Shown here: positions 1 to 64,000 of the stretch, in pieces
Numbering within the stretch: position 1 is the stretch's first letter
Layout: every line of letters starts with the position of its first letter
Assembly (NCBI RefSeq): GCF_018350175.1
Contig: NC_058384.1
Coordinates: 30,380,001-30,444,000 of the forward strand
Direction of reading: 5' to 3'
Source: Felis catus
Taxonomy: Eukaryota
Length of the DNA: 64,000 nucleotides
Translations under genes and position numbers: made by a program
The notes under the pieces: generated by a model
Told to the model about the DNA's origin: nothing
Seen by the model: the letters and a program-made list of their open reading frames with translations, nothing else
Database searches by the model: none

Positions 1-1543
1 TATGAAAATAAATCAATGTGATAGACCATAATAATGGAAGTAAAGCAGAAAAATACAAGATTATTTCATTAGATGCAGAAAAAGAATTTGACAAAATCCT
101 TTTCATGATAAAAGCACAAAACAAACTAGAAGTAGAAGGTAAACTCCTCAACCCAACAAAGGACATTGGTGGAAAATTCATAGCTAACATCATAATGGTA
201 AAAGACTGAAAGCTTTTCTCCCTAAGATCAGAAACAAAACAAAGATGTATACTCTTTACACATCTATTCAACACTGTACTGGAATTTCTAGCCAGGGCAA
301 TTAGACAAGACAAACTGAAAGAATCCAGATTGTAAAGACAGAAGTAAAACTCTTATTTGCAAGTGACATGATCTCATATTTGGAAAATTCTAAAGGATAC
401 ACACAAAACAAAAAAACTTATTAGAGATAATAAAGTTAAGCAAAATTGCAGGATATAAGATCATTACACAAAAATCAATTTTATTTCTGCACACTAGCAA
501 TAAACAATCTGAAAATGAGATTAAGAAAATAATTCTATCATCAAAAATAAAACATTTGGGAATAAAGTTAACCAAGGAAATGCAAGGCTTGTATACTGAA
601 AGCTCTAAAACATTGCTGAGAGAAATTTAAGAAGGCCTAAATAAATACAAAGTCATCTCATGTTCATGGACTGGAATATTGTTAAGATGGAAATATTCCC
701 CAAATTGATCTATAGATTCAATGTAATCCCTACTGCAATTTCANNNNNNNNNNNNNNNNNNNNNNNNNNNNNNNNNNNNNNNNNNNNNNNNNNNNNNNNN
801 NNNNNNNNNNNNNNNNNNNNNNNNNNNNNNNNNNNNNNNNNNNNNNNNNNNNNNNNNNNNNNNNNNNNNNNNNNNNNNNNNNNNNNNNNNNNNNNNNNNN
901 NNNNNNNGTGGCATAAAGATAAACATATAAATAAATGGCATAGAGTTGAGAACTCAGAAATACACTCATACATTATAGTCCAATAATTGTCAACAAGGAT
1001 GGAGGTGGTGGTGTGGGGACCGATAGTCTTTTCAACAAATGGTGTTGGAAAAACTGGACATCCACATCAAAAAGAATCTGGACTCCTACCTAACACCGTA
1101 TACTAAAATTGTACCAAAGACTTAAATGTAAGAACTAAAACTATGAAACTCTTAGAAGGAAACAGGTGTATACCTTTCTAACCTTGAATTAGGAAATGGT
1201 TTCTTAGCTATGACACAAAAAGCACTAGCAACCAAACTAAAAATAAAGTTATTTCATCAAAATTAAATGTTTCATACATCAAAGGACTCTATGAAGAAAG
1301 TGAAAGGGAACCTACAGAATGGGAGAAAATATATGTATCTGCGAGGGTCTAGTATCCAGATTAATCTAACTCAACAATGAAGAACAAATAACCCTATTTA
1401 AAAATAAGCAAAGGATCTGAATATACATTTCTCCAAATTAGATATACAAATGACCAGTAAGCACATGAAATGATGCATCATTGGTCATCAGGGAATGCAT
1501 ATCAAAACCACAATCTGATAAGACTTCATACCCGCTAGGATGG

Positions 1544-1917
1544 TGATATGGGCTGAATTGTGTCCCCCAAAAATCCATATGTTGAAGTTCTAACCTGTTA
1601 CTTCAGAATGCGATTGTATTTGGAGGAAGGTCCTTTAAAGTGTCACTTAAGGTAAAATGAGATGGTTTGGGTGGGTCCTAATCTAATATGACTCATGTTT
1701 TCATAAGAGAAGATTAAGACACATACACAGGAAAGACCATGTGAAGACGCAGAGAGAAGATGGCCATTTACAAAACAAGGAGAGAGACCTTCAGAAGAAA
1801 CTAGCCCTGCCAACACTTTGATATACTTCCAGCCTCCAGAATTGTAATAAAATACATTGTCCAAGCCTGTGGACAGTCTGTGGTAGTTTGTTACATTAGC
1901 CCTAGCAAACTAATACA
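1544..1917 (+). mobile_element. ERVL-MaLR solo LTR (MLT1A/B-like)
   Basis: TG...CA termini, 'tgatatgggctgaattgtgtcccccaaaaatccatatgttgaag' start, 'ccctagcaaactaataca' end, imperfect 5-bp TSD GATGG (1539-1543)/GAGGG (1918-1922). Confidence 0.85.
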
Positions 1918-2187
1918 GAGGGCTATTTTTAAAAATAGACAATAAGTTGGTACTGAAGATATGGAGTAATTTGACCCTCATACATTGCTCATGGGAATTT
2001 TAAATGATGAAGCTCATGTGGAAAAAATTTTTACAATTTCTTAAAAACTAAACACAGAGTTACCATATGATCCAGCAATTCCACTCCTAACTATGCCCAA
2101 GAGAACTGAAAAATATGTCCACAAAAAACCTGCATGTGAATGTTATTAGCAGTATTATATACAACAGGCAAAAAGTAGGAATAACCC

Positions 2188-3046
2188 CAAAAAAGACATT
2201 CAGATGGCCGACACATGAAAAAATGCTCCACGTCACTCATTATCAGGGAAATACAAATCAAAACCACAATGAGATACCACTTTACACCTGTCAGAATGGC
2301 CAACATTAACAACTCGGGCAACAACAGATGTTGGCGGGGATGCGGAGAAAGAGGATCTCTTTTGCATTGTCAGTGGGAATGCAAGCTGGTGCAGCCAGTC
2401 TGGAAAACAGTATGGAGGTTCCTCAAAAAACTAAAATAGAACTACCCTACGACCCAGCAATTGCACTACTAGGTATTTATCCAAGGGACACAGGTATGCC
2501 ATTTTGAAGGGGCACATGCACCCCAATGTTTATAGCTGCACTATCAACAACAGCCANNNNNNNNNNNNNNNNNNNNNNNNNNNNNNNNNNNNNNNNNNNN
2601 NNNNNNNNNNNNNNNNNNNNNNNNNNNNNNNNNNNNNNNNNNNNNNNNNNNNNNNNNNNNNNNNNNNNNNNNNNNNNNNNNNNNNNNNNNNNAAGAATGA
2701 AATCTTGCCATTTGTAACTACGTGCATGGAACTAGAGGGTATTATGCTAAGTGAAATTAGTCAGAGAAAGACAAATATCATATGACTTCACTCATATGAA
2801 GACTTTAAAACACAGAACAGATGAACATAAGGGAAGGGAAGCAAAAATAATAAAAACAGGGAGGGGGACAAAACATAAGAGACCCTGAAATATGGAGAAC
2901 AAATAGAGGGTTACTGGAGGGGTTGTGGGAGGGGGAATGGGCTAAATGGGTAAGGGGCATTAAGGAATCTATGCCTGAAATAATTGTTGCACTATATGCT
3001 AACTAATTTGGATGTAAATTTAAAAAATAAAATTAAAAAAATTTTT
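2188..3046 (+). mobile_element. 5'-truncated carnivore/felid L1 (ORF2 C-terminus, 3'UTR, A-rich tail)
   Basis: Peptide [29 protein letters not shown]...[21 protein letters not shown]; perfect 18-bp TSD AAAAAGTAGGAATAACCC at 2170-2187 and 3047-3064. Confidence 0.92.
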
Positions 3047-3541
3047 AAAAAGTAGGAATAACCCAAGTATCCATAAACTGATGAAAAGACAAACAAANNN
3101 NNNNNNNNNNNNNNNNNNNNNNNNNNNNNNNNNNNNNNNNNNNNNNNNNNNNNNNNNNNNNNNNNNNNNNNNNNNNNNNNNNNNNNNNNNNNNNNNNNNN
3201 NNNNNNNNNNNNNNNNNNNNNNNNNNNNNNNNNATAATTTAATTTATATAAAGTGTCCAGATTGAAAAATCTGTGAAGACAGACAGGAGATTAGTGGTTG
3301 ACAAGGGATGGAGGGAGAAAGGGGATGAGGAAATTGGGAGGTATGGGGTTTCTTTTAAGGATAATGGAAAGTTCTGGAATTAGTGGTGATGATTACACAA
3401 GCTTGCAAATATTCTAAAAACCACTGAGTTATATACTTTATGTGGTTAAAATGGTGACTTTTATGTTATGTGAATTTTATCTTAATTTAAAAAAAACTAC
3501 ATTGAGATATCACCTTACGACCAAAACAATGGCTAACATTT

Positions 3542-5068
3542 AAAAAAAAATTTAAATCTTTATTCACTTTTAAGAGACAGAGAGAGGGAGAAGACTTGTG
3601 AGACTACATCCCACTTCTGACCTCCAGAACGGTAAGATCTACAACACCCAAGCCTCCACTTGAGAGTTGTCACTCTCTGCCTGTTCACGTTCATTTTAGG
3701 AGCAAGTACACAGACAACCGAAGGGAAGTGAGCCTGCTTTTGTTGTTGCTATTTGTTTTCTCATTTGTTTCCCTGACCAACTATAAAAGTCCCTGCCTGA
3801 CTCTCTGGAGTGACTGCTAGCATCTTCTTTCCTGTGTGAAATTCCTCCGGACTGAGTGGGCCACTGAACTGCGGCGACAGGCAGGTCAGTATCTGAACTA
3901 ATAATGAATGGCCCGGCAGTTTCTCCTCCACGAATCACAGAATGTTGGAGCTAGTTGGAGCCTTGAGATCATCTATTCCAGTCTTATTTTACAGTAGGAA
4001 ACAGATGCCCAGAGAATTAAAAAGACTTCCCGAGAAAACAAAAAAACACTGATGCCCGGCCCCTGCCCCCAGAGAGGCTGATTCGATTGTTCTGTGGTAG
4101 GGCCTAAGTGTCCATTATTTTTCAAAGCCCTCCTTTCTCATGGGACTTTGAAATTTGGCCTACTCTCAACACATACTGAATTCTACTTAAAGGTCCAAAC
4201 TAACGATAATTAATTTCCAGTATCACAGAGACCAATACCTGTTTTATTCCTGGTCACTATAAGCTTTCATTCGATGCAAAGCAAAAACATTTCTGCATGT
4301 TCTTCCCTGAAAGTTCTCATTTTCCCTGTCCTTGTTTAGCTTCTGAGAGAGAACCTTATGTGACTCCATTTCCTTCCCTGGATCCTACGCTGTCAGTGTT
4401 TCTTTTTCCTCTCCATACCTTGGGAACCGAAGTCTCCCCCCAGACCTCAATCCCAACAATCAACAGACCTCTCCATGGTGCTCCCCACATGCCTTCATGA
4501 ACCACCTTGGGCCAGGCGTGTGGACAGCCCCCTTGCCTCCATGCTGTGCTCAGGCCAACAGGAAGTTGCTGGTTCCTCCAAATCAGCAGTTGTGCACGGA
4601 AAAAATGCTATTTGCAGATGCTTTGATTTTTAAGATTAATACTTCTTTTATTAAAGTTCAATTTAAGGGGTACCTGGGTGGCTCAGTCGGTTAGGTGTCT
4701 GACTTCGGTTCAGGTCATGATCTCACAGTTCATGGGTTCAAGCCCCACATCGGGCTCTGTGCTGACAGCTCGGAGCCTGGAGCCTGCTTCAGATTCTGTG
4801 TCTCCCTCTCTATACCCCTCCCTGGCTCACACTCTCTCCACCTCTCTCTCAAAAATAAATGAACATTAAAAAAAATAAAATAAAAAAAAAAATAAGAGAC
4901 AGAGAGAGAACATGAGGGGCGGGGGGCAGAGAGAGGGGGGACACAGAATCCAAAGCAGGCTCCAGACTGTCAGCACAGAGCCCGACGCAGAGCTCGAACC
5001 CACGAACCGTGAGATCATGACCTGAGCCAAAGTTGGAAGCTCAACCGACTGAGCCACCCAGGCGCCCC
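3542..5068 (-). mobile_element. Felid SINEC split in two (tail part 3542-3586, body 4893-5068) by a 1.3 kb insertion
   Basis: TSD CAATGGCTAACATTT at 3527-3541 and 5071-5085; the antisense SINE tail 'tttaaatctttattcactttttaagagacagagagag' joins seamlessly to the body 'aacatgaggggc...ccacccaggcgcccc'. Confidence 0.88.
3587..4892 (+). mobile_element. Retroposed composite insert: ~1.08 kb non-SINE sequence plus a terminal SINEC (4667-4892) supplying the poly(A) tail
   Basis: 16-bp direct repeat TAAGAGACAGAGAGAG at 3571-3586 and 4893-4908; A-rich tail 4868-4892; TTTT/AA-type L1 endonuclease site at the left junction. Confidence 0.8.
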
Positions 5069-5085
5069 ATCAATGGCTAACATTT

Positions 5086-5270
5086 TAAAGACTGGTGTTA
5101 CCCAATGTTGACAGGGACAGGAGCAACTGAAACTTTCATAGGTTGCCAGTGGGGATTCAAAATGACTCAGCCACATTGGAAAACAATTTGGCAGTTTCTT
5201 ATAAAGTTAAACATACACTTACTATATATCCCAGCAATCTCACTCATAGGTATTTTACCCAAGAGAAATA

Positions 5271-5326
<56 letters not shown>

Positions 5327-6010
5327 ATATGAAGACCTACATGTGAATATTGATAGCAGCTCTGTTCATAATAGCCCCCAAATGGAAACAACTCAAATGT
5401 CCACCTAACAGATTGTGGTCCCAGAATGACTAAAGGTAAAAATACTGATAATAATAGCAATTTCATTCCTGGAGATATACACAAGAAAAGTGAGTATATC
5501 CATTTAAAAAGACACACACAGGAAAGTTTATTATTCAGAAGGTCTGAAAATTTGCCACAACCCAAGTGTCAATTATCAGTAAAACGGATAAGTTAAATGT
5601 GGTATAAATCACACAATGGCATTTACACAACAATTAAGAAGGAAGAACTACTGGTACATGTATCAACAAGGAAGAATGTACACACATAATGTTGAGCAAA
5701 AGAAGCCAGACCTAAGAGTATATACTCTATGATCCCATTCACAGAAAATTCAAGAAACTAAAACAATTTTATGGCGATAGAAGTCAGAATAGTGGTTATC
5801 CACAGAGGATGGAGAGGGGGCAGGCGGTGAAAGGTACAATGGGCATCACCTGAGAAGCACCTGAGAGACGTCTGGGACACTGGAAAGTTCATGCTCCGGT
5901 TAGCAGTTACATAAGTGCACACACATGAAAATTTATCAAGCTGAACATTTAAGATTTATGTACTTATGTGCCCAATTAGTAAGTGTTTTAAATTTTCAAA
6001 GAAAATAAAA
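5086..6010 (+). mobile_element. Ancient L1 (L1MC/ME-like) 3' end fragment containing a (TA)n microsatellite at ~5271-5323
   Basis: 'ggaaaacaatttggcagtttcttataaagttaaacatacac...cccagcaatctcactcataggtatttt'; continues the L1 fragment at ~3500-3541. Confidence 0.75.
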
Positions 6011-7759
6011 ACTACCCCGGTCTACCTACCTGCCTCCAATTCATCCATAGTCCCGTTAAAATTATCCTATGAGATTTTTCAAAATATTATAATAGCTCAA
6101 AGATTCCCTTAAATCTTTTTTTTTTTGACATCCATGACCCCAGATTTCCCAAGCTTAAGGTAACTGTTTATGAATTAAAAATTCATTAAAGAAAGTTAAT
6201 ACCTACCTTACACTTTGATGTTAGCCTTCACCAAAGGATCCTTCCAGCTAAATGTCCAGTGGCACAGGCAGAGTCAAAATACTTGGTAAAGTCACCACCA
6301 AACAGCCACTGACTTACTCATTATTTAGACAAACAAAAGACAAAGTCCCTCTCTTCAAGGAGATATTAAACAACCACAGAGTGTTTTTGCTCTTTCTTGC
6401 GTGCAGCTTTCTCATGCTCTCCTCTGACGCTCCATTGCTCAGTCTCTTCGTTCTCCCCGGTGTCCAAGGAACCCCTGCTGAGGGCTGCTCTTACTCCTTA
6501 ATATCTTCCCAGAAAGATAACCCTAGGAGCCCTAAAACAGACCAAACCAGGCAGCAAGATAATTTGTCAGAGGTGAGCTCTATTCCATAACATCCACAAG
6601 TCTCTGCACTATAGGGACTCACAAATCTGCAAAGCCCCATTCAGGATTGAGAGATGGGAAGAACAAAGCATTTGGGATAGAGAGGAGAAAAAGGCTAATC
6701 TAAATTTCATATTCTGACTACCAAACTCCTAGAATTGTACCTCTGGTTTAAAAGCCTGGACATTGAGAGTTCTTAATTTAATCAGCCCACACAGGTTAGG
6801 AAAGAAATAGATTCTAGCAAGGGGTGAGTGCTGTAATGTTTTCATCAAAGACGACTGCAGAACATACACTCATACATACATTCCATCAGCTTTCCAGATT
6901 AATTTACTATTATAAGACCACTATTTAAATCTTCCTTGTTTCAAATTAAATCTTTAGTTTGCCACCATCGTAGCAGGCTAAGATGTAATCTTAGATTGGA
7001 AAAATGAGAAACCATGTGAAAAAAAAAAAAAAAGAAAGGAAACATTCCACAACCATAAAGAATTAGGAAATCGCTGTACCAGACTACAGGATTCTGCAGG
7101 GGAAAGAACTATGTCACCATGACAACCTGGGATATTTTTATTGAGAGAGTTGATAGGTTCTACAGAAACATTTTTCATAATTTGGAGGCTGAAAGTAATA
7201 TATAAGAACATGTGTGGGAGTTGAGAGACATTTCAAATTTGGATTTTCATCTTTTTTTTCAGCTTTTCCTTGCAATCTACATGTTGCCAAATCTTGTTTT
7301 TTAAGGGCAAAGGGATAAAAGTAATTTTTATATCCCATGTTCGTATATAAGCATTAGGTACATGTGTGTATTTATGTAACTTCACTCATTAACAAATACA
7401 AAGTTTCTTGACAAGCAGGGGAAATTTGTAACAATTAATGGCTCAAAATAGTTTATATATTTGCATACCCATCCTTGGCTTAAAAATATGAAAGTATCAG
7501 ATAGATATTTCTGTCATGTATTGTATCCATACTATATTACTTCTCATTTGACTTCATAACATTTTTATCTTCTATTTTTAATTTCCTTTGTACCATTTCC
7601 CAAAGAGTCTGTATATGGTTCTGCTATATGTGTATTATCTACCTGGTATATGCTAGTTTACTTAACAAAGTGTATGTTTTCAATGTTATTTTGCCTACAA
7701 AGCGGATGTAAAATAAAACAAAACATGTCTCTCTGTGTCTTATAACAGATACTTCACAG

Positions 7760-7935
7760 CTATCATTTATTCAAGCTTCACAATATTTTACAGGTATTAT
7801 TATCCCCCTTTTAGAGATGAAGTAACTGTTATCAAGGAGATGATATATTTGCTACTTCCACAGGGAAGTGTCAGGTCTGTGTTAAAACCCAGGTCTATCT
7901 GACACCTGAGAGTCTTCCCATTTCCTATGTTACAT
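7760..7935. mobile_element. MIR fragment
   Basis: MIR core-like 'aggtattattatcccccttttagagatgaagtaactg...aaaacccaggtctatctgac'. Confidence 0.6.
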
Positions 7936-8159
7936 TGAATCTCAACGTCCTCATAATTCTTGAAGCACAGACTTTGCACTTACAAATAAATAAATAAATT
8001 GTTTCTGGACAATAAGGCAATATATAATGCAATATAATCCAACGTATCTATACTTCCAGCTAAGATACCTGTAATTTCTTGCATTGAAGACATCCTCTGC
8101 TCCAAACACGTATCAATGACACATAAAATATAGAAAGAGAAATTACGAAACAAATAAAG

Positions 8160-8297
8160 AGGGTGCCTGGGTGGTTCAGTCAGTTGAGCATCCAACTCCT
8201 GATTTTGGCTCAGGTCATGGTCTCACAGGTTGTGGGATCAAGCCCCACACTGGGCTCCATGCTGGGCTTGGAGCCTGCTTGGGATTCATTCATTCAT

Positions 8298-8354
<57 letters not shown>

Positions 8355-8370
8355 AACTAAATTAAAAACA
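8160..8370 (+). mobile_element. SINEC (Can-SINE)
   Basis: tRNA-derived head 'gggtgcctgggtggttcagtcagttgagc', (CT)n tract, A-rich tail. Confidence 0.9.
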
Positions 8371-8799
8371 ATACAAACCATTATCATGCTCAGAAACCAT
8401 ATAAACCTCTCTAAGGCCCAGAACACCAAAGCTGAGGCCTGCTGGGCTCCCCATCTAGGAATTTTGTACTGCTGTGTACAGGGACCAAAAATCCTCCCAA
8501 GAAAGGGAAGGGATGGATTCAAGTTCACTGCTGAAACCAGGGGCTTCTTCACCCATGAAAAAAAGTTAAAAAGGGCTACAGTGACTCCTTCTAGAGCCAT
8601 GGCTTAGGGAGCCAGGAGAAAGGTGACACAGCACGACACCCAGGACCTGGGCCAAGCTGCCCACTAGTTCAGAGACTGGATCTGTAATTTCTCTTAATAG
8701 CATAGCCAGACAAGCCTAAGCCAGGAATATAAGTCCTAATTCTAGTCTGGGAGTTCCTTGGGGAAAAATGGAGGCAACTACGAGTTAACAAAGAGTGAG

Positions 8800-9960
8800 A
8801 AAAACAAACAAACAAATTTCCTAATCAGGATGTCTGTATATCAAAATTCCAAAACATATAAGGAAATTCATACTTAGAACAGTGACCAACAAAATTAGAG
8901 GAGATAAGTTTATCCCAGATGAAATGAACATAAGAAAATGATTCGAAAATGAGTTTTAAATAAGCATGTAAGCATATTTAAGTATTCTCTAAGAAAGTTA
9001 AAAGAAAAAATACAAGGAATTATAAAAGCAAGGAGAAAAACAAAAGGTTGACATGGAAAAGCATCTACTAGATATCCTGGAAATAACAAAATATAGTCAT
9101 TGAAGTAAACACTCAATAGACAAAATACACTCTGGTCTCAGTTGAAGAAAAAGTTTAGTAAATTAATAGAACTGAGGATTCACCCAGATCTCCACATAGC
9201 AAGATAAGATGAAAAGGAGAGGAAAGAGAAGGAAGAGGACAAGAGGAGTGGTTAAGAGTAGTCAGAAGACAAAAGAATGAAGAGGGTTTAATAGTGATCT
9301 AATAGGAATTCCAGAAAAAGATAATAGAGGAAATGGTGGGAAAAACAATATTCACAGAGATAATGGGGTCAACATTTCTGAATTGAACAAAGAAGTTTTC
9401 AGAATGAAAGTTCACATTGAATGCTAATTAGTAAAAAGCAATTCTGGGGCGCCTGGTGGCTCAGTCTATTAAGATTCTGACCTTGGCTCAGGTCATGATC
9501 TCATGGTCTATGAGTTCAATCCCCACATCAGGCTCTCTCTGCTCTCAGCACAGAGCCTGTTTTGGATCCTCTGTCTCCCTCTCTCTGCCCCTCCACCACC
9601 TGTGCTCTCTCTCTGGCTCTCTGAAAATAAATAAATAAACTTTAAGAAAAAAAAGAAAAAAGCAATTCCACATATACAAAGTAGATCTTAAAAACCAACA
9701 GGAGAAAGGACAGGTTAGCTGCAATGGAATGACATTTAGACTTACAGCAGACTTAATCAGCAACAATAGATGTTAGAACACAATGAGTAATTAAGAATAC
9801 TATGGAAAAATAACTGTGGGTCTCAAAGTATATCAAACCCTAAATATCATTCAAGAAAGAAACCAAAGTAAAGATATTATCAGTGACACAAAACTAAGAG
9901 ACCTTATCACAAACATTTGCTAAGAAACAAGAAAGAGCAAAGAAATTTTTTTGAATATGT
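8800..9960 (+). mobile_element. Very degenerate L1/HAL1 ORF1-region fragment
   Basis: A-rich sense strand with L1 ORF1-like motifs ('ctaataggaattccagaaaaagataatagaggaaatgg', 'ttagacttacagcagactt...aacaatagatgttaga'). Confidence 0.55.
9446..9656 (+). mobile_element. SINEC
   Basis: Typical head, CT tract and tail; TSD AAAAAGCAATTC on both sides. Confidence 0.9.
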
Positions 9961-10267
9961 TGGTGAATTTGCTTACTATTAAAAGGCTAATTTTGAGGGA
10001 ACAAAATAAACTAAGAAATACGGGTAGCAATGTTTAGTGAAAAGTTAACGTCTAGTAAAGTCTTATTTGGGAAGAAGACAGAAGTAAGATTTTTATTAGA
10101 TATTTTGTTAGGAATAGAAATGAAATTAGTATTTGGCATAAGGGAATTTTTATACACACCTAGTAGAAGTACAACCAATTTGGAGAGCAATTTCTAGTAG
10201 ATGAGGATGTATTATTCCCTCTCAGCCAGCAATTCCAATTCTAGGAACATGTAAAGAAAACATCCCA

Positions 10268-10505
10268 GGGGCGCCTGGGTGGCTCAGTCAGTCAGTTGAA
10301 CTTCCAACTTCGGCTCAGGTCATGATCTCTCAATTCTGTTTTTGAGTTCATGTCCCACATTGGGCTCATCAGACTCACAGCTCAGAGCCTGGAACCTGCT
10401 TCAGATTCTGTGTCTCCCTTTCTCTGCCCCTCCTGCGCTGGCAGTCTGCCTCATTCTCTCTCTCAAAAATAAACAAACATTAATAAAGAAACAAAATGTT
10501 TAAAA
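10268..10505 (+). mobile_element. SINEC inserted in an old L1 3' fragment (~10150-10930)
   Basis: 'ggggcgcctgggtggctcagtc' head and 'aaaaataaacaaacatt' tail. Confidence 0.88.
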
Positions 10506-10944
10506 AAATCACAAATGCGAGCAAGGAGACATACAAGAATATTCATAACAGCATTAGTAATAATAGTAAAAAACTATAAACAACGTAAATGTGTATCAGC
10601 AGAATAAAGGATTAGTAAATTGTGATTTGTATTTGGAATACTGTGTGCAGTAGGAAAAAGTGAATGAACCAGAATTAGAAGTAGAAACATGAGTAAAATC
10701 TTATAACGTTGAGAATAAAAAACAAGTCGCAGAAAGATGCAGAGTATAACATTCTAGTTTTAAGATGTCTAAAATTTAGTTTTAAAATATTATATGTTGT
10801 ACATAATACTTAAAATCAATGGAAAACTTAACAGTACATGGGAATGAAAAGAGCCAAAATCAGGATAGTAGTTACCTTTGGGAAGATGAAGGGGAATGGC
10901 ATTGTGTATGGGGTACCAAGAGGCTTCAACTATACTTGTAATAT

Positions 10945-11370
10945 TTTCTTTTTTTTTAAGTTTATTTTATTTCTCCGATGTTTATTTTTATTTTTGGGAC
11001 AGAGAGAGACAGAGCATGAACAGGGGAGGGGCAGAGAGAGAGGGAGACACAGACTCGGAAACAGGCTCCAGGCTCCGAGCCATCAGCCCAGAGCCTGACG
11101 CGGGGCTCGAACTCACGGACCGCGAGATCGTGACCTGGCTGAAGTCGGACACTTAACCGACTGCGCCACCCAGGCGCCCCTATTTTATTTCTTTTCAGAG
11201 AGAACACAAGCAGGGGAGGGGCAGAGAAAGAGGGAGACACAGAATCTGAAGCAGGCTCCAGGCTCTGAGCTGTCAGCACAGAGCCTGACATGGGGCTCGA
11301 ATTCATGAGTTGTGAGATCATAACCTGAGCTGAAGTGGGACGCTTAACCAACTGATCCACTCAGGCGGCT
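10945..11370 (-). mobile_element. Nested SINECs: young SINEC_Fc-type copy (10975-11180) inside the tail of an older SINEC
   Basis: Inner TSD TATTTTATTTCT at 10963-10974 and 11181-11192; the inner copy is CpG-rich with the young 'ggtggcgcagtcggttaag...cagccaggtcacgatctcgcggtccgtg' diagnostic. Confidence 0.9.
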
Positions 11371-11574
11371 CTTGTAACACTTGACTTCTTAAGCTGGGTG
11401 TAGGGATAAATGAATAAACAAATGAGTGAATGAATTTTAACCGCAAATGTCATCGGAGTATACCTGATAAAGAGGTATAACTAAAACAGTACCTGGAAAG
11501 ATTATTTAAATTGGAACTTAACAAACTACAAATGTTATGCATTTGTTATGGTATCAACTTATTTTCTTTCCCCT

Positions 11575-11900
11575 GGCTTTATTGAGGTATGATTGGCAAC
11601 TAAAAACTATATATTAAGGTATGCAACATGATGTTTTAATATATGTATACATTTTTAAATGCTNNNNNNNNNNNNNNNNNNNNNNNNNNNNNNNNNNNNN
11701 NNNNNNNNNNNNNNNNNNNNNNNNNNNNNNNNNNNNNNNNNNNNNNNNNNNNNNNNNNNNNNNNNNNNNNNNNNNNNNNNNNNNNNNNNNNNNNNNNNNN
11801 NNNNNNNNNNNNNNNNNNNNNNNNNNNNNNNNNNNNNNNNNNNNNNNNNNNTCTCAGAACTTCATCTTATAACTGCAAGTTTGTAACCTTTGATGAATAT
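11575..11900 (-). mobile_element. L1MA-like 3' end fragment spanning N-run 11664-11851
   Basis: 'ctttattgaggtatgattggcaactaaaaactatatattaaggtatgcaacatgatg...tctcagaacttcatcttataactgcaagtttgtaacctttga'. Confidence 0.7.
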
Positions 11901-13004
11901 GGTATTACCTTCTGATTCTTTCTGTTCTCTAGAAACTAGCGAAGGCCTTCTCCAGTTGTGTCAAAGTAAAACGTTTCTGTTTCAGTTTGTTTTGGACTTT
12001 TCTTCTTTCTCCTGGCTCTGCCTTGTTTGCCGATACAATCTGGACATCCCAGTCCAGAGGCTGAAATGGTCACTTCCCTGCTTAAGGACTGGAAAAACAA
12101 TTTTCAAATAATTCTAAGTCTCTCTGCTATTGTTAAAAATTTGTATTCTGAGTATTATTTTCTCTTCGGCCACATTTCCATAGCTCTAGCCATGTCTATT
12201 TCTAGTTGTACAGTACTTAATTCCTTCATGAGCTTCGCTGAACCTCTGTTACACCCTGAAAAGTGCCTCCACTAGTGACTTACTCCTCAGGAGGAGAGAC
12301 ACTCTCTGACTTCATGCCACTGCATCTCTCCATCTCATCTCTCTTCATAATCAGCCTTGGCAGTTTCAGTGAAAGAGAGCAGTCCTACCTGCTTTATAGT
12401 TTGGGCAGGAAGAACGTTCACGGACAAAGAGTAAACACAGAAACACAAAAACTCATTAGTCTAGGAATTCTTGAGAGTCCCCATATCACAGAAATGTGGG
12501 ATTTCAAGCACTTCCACTTTCTTTTAAACATCAGTCCCTCTGGGAGAGATTTATTAACTCACACTTTGCCATATTTGCTACTCACATCCCAGTCCAGTCA
12601 ATTCAAGTTCCTGAGGTCTTAAGGAGTCCCCTACTAGCTGATGAGTATCTGTATGCTTGTCCAAACAACTTGGTTTCCTTTTAGTAGAGACCTTGGACCC
12701 TGAAGTTTTCTTGACCACCATTCTTCACTGCCTCAATCCATGACTATCTGTGCAATTATGATGGGATGGTATTTTGAAACATCAATCAATCAATGTCTCT
12801 ACCCATTTCTAGTTAACATTAAACTACTTCAAGAAAGAAATCACCTGCTCACTAGAGATTGACCTTAATTATGTAAACTTTGATTCTTACAACATTTCTT
12901 ATTAGTTTCTATAATAATATATTTTTCTTTTAAGTATATCATATTTAAAGTGTCTTTATCTTTTTTTTCAAGTAATTTTAGGAATTAAACTTATAGAAGT
13001 GCTA

Positions 13005-13120
13005 AGGTACCTGGCTGGCTCAGTCAGTGTAGCATATGACTCTTGATCTCTGGGTTGTGGGTTCAAGCCCCACACAGGGTGCAACGATTACTTAAAAATA
13101 AAATGTTTTAAAAATATTTA
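13005..13120 (+). mobile_element. Short older SINEC (tRNA part plus tail)
   Basis: 'ggtacctggctggctcagtcagtgtagcatatgactcttgatctc...gggttcaagcccc'. Confidence 0.8.
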
Positions 13121-14522
13121 TACAAGTGCTAATTTATCTCTATAAACCAATTAGAGTGCAGCTCCTTTAGTAAAATAAACTTCATAATTTCACTTAGTAA
13201 TATCTTCCAGATGTAGGACATCTCACGTTCATATAATGAGAGGTAAAGCCCTTCATAAATAACAGGCACATAGACATACAGGCAAATAGAGAACTTATGG
13301 CTTTGAGTCTACAATTTCAGCCACGTGTCAAGAGTCAACACAGAAGCACAAAATCTCACTAGTCGAGATGCCAAAGAGTTGTTTTTCCCAGTGGGCACAG
13401 AATTCTTGAGCTCAAAATAGACAGACAAATGAACAAGAATAACAAGCCAGATTCTCTGCTGTCTTTCACTCCATACAAAAAAGATCTCTGTAAGCCATTA
13501 ATCCTTTTACAGAGATCACCAAGTGGCCAGACCACACTACCAAATTGCCAATCACTGCTGCCACAGGAGAGGCATAATTTATTGACCATATACAAACCAA
13601 AACACAAAACCAGTGGAGAAGAAAATTAAAATTAGGAAAACAGAAATTGAAGAAAATTCTGGTGTCCTTCAGATCCACCTCTGAAAGCAGGAAAAGAAAT
13701 ACCTACACTTGGCAATCCATGAGCTAGAGCTCCCTGGTCATAAGTTGGTCTGGTTCTGTCCAACGAATACACTGGGCATCTTGGTGGGAACTGCAAAACT
13801 GTTAAAGGATAACTCTAAAAGAAAGAATTTAAAAAGTAGTTATACAAAAGGATTTTATTTAACTCTTTTATTAACCTTCTCTGATAGATGTTACAATTTG
13901 TTCCAGGAGAATCCAAACAGCAGACACTTTACAGATCAGGAATATTGACCTTGCAAATGAATGCAAAACTGGCTTTTCTGCAGAGAAGGAGAGTTCTCTC
14001 TCCATTGGATAGAACTCAACTCACATGTTCACAGATAATAGTCATTTGTATTACCATCTGTTGTCTACAAGTTAACTTTAATCACTACAGAATTCTAAAA
14101 TAGTCTGATTCAAGATAAAGGTGAGTATCTTTCAGGATCAGACAATCCTCCAAACTCCAGCATTCCATTGAAAGGACATCCATTAATCTTTTTTGCTTAT
14201 TTCAAAGTGTTACATTTCTCCTTAACACATTACAAACCAGAGGACATAGGATGTACTAGAGGGAGAAGTTTCTGCTCATTCACAGATCTGCTCTACTTCT
14301 GGCCCTGTGTTTATCATTCATTCAAAAATATCTACAATCTACTGTGTACTTAGCACAGCACTAGGTGGGGTAAATTTTGAAAATAATGGGTCATGGTCCT
14401 TGCTCACAAGGAACTTACAATCTCATTATGGAAATAAGACATACAAAAAAGTAGCCAATAAATATAATAAACTGCAAAATTTTTAGTACAACCAGAAAAG
14501 AGGGCAATATAAAATAGAAATA

Positions 14523-15154
14523 CATCTGACCATCATTATTGATGCACTATGTATTTGTGAATTTGCCTACCTACTAAAATTTATCTGTAACTCCAAAACC
14601 AATACTTGCAAGTGCTTTTACATTCATTCATGGACACATGCAGAGTGGTGAAAATTTTTGTTGTTGCATACTCCCAGCTGAGCTTGAAGGAAGCAAAGCT
14701 TGCCTTCCTGTTTCAGCCCTCACATTATAAACAACTGTCCTCTTCACAGTCTATTTAGTACTATGTTTTCCACATTTTTGTGCTTTCGTTGGTGATTTTG
14801 CTGTTTAAAATGGTCCCCAAGGGTAGTGCTGAAGCGCTGTCCTAAGTGCTTAGGATCCTAAGCACATTTCTGTGACGTGCCTTATGGAGAAAATAAATAT
14901 GTTAGCTAAGCTTCACTCAGGCTCGGCCACGAATTCAACGTTAAGGAGTCAAAAATATATACTAAATGAAGTGTCTTTAAGCAGAAACACATATAAACCA
15001 AGGTTATGTATCAATTAGGTGGCTAAAATGCGACCAGAGGCTCAGGGGAACCTAGCCTGTATCCCCACTAGAAGCAATTGTTCGGTATTCACTATTACGG
15101 CGTTGGCAGTAACTTTATAGAACATTAACAATCACAAATGATGGCAATCAACTA
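14523..15154 (+). mobile_element. MER82-like TcMar-Tigger non-autonomous DNA transposon
   Basis: Collinear with the recalled MER82 consensus ('gaatttgcctacctactaaaatttatctgtaactccaaaaccaatac', 'gtttaaaatggtccccaagggtagtgctgaag', 'gaccagaggctcaggggaacctagcctgtat'); ~630 bp. Confidence 0.8.
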
Positions 15155-15295
15155 ATACTGAGGAAAAATGTTTTTCAAGTACATCCGATTTCCTTATTAA
15201 CATACAAGAGAACAACAACAAAAAAGCCTTCCCAAGAATTTACTCCACTCACTGCTCTCCCAAAGAGCCTACAATTGAAGTAACCTTCCCCCCCT

Positions 15296-15380
15296 CCCCA
15301 CTTTATTCTTCCTTCTTCCTCAGTTTCCCTCTCCCTCTCCCCCACTTTATTCTTCCTTCCTCAGTTTCCCTTTCCCTCTC
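15296..15380. repeat. Two-copy ~43-bp polypyrimidine tandem duplication
   Basis: CCCCACTTTATTCTTCCTTC(TTC)CTCAGTTTCCCT(C/T)TCCCTCTC at 15296-15339 and 15340-15380. Confidence 0.9.
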
Positions 15381-15468
15381 CTTCTCCCCCTCCCCCTTTC
15401 AGAAGGGTCTCCACTTAAAGAATGTTTCCCAATAATCTAGAGTCCTGTACTAATATTGAGAGACACGA

Positions 15469-15469
<1 letters not shown>

Positions 15470-15523
<54 letters not shown>
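15470..15523. repeat. (CA)n microsatellite, ~26 units
   Basis: Directly visible. Confidence 0.98.
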
Positions 15524-15525
<2 letters not shown>

Positions 15526-15769
15526 AAAAGTGAGCCCTGAGAATGCGTTCCAAAATTAACTGCAAAAACAGTTCTACGGGTACACTGTTCCCCACCTGGG
15601 GCGTCCGCCTTTTGAATCTCCCAAGGACATCATAAAAATACGCTAAAACACGTTTTTTTCTTCTTAGCTCTCACAAAGTCACCACCTCCTACCCCCCCGT
15701 AGGCCTACACAGAGCTGTTCGGCTCTTAGTTTAGTTCTTGTTTCTTTAAGGCAGAAGTCGGGTGTTTGC

Positions 15770-16560
15770 CCTATTCCGAAATGGCCGCCCATGCTTCCCC
15801 CGCTCTGCGCATGCTACTTGAACGCAATTCGGAGTTGTAATTCGCAGACTTTCGCGGCGCAAGATGGGGACTTGGCGGCCGGCGAGCCCGAACCTCCCAG
15901 CATGCCTTGCAGCCCGGCCGGGAGTCCCGACGTCTAGTGATGGGGAGCCCCTGGTGCTTTCGGCCGCCGCATCGGGTGTAGAGGTCGAGCCCCGAGCCTG
16001 GGAATTGGACGACCGCAGAGGAGAAAATGGAAGCGTGGCGCTGTGTGAGGAGGGGCTACGGCCGCTGTGTGGTGGGAAGAGGCCGGTCAGTAGGGCTGGG
16101 TGGCAGGAGGGAGGAGGGAGGGGCGGGGGCGGGCGGCCCGGGTAAACCCGGGGCGGGGCGGGCTGGGGGAGGAAGGAGGAGGAAGAGGGTCCGGGCGGCG
16201 GTGCCGCCGGGACGAGCCTCCGGAGACCCCGAGGGATAGGTAAACCCGGCGCGGAGCCGGCGGGACGCTTGGCCGACGCGGGCCGGGCCGGGCCCGGGTC
16301 GGGCCCGGGGCGATCGCCCGCCCGCAGGGCTAGTGCCTTCCCGACCTGGCTGGGCCTTGGAGCCCCGGCCCACTTTCCCCCAGCCCTGCCCCCGAGCCAG
16401 CCTGAACCCCCGCCCCGGTCCCCGGCCTCCTCCCAGGCCTCAGCACCCGCCGGGAGCTGAGCGTCCGCGGGGAAGCCGCCGGTCCGCAGTAGGTCCCGGG
16501 GCGGCCTGTCCCCGAGAGGCGCGCGCATCGCACGCACGCCCGGGGGTTTGCTGTTTGCGA
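15770..16560 (+). promoter_or_regulatory. ANGEL2: CpG-island promoter / first exon region of ANGEL2
   Basis: Very high GC and CpG density around the start codon; NRF1-like TGCGCATGC (15806-15814), E2F-like TTTCGCGG (15850-15857), GC boxes GGGGCGGGG in intron 1; no TATA box. Confidence 0.88.
16027..16085 (+). CDS. ANGEL2: ANGEL2 coding exon 1 (MEAWRCVRRGYGRCVVGRGR)
   Basis: Matches the recalled mammalian ANGEL2 N-terminus; Kozak aaaATGg; donor GTCAGT at 16086; phase 2 fits exon 2. Confidence 0.95.
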
Positions 16561-16919
16561 TGTCAGTGTCTCTCTCTCAAACTTGAGTCATTTGTGTACC
16601 AGCCTTTACGATTATTACCGAATTCTCGTTCCACACTTGTGTTTACTGCATTTTTCTTGAAATTGACTCATTTTTTTGAAAAAGCACTTAAGTAGTGCTG
16701 CCTATATTAGCATCGCCCCAAGCAGTACCCGTGAAATCTTGGGTTTGATGTACTGATTATGGGTTTTTCCCTAATAAATACTTAGATGTGAAAAATCTAA
16801 AAGTTTAATTGTGTACCGTATGAAACGGACTGGTATACCGCACCTGGGAAACAGCACTGTATTAATTATTATATATTATGGGGATCCGGTTTTAATCTCC
16901 TATAGTCCGGGCTTGATGA

Positions 16920-17085
16920 CAATTCAGTTCAACAGTGTTTTCCTGAGTACCAGCTGTGTGCCGGGCACTGTGCTAGGCACTTGGGAAGAGGCCAGGATTA
17001 AAATGAGTAAGAAAGCTCTGGCCTTGAAGGAGCTTATCATCTTAAGAGCAAAAGACGTCTCTATAAGTAACTACAAATACAAAGA
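16920..17085 (-). mobile_element. L2 3' end fragment
   Basis: 'attcagttcaacagtgttttcctgagtaccagctgtgtgccgggcactgtgctaggcacttggg'. Confidence 0.65.
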
Positions 17086-18124
17086 ATAAGTTTTGCAGCC
17101 ACGAGTATTATATGGCAACATGGTAGCTTATTAGCATGGACCAAGCACCCAAATCTCTATGGCTTTCAGAGTTGTCACAAAGCAGAGTAGCATGCCCATG
17201 TCATGCCTTTAAAGATTTACAATTAAGTTGAATTTAGAGAACAATTGGAGAATGCAAAAGTTTATAATAAATTATATAGAACAGCAAAAGTATATGATAA
17301 AAATTTTAAATGCCTTTAAATTAACATATAAAAGTTAAAAAAACAGTAAATACTATTTAAACTAAGTTTCTTTGGTGGTAGAAGTGAACATTATTAACAC
17401 TGTCTTGGAAGTGTACCTTTCATGAATTCTAGGAAAGGATAGAAGTCCTCTGAATCCAAAATTTTTGCCAGAATAGTATGGTAAGAAGATGGTGCTTGAG
17501 TTGTATTGTTTCTTAAGAGTGCCTGAGAACAAATTATTCAAGTTAATGATAACGCTACTTTGGCGATGTTTTGTATTGGTTGGAATGTTGGTGAATTATT
17601 AATGAGTAAGCTCTATCCCATTTCATTTCCCTCAAGGAGAAGCATGCCATGAAAAAAAAAAGATGGAAAATAAATTATCCACCTGCTGATTAGCAAGAGA
17701 GGCAGTTTGGTGAAGTTGTGATAGGTTTTTGTTTTCTTAGCTATACAAATGTTTGGAAAATGTAATCTTGGTTAAAAACAACTGTTCAGAAGCATGTTTT
17801 TACTACAAACCCAAGTTGGAGGAGAGATTGGCTTTAATTGTAGTCAGCTCATGTATTCCATAGTGATTTAACTCTTATGTTTGCTGTGGATTGTATTTAT
17901 CCAGAGTTTATTAGATACTAGAAGGCTACTCTGAAAACCAGTTTGATGGTTAATCTCTCAGTTGAACTGAGGACTTTTTGAAGTGTATGTGGTGTTTTGG
18001 GAGCCTGGTGGAGTCTATGTTAAGTATTTAGAATACCATTCATAGGTGTTGAAGGACAGCTTTGAGGTATTGCTACTAATAATTAAATCATGGCTGCTTT
18101 TGCCTGTCCTTCATAGATCTTGAA

Positions 18125-18388
18125 GATTTTTTTTTCAGATTCATATACATATATATATATAATATAATTATATTATATAATATATATACATATATATTTT
18201 TAGAGAGAGCACATGAGTAGGGGAGAGGGGCAGAGGGAGAGGGAGAGAGTGAGGGAGAGAGAGAATCTTAAGCAGGCTCCATGCTCAGCTCAGAGTTCTA
18301 CAAGGGGCTCGATCCCACCACCATGAGATCATGACCTGAGCCAAAATCAAGAGACAGACGCTTAACCAACTCAGCCACCCTAGAAGCC
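18125..18388 (-). mobile_element. SINEC with (TA)-expanded tail, ~110 nt upstream of the ANGEL2 exon 2 acceptor
   Basis: Antisense SINEC body 'gagatcatgacctgagccaaaatcaagag...cttaaccaactcagccaccc'. Confidence 0.88.
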
Positions 18389-18496
18389 AAAGTTTAAATA
18401 TCAGGCGTTATCTTGCCTTGAGGAGACAGATTTGGATTTAATGTGCTATAGCTGAACAAAAAGTGGTACCTCAAGGAGTGTATTTATTTCTTTTAG

Positions 18497-18822
18497 ATAC
18501 CCCATGTTTCCCCATCACCAGAAGAGTCTGNNNNNNNNNNNNNNNNNNNNNNNNNNNNNNNNNNNNNNNNNNNNNNNNNNNNNNNNNNNNNNNNNNNNNN
18601 NNNNNNNNNNNNNNNNNNNNNNNNNNNNNNNNNNNNNNNNNNNNNNNNNNNNNNNNNNNNNNNNNNNNNNNNNNNNNNCTTGTTTGTTTGAGTCTAGAAC
18701 TCCGTTTCAGTACTGGAACTGGAGACCTGACAGCCTGAGCCACAGCCCTTTGATTCATCTCTCTAGTTACATCATGAACTCTGAGGGAGATGAGCCTTCA
18801 TCAAAACGAAGAAAACACCAAG
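18497..18822 (+). CDS. ANGEL2: ANGEL2 coding exon 2 (YPMFPHHQKSL...[N-run]...CLFESR...EPSSKRRKHQ)
   Basis: Acceptor tttcttttag, donor GTAAAG; 326 nt; frame is kept across N-run 18531-18678. Confidence 0.95.
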
Positions 18823-19261
18823 GTAAAGGCGACGTTTATCTTGGTGGAGAAATAGATGTAAGCCATAGAAGGAAACTTTCCTATCTGATAATCCTTAAAA
18901 CCTCCTCCGGGTTTTGGAGGGGTTTAGTATTTGTTTTCAACCCATAGTTTTCTATTAGGAAAAAGGAAATTATTTTTTTAAGTGACGTCTTGATTTATAT
19001 CTATTTTTATCTTTTGTGTATTTCTGACAGTAAAAATACAGGAAACTATACATAAAGAGAGAGGGAGAGAGACAGAGAGAGGGGAAGAATGAGGTTGGGA
19101 AAGAATGTAGGACTAGATTAAAACATTAAGTTTAAGAATAATTATCAAATCCATTGATTTAAAAACAGGTCCTTAGACTTTCTAGAAATTGGTATATGTT
19201 CTTGGGAGTCCACAGATCTATAAAAAAATTAAATTTCAGGTTTTTATTATTTGCTTATTTA

Positions 19262-19370
19262 CTTTAAAGATTTTATTTTTAAGTAATCTCCACACCCAAC
19301 ATGGGACTCGACCTCACAACCCTGAGATCAAGAGTCGCACGTTCCACTGACTGACCCAGCCAGGTGCCCC
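19262..19370 (-). mobile_element. Short SINEC
   Basis: 'aagattttatttttaagtaatctccacacccaacatgggactcga...ccaggtgcccc'. Confidence 0.88.
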
Positions 19371-20199
19371 TCATGTTTTTATTTTTAATGCTAACTTTTT
19401 AATGTAAGACCAAAGGATATTCTTAAAGACACACAATCATTAATTGAAAGATATTTTCTTACAGAGTAAGATTTTAGCTTACTCAATGTATTTATTGTAC
19501 TGAGGTTTATACATATAATCTTGAGTCTGTGGGATGTCTTATCTTTTAATAAGGGAACCACATCTTTTTCAGCTTTGAGAATGAGTTTTTTTTCTAAATA
19601 TGTTGATTATTTCTAGATTTGTCAGATTGTTTACAATTCACTAGACTCGCTCTGTGCTGCCAGCCCTGCCTCCTCCCCCAAAGTATGTATGAATTACCTA
19701 AGTGGAACTTGGAGTTGTCTTTCTTACTGGGCTGTGTTTTCGGTGAAGATAATTCCTCTGGAGAAATTTGAAAATAGACCATATAAGTGTTTCTGTGTAG
19801 AGAGCTGACATAAGTTTGTCAAAGGAAGACGTACAGAGTTAGTCTCACTTGGAAGTCAGAGCTCGAAGGTTAACTAGACGATTAATTAGTGCTCTTTTAA
19901 ATAGAAATTCTACTACACATTTGAGTAGAAATTGTAAGCACCGTAAGTGAAAATCTATTTGTATAATATTTAACCACAGCATGTGTTCATAAACCAATAT
20001 TCTTTTGAATGAACGGAAGATGTATTGTAGAGGCATTAAAATTAGGTTCCTAAGAACAGTCAATCCATAACCTGTAAATCTAGGGCTGTATGATGACATG
20101 AGATGGCTTTTCATTCATGTATTCGTTGTTGATCAGGTCAGCACACTGCTCTCTTGCTTAGCCTTTGTAAATCTGGTGTGCTCCCAGGTGGAGTTGTGG

Positions 20200-20410
20200 C
20201 TTACTGACATAAGCATGGGCTCAGGAACCACTCCCTGCTCTCATTCTGTCCCACCACTAATTGTGTCAACTTGGACAGGTTATGGAGCCTCTCTGCTCCT
20301 TGGTTTCCAAGTGTAAAATAATGCCTACTTTGAAAGCCTGTTGAGGATGAAATGAGACATATCAAAGTGCCTAATACACTGTTGGCTTCATAGTAGGTAC
20401 TCAGAAAATC
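20200..20410. mobile_element. MIR fragment
   Basis: 'gttgaggatgaaatgagacatatcaaagtgcctaatacactgttggcttcatagtaggtactcag'. Confidence 0.6.
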
Positions 20411-22683
20411 GTGGTGGTGGTGTTTTCCCTTTAATGAATTGGGGATGACATTTACATACTGATAAACTTTGATTGCGACCTGACTCTTTATATGTCCATT
20501 CTTCCTAGGTATTGTGAATAAGGAAAATGCTCTTCGTTAAGCCATATTTGTGACTTCCGATAATTCACTAATACTTTTCAATCAAGAGAACAGCCTCCTA
20601 ACTTGCCTATCACTTTAAAGTGGTATTTGAAGGAATTGTGTGACACAATTATGACTTTTTAANNNNNNNNNNNNNNNNNNNNNNNNNNNNNNNNNNNNNN
20701 NNNNNNNNNNNNNNNNNNNNNNNNNNNNNNNNNNNNNNNNNNNNNNNNNNNNNNNNNNNNNNNNNNNNNNNNNNNNNNNNNNNNNNNNNNNNNNAGTAGA
20801 TGAAGGCCAAAGACTGTCCTCTCTCAGTCGTCTTCCGATTGTCTTCCATGGAACCCTAGCTCTCAAGCACATTTCTGTATGTTTATTAAAAGCAAATGTG
20901 GTCAGGAGAAAATATGTATTTACCCCATCAGCCAGCCCCAGTCTATTAGGGATTGATGGTCATGACACGAAAAGTAATGCCAAAGAGTTATACAAGCTTG
21001 AGAAGGTTGAAAGCCACTCTTTAATTAGATAATCTGATGGTTTCAGTTACTTCAGAAATGGAACTGCAAGAAGAGTTGGCTTACAAACACTTGCCAGGAC
21101 TATACAATTCTCAGTGCATTTCTGTGCCCTTACATATACATATTTTATAGGAAAATATGAACACCTTTTTCAGACCTTCATTTTTCATATCTTAATATGA
21201 AGGTGGCTCCAGGGTAGGGCTGTAACTTTGTGATGGTGGCTTGCATTTTGTTTGCATGACTAGAGCCCTTTGCATCTCGTATACATACAAAGACTATGAT
21301 TTGTGGCTAAAAACCATCAATAGACAGTCCCCAATTTATGAATGAATTGTGTTCTAGATAATTAGTTCTTGAGAATCAGTTGTGGATCATCAGTTTCCGT
21401 TTTCCCCATACAAACTATGTTACAAATCTCAGGGTAGTTCTGTGGAGTCAGTACAATTAGGTGTAGTTCTGGGCCTTTGCAGGTAGGATTCTTTTTATTC
21501 ATTGAAGGATAGGGAAGAATATGGTTTCCATCCCTTTCCTGGGTATAGGACAAGCTGTAGGCTAAGTTCTGTAATCCTTGAAGACTTTTGTTGAGTTTGG
21601 TTTTCTTTCCTTCCACCTTTTTTTTCTTTACCCTTCTCAGGCGCTTAGTACCTTCATGGTATCGTATGTCTCCCAGCACCACATTCCACCCAGACCTCAC
21701 TATTCATAAAAATTATCTTCCTCTTCGAGCCTCTGGTCAAAATCTCTATTCCCTCCATGCAGCAGACATTAAACATGTTTACCAGAGGATATTTAAAAAT
21801 TATTTACTTTATTGGCATTTCTACAGAGTTTATTGATACTTTGATTGTAAATATATCATCATTGTAGACGATTTAGAAAAATCATCCACAGTCCTTCCAC
21901 TCAGAAATAACCGCTCTTAAAAATACTGGTGTGTTTCCTTTTGGTCTTTTTTTCCCCTATGTATATTTTTCCTCAATTTAATTTTTAATTAGTGGAATCC
22001 TAGGTATTGTAATCCAGTGAAGCGAAAACCTTCATGTAGGAGAAGGAAGATGTTCTAGGACTGAGGTTTTTCATGTAATTTTAATCATGCTTGAAAGTCC
22101 ATCTCCAAACCTGTTTTCCCAAGTTCTTCCCTTTGTTTTCCCCTTCTGTTGAGCTCATGGAATCTCTAAAACTTCCACATTTTTCTTCATGGTTTCCATG
22201 GCAGTAAGAGTATCCTCCTTAATGGTGGGGTGAGAGAGACAAGGTCAAAGGGGTGTATGTACATTTGCGTGTGTGTGCAGGTCGTTTCTAAGTCGAGGAC
22301 TACCTATAGTTGAAAAATCTCGTGCTGATTCTCCTCTCATATTGTGTCTTTGCAGAATGTAAACTATCACAATTCCTGGTCGCTCACTGCATGCTGGGCT
22401 CTTCAGCCAGCCCTTACCATTTACTAGCATCCTGCACCTGTGTTCTCTCTAACTTTTGCTTTGGTGTGCGTTAAAAAGAATTCTTGTGTTCATTTCGTTT
22501 GCATCATTCCACTAAATACTGCTTCCACATGTTGGCATCATACACCCTTCATTCATGTCTAAACCAGAATTCTGAGATGAGTTCTTGCTAGAACTTAATC
22601 ATTTGATGATCTTATCTTACTCATAGGAAATAAAATATAGTGCAAAATCATCTTATTGAACAGTCAACTGTGACATTCAAATA

Positions 22684-23015
22684 CAGTTGACCTTTGAACA
22701 ATACACAAACTGCGTAGGTCCACTTACACGTGTGCTTTTCTGATAAGTANNNNNNNNNNNNNNNNNNNNNNNNNNNNNNNNNNNNNNNNNNNNNNNNNNN
22801 NNNNNNNNNNNNNNNNNNNNNNNNNNNNNNNNNNNNNNNNNNNNNNNNNNNNNNNNNNNNNNNNNNNNNNNNNNNNNNNNNNNNNNNNNNNNNNNNNNNN
22901 NNNNNNNNNNNNNNNNNNNNNNNNNNNNNNNNNNNNNNNNNNNNNNNNNNNNNNNNNNNNNNNNNNTTGAGGTGCTTTTGACCCCCCTCCCCCCGCATTG
23001 TTCAAGGGTCAACTG
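22684..23015. mobile_element. Tigger2-derived MITE (MER8/Tigger2a-like), centre masked by Ns
   Basis: Terminal inverted repeats CAGTTGACCTTTGAACAAT / ATTGTTCAAGGGTCAACTG flanked by TA TSDs. Confidence 0.9.
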
Positions 23016-23385
23016 TATATTGTTATGGTTATGAAGTTGCTGAGCTTCTCTGGCAGAGCCACTTGTTAACCATAAGTAAGTGAGAAACTAGGACCCCTAT
23101 TCAGTCTTAGCTTTATTAACACACTCTCAAGTCTCCAAAATGACTTGCCAGATCCTTTCAAACTTGTTTTGTACCTGTTGGTCAGTCATTATATCATTTT
23201 ACTGCCTTTGTAATCAATTTGATGACAACTTCCAGTTACTTAGTGCCATGTTGCCATTTCCTAGGGGAAAACGTTCTGTTCATTGCCTGTAGGAGTTTTT
23301 AAAAGGCAAGAAAAAACTGACATAAGGAAAATTGATGGTTTGTTTTTCGTTAACTCTTTATATGTTGTTCAATATATTTTAACAG

Positions 23386-23642
23386 GCACAATACAACGGC
23401 ATTGGGAATATATATGTAACCATAATAAAGACAAGACGAAGATCCTAGGAGACAAAAATGTTGACCCCAAATGTGAAGACAGCGATAACAAGTTTGACTT
23501 CTCAGTGATGTCCTATAATATACTTTCACAAGATTTATTGGAAGACAATTCACACCTCTATAGACACTGCCGACAGCCAGTTTTACACTGGAGTTTTAGG
23601 TTTCCCAATATTTTGAAAGAAATTAAACACTTTGATGCAGAT
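23386..23642 (+). CDS. ANGEL2: ANGEL2 coding exon 3 (TIQRHWEY...FSVMSYNILSQDLLEDN...HFDAD)
   Basis: EEP/CCR4 motif SYNIL; acceptor aacag, donor GTAAGT; 257 nt. Confidence 0.97.
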
Positions 23643-23999
23643 GTAAGTGCAGAATATCATCAAAATTCTTCACATAAAAGTTCACTTGTGTACTGAATGG
23701 TTTTATCCCTTTCGTTTGTGGTATGAGAAGGTTTTAAATACAGTGATGGGACAGTTTTTAACAACGTAACATGACTTCCAAAGAGTCATTTGCTAATGGT
23801 TGTTGGTATAAATAATCACTAAAATTTCAAAAAAGATCCAAAAAGTTCTACTTATCCGTCAGTTTTGAGACAGGGACTGGCAGTATATGAAGTATTTATT
23901 TAGTAACGGTTTCCTTTGACTTGAAATGTAAATCATTCTTGTAAAAATCTAGATGATGGCATTCAAAGAAATGACCTCTGGAAAGTACTAAAAGGACAT

Positions 24000-24061
24000 A
24001 GTACTAAGGAACATTTTAATTCAAGAAGGACTTAGTACAAAGGAACATTTTAATTCAAGAA
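24000..24061. repeat. Two-copy tandem duplication, period 34
   Basis: AGTAC(T/A)AAGGAACATTTTAATTCAAGAA at 24000-24027 and 24034-24061. Confidence 0.9.
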
Positions 24062-24336
24062 AAAGACTCCAATATGTAAATTAAAAAGATTTCTTTTGGG
24101 AAATACAAGTTTCAGATAGTAAGAGAGAGAGCTTCATGTATTTAAAGGCCAGGGTTTGGGGGACTGATCAAATTTGGAGACGTTAATTTGATAGTTAAAA
24201 AGAAGAAAAGGATTATGTCTTTTATTTCAAGTTTCATTAGGTTTTTAGAATTTTAAAAGCCTGTTTTTAAAGGTGAAAGCACCAGAAAGTTCATATTTGG
24301 GCTCTGTTTTAATTCACACCATGTTTTTCTTCCAAG

Positions 24337-24406
24337 GTACTTTGTTTGCAAGAAGTTCAAGAAGATCATTATGGAGCAGAAATCAGACCCAGTTTGGAAT
24401 CTTTGG
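24337..24406 (+). CDS. ANGEL2: ANGEL2 coding exon 4 (VLCLQEVQEDHYGAEIRPSLESL)
   Basis: EEP metal-binding LCLQEV motif; acceptor ttccaag, donor GTACAA; 70 nt; absent from the ORF track. Confidence 0.96.
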
Positions 24407-24814
24407 GTACAATGTAACTTTTATTTTAGCCAGATTTATTTTGGAAGATTTGCGTGCTGTGGAAGCATAACTTGCTAACAAAGATGTGTGGTATATTGGG
24501 CAAAAAAATCTTAATTTTGAAAAAACTTAATATCCATTTCAAAAAGTCAGGAAGAGATTGAGGTATTTCAAGTGGAAACTTTTGTGTTCATATAGCATTT
24601 TAATTCAAACAGAAAAGCATGTGAGAATCTCTTATTAGCTTCCTTTCCAGTAGTTGCTGTACCCACAGCTAGACCTCTCAGATTCTAAGTTCTGTATCAG
24701 ATCATTCTGTCTGGTTAGCTAATGGGTAGAAGCTAAAAACCTACTTGATAAGTGAACACTTCTAGAAACAGTGCATCTGTTTGAGAAATGCTGCCTACTT
24801 TGCATTCCTTCCTC

Positions 24815-25300
24815 GGCAAATATTTTTTGAATGCCTACTATATCCTATGCACTGTGGTGGTACAGCAGTGAGCAAATAGATAAAAAGGCTCTGTCCTTGT
24901 GGAGCCTACATTCTGGTGGAGGAAGGCTGACAACAAGTCAAATAAATACTTAAATAGCACACTAGGTAATGATAATTTTGGAGAAAAGCAGGAAAGTAGA
25001 ATGGATCAGGTTTCACTCTTAAACAATGATCAGAGAAGGTAGGTAACATTCGCGCAAAGACTTGAAGGAGGTGAAGGAACAAGCCACGCCTATAGCATTC
25101 CAGACAGCGGAAATAGCAAAGCAAAGACCCTGACGTAGGAGTGCTTCAAGGCAGGTGAGGAGGCAGGTGCGTGTTGAGTGGAACAGGGGAAGAGTTCTAG
25201 GCAAAAAGGTCAGAGATGTGCCATAGCAGGGGGTGGGGGTGGTGGTGGTAGATTATCGTAAGCCCTTATATAGTCTTTGTCACAACTTTTACTAGGATGG
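24815..25300 (-). mobile_element. L2 fragment
   Basis: 'caaatattttttgaatgcctactatatcctatgcactgtggtgg...ctctgtccttgtggagcctacattctggtgg'. Confidence 0.7.
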
Positions 25301-25528
25301 AAATGACAGCGTGATGATGCACATTAACATATTGGAGACTAAAGTCTGCAAGTGAAGAGACCCATTCCTAGGACCTAGACCCAGTCCCAAACTTAACATC
25401 CTACGTTGTTAATGTTTTGCAGGATATACTTTGATAAACGTTGTTCAAAGATGTCAGGAGAGCTGTGTTTTGGCATATGTATGTTTATAGTGGTAGTCCC
25501 TTGTGTTAAATTTATGCCTTTCTTATAG

Positions 25529-25950
25529 GTTATCACTGTGAATACAAGATGCGGACAGGAAGGAAACCCGACGGCTGTGCCATTTGCTTCAAACATTCCA
25601 AGTTTTCACTCTTATCAGTGAACCCAGTGGAATTCTACCGCCGTGATGTCCCTCTGTTGGACAGAGACAACGTTGGATTAGTGTTACTCCTGCAGCCCAA
25701 ACTTCCACGTGCTGCCTCTCCTGTGATCTGTGTAGCTAACACACATCTCTTGTATAATCCAAGGCGAGGGGATATTAAGCTGACCCAACTGGCGATGCTT
25801 CTGGCAGAGATTTCCAGTGTTGCCCATCAGAAAGACGGCAGCTTCTGCCCTATCGTCATGTGCGGTGACTTTAATTCTGTTCCTGGTTCTCCACTCTATA
25901 GTTTTATAAAGGAAGGAAAATTGAATTACGAAGGACTCGCCATCGGAAAG
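25529..25950 (+). CDS. ANGEL2: ANGEL2 coding exon 5 (YHCEYKMRTGRKPDGCAI...VANTHL...CGDFNS...AIGK)
   Basis: EEP motifs NTHL and GDFNS; acceptor ttatag, donor GTAAGT; 422 nt. Confidence 0.98.
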
Positions 25951-26235
25951 GTAAGTGCTTGCTTCATGGTTAGTAGGAGATGGACGTAGTCTCTGTTCCT
26001 ATAGCGTGAGGATCGTTGTCATACGGCTGTTGAAAACCTCAGATGACCCAGTACCCTCACTTCACCAAGCTATGATGATTTTCCCAACTACTAACGAGTA
26101 ATTGTGTTCACTTGGTTGAATTTCAGCTTTCCCATCTATCTGTGGCAACATTCTGCTTGGAGGAATTGGCAGGCAGCAAAATATCCTAAATGGGGGAGAA
26201 GAAGAAAAAAGCATTGACAGACAGTACTTCGTAAA

Positions 26236-26347
26236 GGGGCGCTTGGCCCGCTCAGTCAGTAGAACATGTGACTCTGGATCTCAGAGTCGTGAGTTCAAAC
26301 CACGTTGCGTGCAGAGCATACTGAAAAACTAAAACTTTTAAAAAAAT
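26236..26347 (+). mobile_element. Short SINEC
   Basis: 'ggggcgcttggcccgctcagtcagtagaacatgtgactctggatctcagagtcgtgagttcaaacc'. Confidence 0.8.
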
Positions 26348-26924
26348 ACTTCATAAATAAGGAACTATTCATAAGGGGGTAGAACGGAATTTTGAATGCT
26401 GGATGTGGACAGTGTAGTTGGCAAAACAGTAATTTAATATTTCTTTAGTATGCACATCTTCCTTTTCATAATGGTAAATATTTTAATTCCTTAGCTGCCT
26501 ATATCCCATGTTTATCCCATGTTTTTTTCTTCCTTGTGCTCTCTGTTGCTTCAGATCATTTATTTCATCTTCAGGATTTTAACCAAAATAAACTCTCCAC
26601 CGCTGAGTTTTCAGTGATGGTTTAAAATTTTGTGAGAGTTGATCTCTCTAAGTATTTTATATGATAGGAGCTCTGTTGCAGGGAGCAAAAAGGGGGGTGC
26701 AGCATTAGTCTAAAGCTATAGATCATGTAGATGTCCAAATTAGAATAACGTGTGGGAAAAGATTGCCATTTTTATGTAAACAGTAACTTTTTTCTGAACT
26801 ATATTTGAATAAGATTTTGTAAAGCACAAATAATCACTTTCTATGATAAAGAAAGGGTAATATTTACCATTCTTGGATTTCCTCTTCTTATTTAAGACAT
26901 AAACTTTTCAATACATAAACTACT

Positions 26925-27112
26925 NNNNNNNNNNNNNNNNNNNNNNNNNNNNNNNNNNNNNNNNNNNNNNNNNNNNNNNNNNNNNNNNNNNNNNNNNNNN
27001 NNNNNNNNNNNNNNNNNNNNNNNNNNNNNNNNNNNNNNNNNNNNNNNNNNNNNNNNNNNNNNNNNNNNNNNNNNNNNNNNNNNNNNNNNNNNNNNNNNNN
27101 NNNNNNNNNNNN
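26925..27112 (+). CDS. ANGEL2: ANGEL2 coding exon 6, inferred to be hidden within this 188-nt N-run (exact boundaries unknown)
   Basis: Exon 5 ends in phase 0 and exon 7 starts in phase 1; the expected VSGQEQSSRGQRIL...VEKT segment (~127 nt) is not visible elsewhere in 25951-27498. Confidence 0.7.
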
Positions 27113-27498
27113 TTTGCCAGTCTCCTTGATAGTAGTGTTCCCTTTGAAGACCTAAAACTAAATTTTTCAAGGGATGCCATCTCAGGGATGAATATTCATA
27201 TATAAAAACATAATGCTTACTTGTTCAATTCTTTGTTAAAGAACTCTAAATTTACCATTTTTAAGTTGGCCTTCCAGAATTATCTGCATGAATTACTTGC
27301 ATGTTGTTTTGGAAATCAGTTTTGCTAATTATGGAGACCCTCAAAACATACAGATTCCCGGATGAAACATTTAACTAGGCATCCTGTCTAAACTAGATAT
27401 ATCTTAAATATTGTTCCTAGCGTAAGAGGACTATTCTGTGGCAAACTAGAACAAAAGAGTATATTGATAGTTTAATATATTTCTCTTTGTTCTTACAG

Positions 27499-27556
27499 AT
27501 GGTGATCTGACACAAACAGAGCTGGACAAAACAGAGGTCCTAGTGACAGCTGAAAA
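27499..27556 (+). CDS. ANGEL2: ANGEL2 coding exon 7 (DGDLTQTELDKTEVLVTAEK)
   Basis: Acceptor ttcttacag, donor GTGAGT; 58 nt; similar to recalled human DSDLTQTQLKQTEVLVTAEK. Confidence 0.93.
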
Positions 27557-27669
27557 GTGAGTTCTGAAAAGCCAACAATAGACATTTACTAACTTTAGTT
27601 GGGTAAAAAAATCATTTCTCAAAAATCTCTTTGGATAAAAAGTGAAAATTATGTTATTCCATGCTGATG

Positions 27670-27835
27670 AAGAAAACTGGCTCTTGAGTCAAATAGACCT
27701 GCGTTCCAGTCCTAACTGTGCTACATTTTAGCTGTGTAATTTTGAGCAAGAAGATTAAGATCTCTGCGATTCAGTTTCCTTACCTATAATTTGGGTAGTT
27801 GTGAGGATAGCGTGAGATAAAGCATGGAAAGCTTG
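27670..27835. mobile_element. MIR fragment
   Basis: 'gagtcaaatagacctgcgttccagtcctaactgtgctacatttttagctgtgtaattttgagcaag...tcagtttccttacctataa'. Confidence 0.7.
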
Positions 27836-28830
27836 ATGTTTGACTCTTACGAGGGGCTTAAGGCAGTGTTATTTAAAGCAAAGAGCCTGTCCCTGCACCT
27901 GGGCCAGCTAGTACTCAGAAACTGATCGCTATTACGTGCTTTAACAAAGGTCAAGATCACAGGAAAATACCATGCTTAGCCTCCTTTGACTTACTGGATC
28001 TTAACAGTTTGTAGGGGAATTGACCCAAAAAAAGGATATACCAGCATAAATAATTATATTTAAATTTTATAAATACTTTATAAAGACATTTACATCTCTT
28101 AAACTACAGGAAAGGGTTGTCAAAGGTGGAGGGGTGAAGATGCCTGGATTACCGGTTATCAAAGATGCATGAATATTTGGGGCTATGGTTGAGAAACAGA
28201 TGAATATTAATACAACAGGATGGAGATCTTATCTTATCTCTTTGGGAGATTCTTGAAATGTCTTGATTTTATATCGTAGCCCTTTTATTCGTATTTTAAT
28301 GTTTGTTTTAACATTTATAGTTAGGGACCAAATTAGAATCACCTCTTACTCATTTTATCTGCTTTCTTCTCAGTCTTACTATATCTTGTATACCTTGTTT
28401 TCAGAAAATATTCTCTCATATGTAAGAACCTAGTAAGATAGGAAGTAATAGTTTTTGAAATTTTAAAAAAGAATATTTAAAAATTCATGATTAAACCTTT
28501 CAAATATAGTAGTAAAAACTTCGCTGAGTAAGATTAATAAAAAGGCTAATCTGACTAACAAATATTTGGTTTTGAGTAATTCTAAAATGTTTTTATAACA
28601 AAATGGGGTATAAGAAAAGATACTTTTAAGTATCTGTATATAAATATAGTGTGCTTATATGCAGAGCTTATATCTATAAACCAAAAAATTGATAGAGAAC
28701 AGTTTGCAGGAGGCATATTTTACATTTAATAGTGTTGTAAATATAAGTCCTTAGACATAAAATGTTGCTAAAACTTGAAAGTAAGGGCATTTTGAAACAG
28801 TTACCTTTGTTCTTTGACATTGAGCTTTTT

Positions 28831-29033
28831 TCTTTCTTTTAATGTTTATCTTTGAGAGAGACAGAGCGCGAGCAAGGGAAGGGCAGAGAGAGAGGGAGAC
28901 ACAGAATCCGAAGCAGGCTCCAGGCTCTGAGCTATCAGCACAGAGCCCGACACAGGGCTTGAACTCAGGAACTGTGAAATCATGACCTGAGCTGAAGTTG
29001 GATGCTTAACCAGCTGAGCCACCCAGGCGCCCC
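28831..29033 (-). mobile_element. SINEC
   Basis: TSD TGACATTGAGCTTTTT on both sides; full antisense body. Confidence 0.93.
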
Positions 29034-29418
29034 TGACATTGAGCTTTTTAAAAAGCAGGGCAGCATCTTTATATGTGTATCTTAAGCACCTAAGATAGTG
29101 CTTAGAACTTAGTAGATATTTGTTAAGTTTTTGTTGAATTTTAGAAAGTTAAAAAAAAATTTTCCATGATATAAAAGACCTTTAATCTTCAAGATATGTT
29201 TATAGGAAATGATTTTTAAGCCCTTTATTTAGTATATCACATGTATGTGTAGCATGGGATAAATATAAACCATTACAGAACCTGTTTTAAGATGCAGTAC
29301 AGAATTATCTGATCTATCACAGCAAGAATAATCATAGAAAAATATGGCCCTCTGACAATGAAAGTCTGGCGGACTCTACATAACATTCATAAAGGCTACT
29401 TTTTCTTAAAAACACAAC

Positions 29419-29660
29419 AGGAGCGCCTGGGTGGCTTAGTTGGTTGAGCACCCAACTCTTGATTGTCATCTCAGGTAATGATCTCAGGGTCACGGGATCG
29501 AGCCGTGCATCAGCTCCACACTGAGCATGGATCCTGCTTAAGATTGTCTCTCTCTCCCTCTCTCCCTTCCCGCCCCCGAGCCTCTCTCCTGTCTCTCCCC
29601 CTCCTCCTTCTTCCTCTGTACCTTTCCCCCATTTGTGTGCTGTTATTAAATTAAATTAAA
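29419..29660 (+). mobile_element. SINEC (older, diverged)
   Basis: 'ggagcgcctgggtggcttagttggttgagc' head and CT tract. Confidence 0.82.
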
Positions 29661-29933
29661 TTTATAACAACAAAGAACTTATAAATTGTTTTAGAATACG
29701 TATTAGTAAGTGGGGGCTCTCAAATATGTTACAATTAATAATAAATCACGTTAGCATGTTAATTATTGAGCTTTTTCCCTCTGTGTGTCACAGCCTTGTT
29801 AATGGGTTTTGGATATCCCTACATGAATAAATGAATGTCAGATTGTGATATTGTCTCTTTTAAAAAGCTTGTCTGAATGCCTGGTTTTGTCTGGATATTA
29901 AGTGAGAAAGTGCTTTAAAAAGGAGGAATTCTA

Positions 29934-30080
29934 GGGGTGCCTGGGTGGCTCAGTCATTTGAGCCTCCGACGTCAGCTCAGGTTATGATCTCGTGGTCTGT
30001 GGATTCAAGTCCCACATCAGGCTCTGTGCTGACAGCTCAGAGCCTGGAGCCTGCTTCAGATTCTGTGTCTCCTTTCTCTG

Positions 30081-30127
<47 letters not shown>

Positions 30128-30428
30128 GCCCTTCCCTCATTCACCCTCTGTCTCTCAAAAATAAATAAACATTAAAAATAATAATAAAGGGGCGCCTGGG
30201 TGGCGTAGTCGGTTAAGCGTCCGACTTCAGCCAGGTCACGATCTCGCGGTCCGTGAGTTTGAGCCCCGCGTCAGGCTCTGGGCTGATGGCTCAGAGCCTG
30301 GAGCCTGTTTCCGATTCTGTGTCTCCCTCTCTCTCTGACCCTCCCCTGTTCATGCTCTGTCTCTCTCTGTCCCAAAATAAATAAACGTTGAAAAAAAATT
30401 TTTTTAAATAATAATAAAAATAAATAAA
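29934..30428 (+). mobile_element. SINEC with a young SINEC_Fc-type copy (30188-30405) nested in its tail
   Basis: Outer TSD AGGAGGA(A/G)TTCTA; inner TSD AAATAATAATAAA; inner copy is CpG-rich. Confidence 0.92.
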
Positions 30429-30490
30429 TAGGAGGAGTTCTAAAAATCAAAAACTTGATGGATGGTAAACACTTTTTCTTTTCATTTTAG

Positions 30491-30654
30491 ATTATCCTCA
30501 AATTTACACCACCATTTCAGCTTGTCGTCTGTTTATTCACATTATTTTCCTGACACTGGAATTCCAGAAGTGACCACTTGTCATTCCCGAAGTGCCATAA
30601 CTGTGGATTATATTTTCTATTCTGCCGAAAAGGAAGACGTTGCTGGGCAGCCAG
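30491..30654 (+). CDS. ANGEL2: ANGEL2 coding exon 8 (LSSNLHHHFSLSSVYSHY...TVDYIFYS...GQP)
   Basis: EEP motif VDYIF; acceptor cattttag, donor GTAAAG; 164 nt. Confidence 0.97.
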
Positions 30655-31606
30655 GTAAAGAATGCATGTGATCTTACATTGTGCCTGAGAATACAGTAAC
30701 TAAAACCTCAGGGCTGAGGCTGAGAGGGTCAGCTAAACATCTGGTGAAGTTCTAGACTTAAAAGTTTAAAATATTTTGAAATTGGTAATATATTTGAGTT
30801 TACCAGCTAATCCCCTGCAAAACACAGAGGCAGTGATGCACCTCAAAGCAAGTTATTGCCTACGATGTCTGTCCTGAGTGCCTCCTTCCAGTTCCAGTCA
30901 GCTTCTTGGTTTTCATTTTATTGGTTTTACTTGCCATAAGTGTACTGTTTTTCTTGTGACAACAACATCAGATAGTTTTGTAGTTAAGTTTTACTGAGAC
31001 ATGCTGCCTTCATTGGAGGACCTTGCCTATACTGCCAGCAATAGATAGTGTTGTCCTGTCGACCCTGGAATACTGGATCTTTCCAGATCGATAAGTCCAT
31101 TATGTGAATATGTGGTTTCAAAAAGCGAAGGTGATAAAACACTTTTCCTTGTATGATTCAGTGAAAGTAAGGTTTTAAATATTAACCAAATGATTTGATG
31201 TGGAGAAGAAAATGCAGTTCAAAATGACTGGCAGTCAAAAAAATACCACTCAGAAAACTTTGAAAGTCCAAAATGTGGGCAGATGTTTTGTCTTTTCTGA
31301 TTCCACACCCCCCCTTTTTTTTTTTTACTACTTTCCTTTTTTCCTTTTTTCTCCCATTTGTGTTTTCCTTCCTACTGAGGATAACTATTAGTAATACTCA
31401 GGACTTGGTTTACCTTGCCCACTAGAGCGAGTCTAGGAAATAGTCTGTCTTCCTGCTTTGAATTTGTTGTAGGGGTAGTTGTCATGCTGTAAGTGTTCAC
31501 TAGGTGGCGGAAGTGTGCCATGGACCAGCATCTCCAATGATCCTGTTAGAATACGTCCTCTTTCTCTACTGTGGGCACGGACTCTGTGGGACCAAAGTAT
31601 ACTAAT

Positions 31607-31734
31607 TTTTCTTTAATGTTTATTTTTGAGAGAGAGAGAGCATGAGCAGGGAGGGGCAGAGAGAGAATCCCAAGCAGGCTCTGTGCTGCCAGCTGTCAAC
31701 GCCACCCAACTGGCTGAGCCACCCAGGTGTCCCC
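31607..31734 (-). mobile_element. Internally deleted SINEC
   Basis: Antisense tail and head present, middle missing; imperfect TSD ...TACTAAT. Confidence 0.82.
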
Positions 31735-31911
31735 AAGGTTTACTAATGTATTCTCTCTCCAGTCACCTTATAAACTTCCTACTCCACCATGGCTGGATCT
31801 TTCTGCTTTATACAACTACAGAATAGTTGATGAATGAATTTATGTAGTTGTCAATCCCAAATTACTTCTAACATTATCTTTACACTGATACTTTTTTTAA
31901 AGATTACTTGC

Positions 31912-32345
31912 AGGAGTATCTGGCTGGCTTGGTTGGCAGAGCTTAATCGCAGGGTCATGAGTTCAAGCCCCATGTTGGGTATAGAGATTACTAAAGAAAA
32001 CAAACAGAAAAATAAGATTATTTGTAGAACTGAAAACAAAAAACTCTGAACTAGAAAAAAACAAACATCTGAAACTGCTGTGTGTCTGAGAATTATAATT
32101 AGGTTATAACTCAATATGAAATTTAATCATGCGGTGCTGGATGGCTCAGTCAGTTAAAGCATCTGACTCTTGATTTTGGCTCAGGTCATGATCCCAGGGT
32201 TGTGGGATCAAGCCTCGCATCGGGCTTTGCTCTGACAGCACTGGGCCTGCTTGAGGTTCTCTCTCTCCCTCTCCCTGCCCCTCCTCTACTCACACGTGCA
32301 CTCCCTCTCTCTCTCCCTATCAAAATGAATAAACTTCAAAAAATT
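31912..32345 (+). mobile_element. Two SINECs (short ~31912-32015; full-length ~32131-32345)
   Basis: tRNA-derived heads; TSD-like repeats AAGATTA(C/T)TTG and ATGAAATTTA(A/G)TCAT. Confidence 0.82.
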
Positions 32346-32508
32346 AAATGAAATTTAGTCATATTCTAAGAACTGTTTCCTGTTAGACTTCTAGAGGGAT
32401 CTGAAGTTCCTGATCATCATTTTTTAAAAAAATAAAGACTTGTGTGATTCATTTACAGTGACCTGTTGACACAGTTATGCTAAATATTAATGTGTTTCTT
32501 TAATGTAG

Positions 32509-32660
32509 GAGCTGAAGTTGCTCTGGTTGGTGGCTTGAAACTTCTGGCCAGACTATCACTCCTTACAGAACAAGACTTGTGGACTGTTAATGGACTTCCA
32601 AATGAAAATAACTCTTCGGATCATCTGCCTTTATTGGCTAAGTTCAGACTTGAGCTGTGA
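32509..32660 (+). CDS. ANGEL2: ANGEL2 last coding exon 9 (AEVALVGGLKLLARL...NSSDHLPLLAKFRLEL*)
   Basis: Catalytic SDHLPL motif; TGA at 32658-32660; total CDS with a 127-nt exon 6 is 1635 nt = 544 aa. Confidence 0.97.
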
Positions 32661-35280
32661 CTCTTCTTTGATGACACATATACTTTTGTGTCCGATTTGT
32701 ATTCTTTTTCACAAAGTGTAAAATAGCTCTTGAGAGTTTGCATGTTTATTTTTGCGCTGTGGAGTTTCGGAAGAGGTTCTGTTCAAGGCTTCAAACAGAT
32801 GTCGGAAGAAACAAGTTTACAACAATTTTCTTTGTAATAATGAAAAAATATTTTCCTGACCAGTGAGTTCTAAATGCTCCCTCCTTGTTGTAAAAGAGTT
32901 GTAAATATTTTTTATCCTAAATCCCAGTAAAATTGACAGTGATTTTTAAATATAGCGCATCCTCTAGTGTTAGTAAAGAATTTCAGTTGATGTTTTTGGC
33001 AAGCTTTACAGTGGATCCAAAGTATCTCTGAGTTCTTGCAAACCACAACTCATTTCCCTTCCAGAAGGCTTGATTTCATTGTGCGGACCATCTGTTTGTC
33101 AAGTCCTAATTCATCTCAGAAATCACTGGGTCGTTCACAAGTGTCCAACCAACCATTTTAGTTTGGTTTTGAGGGGGCGTAATGATGCTTTCTAAAATTG
33201 TACAAATTGCTTAATCCAGCTTATTACTATCCTGAGCCATGTAATGTGTCTACATTTTGTTGGGAAATGTAGTAGGAGAGGAGTTTTACACATGCCCTCT
33301 CTTTTCCATCCTGTGGGACAGACCATTCCAGCATGCCGGAAAGAGGCAGAGACTGGGTTTTAACGCTTTCATTTCCCTAGCAGTTTTTTTTTTCCTTTTT
33401 TCTATTCCATTTCAGGAAGACATCCCTAGGTTGGGGGAGAGACTTTATTTTTCTGAACCAGTTCTATAGAAATTTATTTTATTAGGAAGCTTGTCTTTAG
33501 AACAAAATGTCAGCTATAAGATTATTTTGGTTTTGCCTCAGATACTTAGGAAGCCCGCAAAACTAGTGGGGAGATACCAACTTGGAGACCTAATACTGGC
33601 AAGTAGTAATTTAAGCTTAGTCATTTTGTTTCTAAGATGTTAGCTACTTTTTCTTTTATCATGAGGCCACAGTGTGCATGGTGCTGACATTTTTTTTGGT
33701 AAAGTGGTTAAGAGCAGGTCTAATTAGTCTCACAGCTGGCACTATGTGAATGTTTGAATCAAAAATTTTAAAACCGAAGAAGTGAAAATGTCCCCTTTTT
33801 TGAGGCATTAGGATCAAAGAGTTATGTGCATTTTTACTAAGTAGTAATTTTATATTTGAATTACACCGAATTATAAAAGTTTCTACAATGGGCATTCTTC
33901 ATAGAATGACTCCTGTGAAATTAGAAAGCAGTAGTTCCTCCAAGTCCTGGACTTCAAAGGTTTTTGTACGAAAGTATATTGACTACAGTTATTTTTTAAG
34001 AAAATAAATCAGATGACTACCTGAACAAAGCATGTGGGTTATAAGGATTTGCCTAGTAAAAATTGTAATAAGCAATTATTTTTAAATGTTTCATTTCTCA
34101 CTTTTTTGGGTTTTTACTTACAGTATTACCTGTAGTTCTAAGATTTTCCACATTTTCTAGTAACAGTTTGCAGAATATTCAGTGTTCTAATTAGCAGATA
34201 TTGTTGCCGTCAAATAATAATAGTGTAACTAAATCCCTTTTAATATTGGGGAAAGAAAAAAGAAAATTCATTAAGTACTGCTTTGTGTTACATGAGTTTA
34301 TTAACAAATAATTTTATGTATAGGTCATTGTTGGCAAACTAACATCCCTGAAAACCTCTGTGAAAACTTAATGTTTTATATCCTGATTAATATATTGACT
34401 TTAGGCCCTTTTCATGTGCTTCACTTTGTAGAGTTAATCCATAAAAATGCTTTCTACTTTAACCTATAAAGTGTAGTAGTGTTTTGTGAACTGGAGGCCA
34501 AAGCGTCCATGTAATAATCTTCCCACAGGTTTTTAAAGCTCCACTAAAATTAATTATCTACTTGTCTTTACTTTTTACGGTCAGAAGAATCGGAAACTCT
34601 GTTGGAACCTTGTACTTACCTGCCAAAAGCATTTAAACCCGGTTCATTGCGGAAGCCAGATCCCCCCCCAGTCTGAAGTGCTGTACTATCCAAGTTTTAA
34701 AATGGAAAGAGATGCTGTTGAGTAATGAATTTTGGTTTTACTATACCTTTTGATATCGACATACTATGCATGTTTGAAATCTTGTCTTTTTTTCTTTTTC
34801 TTTTTTTTTTTTTTTTTGGAATTTAGCAGCTGTCTGCTTTTAACCCTTTGCTTTCCTAAAAACCCAAGTTAGAGATCCAGAGAGTTCAAGGGGTTGAACG
34901 AACAGAGAAGTCAAGTCATTTGCACTGTGTCCCTGTGAATCACCTAATAAATTACTACACTAGTGCATCTATGGCTGAAGGTTTTGTGGCAGGCGTGCTA
35001 AGCTGCATATGCTGGGCTGTTGCCCTTTCTGAACTATTTCATTACCCTGAGCCTGTATTACTTAGGGTGATGCTGAGATGTAAGTGGATTAAGATGTGGC
35101 AAAACAGAATAGTGTTTAATAAAGAGTCTGAAAATTGTGGAAGAAGACAGGGATGAGAGAGTGATAAACACGTTTGCCAGGACAAGTATGTAGTCAAAGG
35201 ACAAGAAAAAAAATAAATCACACCATCTTACATTCTTGGAAGAAGAATAATCCTTCAGTTTCCAGGATGGTTTTATTAAA
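32661..35280 (+). other. ANGEL2: ANGEL2 3'UTR region (true end uncertain); candidate poly(A) signals AATAAA 34003-34008, 35118-35123, 35212-35217 and ATTAAA 35275-35280
   Basis: U-rich, repeat-free sequence after the stop codon; hexamers read directly. Confidence 0.55.
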
Positions 35281-38200
35281 GTCCCATGCTGTGTATAAAC
35301 ATACAAGTGATGAGAAAAACGTTAACTTGAAACATGCACTTATCTGGCATTCTCTAAAATACCATTATACAAGTTTTCCTTTACTTAGAAAAATACCCAC
35401 TAAAACAATCACAGTTTTCCTTAAAGATTTAAAAAAAATGTATTGTCCAGAACAAAGTCCAGGAGAATAAACAAGATTCTGAATTGTGTGTCAAAAAAAC
35501 TGTACAAGGTTGTACATAAAACTATAGCTTACAAAAGCCTCGGGTATAGTAAGAATACAGAATNNNNNNNNNNNNNNNNNNNNNNNNNNNNNNNNNNNNN
35601 NNNNNNNNNNNNNNNNNNNNNNNNNNNNNNNNNNNNNNNNNNNNNNNNNNNNNNNNNNNNNNNNNNNNNNNNNNNNNNNNNNNNNNNNNNNNNNNGTACT
35701 CAAAACAGCACAACATGTAGTCTAAAATCAAGATTTCTGTCATCCATTTAAACTTTGCCATGTATCCCCATAATGGCTTGAGCACAAAACTTCTCTTGCA
35801 TGAATAACTTTAAATACTAGATTCAAATCATCTCATAGATTTCCTTTTTTTGAATTATAGCCAGTCTTAAAATCCATTTTGGAGGGTAAATCATGTCATG
35901 GTTTTTTTGGTTTTTTGTTTTGTTTTGTTTTCAACCTTAGTATCATTTTAATTAAATTATTGCACTAGAATTTAGGAGTTTGGTGCCTGTCTCAAATCTT
36001 TTAGAAATTAACATAATTCCATAGGCAATGAAAATAGAATGAAAACTAAGAGCATTTTAAATTAATTTTCCTGTTTCTGCCACGAACACTTGCTTTGGGG
36101 AAATGAATCTTAAAATCAAGGAGTGGAAAAAAATCAGGTTACTAATTGAATCATCAAGACAGTTGGCAGTTTTAAGGCTTATACATCAGAATATTAGAAA
36201 TGGTCTGTGTTCCTGTTCTTTTACCCATTTTTGTGGGAAACAAGGCTCTGCATCTACTGACCTTTTCTATTTTGGATGGGACAGTACTTGAGCAACACTT
36301 GGAAAATCCTGTTCCAGGCTCTTAGAAAATCCTTATTCTAAGCTACTTATACTGCAGTGGTATAAATACTTATTGGAGATAACAAGATTTCACATTGATA
36401 AACATAAGATATGTAAATCTTGTTTTTCATACATAAAAGGAGCTAAGTCGGGATTGTTTTAGAAGAACGAATTGACTAATTCAAATGAGTTTGCCTTATG
36501 AAGACGTATAAAGAAACCTCATTTTAAACTCTGATAACAGTATTCTTAAAGTGATCAAGTTCAGAATTTTTAACTTCTGTATTTTCACCTAATTGAGATG
36601 TATGCTTACTCGGTACTTTTCATGTAAAGGACATTAAATGTCCTTTTTCAAGAAAATACTTTCCGTTGATGCCATCGAGTTTTAGCATAAAGCGAGCTCG
36701 TGCATACGTGGCCAAAGGACAAAGTCACCTTCGGTGGTTTTATTGGTCAAGAATCAAGCAGATTCTTACTTTTTTTACTCCCTTTCTGAAATCACCTTCA
36801 GTGAAAGAAAGCCAGAGAAGAAGCACTGAGACTAAAATAACACTTTCGTTGACTAGTAGACTTCACTTAAATACGCCTGTGGGCCTCACGAGTTGGCACG
36901 GCGGCTGAGAAAACACAGATGCAACAGAAGCATACTCCTGATATTGCTAACACAGATTTGGCTGTTAGAGTTCTTCTGTGTGGCCCGCAGCCGGAAGTTC
37001 CACTGTGACCACCATATGCAGGCCACATGCTCCTACTGCCCTTGATGGACTACATCAGGCTATGAGGTGTAACCCTGCACCTGAGAGACTTTTCCATTTT
37101 AAAAAAGGCTCTGCTTCTCCCATTCACTGCATTTTCCAATTGCTAGTTCCTAAATGTCACGAAGTGGTACTTTAAAAAGCAAGGTACTGGAAAATGATCA
37201 CATCGTGCCACGCTTGGTCTTAATATAAGACATCGGGGACACGTCTCTAACAGCCGTGAGTCCTTCAGAATCAAGGTCTGACTCAGAGTTCAAAAATCAG
37301 ATGGAACGTTGAAGAGAAAGGTTATCTGCCTCTCCAGGCTCTCTACCGATCCACTGCGGGCCTCTGCCTTTCTGAGTGTGTGGCTGTCAGAGGTCGCTGC
37401 GATATCGCTCACTTTGTGTCACGGCGCTATGACCTCTTGTGCTTTTTTTTTTTTTTTTTTTCTTTTTTGCTGGAGTTTGCAAAGTTTAAATGTCAGTGAC
37501 AGAACATAGACTACCTCCTGCACGTGCTTTTTGTTTTGAAAGAACAGAAACTGCTGTCCATGAATGCTTTTAAGAAAGATTAAGAAGTAGTTCCAACATC
37601 CTGAAAATAGTTTCCCGTACTGCCAGAAGAATTTCAGTGCTTTTTTTTTTTTAGTAAAACACTTGATATAATACCTTAAATCTCATTGTGTGCACCAGGA
37701 AAAAATTCCAAACTTTGTGGAGATCCCCATTGGAAATATCGGGGAAGCAATACAAATAGAATATAAAAAAAATGAAAACACCATTAAGTTTGCATATCTG
37801 ATGTCAAGATGCTGAGGTAATATTGACTGCTTAAAAAAAAAATCCCACCAATCTTTGCCTCTGTTATTGCTGAAAAAGACATTAATACTGACTGAGTTAC
37901 CTTACTATATCAAAAGTAGGAGGGAGGGTTTCATTAACATTTCCTACCGGTGAGGCATAATGTTCAAAAGCAAGTCAACAAAAACAGGTGAGTGGGAAAA
38001 CATAAAACTACAGTTTATGCTATTACCCTTTCTATCTGTAGTGAGGGAGTCAGTCCAACCGCAGTGGGCTTTCTTACTTCAGCCTTTCCATGGTTGCCCC
38101 TTCATGAATTTTCTTTCAAAGTTAACTAACTGTTGCCACCCACTCCACTTCCACGTCCAAGTGAATCCGTAAAAATAAAATCCACAGGTTCTCCATAAAT

Positions 38201-38283
38201 AGTTGCAGTTCCTCCTGAAGATGCTGGGGTAAAGTGCAGAGAGAAGCACCAGAGAAGCCCCCTTGTTGGCTGATATGGCTTGC
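35250..38283 (-). other. VASH2: VASH2 3'UTR (~3 kb, repeat-free)
   Basis: Lies between the stop codon and the candidate poly(A) signal; no recognisable interspersed repeats. Confidence 0.7.
35272..35277 (-). terminator. VASH2: Likely VASH2 poly(A) signal (AATAAA on the - strand)
   Basis: TTTATT on +, ~3 kb past the VASH2 stop; followed on the - strand by GU/U-rich 'gatggtgtgatttatttttttcttgtcc'. Confidence 0.65.
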
Positions 38284-38356
38284 CTAAATTCGGATTTGGT
38301 AGCCCACTTCATTCAGCGTGCTGAGGTCAGCCACCTTCTTCTCAGGCAGTGCAGGC
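38284..38356 (-). CDS. VASH2: VASH2 last coding exon (PALPEKKVADLSTLNEVGYQIRI*)
   Basis: Vasohibin C-terminal GYQIRI; acceptor cccttag; TAG at 38286-38284; absent from the ORF track. Confidence 0.96.
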
Positions 38357-39187
38357 CTAAGGGACCAAGAAAGGTGGTAGAGTGAGGGCATGGGAGAGAG
38401 AAAGGTCACTTAGACTCTGGGAACTCTGTTTCTTTCTCCTAACCCTTCTGGTGCTTGTCCCCTCCACCCCCACCCCCCCACCAGCCTGAGTTCCCGGCTC
38501 AACCTCGTGTTCTCAGGTCCACTTCTATGGGATCTAGGGAACATTTTCACAGGCTTTTGATGTACAGTTCAAAAGCATTTTGGGGTTGCCAAATGAGTTT
38601 GTCCAACCTGAAGCCTGAATTCGGTGACACTCTTAACTTCTGAAACCCAGTTACCCGTAAACCTTGCAAGGGTCTAAAAAGTTACATCTAATACGGTAGA
38701 ACTAAAAACCTGAGCCAGATTCTCCTTGAATTCTTAGCTTCCTGGTGTTTGTGCCCCGGGGGAAGCCCAGCCAACTAACTTCAAGACCGCTCAGGTGACA
38801 GATTCGCAGGGAGAGATTCTCTACTATCTTTGATAGAGGGTTACTGTTCAGGCCTGAATGCATCAAGTCGGGGCAAATCCTTTACAATTCATCTGAAAAA
38901 GCATGTCAGGTGTGGAAACTCAGTGGCAAATCATCTCCTCTCTAAATACATTTTCTGAAGTACTAAGCATTTATGTGACGTCATGTAAGAAAGTACTTCA
39001 AGCTGGTAAAGGAAAATCAGAAGGCGCATCATCTGTCTTCATTAAAGACATTTCCTCGATGATTTCCCAATATAAAACTATGCCTAAGCATTCGACGACT
39101 TAGCTCACAGTTTCCCCATTTCTCAGTGAGCCTCCTACCCTCTTGGATAAGAGAGAACTGAGATTAAAAACCAAGTTTAGCAAAACA

Positions 39188-39219
<32 letters not shown>

Positions 39220-40619
39220 ACAACCAACTTTAGCATATTCAGTGTGGCTAGTGAGTCCTAATTCAAAAGTTTATAAGAAGACTGAAGACATTTTTACACT
39301 ACACGTGAACCTTGTTTTAAGTGTTTGAAGAAAAGAGACCAAAATGAAAATATAATTGTTTAAAAGTTTCTTGCTTTATCCTTTGAAAGGCTTCCTAACA
39401 GCAAACGGTTTTCCCCTGGCATGAACGTGGTCCAACTCATTCAACGTTATCAGAGCCAGAAACGAACAGCTAGCTTCCATCTAGGGTGCTGCTTAAGGAT
39501 AGGCTTCAAATTTTGGCAACAAGTTCTACCCCCTACATATTCTTATTCTCTCTGTCTCTCCCTCTACCTCCATCTCCTCTCACTCTCTTCCTCTTCACCT
39601 CCCTCCCTTTCTGTCTTTTTTTCAGACATATCCCATGTCAACAGTCTACGAACATCCCTTCTGAAACCTGATTATTCAAAGTGGTCAAGAAACCTTCCCT
39701 GACTATGTGCCATTACTAAAGAACTTGTCAACTTGTCTCTGTGTTGCATGGGGCTGATTTCTCAGCATGATCATGTGTCCTGCTTTATGGATCAGGAATC
39801 ATGCCTTTTGTTTCTTTGTGTCTCTGCTCATGGTGCCCAACGTACACAGATGATGCTGATAAATATGGCTGCCAGTGGACAGAAGTCTCAATGCTTCCTT
39901 ACGTGTAGACCCCTGCTCACCGCATCAAGGAGCTCAAGGCTTCTGAGCTGCAGGGTGATGGTGTCCTCCAGCCATACGTGCCCTAGACATCAGCCATTCC
40001 CTATAAACAGAGCCACGGGCAGAGTAGCCCCCAGGGGCCACTGTCAGGACCATTCTTGAGTTGACACTTTTGCCTGAGGAAAAACTGACAAACTGACATT
40101 TATGTCTCTGCCCTAGCCCTCAGCCCGCTGACGTGGAGAGAACCAGGGCTCTTGCAGACAAGTCTGGCTCAGAGTCCATTTGTATCTCATTCATTTTTTC
40201 ACACAGCCTGAAATAAAGTCTCTGTTTGGTTTCCTTGCCTGAGGTATGTCATCTTTTCAAACAGCGAATATGGGACTTTCTCCTTCAGAGAGACTCCCCA
40301 TAAGTTGCATCCTCGTGAGGCAAAGGTGCCTAGAAAGGCAAATCTACTTCTCCCCTCCTCAATGGTCTCCACTTTTAGGAAGTTGAGCAATCAAAAATTC
40401 ACTTGCCAATGGAGAAGCCTGAAGTACCCCTATGCATTCCTTGCTTTACAAAAGCATTAAATGGAGGTCATTTCCTAGAGCAATCAAAATACAATTTCCA
40501 CATTGTCTTTCCTGGTAGTAGAACTACGTAAGCATATATTCCTTATCCAAATAAAAATTACATTTGTATTGAATGGGTTTGTTGTTTTTTTTTTTAAACC
40601 TCACGTTTTTAATCATCTC

Positions 40620-40930
40620 CGTGTGGCAGAGTCACATCCACTCACCCACATCCTCAACATCCACTCCACTCCTCCATTGTTCCTTGGCAGAACCCAGATT
40701 TTTCCCTGGGCACAGAGCCGCCTAGAATACAAACTACATTTCCCAGGCCCCCTGAGGCCGGGCAAGGCGTTGGACTACGTTGCAGCCAATGAGACTAAAG
40801 TGGAGGTTACCAGACGCCTGTTCAGAGAACAACTGGCATGTGCCCTTCATCATTTTTTCTTTCTTTCTTGTGGAAGCGATGGCTGGAGCTCGGCCCTCAC
40901 GGCAGCACAATAAAGAGGCAGAGCAGTAAG
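40620..40930. mobile_element. Old MaLR LTR fragment (MLT1 family)
   Basis: 'aaactacatttcccaggccccctgaggc...ggactacgttgcagccaatgagactaaagtggaggtt' resembles the MLT1 core. Confidence 0.6.
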
Positions 40931-41217
40931 ATGCCCCCACTACCTCCGCCGACCTTCTTTCACATCATGGCGAATCATGATTAAGTCACCCCAACCTCAC
41001 CTGCCGCCAAATCTGAGCCTGACCGGTATCATTTCTTTCCCTCCATTAACTCACTAATACAACACCAGTCCAGACACGATGCTAGTCGAGTTGGCCTGAA
41101 GAAGGTTCACATGTGGAGTCAGAACACATGCCTAGAAAGTTCTCAAGCATTCCACTCCGGAGATGTGGCCACACCCTGCATGAAGTCTGGAGACTCACTT
41201 GTAAGAGTCAGTCTTCT

Positions 41218-41441
41218 GGGGTGCCTGGGTGGCTCAGTCGGTTGAACACCCGACTCCAGCTCAGGTCATGATCTCACAGTCCGTGAGTTCGAGCCCCGTG
41301 TCGGGCTCTGTGCTGACAGCCTGGAGCCTGCTTCAGATTCTGTCTCCCTCTCTCTTTGCTCCTCCCCTGTTCATGTTCTCTCTTGTGCGCTCTCTCCCCC
41401 CCCAAATAATAAATAAACATTAAAAAATTAAAAAAAAAATT
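41218..41441 (+). mobile_element. SINEC
   Basis: Full body; TSD AGAGTCAGT(C/T)TT. Confidence 0.92.
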
Positions 41442-42073
41442 AGAGTCAGTTTTCTTCCCTGGAGCCCTGCACACTGTGTAGGACCTAAGCCATAGTGGCT
41501 CTTTAGACCTCCCCTTGTCTGTTCCTTGTGTTTACGAAGAGAATCCCCACTCCAGGGTCCTTGAGCACCTCCCAGTGGGTTCACGCCAGTGTCTGCACCT
41601 TTCCTGCCCAGGCTTTCTTCCCGACCTGGCCTCCTTCTCAACACCGAGTCACATCTCTCCTTCTTGAAACTCCAATAAATGTGCTGACCCTCATGTGTGA
41701 GAATAGCGCTAGCAAGACAGGAGCCTAACCTGGTTTCTCAGGTGTTGGAACAGATCTGCACTGACCTATGTCCTTTCCCTCAGTCCTGTGACCAACAGTG
41801 CCTGCAGGATTGGTCCACAGGGTCAAGGAGGTCTAGAAGACAACACACCCTAGCCGCTCCGCCCTGGAATGTGGGCTCGCCGGGGACCACGGCTCCAGGT
41901 AGCCACCGCTACGCCACCGCCTGGAAGCCATTTTTTGCCCACTCACCTGACTTCCTCACCTTGGAGCCCATCAGCTCTGAGGAAACAATTTTCACCACAT
42001 TTTTCAAAGCCTGTGTTCCTAAAACTTTACCCTTACCCTTGGTCCACTCCTGGCTCCCTTGAAACCAGATGTA

Positions 42074-42195
42074 CTTTTTTTTTTTTTTTTAAGATTTTAT
42101 TTTTAAGCAATCTCCACACCAACGTGGGGCTCCAACTCACAACCCCGAAACCAAGAGCCGCAGGTTCTACCAATGGAGCCAGCCAGGCACCCCCC
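42074..42195 (-). mobile_element. Short SINEC
   Basis: Poly-T tail; TSD CAGATGTACTTT. Confidence 0.88.
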
Positions 42196-42329
42196 AAAAA
42201 CAGATGTACTTTAATTTCGGGGGGGGGGGTCTTTAGCCTCCTTTTTCTAAACTTTTCCTTAGCACCTCCACCAGTTCCCCACCCCACCCCCACCCCCATC
42301 TTCCGGGTGCTGAGAAATCACCATTATAA

Positions 42330-42545
42330 ATAGCTTTCATTTAGTTGGCACTAACTAGGTGCCAGGCATTGCTCTGAGAGGTTTACAGGGATTAACTAAT
42401 TCTCACCATAACCCGATGGGGTTGATACAGGGGAAGAAAGCGAGGCACTGAAAGGTAGCAAACTTGCGGAAAGGAAAGTCACACGTTTAGCAAGTGGCGG
42501 AGCCAGAGCTCATCCCCAGAATCTAGAGCCCATGCCCTTAACCAC
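42330..42545. mobile_element. MIR
   Basis: 'atagctttcatttagttggcactaactaggtgccaggcattgctctgag...agcaagtggcggagccagag'. Confidence 0.7.
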
Positions 42546-43980
42546 AAAGAAAACCGATCCATCCTCCTGCTGGCCACCCAAAGCATCCTCCCAAGCACCT
42601 AAGGATATAAACCACAACCACCCCCGTCTCTGCACCTTCCCCATGCCTTCTTGTCATACCTTCGAGGTCCAGCCCAAATGCCACTTCTCCCCTAAGCATC
42701 TTCTCACTTTCCTTCCCTCACGATGCATTACTCCTTGCCCCTATATGCTAGGGTATGTCCTCCGGTACCTCTGCGAAAGAATCCTGCAGGTTCATAATCG
42801 TTATCCGTGCCTCGGAGACTGAACAAATCGACAGCAGGGATCAAGTAAATTCACCTAGGAATCCCCACTGTTGAATACCCTGTAGTTCTCAATAGACTCG
42901 GGTCAAGTTCTCACTAACGTGTAAATGGCTGATAGGGCTTCATTTATGTTACCTTTATGATGGGATGTTTTAAACACAGTCCTAAGCCAGAAATTCAAGT
43001 CACCATAACAACATTCTTAGAATTAACATGTAGGAAGAATTTTTTTTTTTTTTCCTGTGCAGGAAGAGCTTTACCTTACCTCTAAAAGCCGCCTGGGGAA
43101 CCTGCCTGCTTGGAAAGCAGAATGTGGTTCTGCAATGACAGAGAGCTTGAGGGCTTCCAAAAGAAAGGGACTAGATTGTTTCCGTCCTCCGTATCCCACT
43201 TCCCGACCATGTCCCCCTAGGCATCCAGAACCCAGGGGAGAACAAAAGGCTAATACTGGCAGAAAAGGAGTTCAACTGAGATCCCCAGTGAACTGCCTGA
43301 AAGAGGAAACCCTTTTCTTTCACAGTGATACTGGCTGCAATTTCCTGGCCTGGCGAAGGGCAGAAGGGCAGAAGTGCCTGCGGGGCCCAGCCAGAAATAC
43401 AGTTCCCTCCTGGCCAGCTCGTCTCAGGGCCAGAGCTTGTGCGTGGAGAGACCTCTTCCGAGTGCTCCCCTGGCTATTCTTAGAATTCTGCAAAGGGGTA
43501 TATTTTTAAGAAACACAAGCACCAGGATGATGATTCAGCCGGATCTGCACTTGCCCAGAACCTCTCATCAGATCCACGGCTATTATTTTAGACTGAACAA
43601 CGTATTTCTCCAAACCCCTCCCCAGTCCAGACAAGGAAAAGATCTCAAAGACCTTTCCTTTTGAAGGGCTCTCAGCCCGCCTCCTGTTTTAGGGAAAATG
43701 GGGTAGAGGACTTCTCGTTTCCAGTACTACACGTTGTGCAAGGAAGAAGGGGGCACTTCGCTCAGCACACAAATGGATGGTCCCAGCCTCATCTGTTGTC
43801 ATGGAAACGTACCCAGGGTGACTTAGGGTGACTGCTCGATGGCCTGGTCCCACGTGTGAACAGTAGAGGCCGTTCAGAAGGTAGGTAGGCTCTCTATGCT
43901 GGTTCCATAGAGAAGGTATTCCGTAGCACAGAAACCCTAGTCTGGCACACGGTGGAAATTCACATTCTGGTTTTCTGTCG

Positions 43981-44072
43981 TAAGTAAGCGCCACGCCTAA
44001 CGCGGGGCTTGAACTGACAACCCTGAGGTCAAGAGTCGCATGCTGTACCAACTGAGCCAACCAGGTGCCCCC
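43981..44072 (-). mobile_element. Short SINEC
   Basis: 'gcggggcttgaactgacaaccctgaggtcaagagtcgcatgctgtaccaactgagccaaccaggtgcccc'. Confidence 0.85.
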
Positions 44073-44693
44073 ACGTTCTTCTGACGTGGCCCCACATTTT
44101 CAACGTGACCTCTCATCCCAGGTAGCTGGGCGTAGATATGGTACTTTGAGTTTTCCAGTTTGTCTCAATCTTATATGGCTTGTGATTCGCTCACTTAATC
44201 CAAATATATCTATAAAATGCTAGGAGTGTTCGCCACTGCTACCTAAACCTTGAGAGTCTGGGGAGAGTGAACCATCACGTCGAACCTCGAGTCTCTCACA
44301 CCCTGAGGCGGCCTCGGTGCCCAGGAAGAGCTTGGCTAGATTGGATGTTGGTGGCAGTGAAGCCACAAGGAGGCTCAGAACCAGAAAGTTCATGGCAGCA
44401 TGTCGGGGACTGAAGTGGGGACCTCACACCCCAGGGCCGTGTGTCTGTGTGAGACCGGGTTTAAGAGAAGAAGCAGGAAGTGGAAGGAAAGCCTATAGGA
44501 TCCGCCCTGAATCCCCAGTCCCCTTTCTGCAACTCTGTGTAAGGCCTGTGTCTGGGGCACCTCCTCTCCTCACTTTTCAACGCCCACCCCCTCTCTGCTT
44601 GGCAGTTGATGGGGGAGCAAAGGTCAGAGGGCCTGGGTGGCAGCCGGGAGAACAGGCTCCTGTAGCTGGCTTGCTACTTTCTCACCCACAGGA

Positions 44694-44835
44694 TTTTCTT
44701 TTCTTTTTTTTTTTTAAGTAGGCCTCAGGCCCAGCACGGAGCCCAACACAAGGCTTGAACTCATGACCCTGAGCTCAAGACCTGAGCTGAGATCAAGAGT
44801 CAGACACTTAACCGACTGAGCCACCCAGGCGCCCC
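44694..44835 (-). mobile_element. SINEC
   Basis: Poly-T tail, head 'gagccacccaggcgcccc', TSD-like CCCACA. Confidence 0.88.
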
Positions 44836-45963
44836 AGCCCACAAGAATTCATTTAGCAGCACTTTGTGCCAAGTGCCTCGTAGATCTTGGGTTACTAGGA
44901 CGAATAACTTTCCCTGGAGCCAAGGTCCATTCCCTTCCTTCTGAGGGACATCTGCCTCTTGCTTCTGTTGTATGAGGATACTTCAGGGACACTATCCTTC
45001 TATGTCCAGTTCAGAGCCGCCCGATTGGGACGCACAGGCCACCACTCTGTTCGTACTGCTTACTCCTGTCTCCCCAAGGTCAGAGCCCCTTAGTGGACTC
45101 TTAGTGGACATGCCACGTGTTCATCTACTCACCTTCCCACACAAACATGCCCATCAGGACCAGTTTAGCTGTATTCTCTGTGGACTCAGGATTCTAGAGA
45201 GGGTTCTACAGCAAGGGTGCAACTCTAACATTGACTTCTCGGACCTCAGCGTTAACGGTGAGGAACAGATTAAACCAGGGATGGTGCTGGCCCAGCGTTT
45301 ACTAGTTCAAGCAGAGACCCCAGACCCTCCTCTCGTGTCGACTCTGGCAGGAATCAGGTCAGGCCAGGCACCAGATTTAGGACTTGTGACCTATCTGGGT
45401 AGGCCTCAGCTGGAGGGGCACTGGGAGCGGGGGACTGGTTCTTCCCCACCTGTCACCCTCGTTCAAAGCCAGTCCCGCTCTTCATTCACACGCCCTACTT
45501 CCCAGGATGGCAGGCACCCTTTGGCAGCTGCAGGGCAGACAGCTGAAGTTGCTACGTAAGCAAACAGGCCTCAGCCTGAGAGACTGGGCCCAGAAGAGAC
45601 CCTCCAGGATCCGCCCTTTCTTCCAAGTCCTCTTGAGGCAGGAGGCTCTGGCCAGAGACCAAGCGCCACAAGCCACTGTTTGCGATTCCCCTCCTTGCTG
45701 CTCCGGAGAACCCGGCCAGGACCCCCGGTGCTATCTGACCTGCAGGAGGCTCCCTGCTCACTCGGCCTCAGGAGGTCTCTCCTGTCAAGACTCCCCATCC
45801 ATCCCGGTTTCTCCAAGCATCCCCAGGGACCTTGGCCCCTATGAAATCCCAGGGGAGCTAAGCTGGGCAGTCCTCTGCGTTGAAACTACCTTGTCTGGGC
45901 TTCGAGAAGGAAACCCCACATCATCCAGAAGATCCTACTTCTCCTTCCACAGCCTTTCTACTC

Positions 45964-45965
<2 letters not shown>

Positions 45966-46017
<52 letters not shown>

Positions 46018-46018
46018 T
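45966..46018. repeat. (TG)n microsatellite
   Basis: Directly visible. Confidence 0.97.
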
Positions 46019-48927
46019 TGGTGGGGGAGGGGGGGTCCCCTCTAATTTCCATGCTAAGAAAATTTTCTCCTTTCCACCTTTTGGGACATTTTCTCATTTG
46101 GAATCCAAAGAGAATGACTTCGTAGGCCTCATTCAGAGTATCCTCAATGCAATTAGAATCAGGGTGATTCTCTATGACTTCGTTATGACATCATGGCCTC
46201 ACTTGAGCAACTGCCTGGAGGAACTGTTGTGATCCTTCAAGATAGAATGGGGCAGGAACTCCGTTGTGGAGTTTGGGGCCAGCAGTGAAAGGAGGGAGAT
46301 CTTAAGATGGAGCTTAGTAACCTCTGTGAGCCTGAGGGTCTCCAGCAGGGGGAGCAAAGCCCGGGAGAGCCACAGACCGCCACAGAGACAGAGGACCAAG
46401 AAGGGAAACCAAAGGGGAAGACAAAGGGAGGAAAAGGACCATAAACAGCAAAAAAGAGCAGAGGAGGGATGGAGGAGGAAGAGGAGCCAGACAGCAGAGA
46501 CAGAACAGAGATGTTCTCACAGGTCCTCAGGGACTCTTGCCCCACTTGAGAAGAATGTTCCACGCGGTTGCTCCAACTGGAATGAGCTGCTTTCATGCTG
46601 ACACAGGCAGCCCAGGCAGAAAACCACTGTCCACTCACCCCCTAAGCTTCCAGGTTCAGCCCATCGGCAGCAAGCCAAGAGCTGCGGACCTGCGGACCGT
46701 CAGAGACAGAAGGGCCCCCCCGGGCGTTCGTGGTTCTCAGGAGGGCAACCGTTGGCATTTTAGGTGGAAAGCTTCTTAATGGAGGAGGATGAGCTTTGCA
46801 GGAAGTTTACCATCCCTGACCCCTGAGAATAATCACTGTGACAAGCAAAAACTTCCCTTCCCACCGCAGGTCTAACCCTTGTGCCCAACACGCCCCCCAT
46901 CCCGAGGGTGTCTGGCTGCTGCTGAGAAGCACCATGGCGGCCATGGAGCTGAAAGGGGAGGGAGGCCCAGCATGGGGAAGGAGTTTGTGGAAGTGCACAG
47001 CAGGCCTTTCAAACGTGGATCTCAACCTCAATCTCCCTGTCTCTTTTAGAACCAGAGGAGCCAACTTGATGGTTCTGTGCGGAAGGTTTGCTTTAAAAGC
47101 TCCTAGGGGAGCCGAGTGCGACAAAGGACTTGTGGGTGGAGGGGGGAGGGTCCCTGTCTCCCTCTCAAAACCTTGCCTGATCTGACACTAATGCAGTCTT
47201 CACCACTCGCCCTCCAACCCAGCTGACTCTTCTGTCAACCCCGGGGACACTGAACCTCCTTTCCAGAATGATTATTCAGACAACTGCAAAAATGGAGAGG
47301 AATGCAGGGCTGGAAGTAGCTCCAGCTGTAGGGATGAGGTCGTCAGGGATATAAAGCCACTAAAATTATCCCAGCACAGAAAGGGGCTGGGACCCCACAG
47401 CTGATGGGCCTCTTGCCTGTTATGGTAATATTCCACCATTTGGGCCACTCCCAAGCTTCATATGGCACCCAACACATTTAGAAATGATTTGATGGCCTTA
47501 CGTAATGCTAAAAAAATAACACAGTGACAGAGTCACAAACCCTTCCTAGTCCCGGCCATTCGACGGTAGGACGGCCAGAATTTGGCGGAGTCATTGGGTC
47601 ACAACCAAATGCATCCCTTTTTCGTTTCCTCACCAAATCAAGATTACCTGGAGAAAAGCCTGCTTGGTGAAGGCCATGGGTAGAAGCTGAGAAGCTGCTC
47701 CTCTCCAGACACACCTCTAGGAACCAGGGTGCCCTGGGTTCTAGTCTGCAGCAATGGCGGAAGCTGGGATCTGGAGGGGGAGGGAGGGGCTGCCATCCCT
47801 CTTGTGCTCCCTGCCTCACGCAGCCCTTCGTTTTACTTTCAACTCTTGCCTCTCTGTCCCCTCTCTTCCTACTTGGTAGCCCCTACCCGGCCCTGCAACT
47901 CAGAAAGCAGGGTTGAGGAGGAATTAGGGAAAGAATCTTCTCTCCTTGTGACACCTCAATCCACTTGAAACTTCAGCCAAGATGTCTGCCCTCTAGATTC
48001 CCCTCCTGACCTCCAAACTGGAACAAGAAGTGGCAAGGGCTTCCACTCCCAAGGATGGCCACGGTCTTCCTAGATCAGCTCATATAAAATGGTCCACAGG
48101 AACCCACAAGCCACCTGGCCTCTCTTGATGGTCAAACTCTTCCAAACCCCCCCCCTCCCGCTGCGCCGGCTCTGGCTGTGAAAAAGAAAATGCCTGAAGC
48201 CTCACCCGCTGGGGAAAGTTGATGAAGGAAGACTCCTGGGAACCAGTGTTGTGCCCAGGAGAAAGGGCTGTGGGGGCAGGGTAAGGGTCTGGGGGTTCAG
48301 GGGCTGGTTGCAGCTACCCTCCACCATTTTGGAAAAGTTTATGCTTTCACTGAACCATGAGCCGTCCCCTCTGTGCTCCTGGGGCCTGTCTTGCTGAGGC
48401 TGGGGTCAGTTTCGGGACATAGAGGGAAGAGAGAGGAACTGAATCCCCATCTTCCTGCAGGTCTTCCTTCCTGATCCCTCCAATGACTACCCCCCTCTCC
48501 CTAGTGACTTTCTCCCCCTCCCCAGGCCCGCTCCGTGCTTCCGGTGGACAGGAGGGGAGAGGACGAGTGGGGCCCCAACACTACAAGGTGGCTTTACACT
48601 CTGCGGCAGTCTGAGCGCCGTCCTCTGCAGGTACTTGCCTCGGCTGCGTGACAGAGTAGCCAGAGATTAGGTTACGGGCATGGCCTGGGGGTGACTGGAA
48701 ACCAGTTTCTCTATCTGGCCCCTAGGAGGATGAATAGTCGGGCTCCTCCCAGAGTGTCTTCAGTGGAGCCCCACGCTGGACGGTCAGGCTGGGGACACAC
48801 CCCCTAGTTTCACCTCAGCACCTCAATCTCTAGAGGCCCAGGCCGGTCTGGAGTCACGCTCGGGCCTCAGCAGACCCAGTACCTTCATCTTGACATTCTG
48901 TTGTGTTTTAAAGTCAACCGGCCTCCC

Positions 48928-49180
48928 TGGGGCGCCTGGGTGGCTCAGTTGGTTAAGCGTCTGACTCTTGATTTCGGCTCAGGTCTTGATCTCGTGGTCG
49001 TGAGATGGAACCCTGCATCGGGCTCCACCTTGGNNNNNNNNNNNNNNNNNNNNNNNNNNNNNNNNNNNNNNNNNNNNNNNNNNNNNNNNNNNNNNNNNNN
49101 NNNNNNNNNNNNNNNNNNNNNNNNNNNNNNNNNNNNNNNNNNNNNNNNNNNNNNNNNNNNNNNNNNNNNNNNNTCTCTCA
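48928..49180 (+). mobile_element. SINEC, 3' part masked by N-run 49034-49173
   Basis: 'ggggcgcctgggtggctcagttggttaagcgtctgactcttg'. Confidence 0.85.
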
Positions 49181-49195
49181 TTCTGATTGATCGAA

Positions 49196-49350
49196 CCACG
49201 GATCTCCAAGAGTGGTCCTGGACCCGCGGCATCAGCCTCACCTGGGAACCTGCTAGAACAACAGCTAAATCACAAGCACCGGGGAAGGGGCCTGGCAACG
49301 TGTTTTAACAAGCCCTCTGAGGACCCTGTGCTTGCTCAGGTTTGAGAACA
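49196..49350. mobile_element. MER5A-like hAT-Charlie fragment
   Basis: 'gcggcatcagcctcacctgggaacctgctagaa...tgtgttttaacaagccctctgaggaccctgtgcttgctcaggtttgagaac'. Confidence 0.7.
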
Positions 49351-51937
49351 GGTTTGAGGACAGGGTGTGGATCCTTCCATCCATCTTCAGCTGGGCCCTC
49401 ATGCTGTGTGCAGCCCCTCCTTCCTACCCTCCTACCCTGTACGGGTAACCCACCCGCCCGCTCACTCCCACCCGATGACGCACATCCTTCACCAGCAGGA
49501 TAAAAGCCATTTAATGTACAGTCTGTCAACTTCTACCTCCTCATCTACCTTAAACTCTTCCTCATCTCCCCCCTTCATTTGCTCCGACGACCTTAACAGC
49601 TGTCTCCTGCTGACAGGTGCAGACAGGCTCCTTAACACTCCAGATCCATCCTCTCTGCCTATTCCTTCCCCATCTCCTGCTCTGGTTTTTCTTCCTCTGG
49701 GCTACTCAGGGCCTGCCGGCACTTCCTTCCTTCCTCATCAACTTATCCAACTTTCGCTTCAACGGTCGCTTTTCAGTAGACGGCTCTAATGACATTATCT
49801 CTACTCCTCAACTTCCTCAAACTCCAGAACTGCACTCAGCAGCTTCTAGGACACCGTCCCAGGATGCCTGAGAAGCGCCTCAAATCCCACAGTCCAGACT
49901 CAAATGCACCTTCTTCCTCCACTGTTCTCAGATGCCCAGCACCCGGCGCATCACCCTGACTACTGTCTCCACAACCAGTTTCTGATATCTTGCTGGCTTT
50001 ACCATTCCTGAACACTCATGGTAACTTTTTCAGGTTAAAACCTGAACATGGCTTGGACTGCAGAGTTCCTGTGGATGCAAGCAAAATGGATCCAACAGGG
50101 ATCGTTTGAAAAACCCACAGCTGCCACTCGGGGCATCAATCCATGACATAGAATGCTTGGGGTTTCAAGTGCTCAGGACTTCATGTGCTCAGGACTTTAG
50201 AGGGCAAAGCAGGGCTTTATGGACTATTCAATGGACTGTACACTGGGAGCTCCAAAGGGAAGCCCCCTCCAGGGGCAGAAAAGCTAGCAAACCAAAGGAA
50301 AGGGCCCCTTCCTTGCTTCTTGAGTAACCAGATTCCTACTTCTGGAATTCTATGCTACAGGACCCTCTGGGAACAGAGGACCCAGCTGGGAACAGCTGAC
50401 ATATTCATAGTCCCCTGAGACAACTGCTACTTTGTTCAGGGACGTCAATGGGTGGATGACTGCATCACAGAGTGGGGAGAGACAGGGTTAGGGTTAATTT
50501 AAGGTCAGGGTCAAGAGTCAAGGGCCGTGATCAGCATCAGAGGCAGGATTAGGGTCAGAGGCATGTGTGAAAGATCTGAAGCCAACCTGCTCCCTAAAAG
50601 GACAAAGCCATGCTGAATCCCCCCTGTTCTCCAACCTCTCTTGCTATAGGAGCTCCCAACCCCCACCCACCTCATCATCCCTCCCCTTTCAAAGCCGGGA
50701 CCCCCATCATTTCGGCCAACACCTTTCTGGCTTAGAAGCTGAACCCTGGGTTCAGCAGTGGGATGGGGAATGAGGACAAATAGGGAACGTTCCTCGAAAC
50801 TGACAACACCCCATCCTGTCCTGTTCTTCCAAAAGCAGAACCAACACTCCCTGTTCTGCCACCGTCCCAGGGCCGACCTGGGTTCCAGCCCCAGTCCCAT
50901 CACCGACCAGCTACACAACAGCACAGTGTTCGGCTTTCTTCCTCTGAAAGTGAAAACTACAGCTCTCCCTTCTTACTCTACGGCGTGGACGTGACAATAA
51001 TAACGTGCTTGCGTGAAAGCAGTTCCCCATGAATAAACCGCTCTCATTACAACTTCTCAGTTGATGCTAACGACTCCTTGTGAGATGGGCAGGGACAGCA
51101 TTTTTATCCTCGGGAAGGGCTTCCCCAGGCCACAAGGCTAATGAGCAGCAGAGCCCGGGCTCAGCCTAGACCACTGTGCGCTGTACCCACATCATCCCTG
51201 GTGCGGCGAGAGCCTCCTGTGACCCAGCACGCTGCTGGTATTAATAAAAGTAATATTTTTTCCCTGTATAGGTATGGCCCAAATATTTGCCGGTGGATTA
51301 TCACTGGTTACTTTGGGCTTCCTCAGCTTCTCCAATCTGTCACTTCTCAAGTGGGTCATTTTGACCTAAGCAGTAGGTGTGGAATCACTAGCCTCGGGGC
51401 TAAAACAGGGGAGCTAGAGTCAGCAAAGAAGAAGTGGGTATTTCTGACGCTGTGATCCAAACCATGATCACGCTTTCTGCTGGGCACAGAGGGCTGCGGG
51501 GTTTTAGGAAAGTTTCCTCGGTTCTAACAATCCGCTCTTCTGGCTGCGAGAACTGAAGCCCAGGAAGGTTACATGACATGCCTAACATCACGTAGCTCAG
51601 AAGGAGCTGAGCTGGCCCCAGACTCAGGCTTCCTAATTCTAAAGCCAGTGCTGTTCCCATGGTGCCAGGATTTCAGGCTACCCTTCATCTCTTGCAGTCT
51701 GGGGCTGGGCTCTTCTTCTGAGTCTATAGCTAACAGGTGGTGGCGTCAGCACAATGGGAGTGACGGGCAGGGGGGATCCTTCTCTACAGGGGATGCCCCC
51801 TGCGTGAGGGGCGGTCCTCTTGGAGATCTCGGTCAGCTTCAGATGCCAAGGCCCACGACACAGCTTCGTCCCCGTGGGCTAGGACAACCCCACAGATGTG
51901 TGTGTTGGGCTTTCGGGAAAGAGGAAATACTACTCAC

Positions 51938-52053
51938 GACTTGTCTCTCCTGCCGAGCCGTCTCGGGGGGCTTGCCTGTCTCCTTCTGGGGGACAGGGAT
52001 TTCCCCCGACTTCTCACTTGGGTTGGAGAATGGGCACTTGCAGGTTTCAGGAT
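51938..52053 (-). CDS. VASH2: VASH2 coding exon (ILKPASAHSPTQVRSRGKSLSPRRRQASPPRRLGRRDKS)
   Basis: Acceptor ccttcag, donor GTGAGT; 116 nt; phases fit both neighbours; absent from the ORF track. Confidence 0.96.
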
Positions 52054-52785
52054 CTGAAGGAGATGTAAGGAGTTACCACACTGGCTCCTAAAGGACCCCG
52101 CCCTCATGTCTTCCTGCCCTCAGCCCACCAAGATCCCGTGGCTTGGAAGGCACTGAAGCTGGAAGGCCTTCCAAACAGGAGGTCTGACAGATGCTCCTCT
52201 CTCAGTCTGCACTGGCAAGGAGCAAAGGTGCCGCTTCCCAGGGGCTGAAATGATTATACCATGCCCCCTTTTCCACAGCAGAGAAGCAGAGCCCAAGGCC
52301 TCAGCTCCCCTGAGGTTGCATCTGGGTGCTGGGTGCTGTCTTGTGAAAGCCAAGTCCCATCTACATTGCTCCAGAAACCAGCTTGTTTTTCCTCTGACTC
52401 TCCCACCCCACACACATGCACAGAGTGGTTTCAATTTATCAAGAATCTCGTTTCCAGGTCCCTCAGAGTGAAAATGACAGGTCCCCAAGAGCTAAACAGA
52501 ACTAAGTCTGAGGTTAGCATAGTCTCTTTTCCCCTGTGGTCCTCAGTGTAGGCACAGGCTTTCTCTCCGTGACTCCACAAGCCCTGGAGGGACAGGGACA
52601 AGCAGGCATCGTGTCACCATGGAAGTGACACGGCAGAAGCAAGAAGGCTTTACGAGTGTAGTGTATATAAAGCCAGCACAGTAAATGCTTCTTTCCTATT
52701 GTGACACTGGGTCAGGATTTTATGCCAAAACGCGTTGCAACTTAGAAAGCAGAGATATAATGCAACTCTGCAAGAGATGATAAAC

Positions 52786-52898
52786 CAGCTGACCCACTCA
52801 TCCTGCTGTGCACAGGCCCTTCTGGTTTTAAGTACTAAAAATTTCATGTCCTGGGAAACCTCTCAGTTTCAGACAAACTGAGATGATTGATCACCCTG
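52786..52898. mobile_element. MER81-like hAT-Blackjack MITE
   Basis: ~113 bp; 'ggttttaagtactaaaaatttcatgtcctgggaaacctctcagtttcagacaaactgagatgattgatcaccctg' matches the recalled MER81 layout. Confidence 0.65.
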
Positions 52899-52956
52899 TT
52901 ATAATAAAGACAGAACACAACAAAACCATAACCTTCATCTAAAATGGCTAACATTT

Positions 52957-53168
52957 GGGGCGACGGTGTGGCTCAGTCGGTTGAGTGTCCAGCTTCGGCC
53001 CAGGTCATGATCCCATAGTTCGTGGGTTCAAGCCCCGCATCAGGCTCTGTGCTGACAGCTCAGAGCCTGGAGCCTGCTTCGGATTCTGTGTCTCCCTCTC
53101 TCTCTGCCCGCCTCTGCCCCCACTCTGTCTGTTTCCCAAAAATAAACAAACATTAAAAAAATAAAAAT
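52957..53168 (+). mobile_element. SINEC
   Basis: Full body; TSD AAATGGCTAACATTT. Confidence 0.92.
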
Positions 53169-53468
53169 AAATGGCTAACATTTTAGATTTGATTGCATAG
53201 AAGGAATTGTAGGCCAAGACACTGCTGTAATTATAACATCTAAATCAACTCCAGTGTTTGAAGTAGCATATGCAAAGAGAAACTTTAATTATCCATGTCA
53301 AATAGCGAATGATTTCGATTTTTTGTTTTAATAGGGTGGCTACTAAGTAAGACAACCTCCAGGAGATTTTGACCGTCCCAGAAACACGGGGCATGAGGCA
53401 AGAGGGAAAGAGATAGAAGACAGGGATAGAACTCTTTTGCATTGCTCATTTGTCTTCCCAGCACCTAC

Positions 53469-53850
53469 CTTCATTCTCATGTCCCTGGCATATTTCTCCA
53501 GCTCCTTCCTTATGTCAGCCCTCAACATCTTTGAGACATTGAGGACCAGCTGCTTCCACTCAATGGGCTGAAAGCTATGAGGCTCATGGGGGACATACAG
53601 CCCAATCTTGACCTTCTTGACTGTGTGCAGGTACTTCTTGTAGGAGTCTTCAAAGTCAAAGATGAGGTCACTCAAAGTCCGAAAGGTCAACGGCTTGTCC
53701 ATCAGCTCAGCCCTTCGGCTCATGCCCAGTGAGCCATAGCGGCCATTGCAATAAATCCCCAGCACAACATGGTGAAAGTAGTTTCCTGAGAAGTAGGTTT
53801 TAAAGCTGATGGGGAATCGCTCGATGGAAGGCTGTCCATTGGTTAAGTAT
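53469..53850 (-). CDS. VASH2: VASH2 coding exon (YLTNGQPSIERFPISFKT...FHHVVLG...GSLGMSRR...ARDMRMK)
   Basis: Vasohibin transglutaminase-like core with catalytic His motif HHVVL; 382 nt; donor GTAGGT. Confidence 0.98.
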
Positions 53851-53999
53851 CTTAGACCATCTGAGTCAAGGAAGAGAAAGGAGACCTTGAAAATTCACAG
53901 AGCTTGGACTCCCAGTAATGGAAGTGGCCCATACGGGCAAAGTGTCCATCCCTCTGCCTCTGAGTTGGCCCACACCTTACCTTTCCAGACTAATCCTTT

Positions 54000-54219
54000 T
54001 TTTTTCATTTTTTTTTAACATTTATTTATTTCTGAGACAGAGAGAGACAGAGCATGAACGGGGGAGGGCCAGAGAGAGAGGGAGACACAGAATCCGAAGC
54101 AGGCTCCAGGCTCTGAGCTGTCAGCACAGAGCTGGACACGGGGCTCAAACTCACGGACCGCGAGATCACGACCTGAGCCGAAGTTGGACGCTCAACCGAC
54201 TAAGTCACCCAGGCGCCCC
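54000..54219 (-). mobile_element. SINEC_Fc-type element ~125 nt from the U12 branch point
   Basis: TSD AGACT(A/G)ATCCTTTT. Confidence 0.92.
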
Positions 54220-56395
54220 GAGACTGATCCTTTTAGAAAGGATTCACTTGATATCTTTGAGTACCTAGTATACAGTGCATATCAGAGCCAAGTTAATATG
54301 GGACAAAGAAAAAAACTTGCCCTCTACTTTAGCAACTAAATAAATGCAAAATGAAACAATGATCTCTCCCTTTCCCTCAGTCTTCTACAGGGCATGATGA
54401 GTATTAAAGGCTTTTTTAATGTAATCAGAATGATGTTCTCGGACATTAATTCTGGCTGGAGCGTGTGGGACAGACCAGGAACCGAAAGCCTCTGCAATGC
54501 TCCAGAGAAGAAATGAAAACCAGAATCAAGGCAAGGCAATGCGGACATAAAAGAAACAGACTGGTTGATTACCTGGATGGCAAGGTGTCAGAACAGCTCA
54601 TGCCTGCACCTCATCTGCTCCTCTCACGGGCCCCGGCACACCCATGTCGACAGCCTTGGGTACCACACAGAAAGCTGCCTCCAGCACACAAACCACAGAC
54701 TCCCCTCACCCCCAACGCGCTTGGGATCACAGCTTGGCTCTCTCCACTTATCAGCCCATTTGGATGGACTAACTCGGCCTCTTACCGCTGCCTCAGTTTG
54801 GGACCAGTAACCCCCACAGAGCGCAGCTCCAAGTAACTACCCCCCGTGACTCCACACGCTGGAGCCAGGGGCAAGAAGTGCCACATCCACGAGCCCATCT
54901 CAAAGTCCCAGGATAGCCCTGGCCAGGACCCGGTTTTCTGGAGAGTGATGCGGAAAACTCACTGGTGTCACTTTTCTGCTGAAAACATTTGGTGACTCCA
55001 GAGTGTTTCTAAGGTAGATAATCATCCGGGTGTTGAACATGGTGGCCAGGGCGTGATAAGGGCTCAGTTAGTAGAGACGGTCTTCCATTCTCTGAGCATT
55101 TCTCTTCACCGTTTCCTGCCCCCACTCCAACGTGATTTCCACACAAAGGCCAGAGTGGTCTATTCAAGCCAAAATTTGGTACACATCAGCTCTTCTGCTT
55201 AAGTTTTCAGTGTCTCTCATCTTCCCCAGACTTAGCCCAAATCCCTTACAAAAGTCCTGCCACGATTCAGCCCCTGCTCATTATTCCTTTGTACAATCTC
55301 CTTTCCGCCACACCCTGGACTAGCACACGGACCCAAGGGCGACCCGTGACTTTTTGAAGGATACGCCGGGACCGCAAAGCATCCACACCTGTGCCCTCAG
55401 CACGTATAATCCCTCATAATGTGAAGTCAAATGTAACTGAAACTCCTAAATGACTTTTAAGTGGCCTTTACAGCACAAAGCTATGAGACCAAAGCGACCT
55501 ACGAAACTTTGAACAAAATGCCACTAAACACTCTTCGCACTACATGATGCCCCCAACTGCAGTATAACTTGTCTTATGGCTTCACTGCACATCAGCCTTC
55601 TAGGGCAGGGGACTCAATTCCTTTGGGAACTCCTAGGAATCGTGAGTGATAAGGATGCTGTGGGCCCTATCCTCTTTCCATAGGCTGCACCCCAACTGGA
55701 ACAGCCTCACTGCTATCCCCTCCCCCTTCCTCTCCCTTCTCTGACCTTCCTCTGTGTGGGTTAAGTACCACCCCCACTCCCACTCAAGAACCCCTGTAGT
55801 ACCTGGTGCTTAATCACCCACTATTGTAATTGTTTATTTGTTTGCCTCTTGCAAGGAGTTCCGTTTCACATGCTGGTGTTCCCCGGGGCATAGTGCAGGC
55901 CTGGCACACGGAGGTGCTTGCTTCGTGCTTGTTGAATGGATAAACCTCCATTGTGAACATACATTCCTTACACTTCAAAAGACTGCGTCAGTGGGGGCCA
56001 ACGCAGGTTCCCTTGAAAGACAGGAACTAATAGAAGCCAGCCCGCAGCCCTGAGGTCAGCCTCGTCCTCAGCCTCAATTTAGGCACAGATGGCTCCTCTC
56101 TATAAAAATGGTTACCTGTTTTCACTTCCTCATGTGATGTTAACCGGCAGGAAGGGAGTGAAATCATATCCTTCTGAGCCCTCTTGCATCAATTCTTGCT
56201 TGTTTTCTGGGACGAGCTCTCTGGGGCTGGCATAAGGGCACTCCTTAGTTGTTTCAGTCAGTATAACAAGCACTTACTGGGTGCACATCTCCTGTGCCAG
56301 ACAGCCCACAGGTGGGGCTGTGGAGCCAAAGATCAAGGATCCAACCCTTCTCTGGAAGTCTCTCGGGGAGACAGACTCAAAGTGGACACAATATG

Positions 56396-57205
56396 ATCAA
56401 TACAGCAGTTCCTCAAAAAAATGAAACATACCATTGCCATAGGATGCAGCAATTCCACTTCTGGGTACGTACCCCAAAGAACTAAAAGCAGGGACTCGAA
56501 CCGATAGTTGCACACCCATGTTCATAGCAGCTTTGTTCACAACAGCTCCGAGGAGGAAGCAACCCAAGGGTCTGCGGGTGAACGGATACAGGAAACGTGG
56601 AGAATACATACAATGGAATATTCAGCCTTAAAAAGTTAGGAAATTCTGGGGCACCTGGGTGGCTCAGTCAGTTAAATATCCGACTCTTGATTTTGGCTCA
56701 GGTCATGATCTCAAAGTTCGTGAGTTTGAGTCCTGTGTCACTCTCTGTGCTAACAGTGCAGAGCCTGCTTGAGATTCTCTCTCCTCTCTCTGCCCCTCTC
56801 TTGCACTCTCTCTCTTTCTCTCTAGATAAATAAATAAATAAATAAACAAACTTTTTAAAAGGTTAGGAAATTCTGACACATGCTCCATGGATGAACCTTG
56901 AGGACATTATGTTAAGTGAAATAAGCCAGCCACAAAAGGACAAATACTGTACGATGGAACTTTACGAGGTATCTGAAGTAATCAAATTCATAGAGACAGA
57001 AGTAGAACGGTGGTTGGCAGGGGAGAGGGGAGAAAATGGGGAGTTAGTGTTCAACGGGCGTTTCAGTTGGAGAAGATGAAGTTCTGGACGCAGAGGGTGC
57101 TGACGGTTGAACAAAAGCATGAATGTCCTCAATGCCACTAAACTGTGCATTTAGAAACAGAATGGTAGATTTGTGTTATGAATATTTTACTGCAGTTAAA
57201 AACCC
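56396..57205 (+). mobile_element. L1MA/MB 3' end with a nested SINEC (~56648-56858)
   Basis: 'cagcaattccacttctgggtacgtaccccaaagaactaaaagcagggactcgaaccgata'; SINE TSD GTTAGGAAATTCT. Confidence 0.88.
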
Positions 57206-59471
57206 CCACACTCACCATATACGTATGTCAAGCCATTATGCTGTTCCCCTTAAGCTTACACAGTGCTGTACATCAATGGGATCTCGATAAAATGGAAAGG
57301 AACCACCCCAGTGTGATGCGTACTGTCAGAGAGGTAAGCCCAGTGCGCGCAGGGAGAGCAGAGAAGAGGTCATGCGGTGACCATGCCAAAGTTGGTCTTG
57401 TAGGACAAGTAGAGTTGGCCACGTGGAGAAGAGGGAGTGAGGAGGGTGCAGGAAAGACCGGTCTCAAGGATTTGTTCCATCTTGATGGCAATCAGGAAAG
57501 CCTTGGGACCTAGAGGACCTGGGCTCGGAGAGGGAGGGGACAAGGATGAGGGCAAGGAATCGTCTGGGCTTTTCTAGGGAAGAGGGAGACAGCAGTGCCC
57601 AAGCTCCTGGAAGATCCACCCGGAACCCAGCCGGCTGGGCATGTGCCTACCCCACCTCTAAGAACACACCTGTCACTTGAATCCAGCACAGAACTTTGGT
57701 ACCATGATTAACCCCTTCAGGGTCAGCGAGGCCCCCGAAATTGCTGCCGGAATTAGAAGATAACTTGGAACCAAAGCTCCATCTCTCCGGCAGGCATGTG
57801 AGAGTGTGCGCACGCACTGAGGCAAGATCGAAAGAAGGGGCTCTCCGTGAACGAATCCTGAACAGTGGCCTCACGTCAGACGAGAGGAAACAAGGCAGGA
57901 CAAGACAGGGGACACAGGGCTCTAAGCAGCAGCCAAGCTGACCTGTTTCAAAGTTGCTGAAGTACCATTTGCCTCCCCGGACCTGCAGAGGGGCCTGTGG
58001 GAGACACGGACATCTGACTCAAGCCATGTCCTTCACTGTGCTCGGGAGAAAAGTGGGCCACAGAGGTGCTGACAAAGAGCAAAGGGAAAAGACAAAGATA
58101 CTGTAACTTTTAGAATTCAGGTCTGGGTTTCTCGTCTGTGTCCAAGAGTCAAATTTCCCTGAGTTCAGCAGCGCGAGCCATGTTTCTGCACCCTTCCCAC
58201 CTCCTCTGCCCTTTTCTAAAACGTCACACTAGTAAGAACGAGGGAAAACCAAGAGCCACTGTCCCCTCATTTGGGCTGGGCCAGACGCCAGTCACAGGTG
58301 TATCCCTCACAGTCCCTAAAGATTTAAGTAATCCCAGTAAGCCAAAATCGTGTTTGGGTTTATACAATTTGCGCAGGGACACGGCTACTGGGTAAAGCAA
58401 GGTGACCTCTGTCCAGGTACACCCGGACATCCGTCAGCAGAGTCTGAGGGGAGCTGGGCCACCCAGGGAAGGGCCCGTGCTTGTGCTCTCCCTCACTGAT
58501 CCCTCCGGCAGATCCCCAACAACTGTTCACCCCCATTAAACTTGCAGGGGGCTGTGCCCAACAGCTGTGGCCGACTCCTGCCACAAAAGGGCCCTGGGCC
58601 ATCTGCTGTCCCCACCCCGTTCTGCCCTCCTGCTGGGCTCCCCAGCACACGTTTCATCTCCTTTGTGAGGAGCAGGATGGAGGTATGACAAGAGAGTGGG
58701 GCAGGGCCTCAATACGGCTCAAGTTTCCATTTTTCAAATGTCAGCCTGGGCACCTGTGGACGATCGTACTTCAGACGAGGCCTGGCCAGTGTTCTGCAGG
58801 CTGCAGACGGCCAGAAACTGCCCTTCCCGTGAAAACGTCCAGCAGACCGGGGCGCCTGGGTATGCTAAATTGATCACCCAATTTTCCAAGCCCGCAATGT
58901 GGGCTCATTGCCTCTGTCTCCTCTGACTCTTACAGCTACTCAGCCCACAAGTGGTGCCAATGACTCCCCAACTCCTTCCTCCACCTTTATGGCTCCTGGG
59001 CAGAAGTATCTCACCTCTCTGTATCCCTCATCCATTCAGCCCATCCTCCACAGACCGTCACCCAATCTGGAATCCAGAAAGCTGTATTGGTTGATTCCTT
59101 CCTCGTCAACTCTTGCCCTCATTTGACCTCTAAATCCTGTACATCCTGTCTCCTTGATGTCCCCTCACACCCGCTCCCATGGCCAGGACCATGGTTCAAG
59201 CACCACCATTTCTCTCAGGGAACAGCTCAGTCTGCCTTTCAATCTGCCCTAAGAACCACCTCTCTAAAGAACATGCCTGAGCGTGTCATGCCCTGTGCTC
59301 CAGATCTTTCCCGTGGGCTTCCCATTGCCTTCTGGAGAAAGTTCCCACTTCTCAGCACAGCCCTCAAGGACCTAACCAGTCTTACCTGGGACCATCTACC
59401 AAGTCCACGTCTTTTTGCATTTCCTTGGTTATTGCCCCCTTCCAGCTGTCCAACCCAAAGGACCACAAGTT

Positions 59472-59507
59472 TCTTTGCTCTTGTACCAGATCTTTGCTCT
59501 TGTACCA
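59472..59507. repeat. Short tandem duplication, period 19
   Basis: TCTTTGCTCTTGTACCA at 59472-59488 and 59491-59507. Confidence 0.9.
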
Positions 59508-60073
59508 TCATCACTAACTAAGTCAGTGCTGTCACAACTTTTCTGGACCATATTCCCCTTAGGCTGGGCCAGGAGTCTGGGGAAAATGGAACAGAACGTA
59601 TGGGAGAGACCAGACCCTTGTTTCAGCTCTATGTTCTGCGGAGTCAGGACTCTACGCCATTGCTTGGTCTCCTCCACAGTCTACTCTTAGAATCTTCCCC
59701 AGAGATGCATTTGGATAATCCTATTTCTCCTGAGTGTCTATCCTGTTATAAAGCCAGATGAATGCAAAAGATAATGATACACACTCTCTAGTCCCTCTAA
59801 GTTGGAATTCTCTTTGTGCCCAGCGGATGTGGCCTGAGCTAGTGGTACTGGCTTCAGCTAACAGGTTACATAGACAATGGTCCCATCAAGCTCTGATTTG
59901 GTTCAACTCCAGAAGGTGAAAGTTAAAGAGAGGCACCAGGGGAGCTTGCCAATTTCCCCCAAGGAGACAATGGGCATCATCTCTGCGAATCTAGGACAAT
60001 GAAGGCACAATCGGCCTCACTCTGAGGCTGCCATCTATGGAGTAAACTTAAGCAAACATAACTCAAAGGATAC

Positions 60074-60148
60074 ATGCCCAGGATGACAGCTTCAAGGCAT
60101 TTGATAGGCAAGGACTCCCGAGTCATTTCTTTTGCTGTTTCCATTAAC
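60074..60148 (-). CDS. VASH2: VASH2 coding exon (LMETAKEMTRESLPIKCLEAVILGI)
   Basis: Catalytic Cys motif LPIKCLEA; acceptor cctacag; U12 donor GTATCCTTT; 75 nt. Confidence 0.97.
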
Positions 60149-60708
60149 CTGTAGGATAGAGCACAACAAAGCATCTCAGGACTTGTTTCATCATGCAGTC
60201 AGTCCGTCTGTCAATCCGTCAGCGTGCCTGTCTCCACATTAGGTGCCATGCAGGATTGCAGAGAAAAGGGGAGAGCTCGGCGTGGAGGATGGAACCAAAG
60301 CACATCTGCACTGGCAGAACTAAATTCTTAAATTCTCCACTGCTCTCTCCAAGAGTTAGTTCCTGGAGGTTAGTGCCTATATTCCCCAGCATCCTCCCAA
60401 GGGGAGGGCAAGGGGCATTACACAGGACAAGGGGCTTGACAAAGAGAAAGTAAAGAAGACCACATAAAATTAATTTCACACGCCTCCCCCACCCCTGGAA
60501 GAGTTAGTCTCCACCATGGAGCTTAGCTGTCAGAGTGGCCCAAGCCCTAGCCCCACCTCCAACCTGGCCCCAGGGCACCCCCCCAATCCCAGTCCCTTAC
60601 AGACTGGATATTTGAGCACTGGGATACAGGGATAAAGAGTGAGAGAGGGAGTGGGCAGCTTTCAAGTAGGAGAGACGTCACCTGGCCCACAGATCATGCA
60701 CCACTTAC

Positions 60709-60765
60709 CCACTCAGCGGTCTCATTTTCCTAATTTCAAAGAACTGGGTCCCTGTATGATTGTAT
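60709..60765 (-). CDS. VASH2: VASH2 coding exon (YNHTGTQFFEIRKMRPLSG); earlier exons lie beyond the window end
   Basis: Acceptor cacacag, donor GTAAGT; 57 nt. Confidence 0.96.
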
Positions 60766-61184
60766 CTGTGTGAAGTATGTAAAGGGAAAGTGACAGAAAA
60801 CTCCAAAGGCCCCAGTAATCCAGCAGAGGAAGCTGTACATTGATTTCTCAAAGGGATAAAGAAGTAAGGGGCTTTCCAGAAAGTGTTCAGTAGCCAGAAG
60901 GTAGCCAAGAGCCTCTTACTCCTCAATGTCCTGCTCTGAAAATCCAGGTTCTAACTCAAGCCCCCAAACAGCTTGGATCTTTATAATAGCTATTTCAATC
61001 TGCTCTGTATTCTGTTTAGGGGAATACATGTCTTAGTTCACCTACTAGACTACAAACTCTGAGAGTTGGGATCATTTATTTATTATCTTTATATTACCCG
61101 TAATGCCTGGCACAAGCCCAACATATTCCAGTTAGCAAATATGATTAAATGCATGAGGAATAAATGAATACATGGGTAGACAGA

Positions 61185-61314
61185 CAGATAGAAAAATGGG
61201 TGGATTGGTGGAAGGGTGGATGGATGAATGGAAGGAAGGAAGGGTCGAATTGATGAAATGGAAAGGTGGGTGGGTGGAAGGATGGATGGATGGATGGAAA
61301 GAATGAACAGAATG
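61185..61314. repeat. Degenerate (GGAT)n/(GGAA)n repeat extending an L2 tail, running into an N-run
   Basis: 'ggatggatggatggatggaaag'; preceded by L2 3'-end-like 'aatgcctggcacaagcccaacata...aataaatgaata'. Confidence 0.8.
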
Positions 61315-62103
61315 NNNNNNNNNNNNNNNNNNNNNNNNNNNNNNNNNNNNNNNNNNNNNNNNNNNNNNNNNNNNNNNNNNNNNNNNNNNNNNNNNNNNNN
61401 NNNNNNNNNNNNNNNNNNNNNNNNNNNNNNNNNNNNNNNNNNNNNNNNNNNNNNNNNNNNNNNNNNNNNNNNNNNNNNNNNNNNNNNNNNNNNNNNNNNN
61501 NNNNNNNNNATAGTGCACTGTCTCTGCAGCAAAGCTTACTGTGGAGACCTCACTTTAATTTCACTGGACTGATACTAGACAATGATTATGAAGTCTGAGA
61601 AGATGACACCATTACCCACAACTTGGGATTTAGCTGCTTGCCCAGAAAGTGTCAGGGACTGGCAAGCCTGCACCAGGTCATTCTGAAGGAGACCAAAGAT
61701 TCCTTGATGTCATGCTCTCTGACACTGGATCTTGATTTTCTTCAGAGCCTGAAGAAAAGTTGCTTTACACATTTCTCTTTCCTGTCTCAAACAAAGTCCT
61801 ATAGAAAAAGTGCATGTTGGGAAGATGCTAACGAACCATGAACTTGTAACCCTGGCAGCGTGCATGAGATTAGATGTGTGACCCTACAGTGGTACAGGCA
61901 GTGGCAGAAGGTGGCACCAAGCACCTAAATGCCCTGCACACCCTCTCTGAGGAGGGTGAGGATTCCCCTCCCAGCACAGGCATGCCTGACCACTCAGACA
62001 CAAGCACAGGTAAGAGCTACCAGACAGGGGGAAGGGGGAGGAGGAGCTCATTATAGGCAGGTTCTGGGATCCACCTCTGGAGACTCCAATTTCAGGTTAA
62101 CGG

Positions 62104-62311
62104 TTTTATTTATTTATTTATTTTAATGTTTACTTTTGAGGCAGACAGAGACAGAGTGAGAGCAGGGGAGGGCCAGAGAGAGAGAGGGAGACACAGAATC
62201 TGAGGCAGGCTCCAGGCTCTGAGCTGTCAGTACAGAGCCTGATGTGGGGCTTGAACTCATGAACTGTGAGATCATGACCTGATTAACCTGACTGAGCCAC
62301 CCAGGCACCCC
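62104..62311 (-). mobile_element. SINEC
   Basis: Antisense body and (TTTA)n tail. Confidence 0.9.
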
Positions 62312-62529
62312 CAGGCTATGATCTTAACCCTAGATGTCATTTCCAAGTCACCCTGCTTGGGACTGTTCTGTTGGGAGGTTCCAGGGTGAGAGCCAGAAAG
62401 ATGATTTTAACAAGCTCACCAAGCTGGAAATTATCAGCATGAGCCATAAGAACAGCCAATAACAGTACAGGCTTGCCCAGCTATTGAAAACTGCAATATA
62501 AAAACCCTTAGAGGTAAAAGAGAAAAACG

Positions 62530-62725
62530 AGGCGCTAAGCTCCCAACTTCAGCTCAGGTCATGATCTCACGGGTTCAGGAGTTTGAGCCCCCCATCAGGC
62601 TCTCTGCCATAAGTGCAGAGCCTGTTTTGGATACTCTGTCTCCTCCTCTCTCTGCCCCTCCCCCACGTGCACAAGCTTGTGCACTCTCTCTCAAAAATAA
62701 ACAAACATAAAATTTTTTTTTTAAA
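62530..62725 (+). mobile_element. SINEC with deleted head
   Basis: 'caacttcagctcaggtcatgatctcacggg...ctctcaaaaataaacaaaca'. Confidence 0.85.
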
Positions 62726-63199
62726 TAGTGAGATTCCTGGTGTAGTTAAAGTAGAATTCAGTGAGCAAAAAATCTATTTATATGCCTAGCTTTCTTTCTT
62801 TTCACAGATCTAATCTATACATCTAGCATGTAAAGTGAGACAAATCCATAATAAAATAATAAAAAATTGCCTGGCCTTCCTTGCTCAGTTCCTTACAGCT
62901 ATGAGCTCCAGAAAGTGAGCTTGGAGAAGACAGCCTCTTGTAAACATCACCTTCAGAGGGAGAGACTTACTGAGCCTGAGCTGATCCTCAGAAGGTCTCT
63001 CCCCATGCAGAGAGCTTAGGGGGCACCTGTCTTTCCAGAACCCCATGCAAGATCCACTTATGGCTAGCATTCTGAAGCTGTCAGAATCTGTCCTCTCCTA
63101 TCCCCAAATGAGCCCGTCTATAGTCAGGGCTGGCCTGGTGCCCAATCATGTGTTCCTGTGTCCAGGACAAAGCAGTAAGAAGTCCCAAGGAACTAAATA

Positions 63200-63912
63200 C
63201 AAGCATTGTATTGTCCTTTGCTGTACTGCCCTTCATAGAAACGATGGGTTGTTTTTGTTTTTGTTTTTTTACAGACTGAGAACTTGTGGCAACCCTGCGT
63301 CAGGCAAGTCTGTTGGCACCATTTTTCCAACAGCATTTGCTCACTTTGTGTCTTTGTGTTACACCTCGGTAATTTTCACAGCATTTCAAACTTTTTCATT
63401 ATGATTATATTTTGTTATGGTGACCTGTAATCAATCAGTGATTATGCCTCAACTGAAAGCTCAGATGATGGTCAGTACTTCTTAACAATAAAGGCTTTTT
63501 ATTTTATTTCTTTAAAGTTTATTTATTCCGAGAGAGAGAGAGAGAGCACAATCAGGGGAGAAACAGAAAGAGAGAGAGAGAGAATCCCAAGCTGGTTCTG
63601 CACTGTCAGCACACAGCACGATGCAGGGCTTGAACTCACGAACCATGAGATCATGGACCTGAGCCGAAATCAAGAGTCAGACACTTAACCGACTGAGCCA
63701 CCCAGGAGCCCCTAAAACCTTTTAATTAAGGTATGTAGATTGTTATTTTAGGCAGGTTACTGCACACGTAATATACTGACTATAGGGTGGTGTAAACAGA
63801 AGTTTTATATGCACTGGGGAAACAAAAAATTCACTTGATTCGCTTTACTGCCACATTCGCTCTTTTGCAGTGGTCTGGAACCGAAACCGCAAAGATCTTC
63901 GAGATCTGCCTG
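63200..63912 (+). mobile_element. Internally deleted Tigger1 with a nested antisense SINEC (~63497-63712)
   Basis: Tigger1 left end 'tgtggcaaccctgcgtcaggcaagtctgttggcaccatttttccaacagc' joined to right end 'gtggtctggaaccgaaaccgcaaagatcttcgagatctgcctg'. Confidence 0.88.
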
Positions 63913-64000
63913 TGAAAGTGTGGTCAGAAGAGAAACCACAGAGGCCACACTCTGCCTTCTTTGTGTGGTGGCTCCAAGGGCCAGGTGACCTGGAGCGCAG

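Follow-up and report, generated by a model that had tools for sequence, protein, structure and literature searches.

A 1.3-kb block closed by a Can-SINE, very probably retroposed by L1 into an older Can-SINE upstream of ANGEL2 in the cat

What lies upstream of ANGEL2 in the cat genome? We analysed a stretch of Felis catus DNA of 64 kb (contig NC_058384.1, positions 30,380,001 to 30,444,000; hereafter, the window). A CpG island is followed by the exons of ANGEL2, which occupy 16027-37000 of the plus strand, with a likely ATG at 16027; a VASH2-type vasohibin exon lies at 53346-53894 on the minus strand. Upstream of ANGEL2 sits a nested repeat structure with a 1.3-kb block at its centre, 11119 nt from the likely ATG and on the same strand, in agreement with the distance of about 11 kb given in an earlier note on this DNA. 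Nothing in the analysis links the insert to the regulation of this gene. The features of the structure are as follows (coordinates within the window).

3493..3541, plus strand: old L1 3' region, left part, the target of the host SINE; aligned to the L1 copy at 2260-2307, continuing across the junction
3527..3541, no strand: outer TSD, left copy, 15 nt, belonging to the host SINE
3542..3586, minus strand: host Can-SINE, tail part, including the left inner TSD; the rejoined element is alignable over its full length with window SINEs
3571..3586, no strand: inner TSD, left copy, 16 nt; bottom-strand site TCTT/AAAA
3587..4666, plus strand: cargo, 1080 nt of non-SINE DNA, single copy in the window
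3612..3655, plus strand: MLT1-like LTR 3' piece, sense, aligned to the window LTR at 1545-1917; the label is suggestive only
3930..4035, plus strand: MIR-like piece (tentative label)
4040..4140, no strand: MER5-like piece (tentative label)
4653..4666, plus strand: 14 nt beginning at an endonuclease-like site, probably the left TSD that the passenger SINE had at its locus of origin
4667..4892, plus strand: passenger Can-SINE, IIA-like, full length, A-rich tail
4893..4908, no strand: inner TSD, right copy
4909..5068, minus strand: host Can-SINE, head and body
5071..5085, no strand: outer TSD, right copy
5086..5266, plus strand: old L1 3' region, right part; aligned to L1 copies 2308-2488 and 1978-2105

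The layout is that of one insertion within another. An exact 16-nt repeat (3571-3586 and 4893-4908) brackets a 1306-nt block at 3587-4892, which consists of the 1080 nt of non-SINE cargo followed by the full-length, sense-oriented passenger Can-SINE (4667-4892) with its A-tail. The host of this block is an antisense Can-SINE, itself flanked by a 15-nt repeat (3527-3541 and 5071-5085). The perfect inner repeat, the outer pair, and the sense SINE whose A-tail closes the insert had been described in the earlier note, and each is present as described. The inner 16-mer has sharp ends, permits no extension on either side, and occurs exactly twice when both strands of the 64-kb window are searched. 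Because this TSD itself sits in SINE sequence, we compared it with 15 other SINE copies of the window; the best match in each carries 1-4 mismatches. Its length depends on how the first T is assigned: 15 nt if that base is part of the tail and 16 nt otherwise.

Is the cargo a later arrival at this site? Deleting the block together with one copy of the repeat leaves a 207-nt sequence that aligns as a single full-length SINE, so that the antisense element said to be split in two by the insert is restored whole. The rejoined SINE matches other window copies across the junction in 16 of 20 cases, and its multiple alignment is gap-free at that point. When the host SINE is also deleted, an independent copy of an L1 3' end (2260-2488) matches the outer flanks straight through their own junction, with E 2.8e-12 and 68% over 233 columns. 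A join of 60 + 60 nt at this L1 junction scores 60, compared with 49 and 19 for the halves alone and 49-51 for control joins. Since host SINE and L1 are both restored on excision, the block is a later insertion and its cargo is not ancestral here; the two empty-site reconstructions rule out ancestral presence, one circumstance that the earlier note had set against its own reading, because host SINE and L1 run on continuously without the cargo. The cargo is 45% G+C versus 33-38% in the L1 flanks. Elsewhere in the window, a whole LTR at 1545-1917, tentatively of MLT1 type, breaks an old L1 3' end near the same L1 position as does the host SINE in the next L1 copy.

How was the block inserted? 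Its A-tail lies on the plus strand, so the bottom strand must have supplied the primer, and the relevant site is the bottom-strand 5'-TCTT/AAAA-3'. The TTTT/AA-type site named in the earlier note was thus read on the wrong (top) strand for a plus-strand insert. TCTT/AAAA conforms to the L1 endonuclease rule 5'-YYYY/RR-3' as it is given in PMC4859970. The nick falls at the boundary between the pyrimidine tract and the tail of the host SINE, where most window copies have a C and the host has a T; both TSD copies carry this T, which is therefore older than the insertion of the block. Good support for the earlier proposal, that an RNA ending in a SINE was retroposed here by L1 from another locus, comes from the TSD and A-tail of the block, its endonuclease site, and the two empty-site reconstructions. 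Some RNA-mediated route to the block is almost certain.

An assembly error or a DNA-level duplication, with no retroposition at all, is highly improbable. It would draw on the 11 runs of N in the window (132-217 nt each, including 744-907, 2557-2692, and 3098-3233), the nearest of which ends 337 nt upstream, and on the position of the TSD within repetitive SINE sequence. Against it, no N falls within the block, both junctions lie on the same non-consensus 16-mer, the A-tail and endonuclease site are correctly oriented, and excision restores host SINE and L1 to the base.

What kind of RNA served as the template? Runs of T terminate Pol III, and the sense strand of the cargo contains ten runs of 4-5 T. 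A Pol III transcript of the block in full is thereby excluded, which argues that the template was a Pol II RNA. The passenger SINE could have ended such an RNA: it contains AATAAA at 4854, 4874, and 4879, and an A-rich run at about 4867-4892 follows the first of these within the usual spacing of 10-30 nt. AATAAA 4854 is also the first on the sense strand of the block, with none in the cargo, an absence that is uninformative alone (785 of 1000 shuffles likewise lack it); two ATTAAA, at 4016 and 4650, precede the SINE. Sense Can-SINEs are reported to end dog transcripts (10.1101/2020.11.30.405357), and in Can SINEs an AATAAA with a (TC)n tract is described as functioning as a poly(A) signal (PMC9599045). 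That L1 inserted a SINE-ended Pol II RNA, whether a host transcript or an orphan L1 transduction, is in our judgement very probable for the two taken jointly.

Between these two sources, we hold with modest confidence to a three-event history with a host Pol II transcript as template. In it, a Can-SINE inserted antisense into the old L1, as the reconstruction of the L1 shows. The host SINE had, or may later have gained, the boundary T that makes the TCTT/AAAA site; this T predates the arrival of the block. Elsewhere, a host transcript made by Pol II, whether from intergenic or intronic DNA, by read-through, from a 3'UTR, or from an LTR start, would have entered a resident sense Can-SINE and ended there, either by cleavage after the AATAAA of the SINE or through priming on its A-tail. 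L1 ORF2p would then have nicked the bottom strand and reverse-transcribed 1.3 kb, leaving the TSD of 15-16 nt. What remains would be a neutral second copy of unique DNA, equivalent to a SINE that carries a 5' transduction.

An orphan L1 3' transduction, a reading absent from the earlier note, would require an active L1 whose transcript ran past its weak poly(A) signal into more than 1.3 kb of flank and ended at the AATAAA of the SINE, with 5' truncation of the copy removing all L1 sequence. It predicts hallmarks identical to those of a host transcript, and the cargo offers no AATAAA to halt such read-through. Orphans are on record: 1,019 human genomes yielded 48 of them alongside 878 partnered transductions (PMC12350158), and there are two disease cases (PMC4859970). 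Transductions, along with many retrocopies, are documented in dogs (PMC13756887). The required length of more than 1.3 kb is, however, near the top of the ranges reported for L1 3' transductions (51-1570 bp in PMC4862182 and 50-1600 bp in PMC3024322), and the L1 would have had to read through both ATTAAA (4016 and 4650). No L1 sequence was matched in the cargo with the L1 copies of the window as the only reference. The lack of L1 in the cargo and a length at the long end of such transductions favor the host transcript, and we regard the orphan transduction as rather unlikely. The data give no support to the transcript of a non-coding gene, which the earlier note had thought likely and perhaps unannotated, over an orphan L1 transduction, an intronic or read-through RNA, or a truncated 3'UTR.

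Did the passenger SINE travel with the cargo, or join it later? The earlier note had observed that the 5' flank of this SINE is not repeated after its tail. The observation stands, yet its weight alone is small, as 10 of 20 other SINE matches in the window also lack a TSD. An endonuclease-like site lies 14 nt upstream of the passenger, a pattern found at 11 of 17 window SINE starts compared with 6.5-6.9% of random positions and 19.7% (601/3058) of AT-matched ones. Among 10 SINE tails in which the A-run was measured, that of the passenger ranks first (11 versus 3-10). These two observations, neither of them decisive, incline us toward a resident SINE that was copied a second time, and the A-tail of the insert could be the SINE's own genomic tail. 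Passenger and host are equally diverged from the local SINE consensus, at 13/139 and 13/132 positions, respectively.

Two further readings place the joining of cargo and SINE elsewhere in the process. In one, a retrocopy that ended at its own ATTAAA came to this site first and afterwards received the SINE within its poly(A) tail. ATTAAA 4650 does directly precede the SINE, SINEs nest in A-tails twice in the window, and they are reported often to do so in felids (PMC4084570). Yet both nested window cases keep an A-rich left TSD of 12-13 nt, whereas here only 2 A stand before the SINE, and only 9 nt separate the hexamer from the first A that could belong to a tail, short of the 10-30 nt given for class 1 templated sequence insertions (TSIPs; PMC5110952); we find these two steps quite improbable. 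In the other, a whole SINE RNA was reverse-transcribed before the enzyme jumped to an unrelated RNA. The junction falls exactly on the first base of the SINE, as such a jump would have it, and template switching is named in PMC3024322 as a cause of displaced 5' TSDs. A passenger as diverged as the host resembles, however, an old resident rather than a fresh source RNA, and its 5' flank resembles an old TSD, which leaves a template-switch chimera very improbable.

What does the cargo contain? No second copy was found in the 64-kb window (best other match, E 0.70; best nhmmer match, E 0.14). The old-repeat labels of the earlier note fared unevenly; the names MIR, MER5, and MLT1 for pieces of the cargo are tentative. 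The MLT1-like piece aligns to the LTR at 1545-1917 and is longer than had been claimed (3612-3655), while the MIR- and MER5-like pieces match within the range of shuffled sequence: 23 of 60 shuffles reach the best window match of the former and 9 of 60 that of the latter, so that neither rises above chance. A MIR profile could not be built from window copies, as 10 motif matches had no common flank. Even for the MLT1-like piece, 8 of 60 shuffles equal its best match in a window-wide scan; against the LTR at 1545-1917, its score is reached by 4 of 1000 shuffles with the 5' piece preselected and by 73 of 300 without preselection. A motif, picked after the sequence had been viewed, occurs in that LTR and in the MLT1-like piece and nowhere else (0.11 expected).

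If the MLT1 label is right, the start of the insert lies within the 3' portion of a sense-oriented MaLR LTR, shortly ahead of the splice donor position described in PMC5538554. The LTR similarity continues about 20 nt beyond the donor-like site at 3632, so that this donor was unused. MLT LTRs are reported to provide first exons in human and cattle (PMC5538554 and PMC5134097). A TATA-like octamer lies at 3782-3789 on the plus strand (38 of 1000 shuffles contain one), and a donor-like site at 3882-3890, about 100 nt farther on, gives the stretch the look of a promoter with a short first exon, weakly above chance; the pairing of octamer and donor may be chance. Four donor-like sites fall within the first 310 nt, a count reached in 3 of 1000 shuffles for a stretch chosen after looking. 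The cargo as a whole shows no excess of such sites (a count of 5 is reached in 104 of 1000 shuffles), which lends no support to an "unspliced" template; CpG content is ordinary (observed/expected, 0.32). It is a long shot, and extremely unlikely in our view, that the cargo is a near full-length copy of an unannotated, repeat-built germline transcription unit, one that starts in an MLT1 LTR and takes its poly(A) end from a Can-SINE, and that the first 310 nt of this copy now act as a felid-specific alternative promoter and first exon of ANGEL2.

Could the cargo be a copy of a coding gene or a structured RNA? For 10 of its open frames, a Pfam search gave one weak match below the cut-off (E 0.091). 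A protein search with the frame at 4347-4691 returned 4 candidates, of which 0 scored. For the minus-strand frame at 3699-3947, 20 candidates among proteins of 147-2000 aa likewise yielded 0 scored, PDB returned 0, and the ESM Atlas gave no usable match. A search of representative proteins with the same frame returned two matches (E 2e-9 and 6.8e-5) at 31-32% identity; this is far under the identity expected if a mammalian exon had recently been copied here, and the matches are therefore probably spurious. The earlier verdict that the insert has no convincing ORF is in keeping with the lack of a convincing protein relative for the frames tried. A processed pseudogene of a coding gene was rejected for want of coding-exon homology in those frames; a UTR-only copy is still compatible with the data. 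None of 15 Rfam matches (up to E 5) reached the gathering score, and the strongest were miRNA models explained by the inverted SINE pair. The cargo shows no unusual fold (z-score -0.81 for 3587-4566). A bacterial promoter scan of the region, a type of scan irrelevant here, came back empty. We thus saw no sign of function for the cargo as coding sequence, RNA family, or fold.

How does the block compare with known systems? It belongs to a described class, that of class 1 TSIPs and of orphan and 5' transductions. As in the class 1 TSIPs of PMC5110952, there are a TSD of at least 5 nt (16 nt here), an L1 endonuclease site, and a poly(A) signal shortly before the A-tail. The templates described there include nonannotated intergenic and intronic sequence, with L1 ORF2p acting in germ cells or embryos. 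Those insertions are, however, human polymorphisms with a mapped donor, whereas the cat block is known from one sequence with its donor unmapped, and its signal and tail are supplied by a SINE. Orphan L1 3' transductions, by the accounts in PMC12350158 and PMC4859970, share with it unique DNA, a poly(A) tail, a TSD, and no L1 sequence; what defines them there is that the donor has a source L1 lying upstream of it. In the SVA and L1 5' transductions of PMC4859970 and PMC12350158, an upstream Pol II promoter drives transcription into a retroelement and flank and element move together. The layout here is that of a SINE 5' transduction, with a full-length SINE at the 3' end and the TSD displaced upstream of the unique DNA, but the cat element is a tRNA-derived SINE, normally a Pol III transcript. 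Can-SINE poly(A) signals in dog (10.1101/2020.11.30.405357) offer the likeness of a sense Can-SINE with several AATAAA that ends a Pol II RNA; that work describes 3'UTRs in place rather than retrocopies and appears not to treat felid SINE types. Among the papers listed by our literature search, none deals with this locus or with 5' transductions by felid SINEs.

The locus reads as a three-layer fossil: an L1, then a SINE, then a retrocopy. The case indicates that Can-SINE tails can end retroposed Pol II RNAs, given the RNA end we propose, and SINEs would on that account be able to carry upstream unique DNA. A single case leaves existing knowledge unchanged; it would weigh more if SINE-ended 5' transductions proved common in carnivores or if the copy were transcribed into ANGEL2. 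The block is also a possible presence/absence marker for felid phylogeny.

How old are these elements? Judged by the diagnostic marks given in PMC4084570, the passenger SINE belongs with subtype IIA and two further copies in the window with subtype IIB; that paper reports IIB only from felids and IIA from about 35 million years ago onward. These two IIB copies support the label "felid" that the earlier note had given to the SINE. The host SINE has neither the subfamily I nor the subfamily II motif. Its body (4909-5068) and the copy at 41218-41440 have a 7-nt gap in common and both lack the published subfamily motifs, possibly as an intermediate subtype or through recurrent deletion. The insertion of the block is younger than both SINEs, and the perfect 16-mer provides no close date.

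Other SINEs of the window show nesting and sequence likenesses of their own. In two places, 10949-11371 and 29934-30420, an older SINE has taken up a IIB SINE in its A-tail, with an A-rich TSD of 12-13 nt in both cases. The TSD of the SINE at 52957 (52942-52956 and about 53169-53183) has 14 nt in common with that of the host SINE (3528-3541 and 5072-5085), perhaps by chance, although the shared stretch runs in opposite directions when each copy is set against its own SINE; the empty site of the 52957 SINE has 10-nt inverted arms. Passenger and host SINE (4667-5070) form a tail-to-tail inverted pair for which a long hairpin is predicted (-262 kcal/mol, z -22.5); if transcribed, this hairpin would be a by-product of the insertion.
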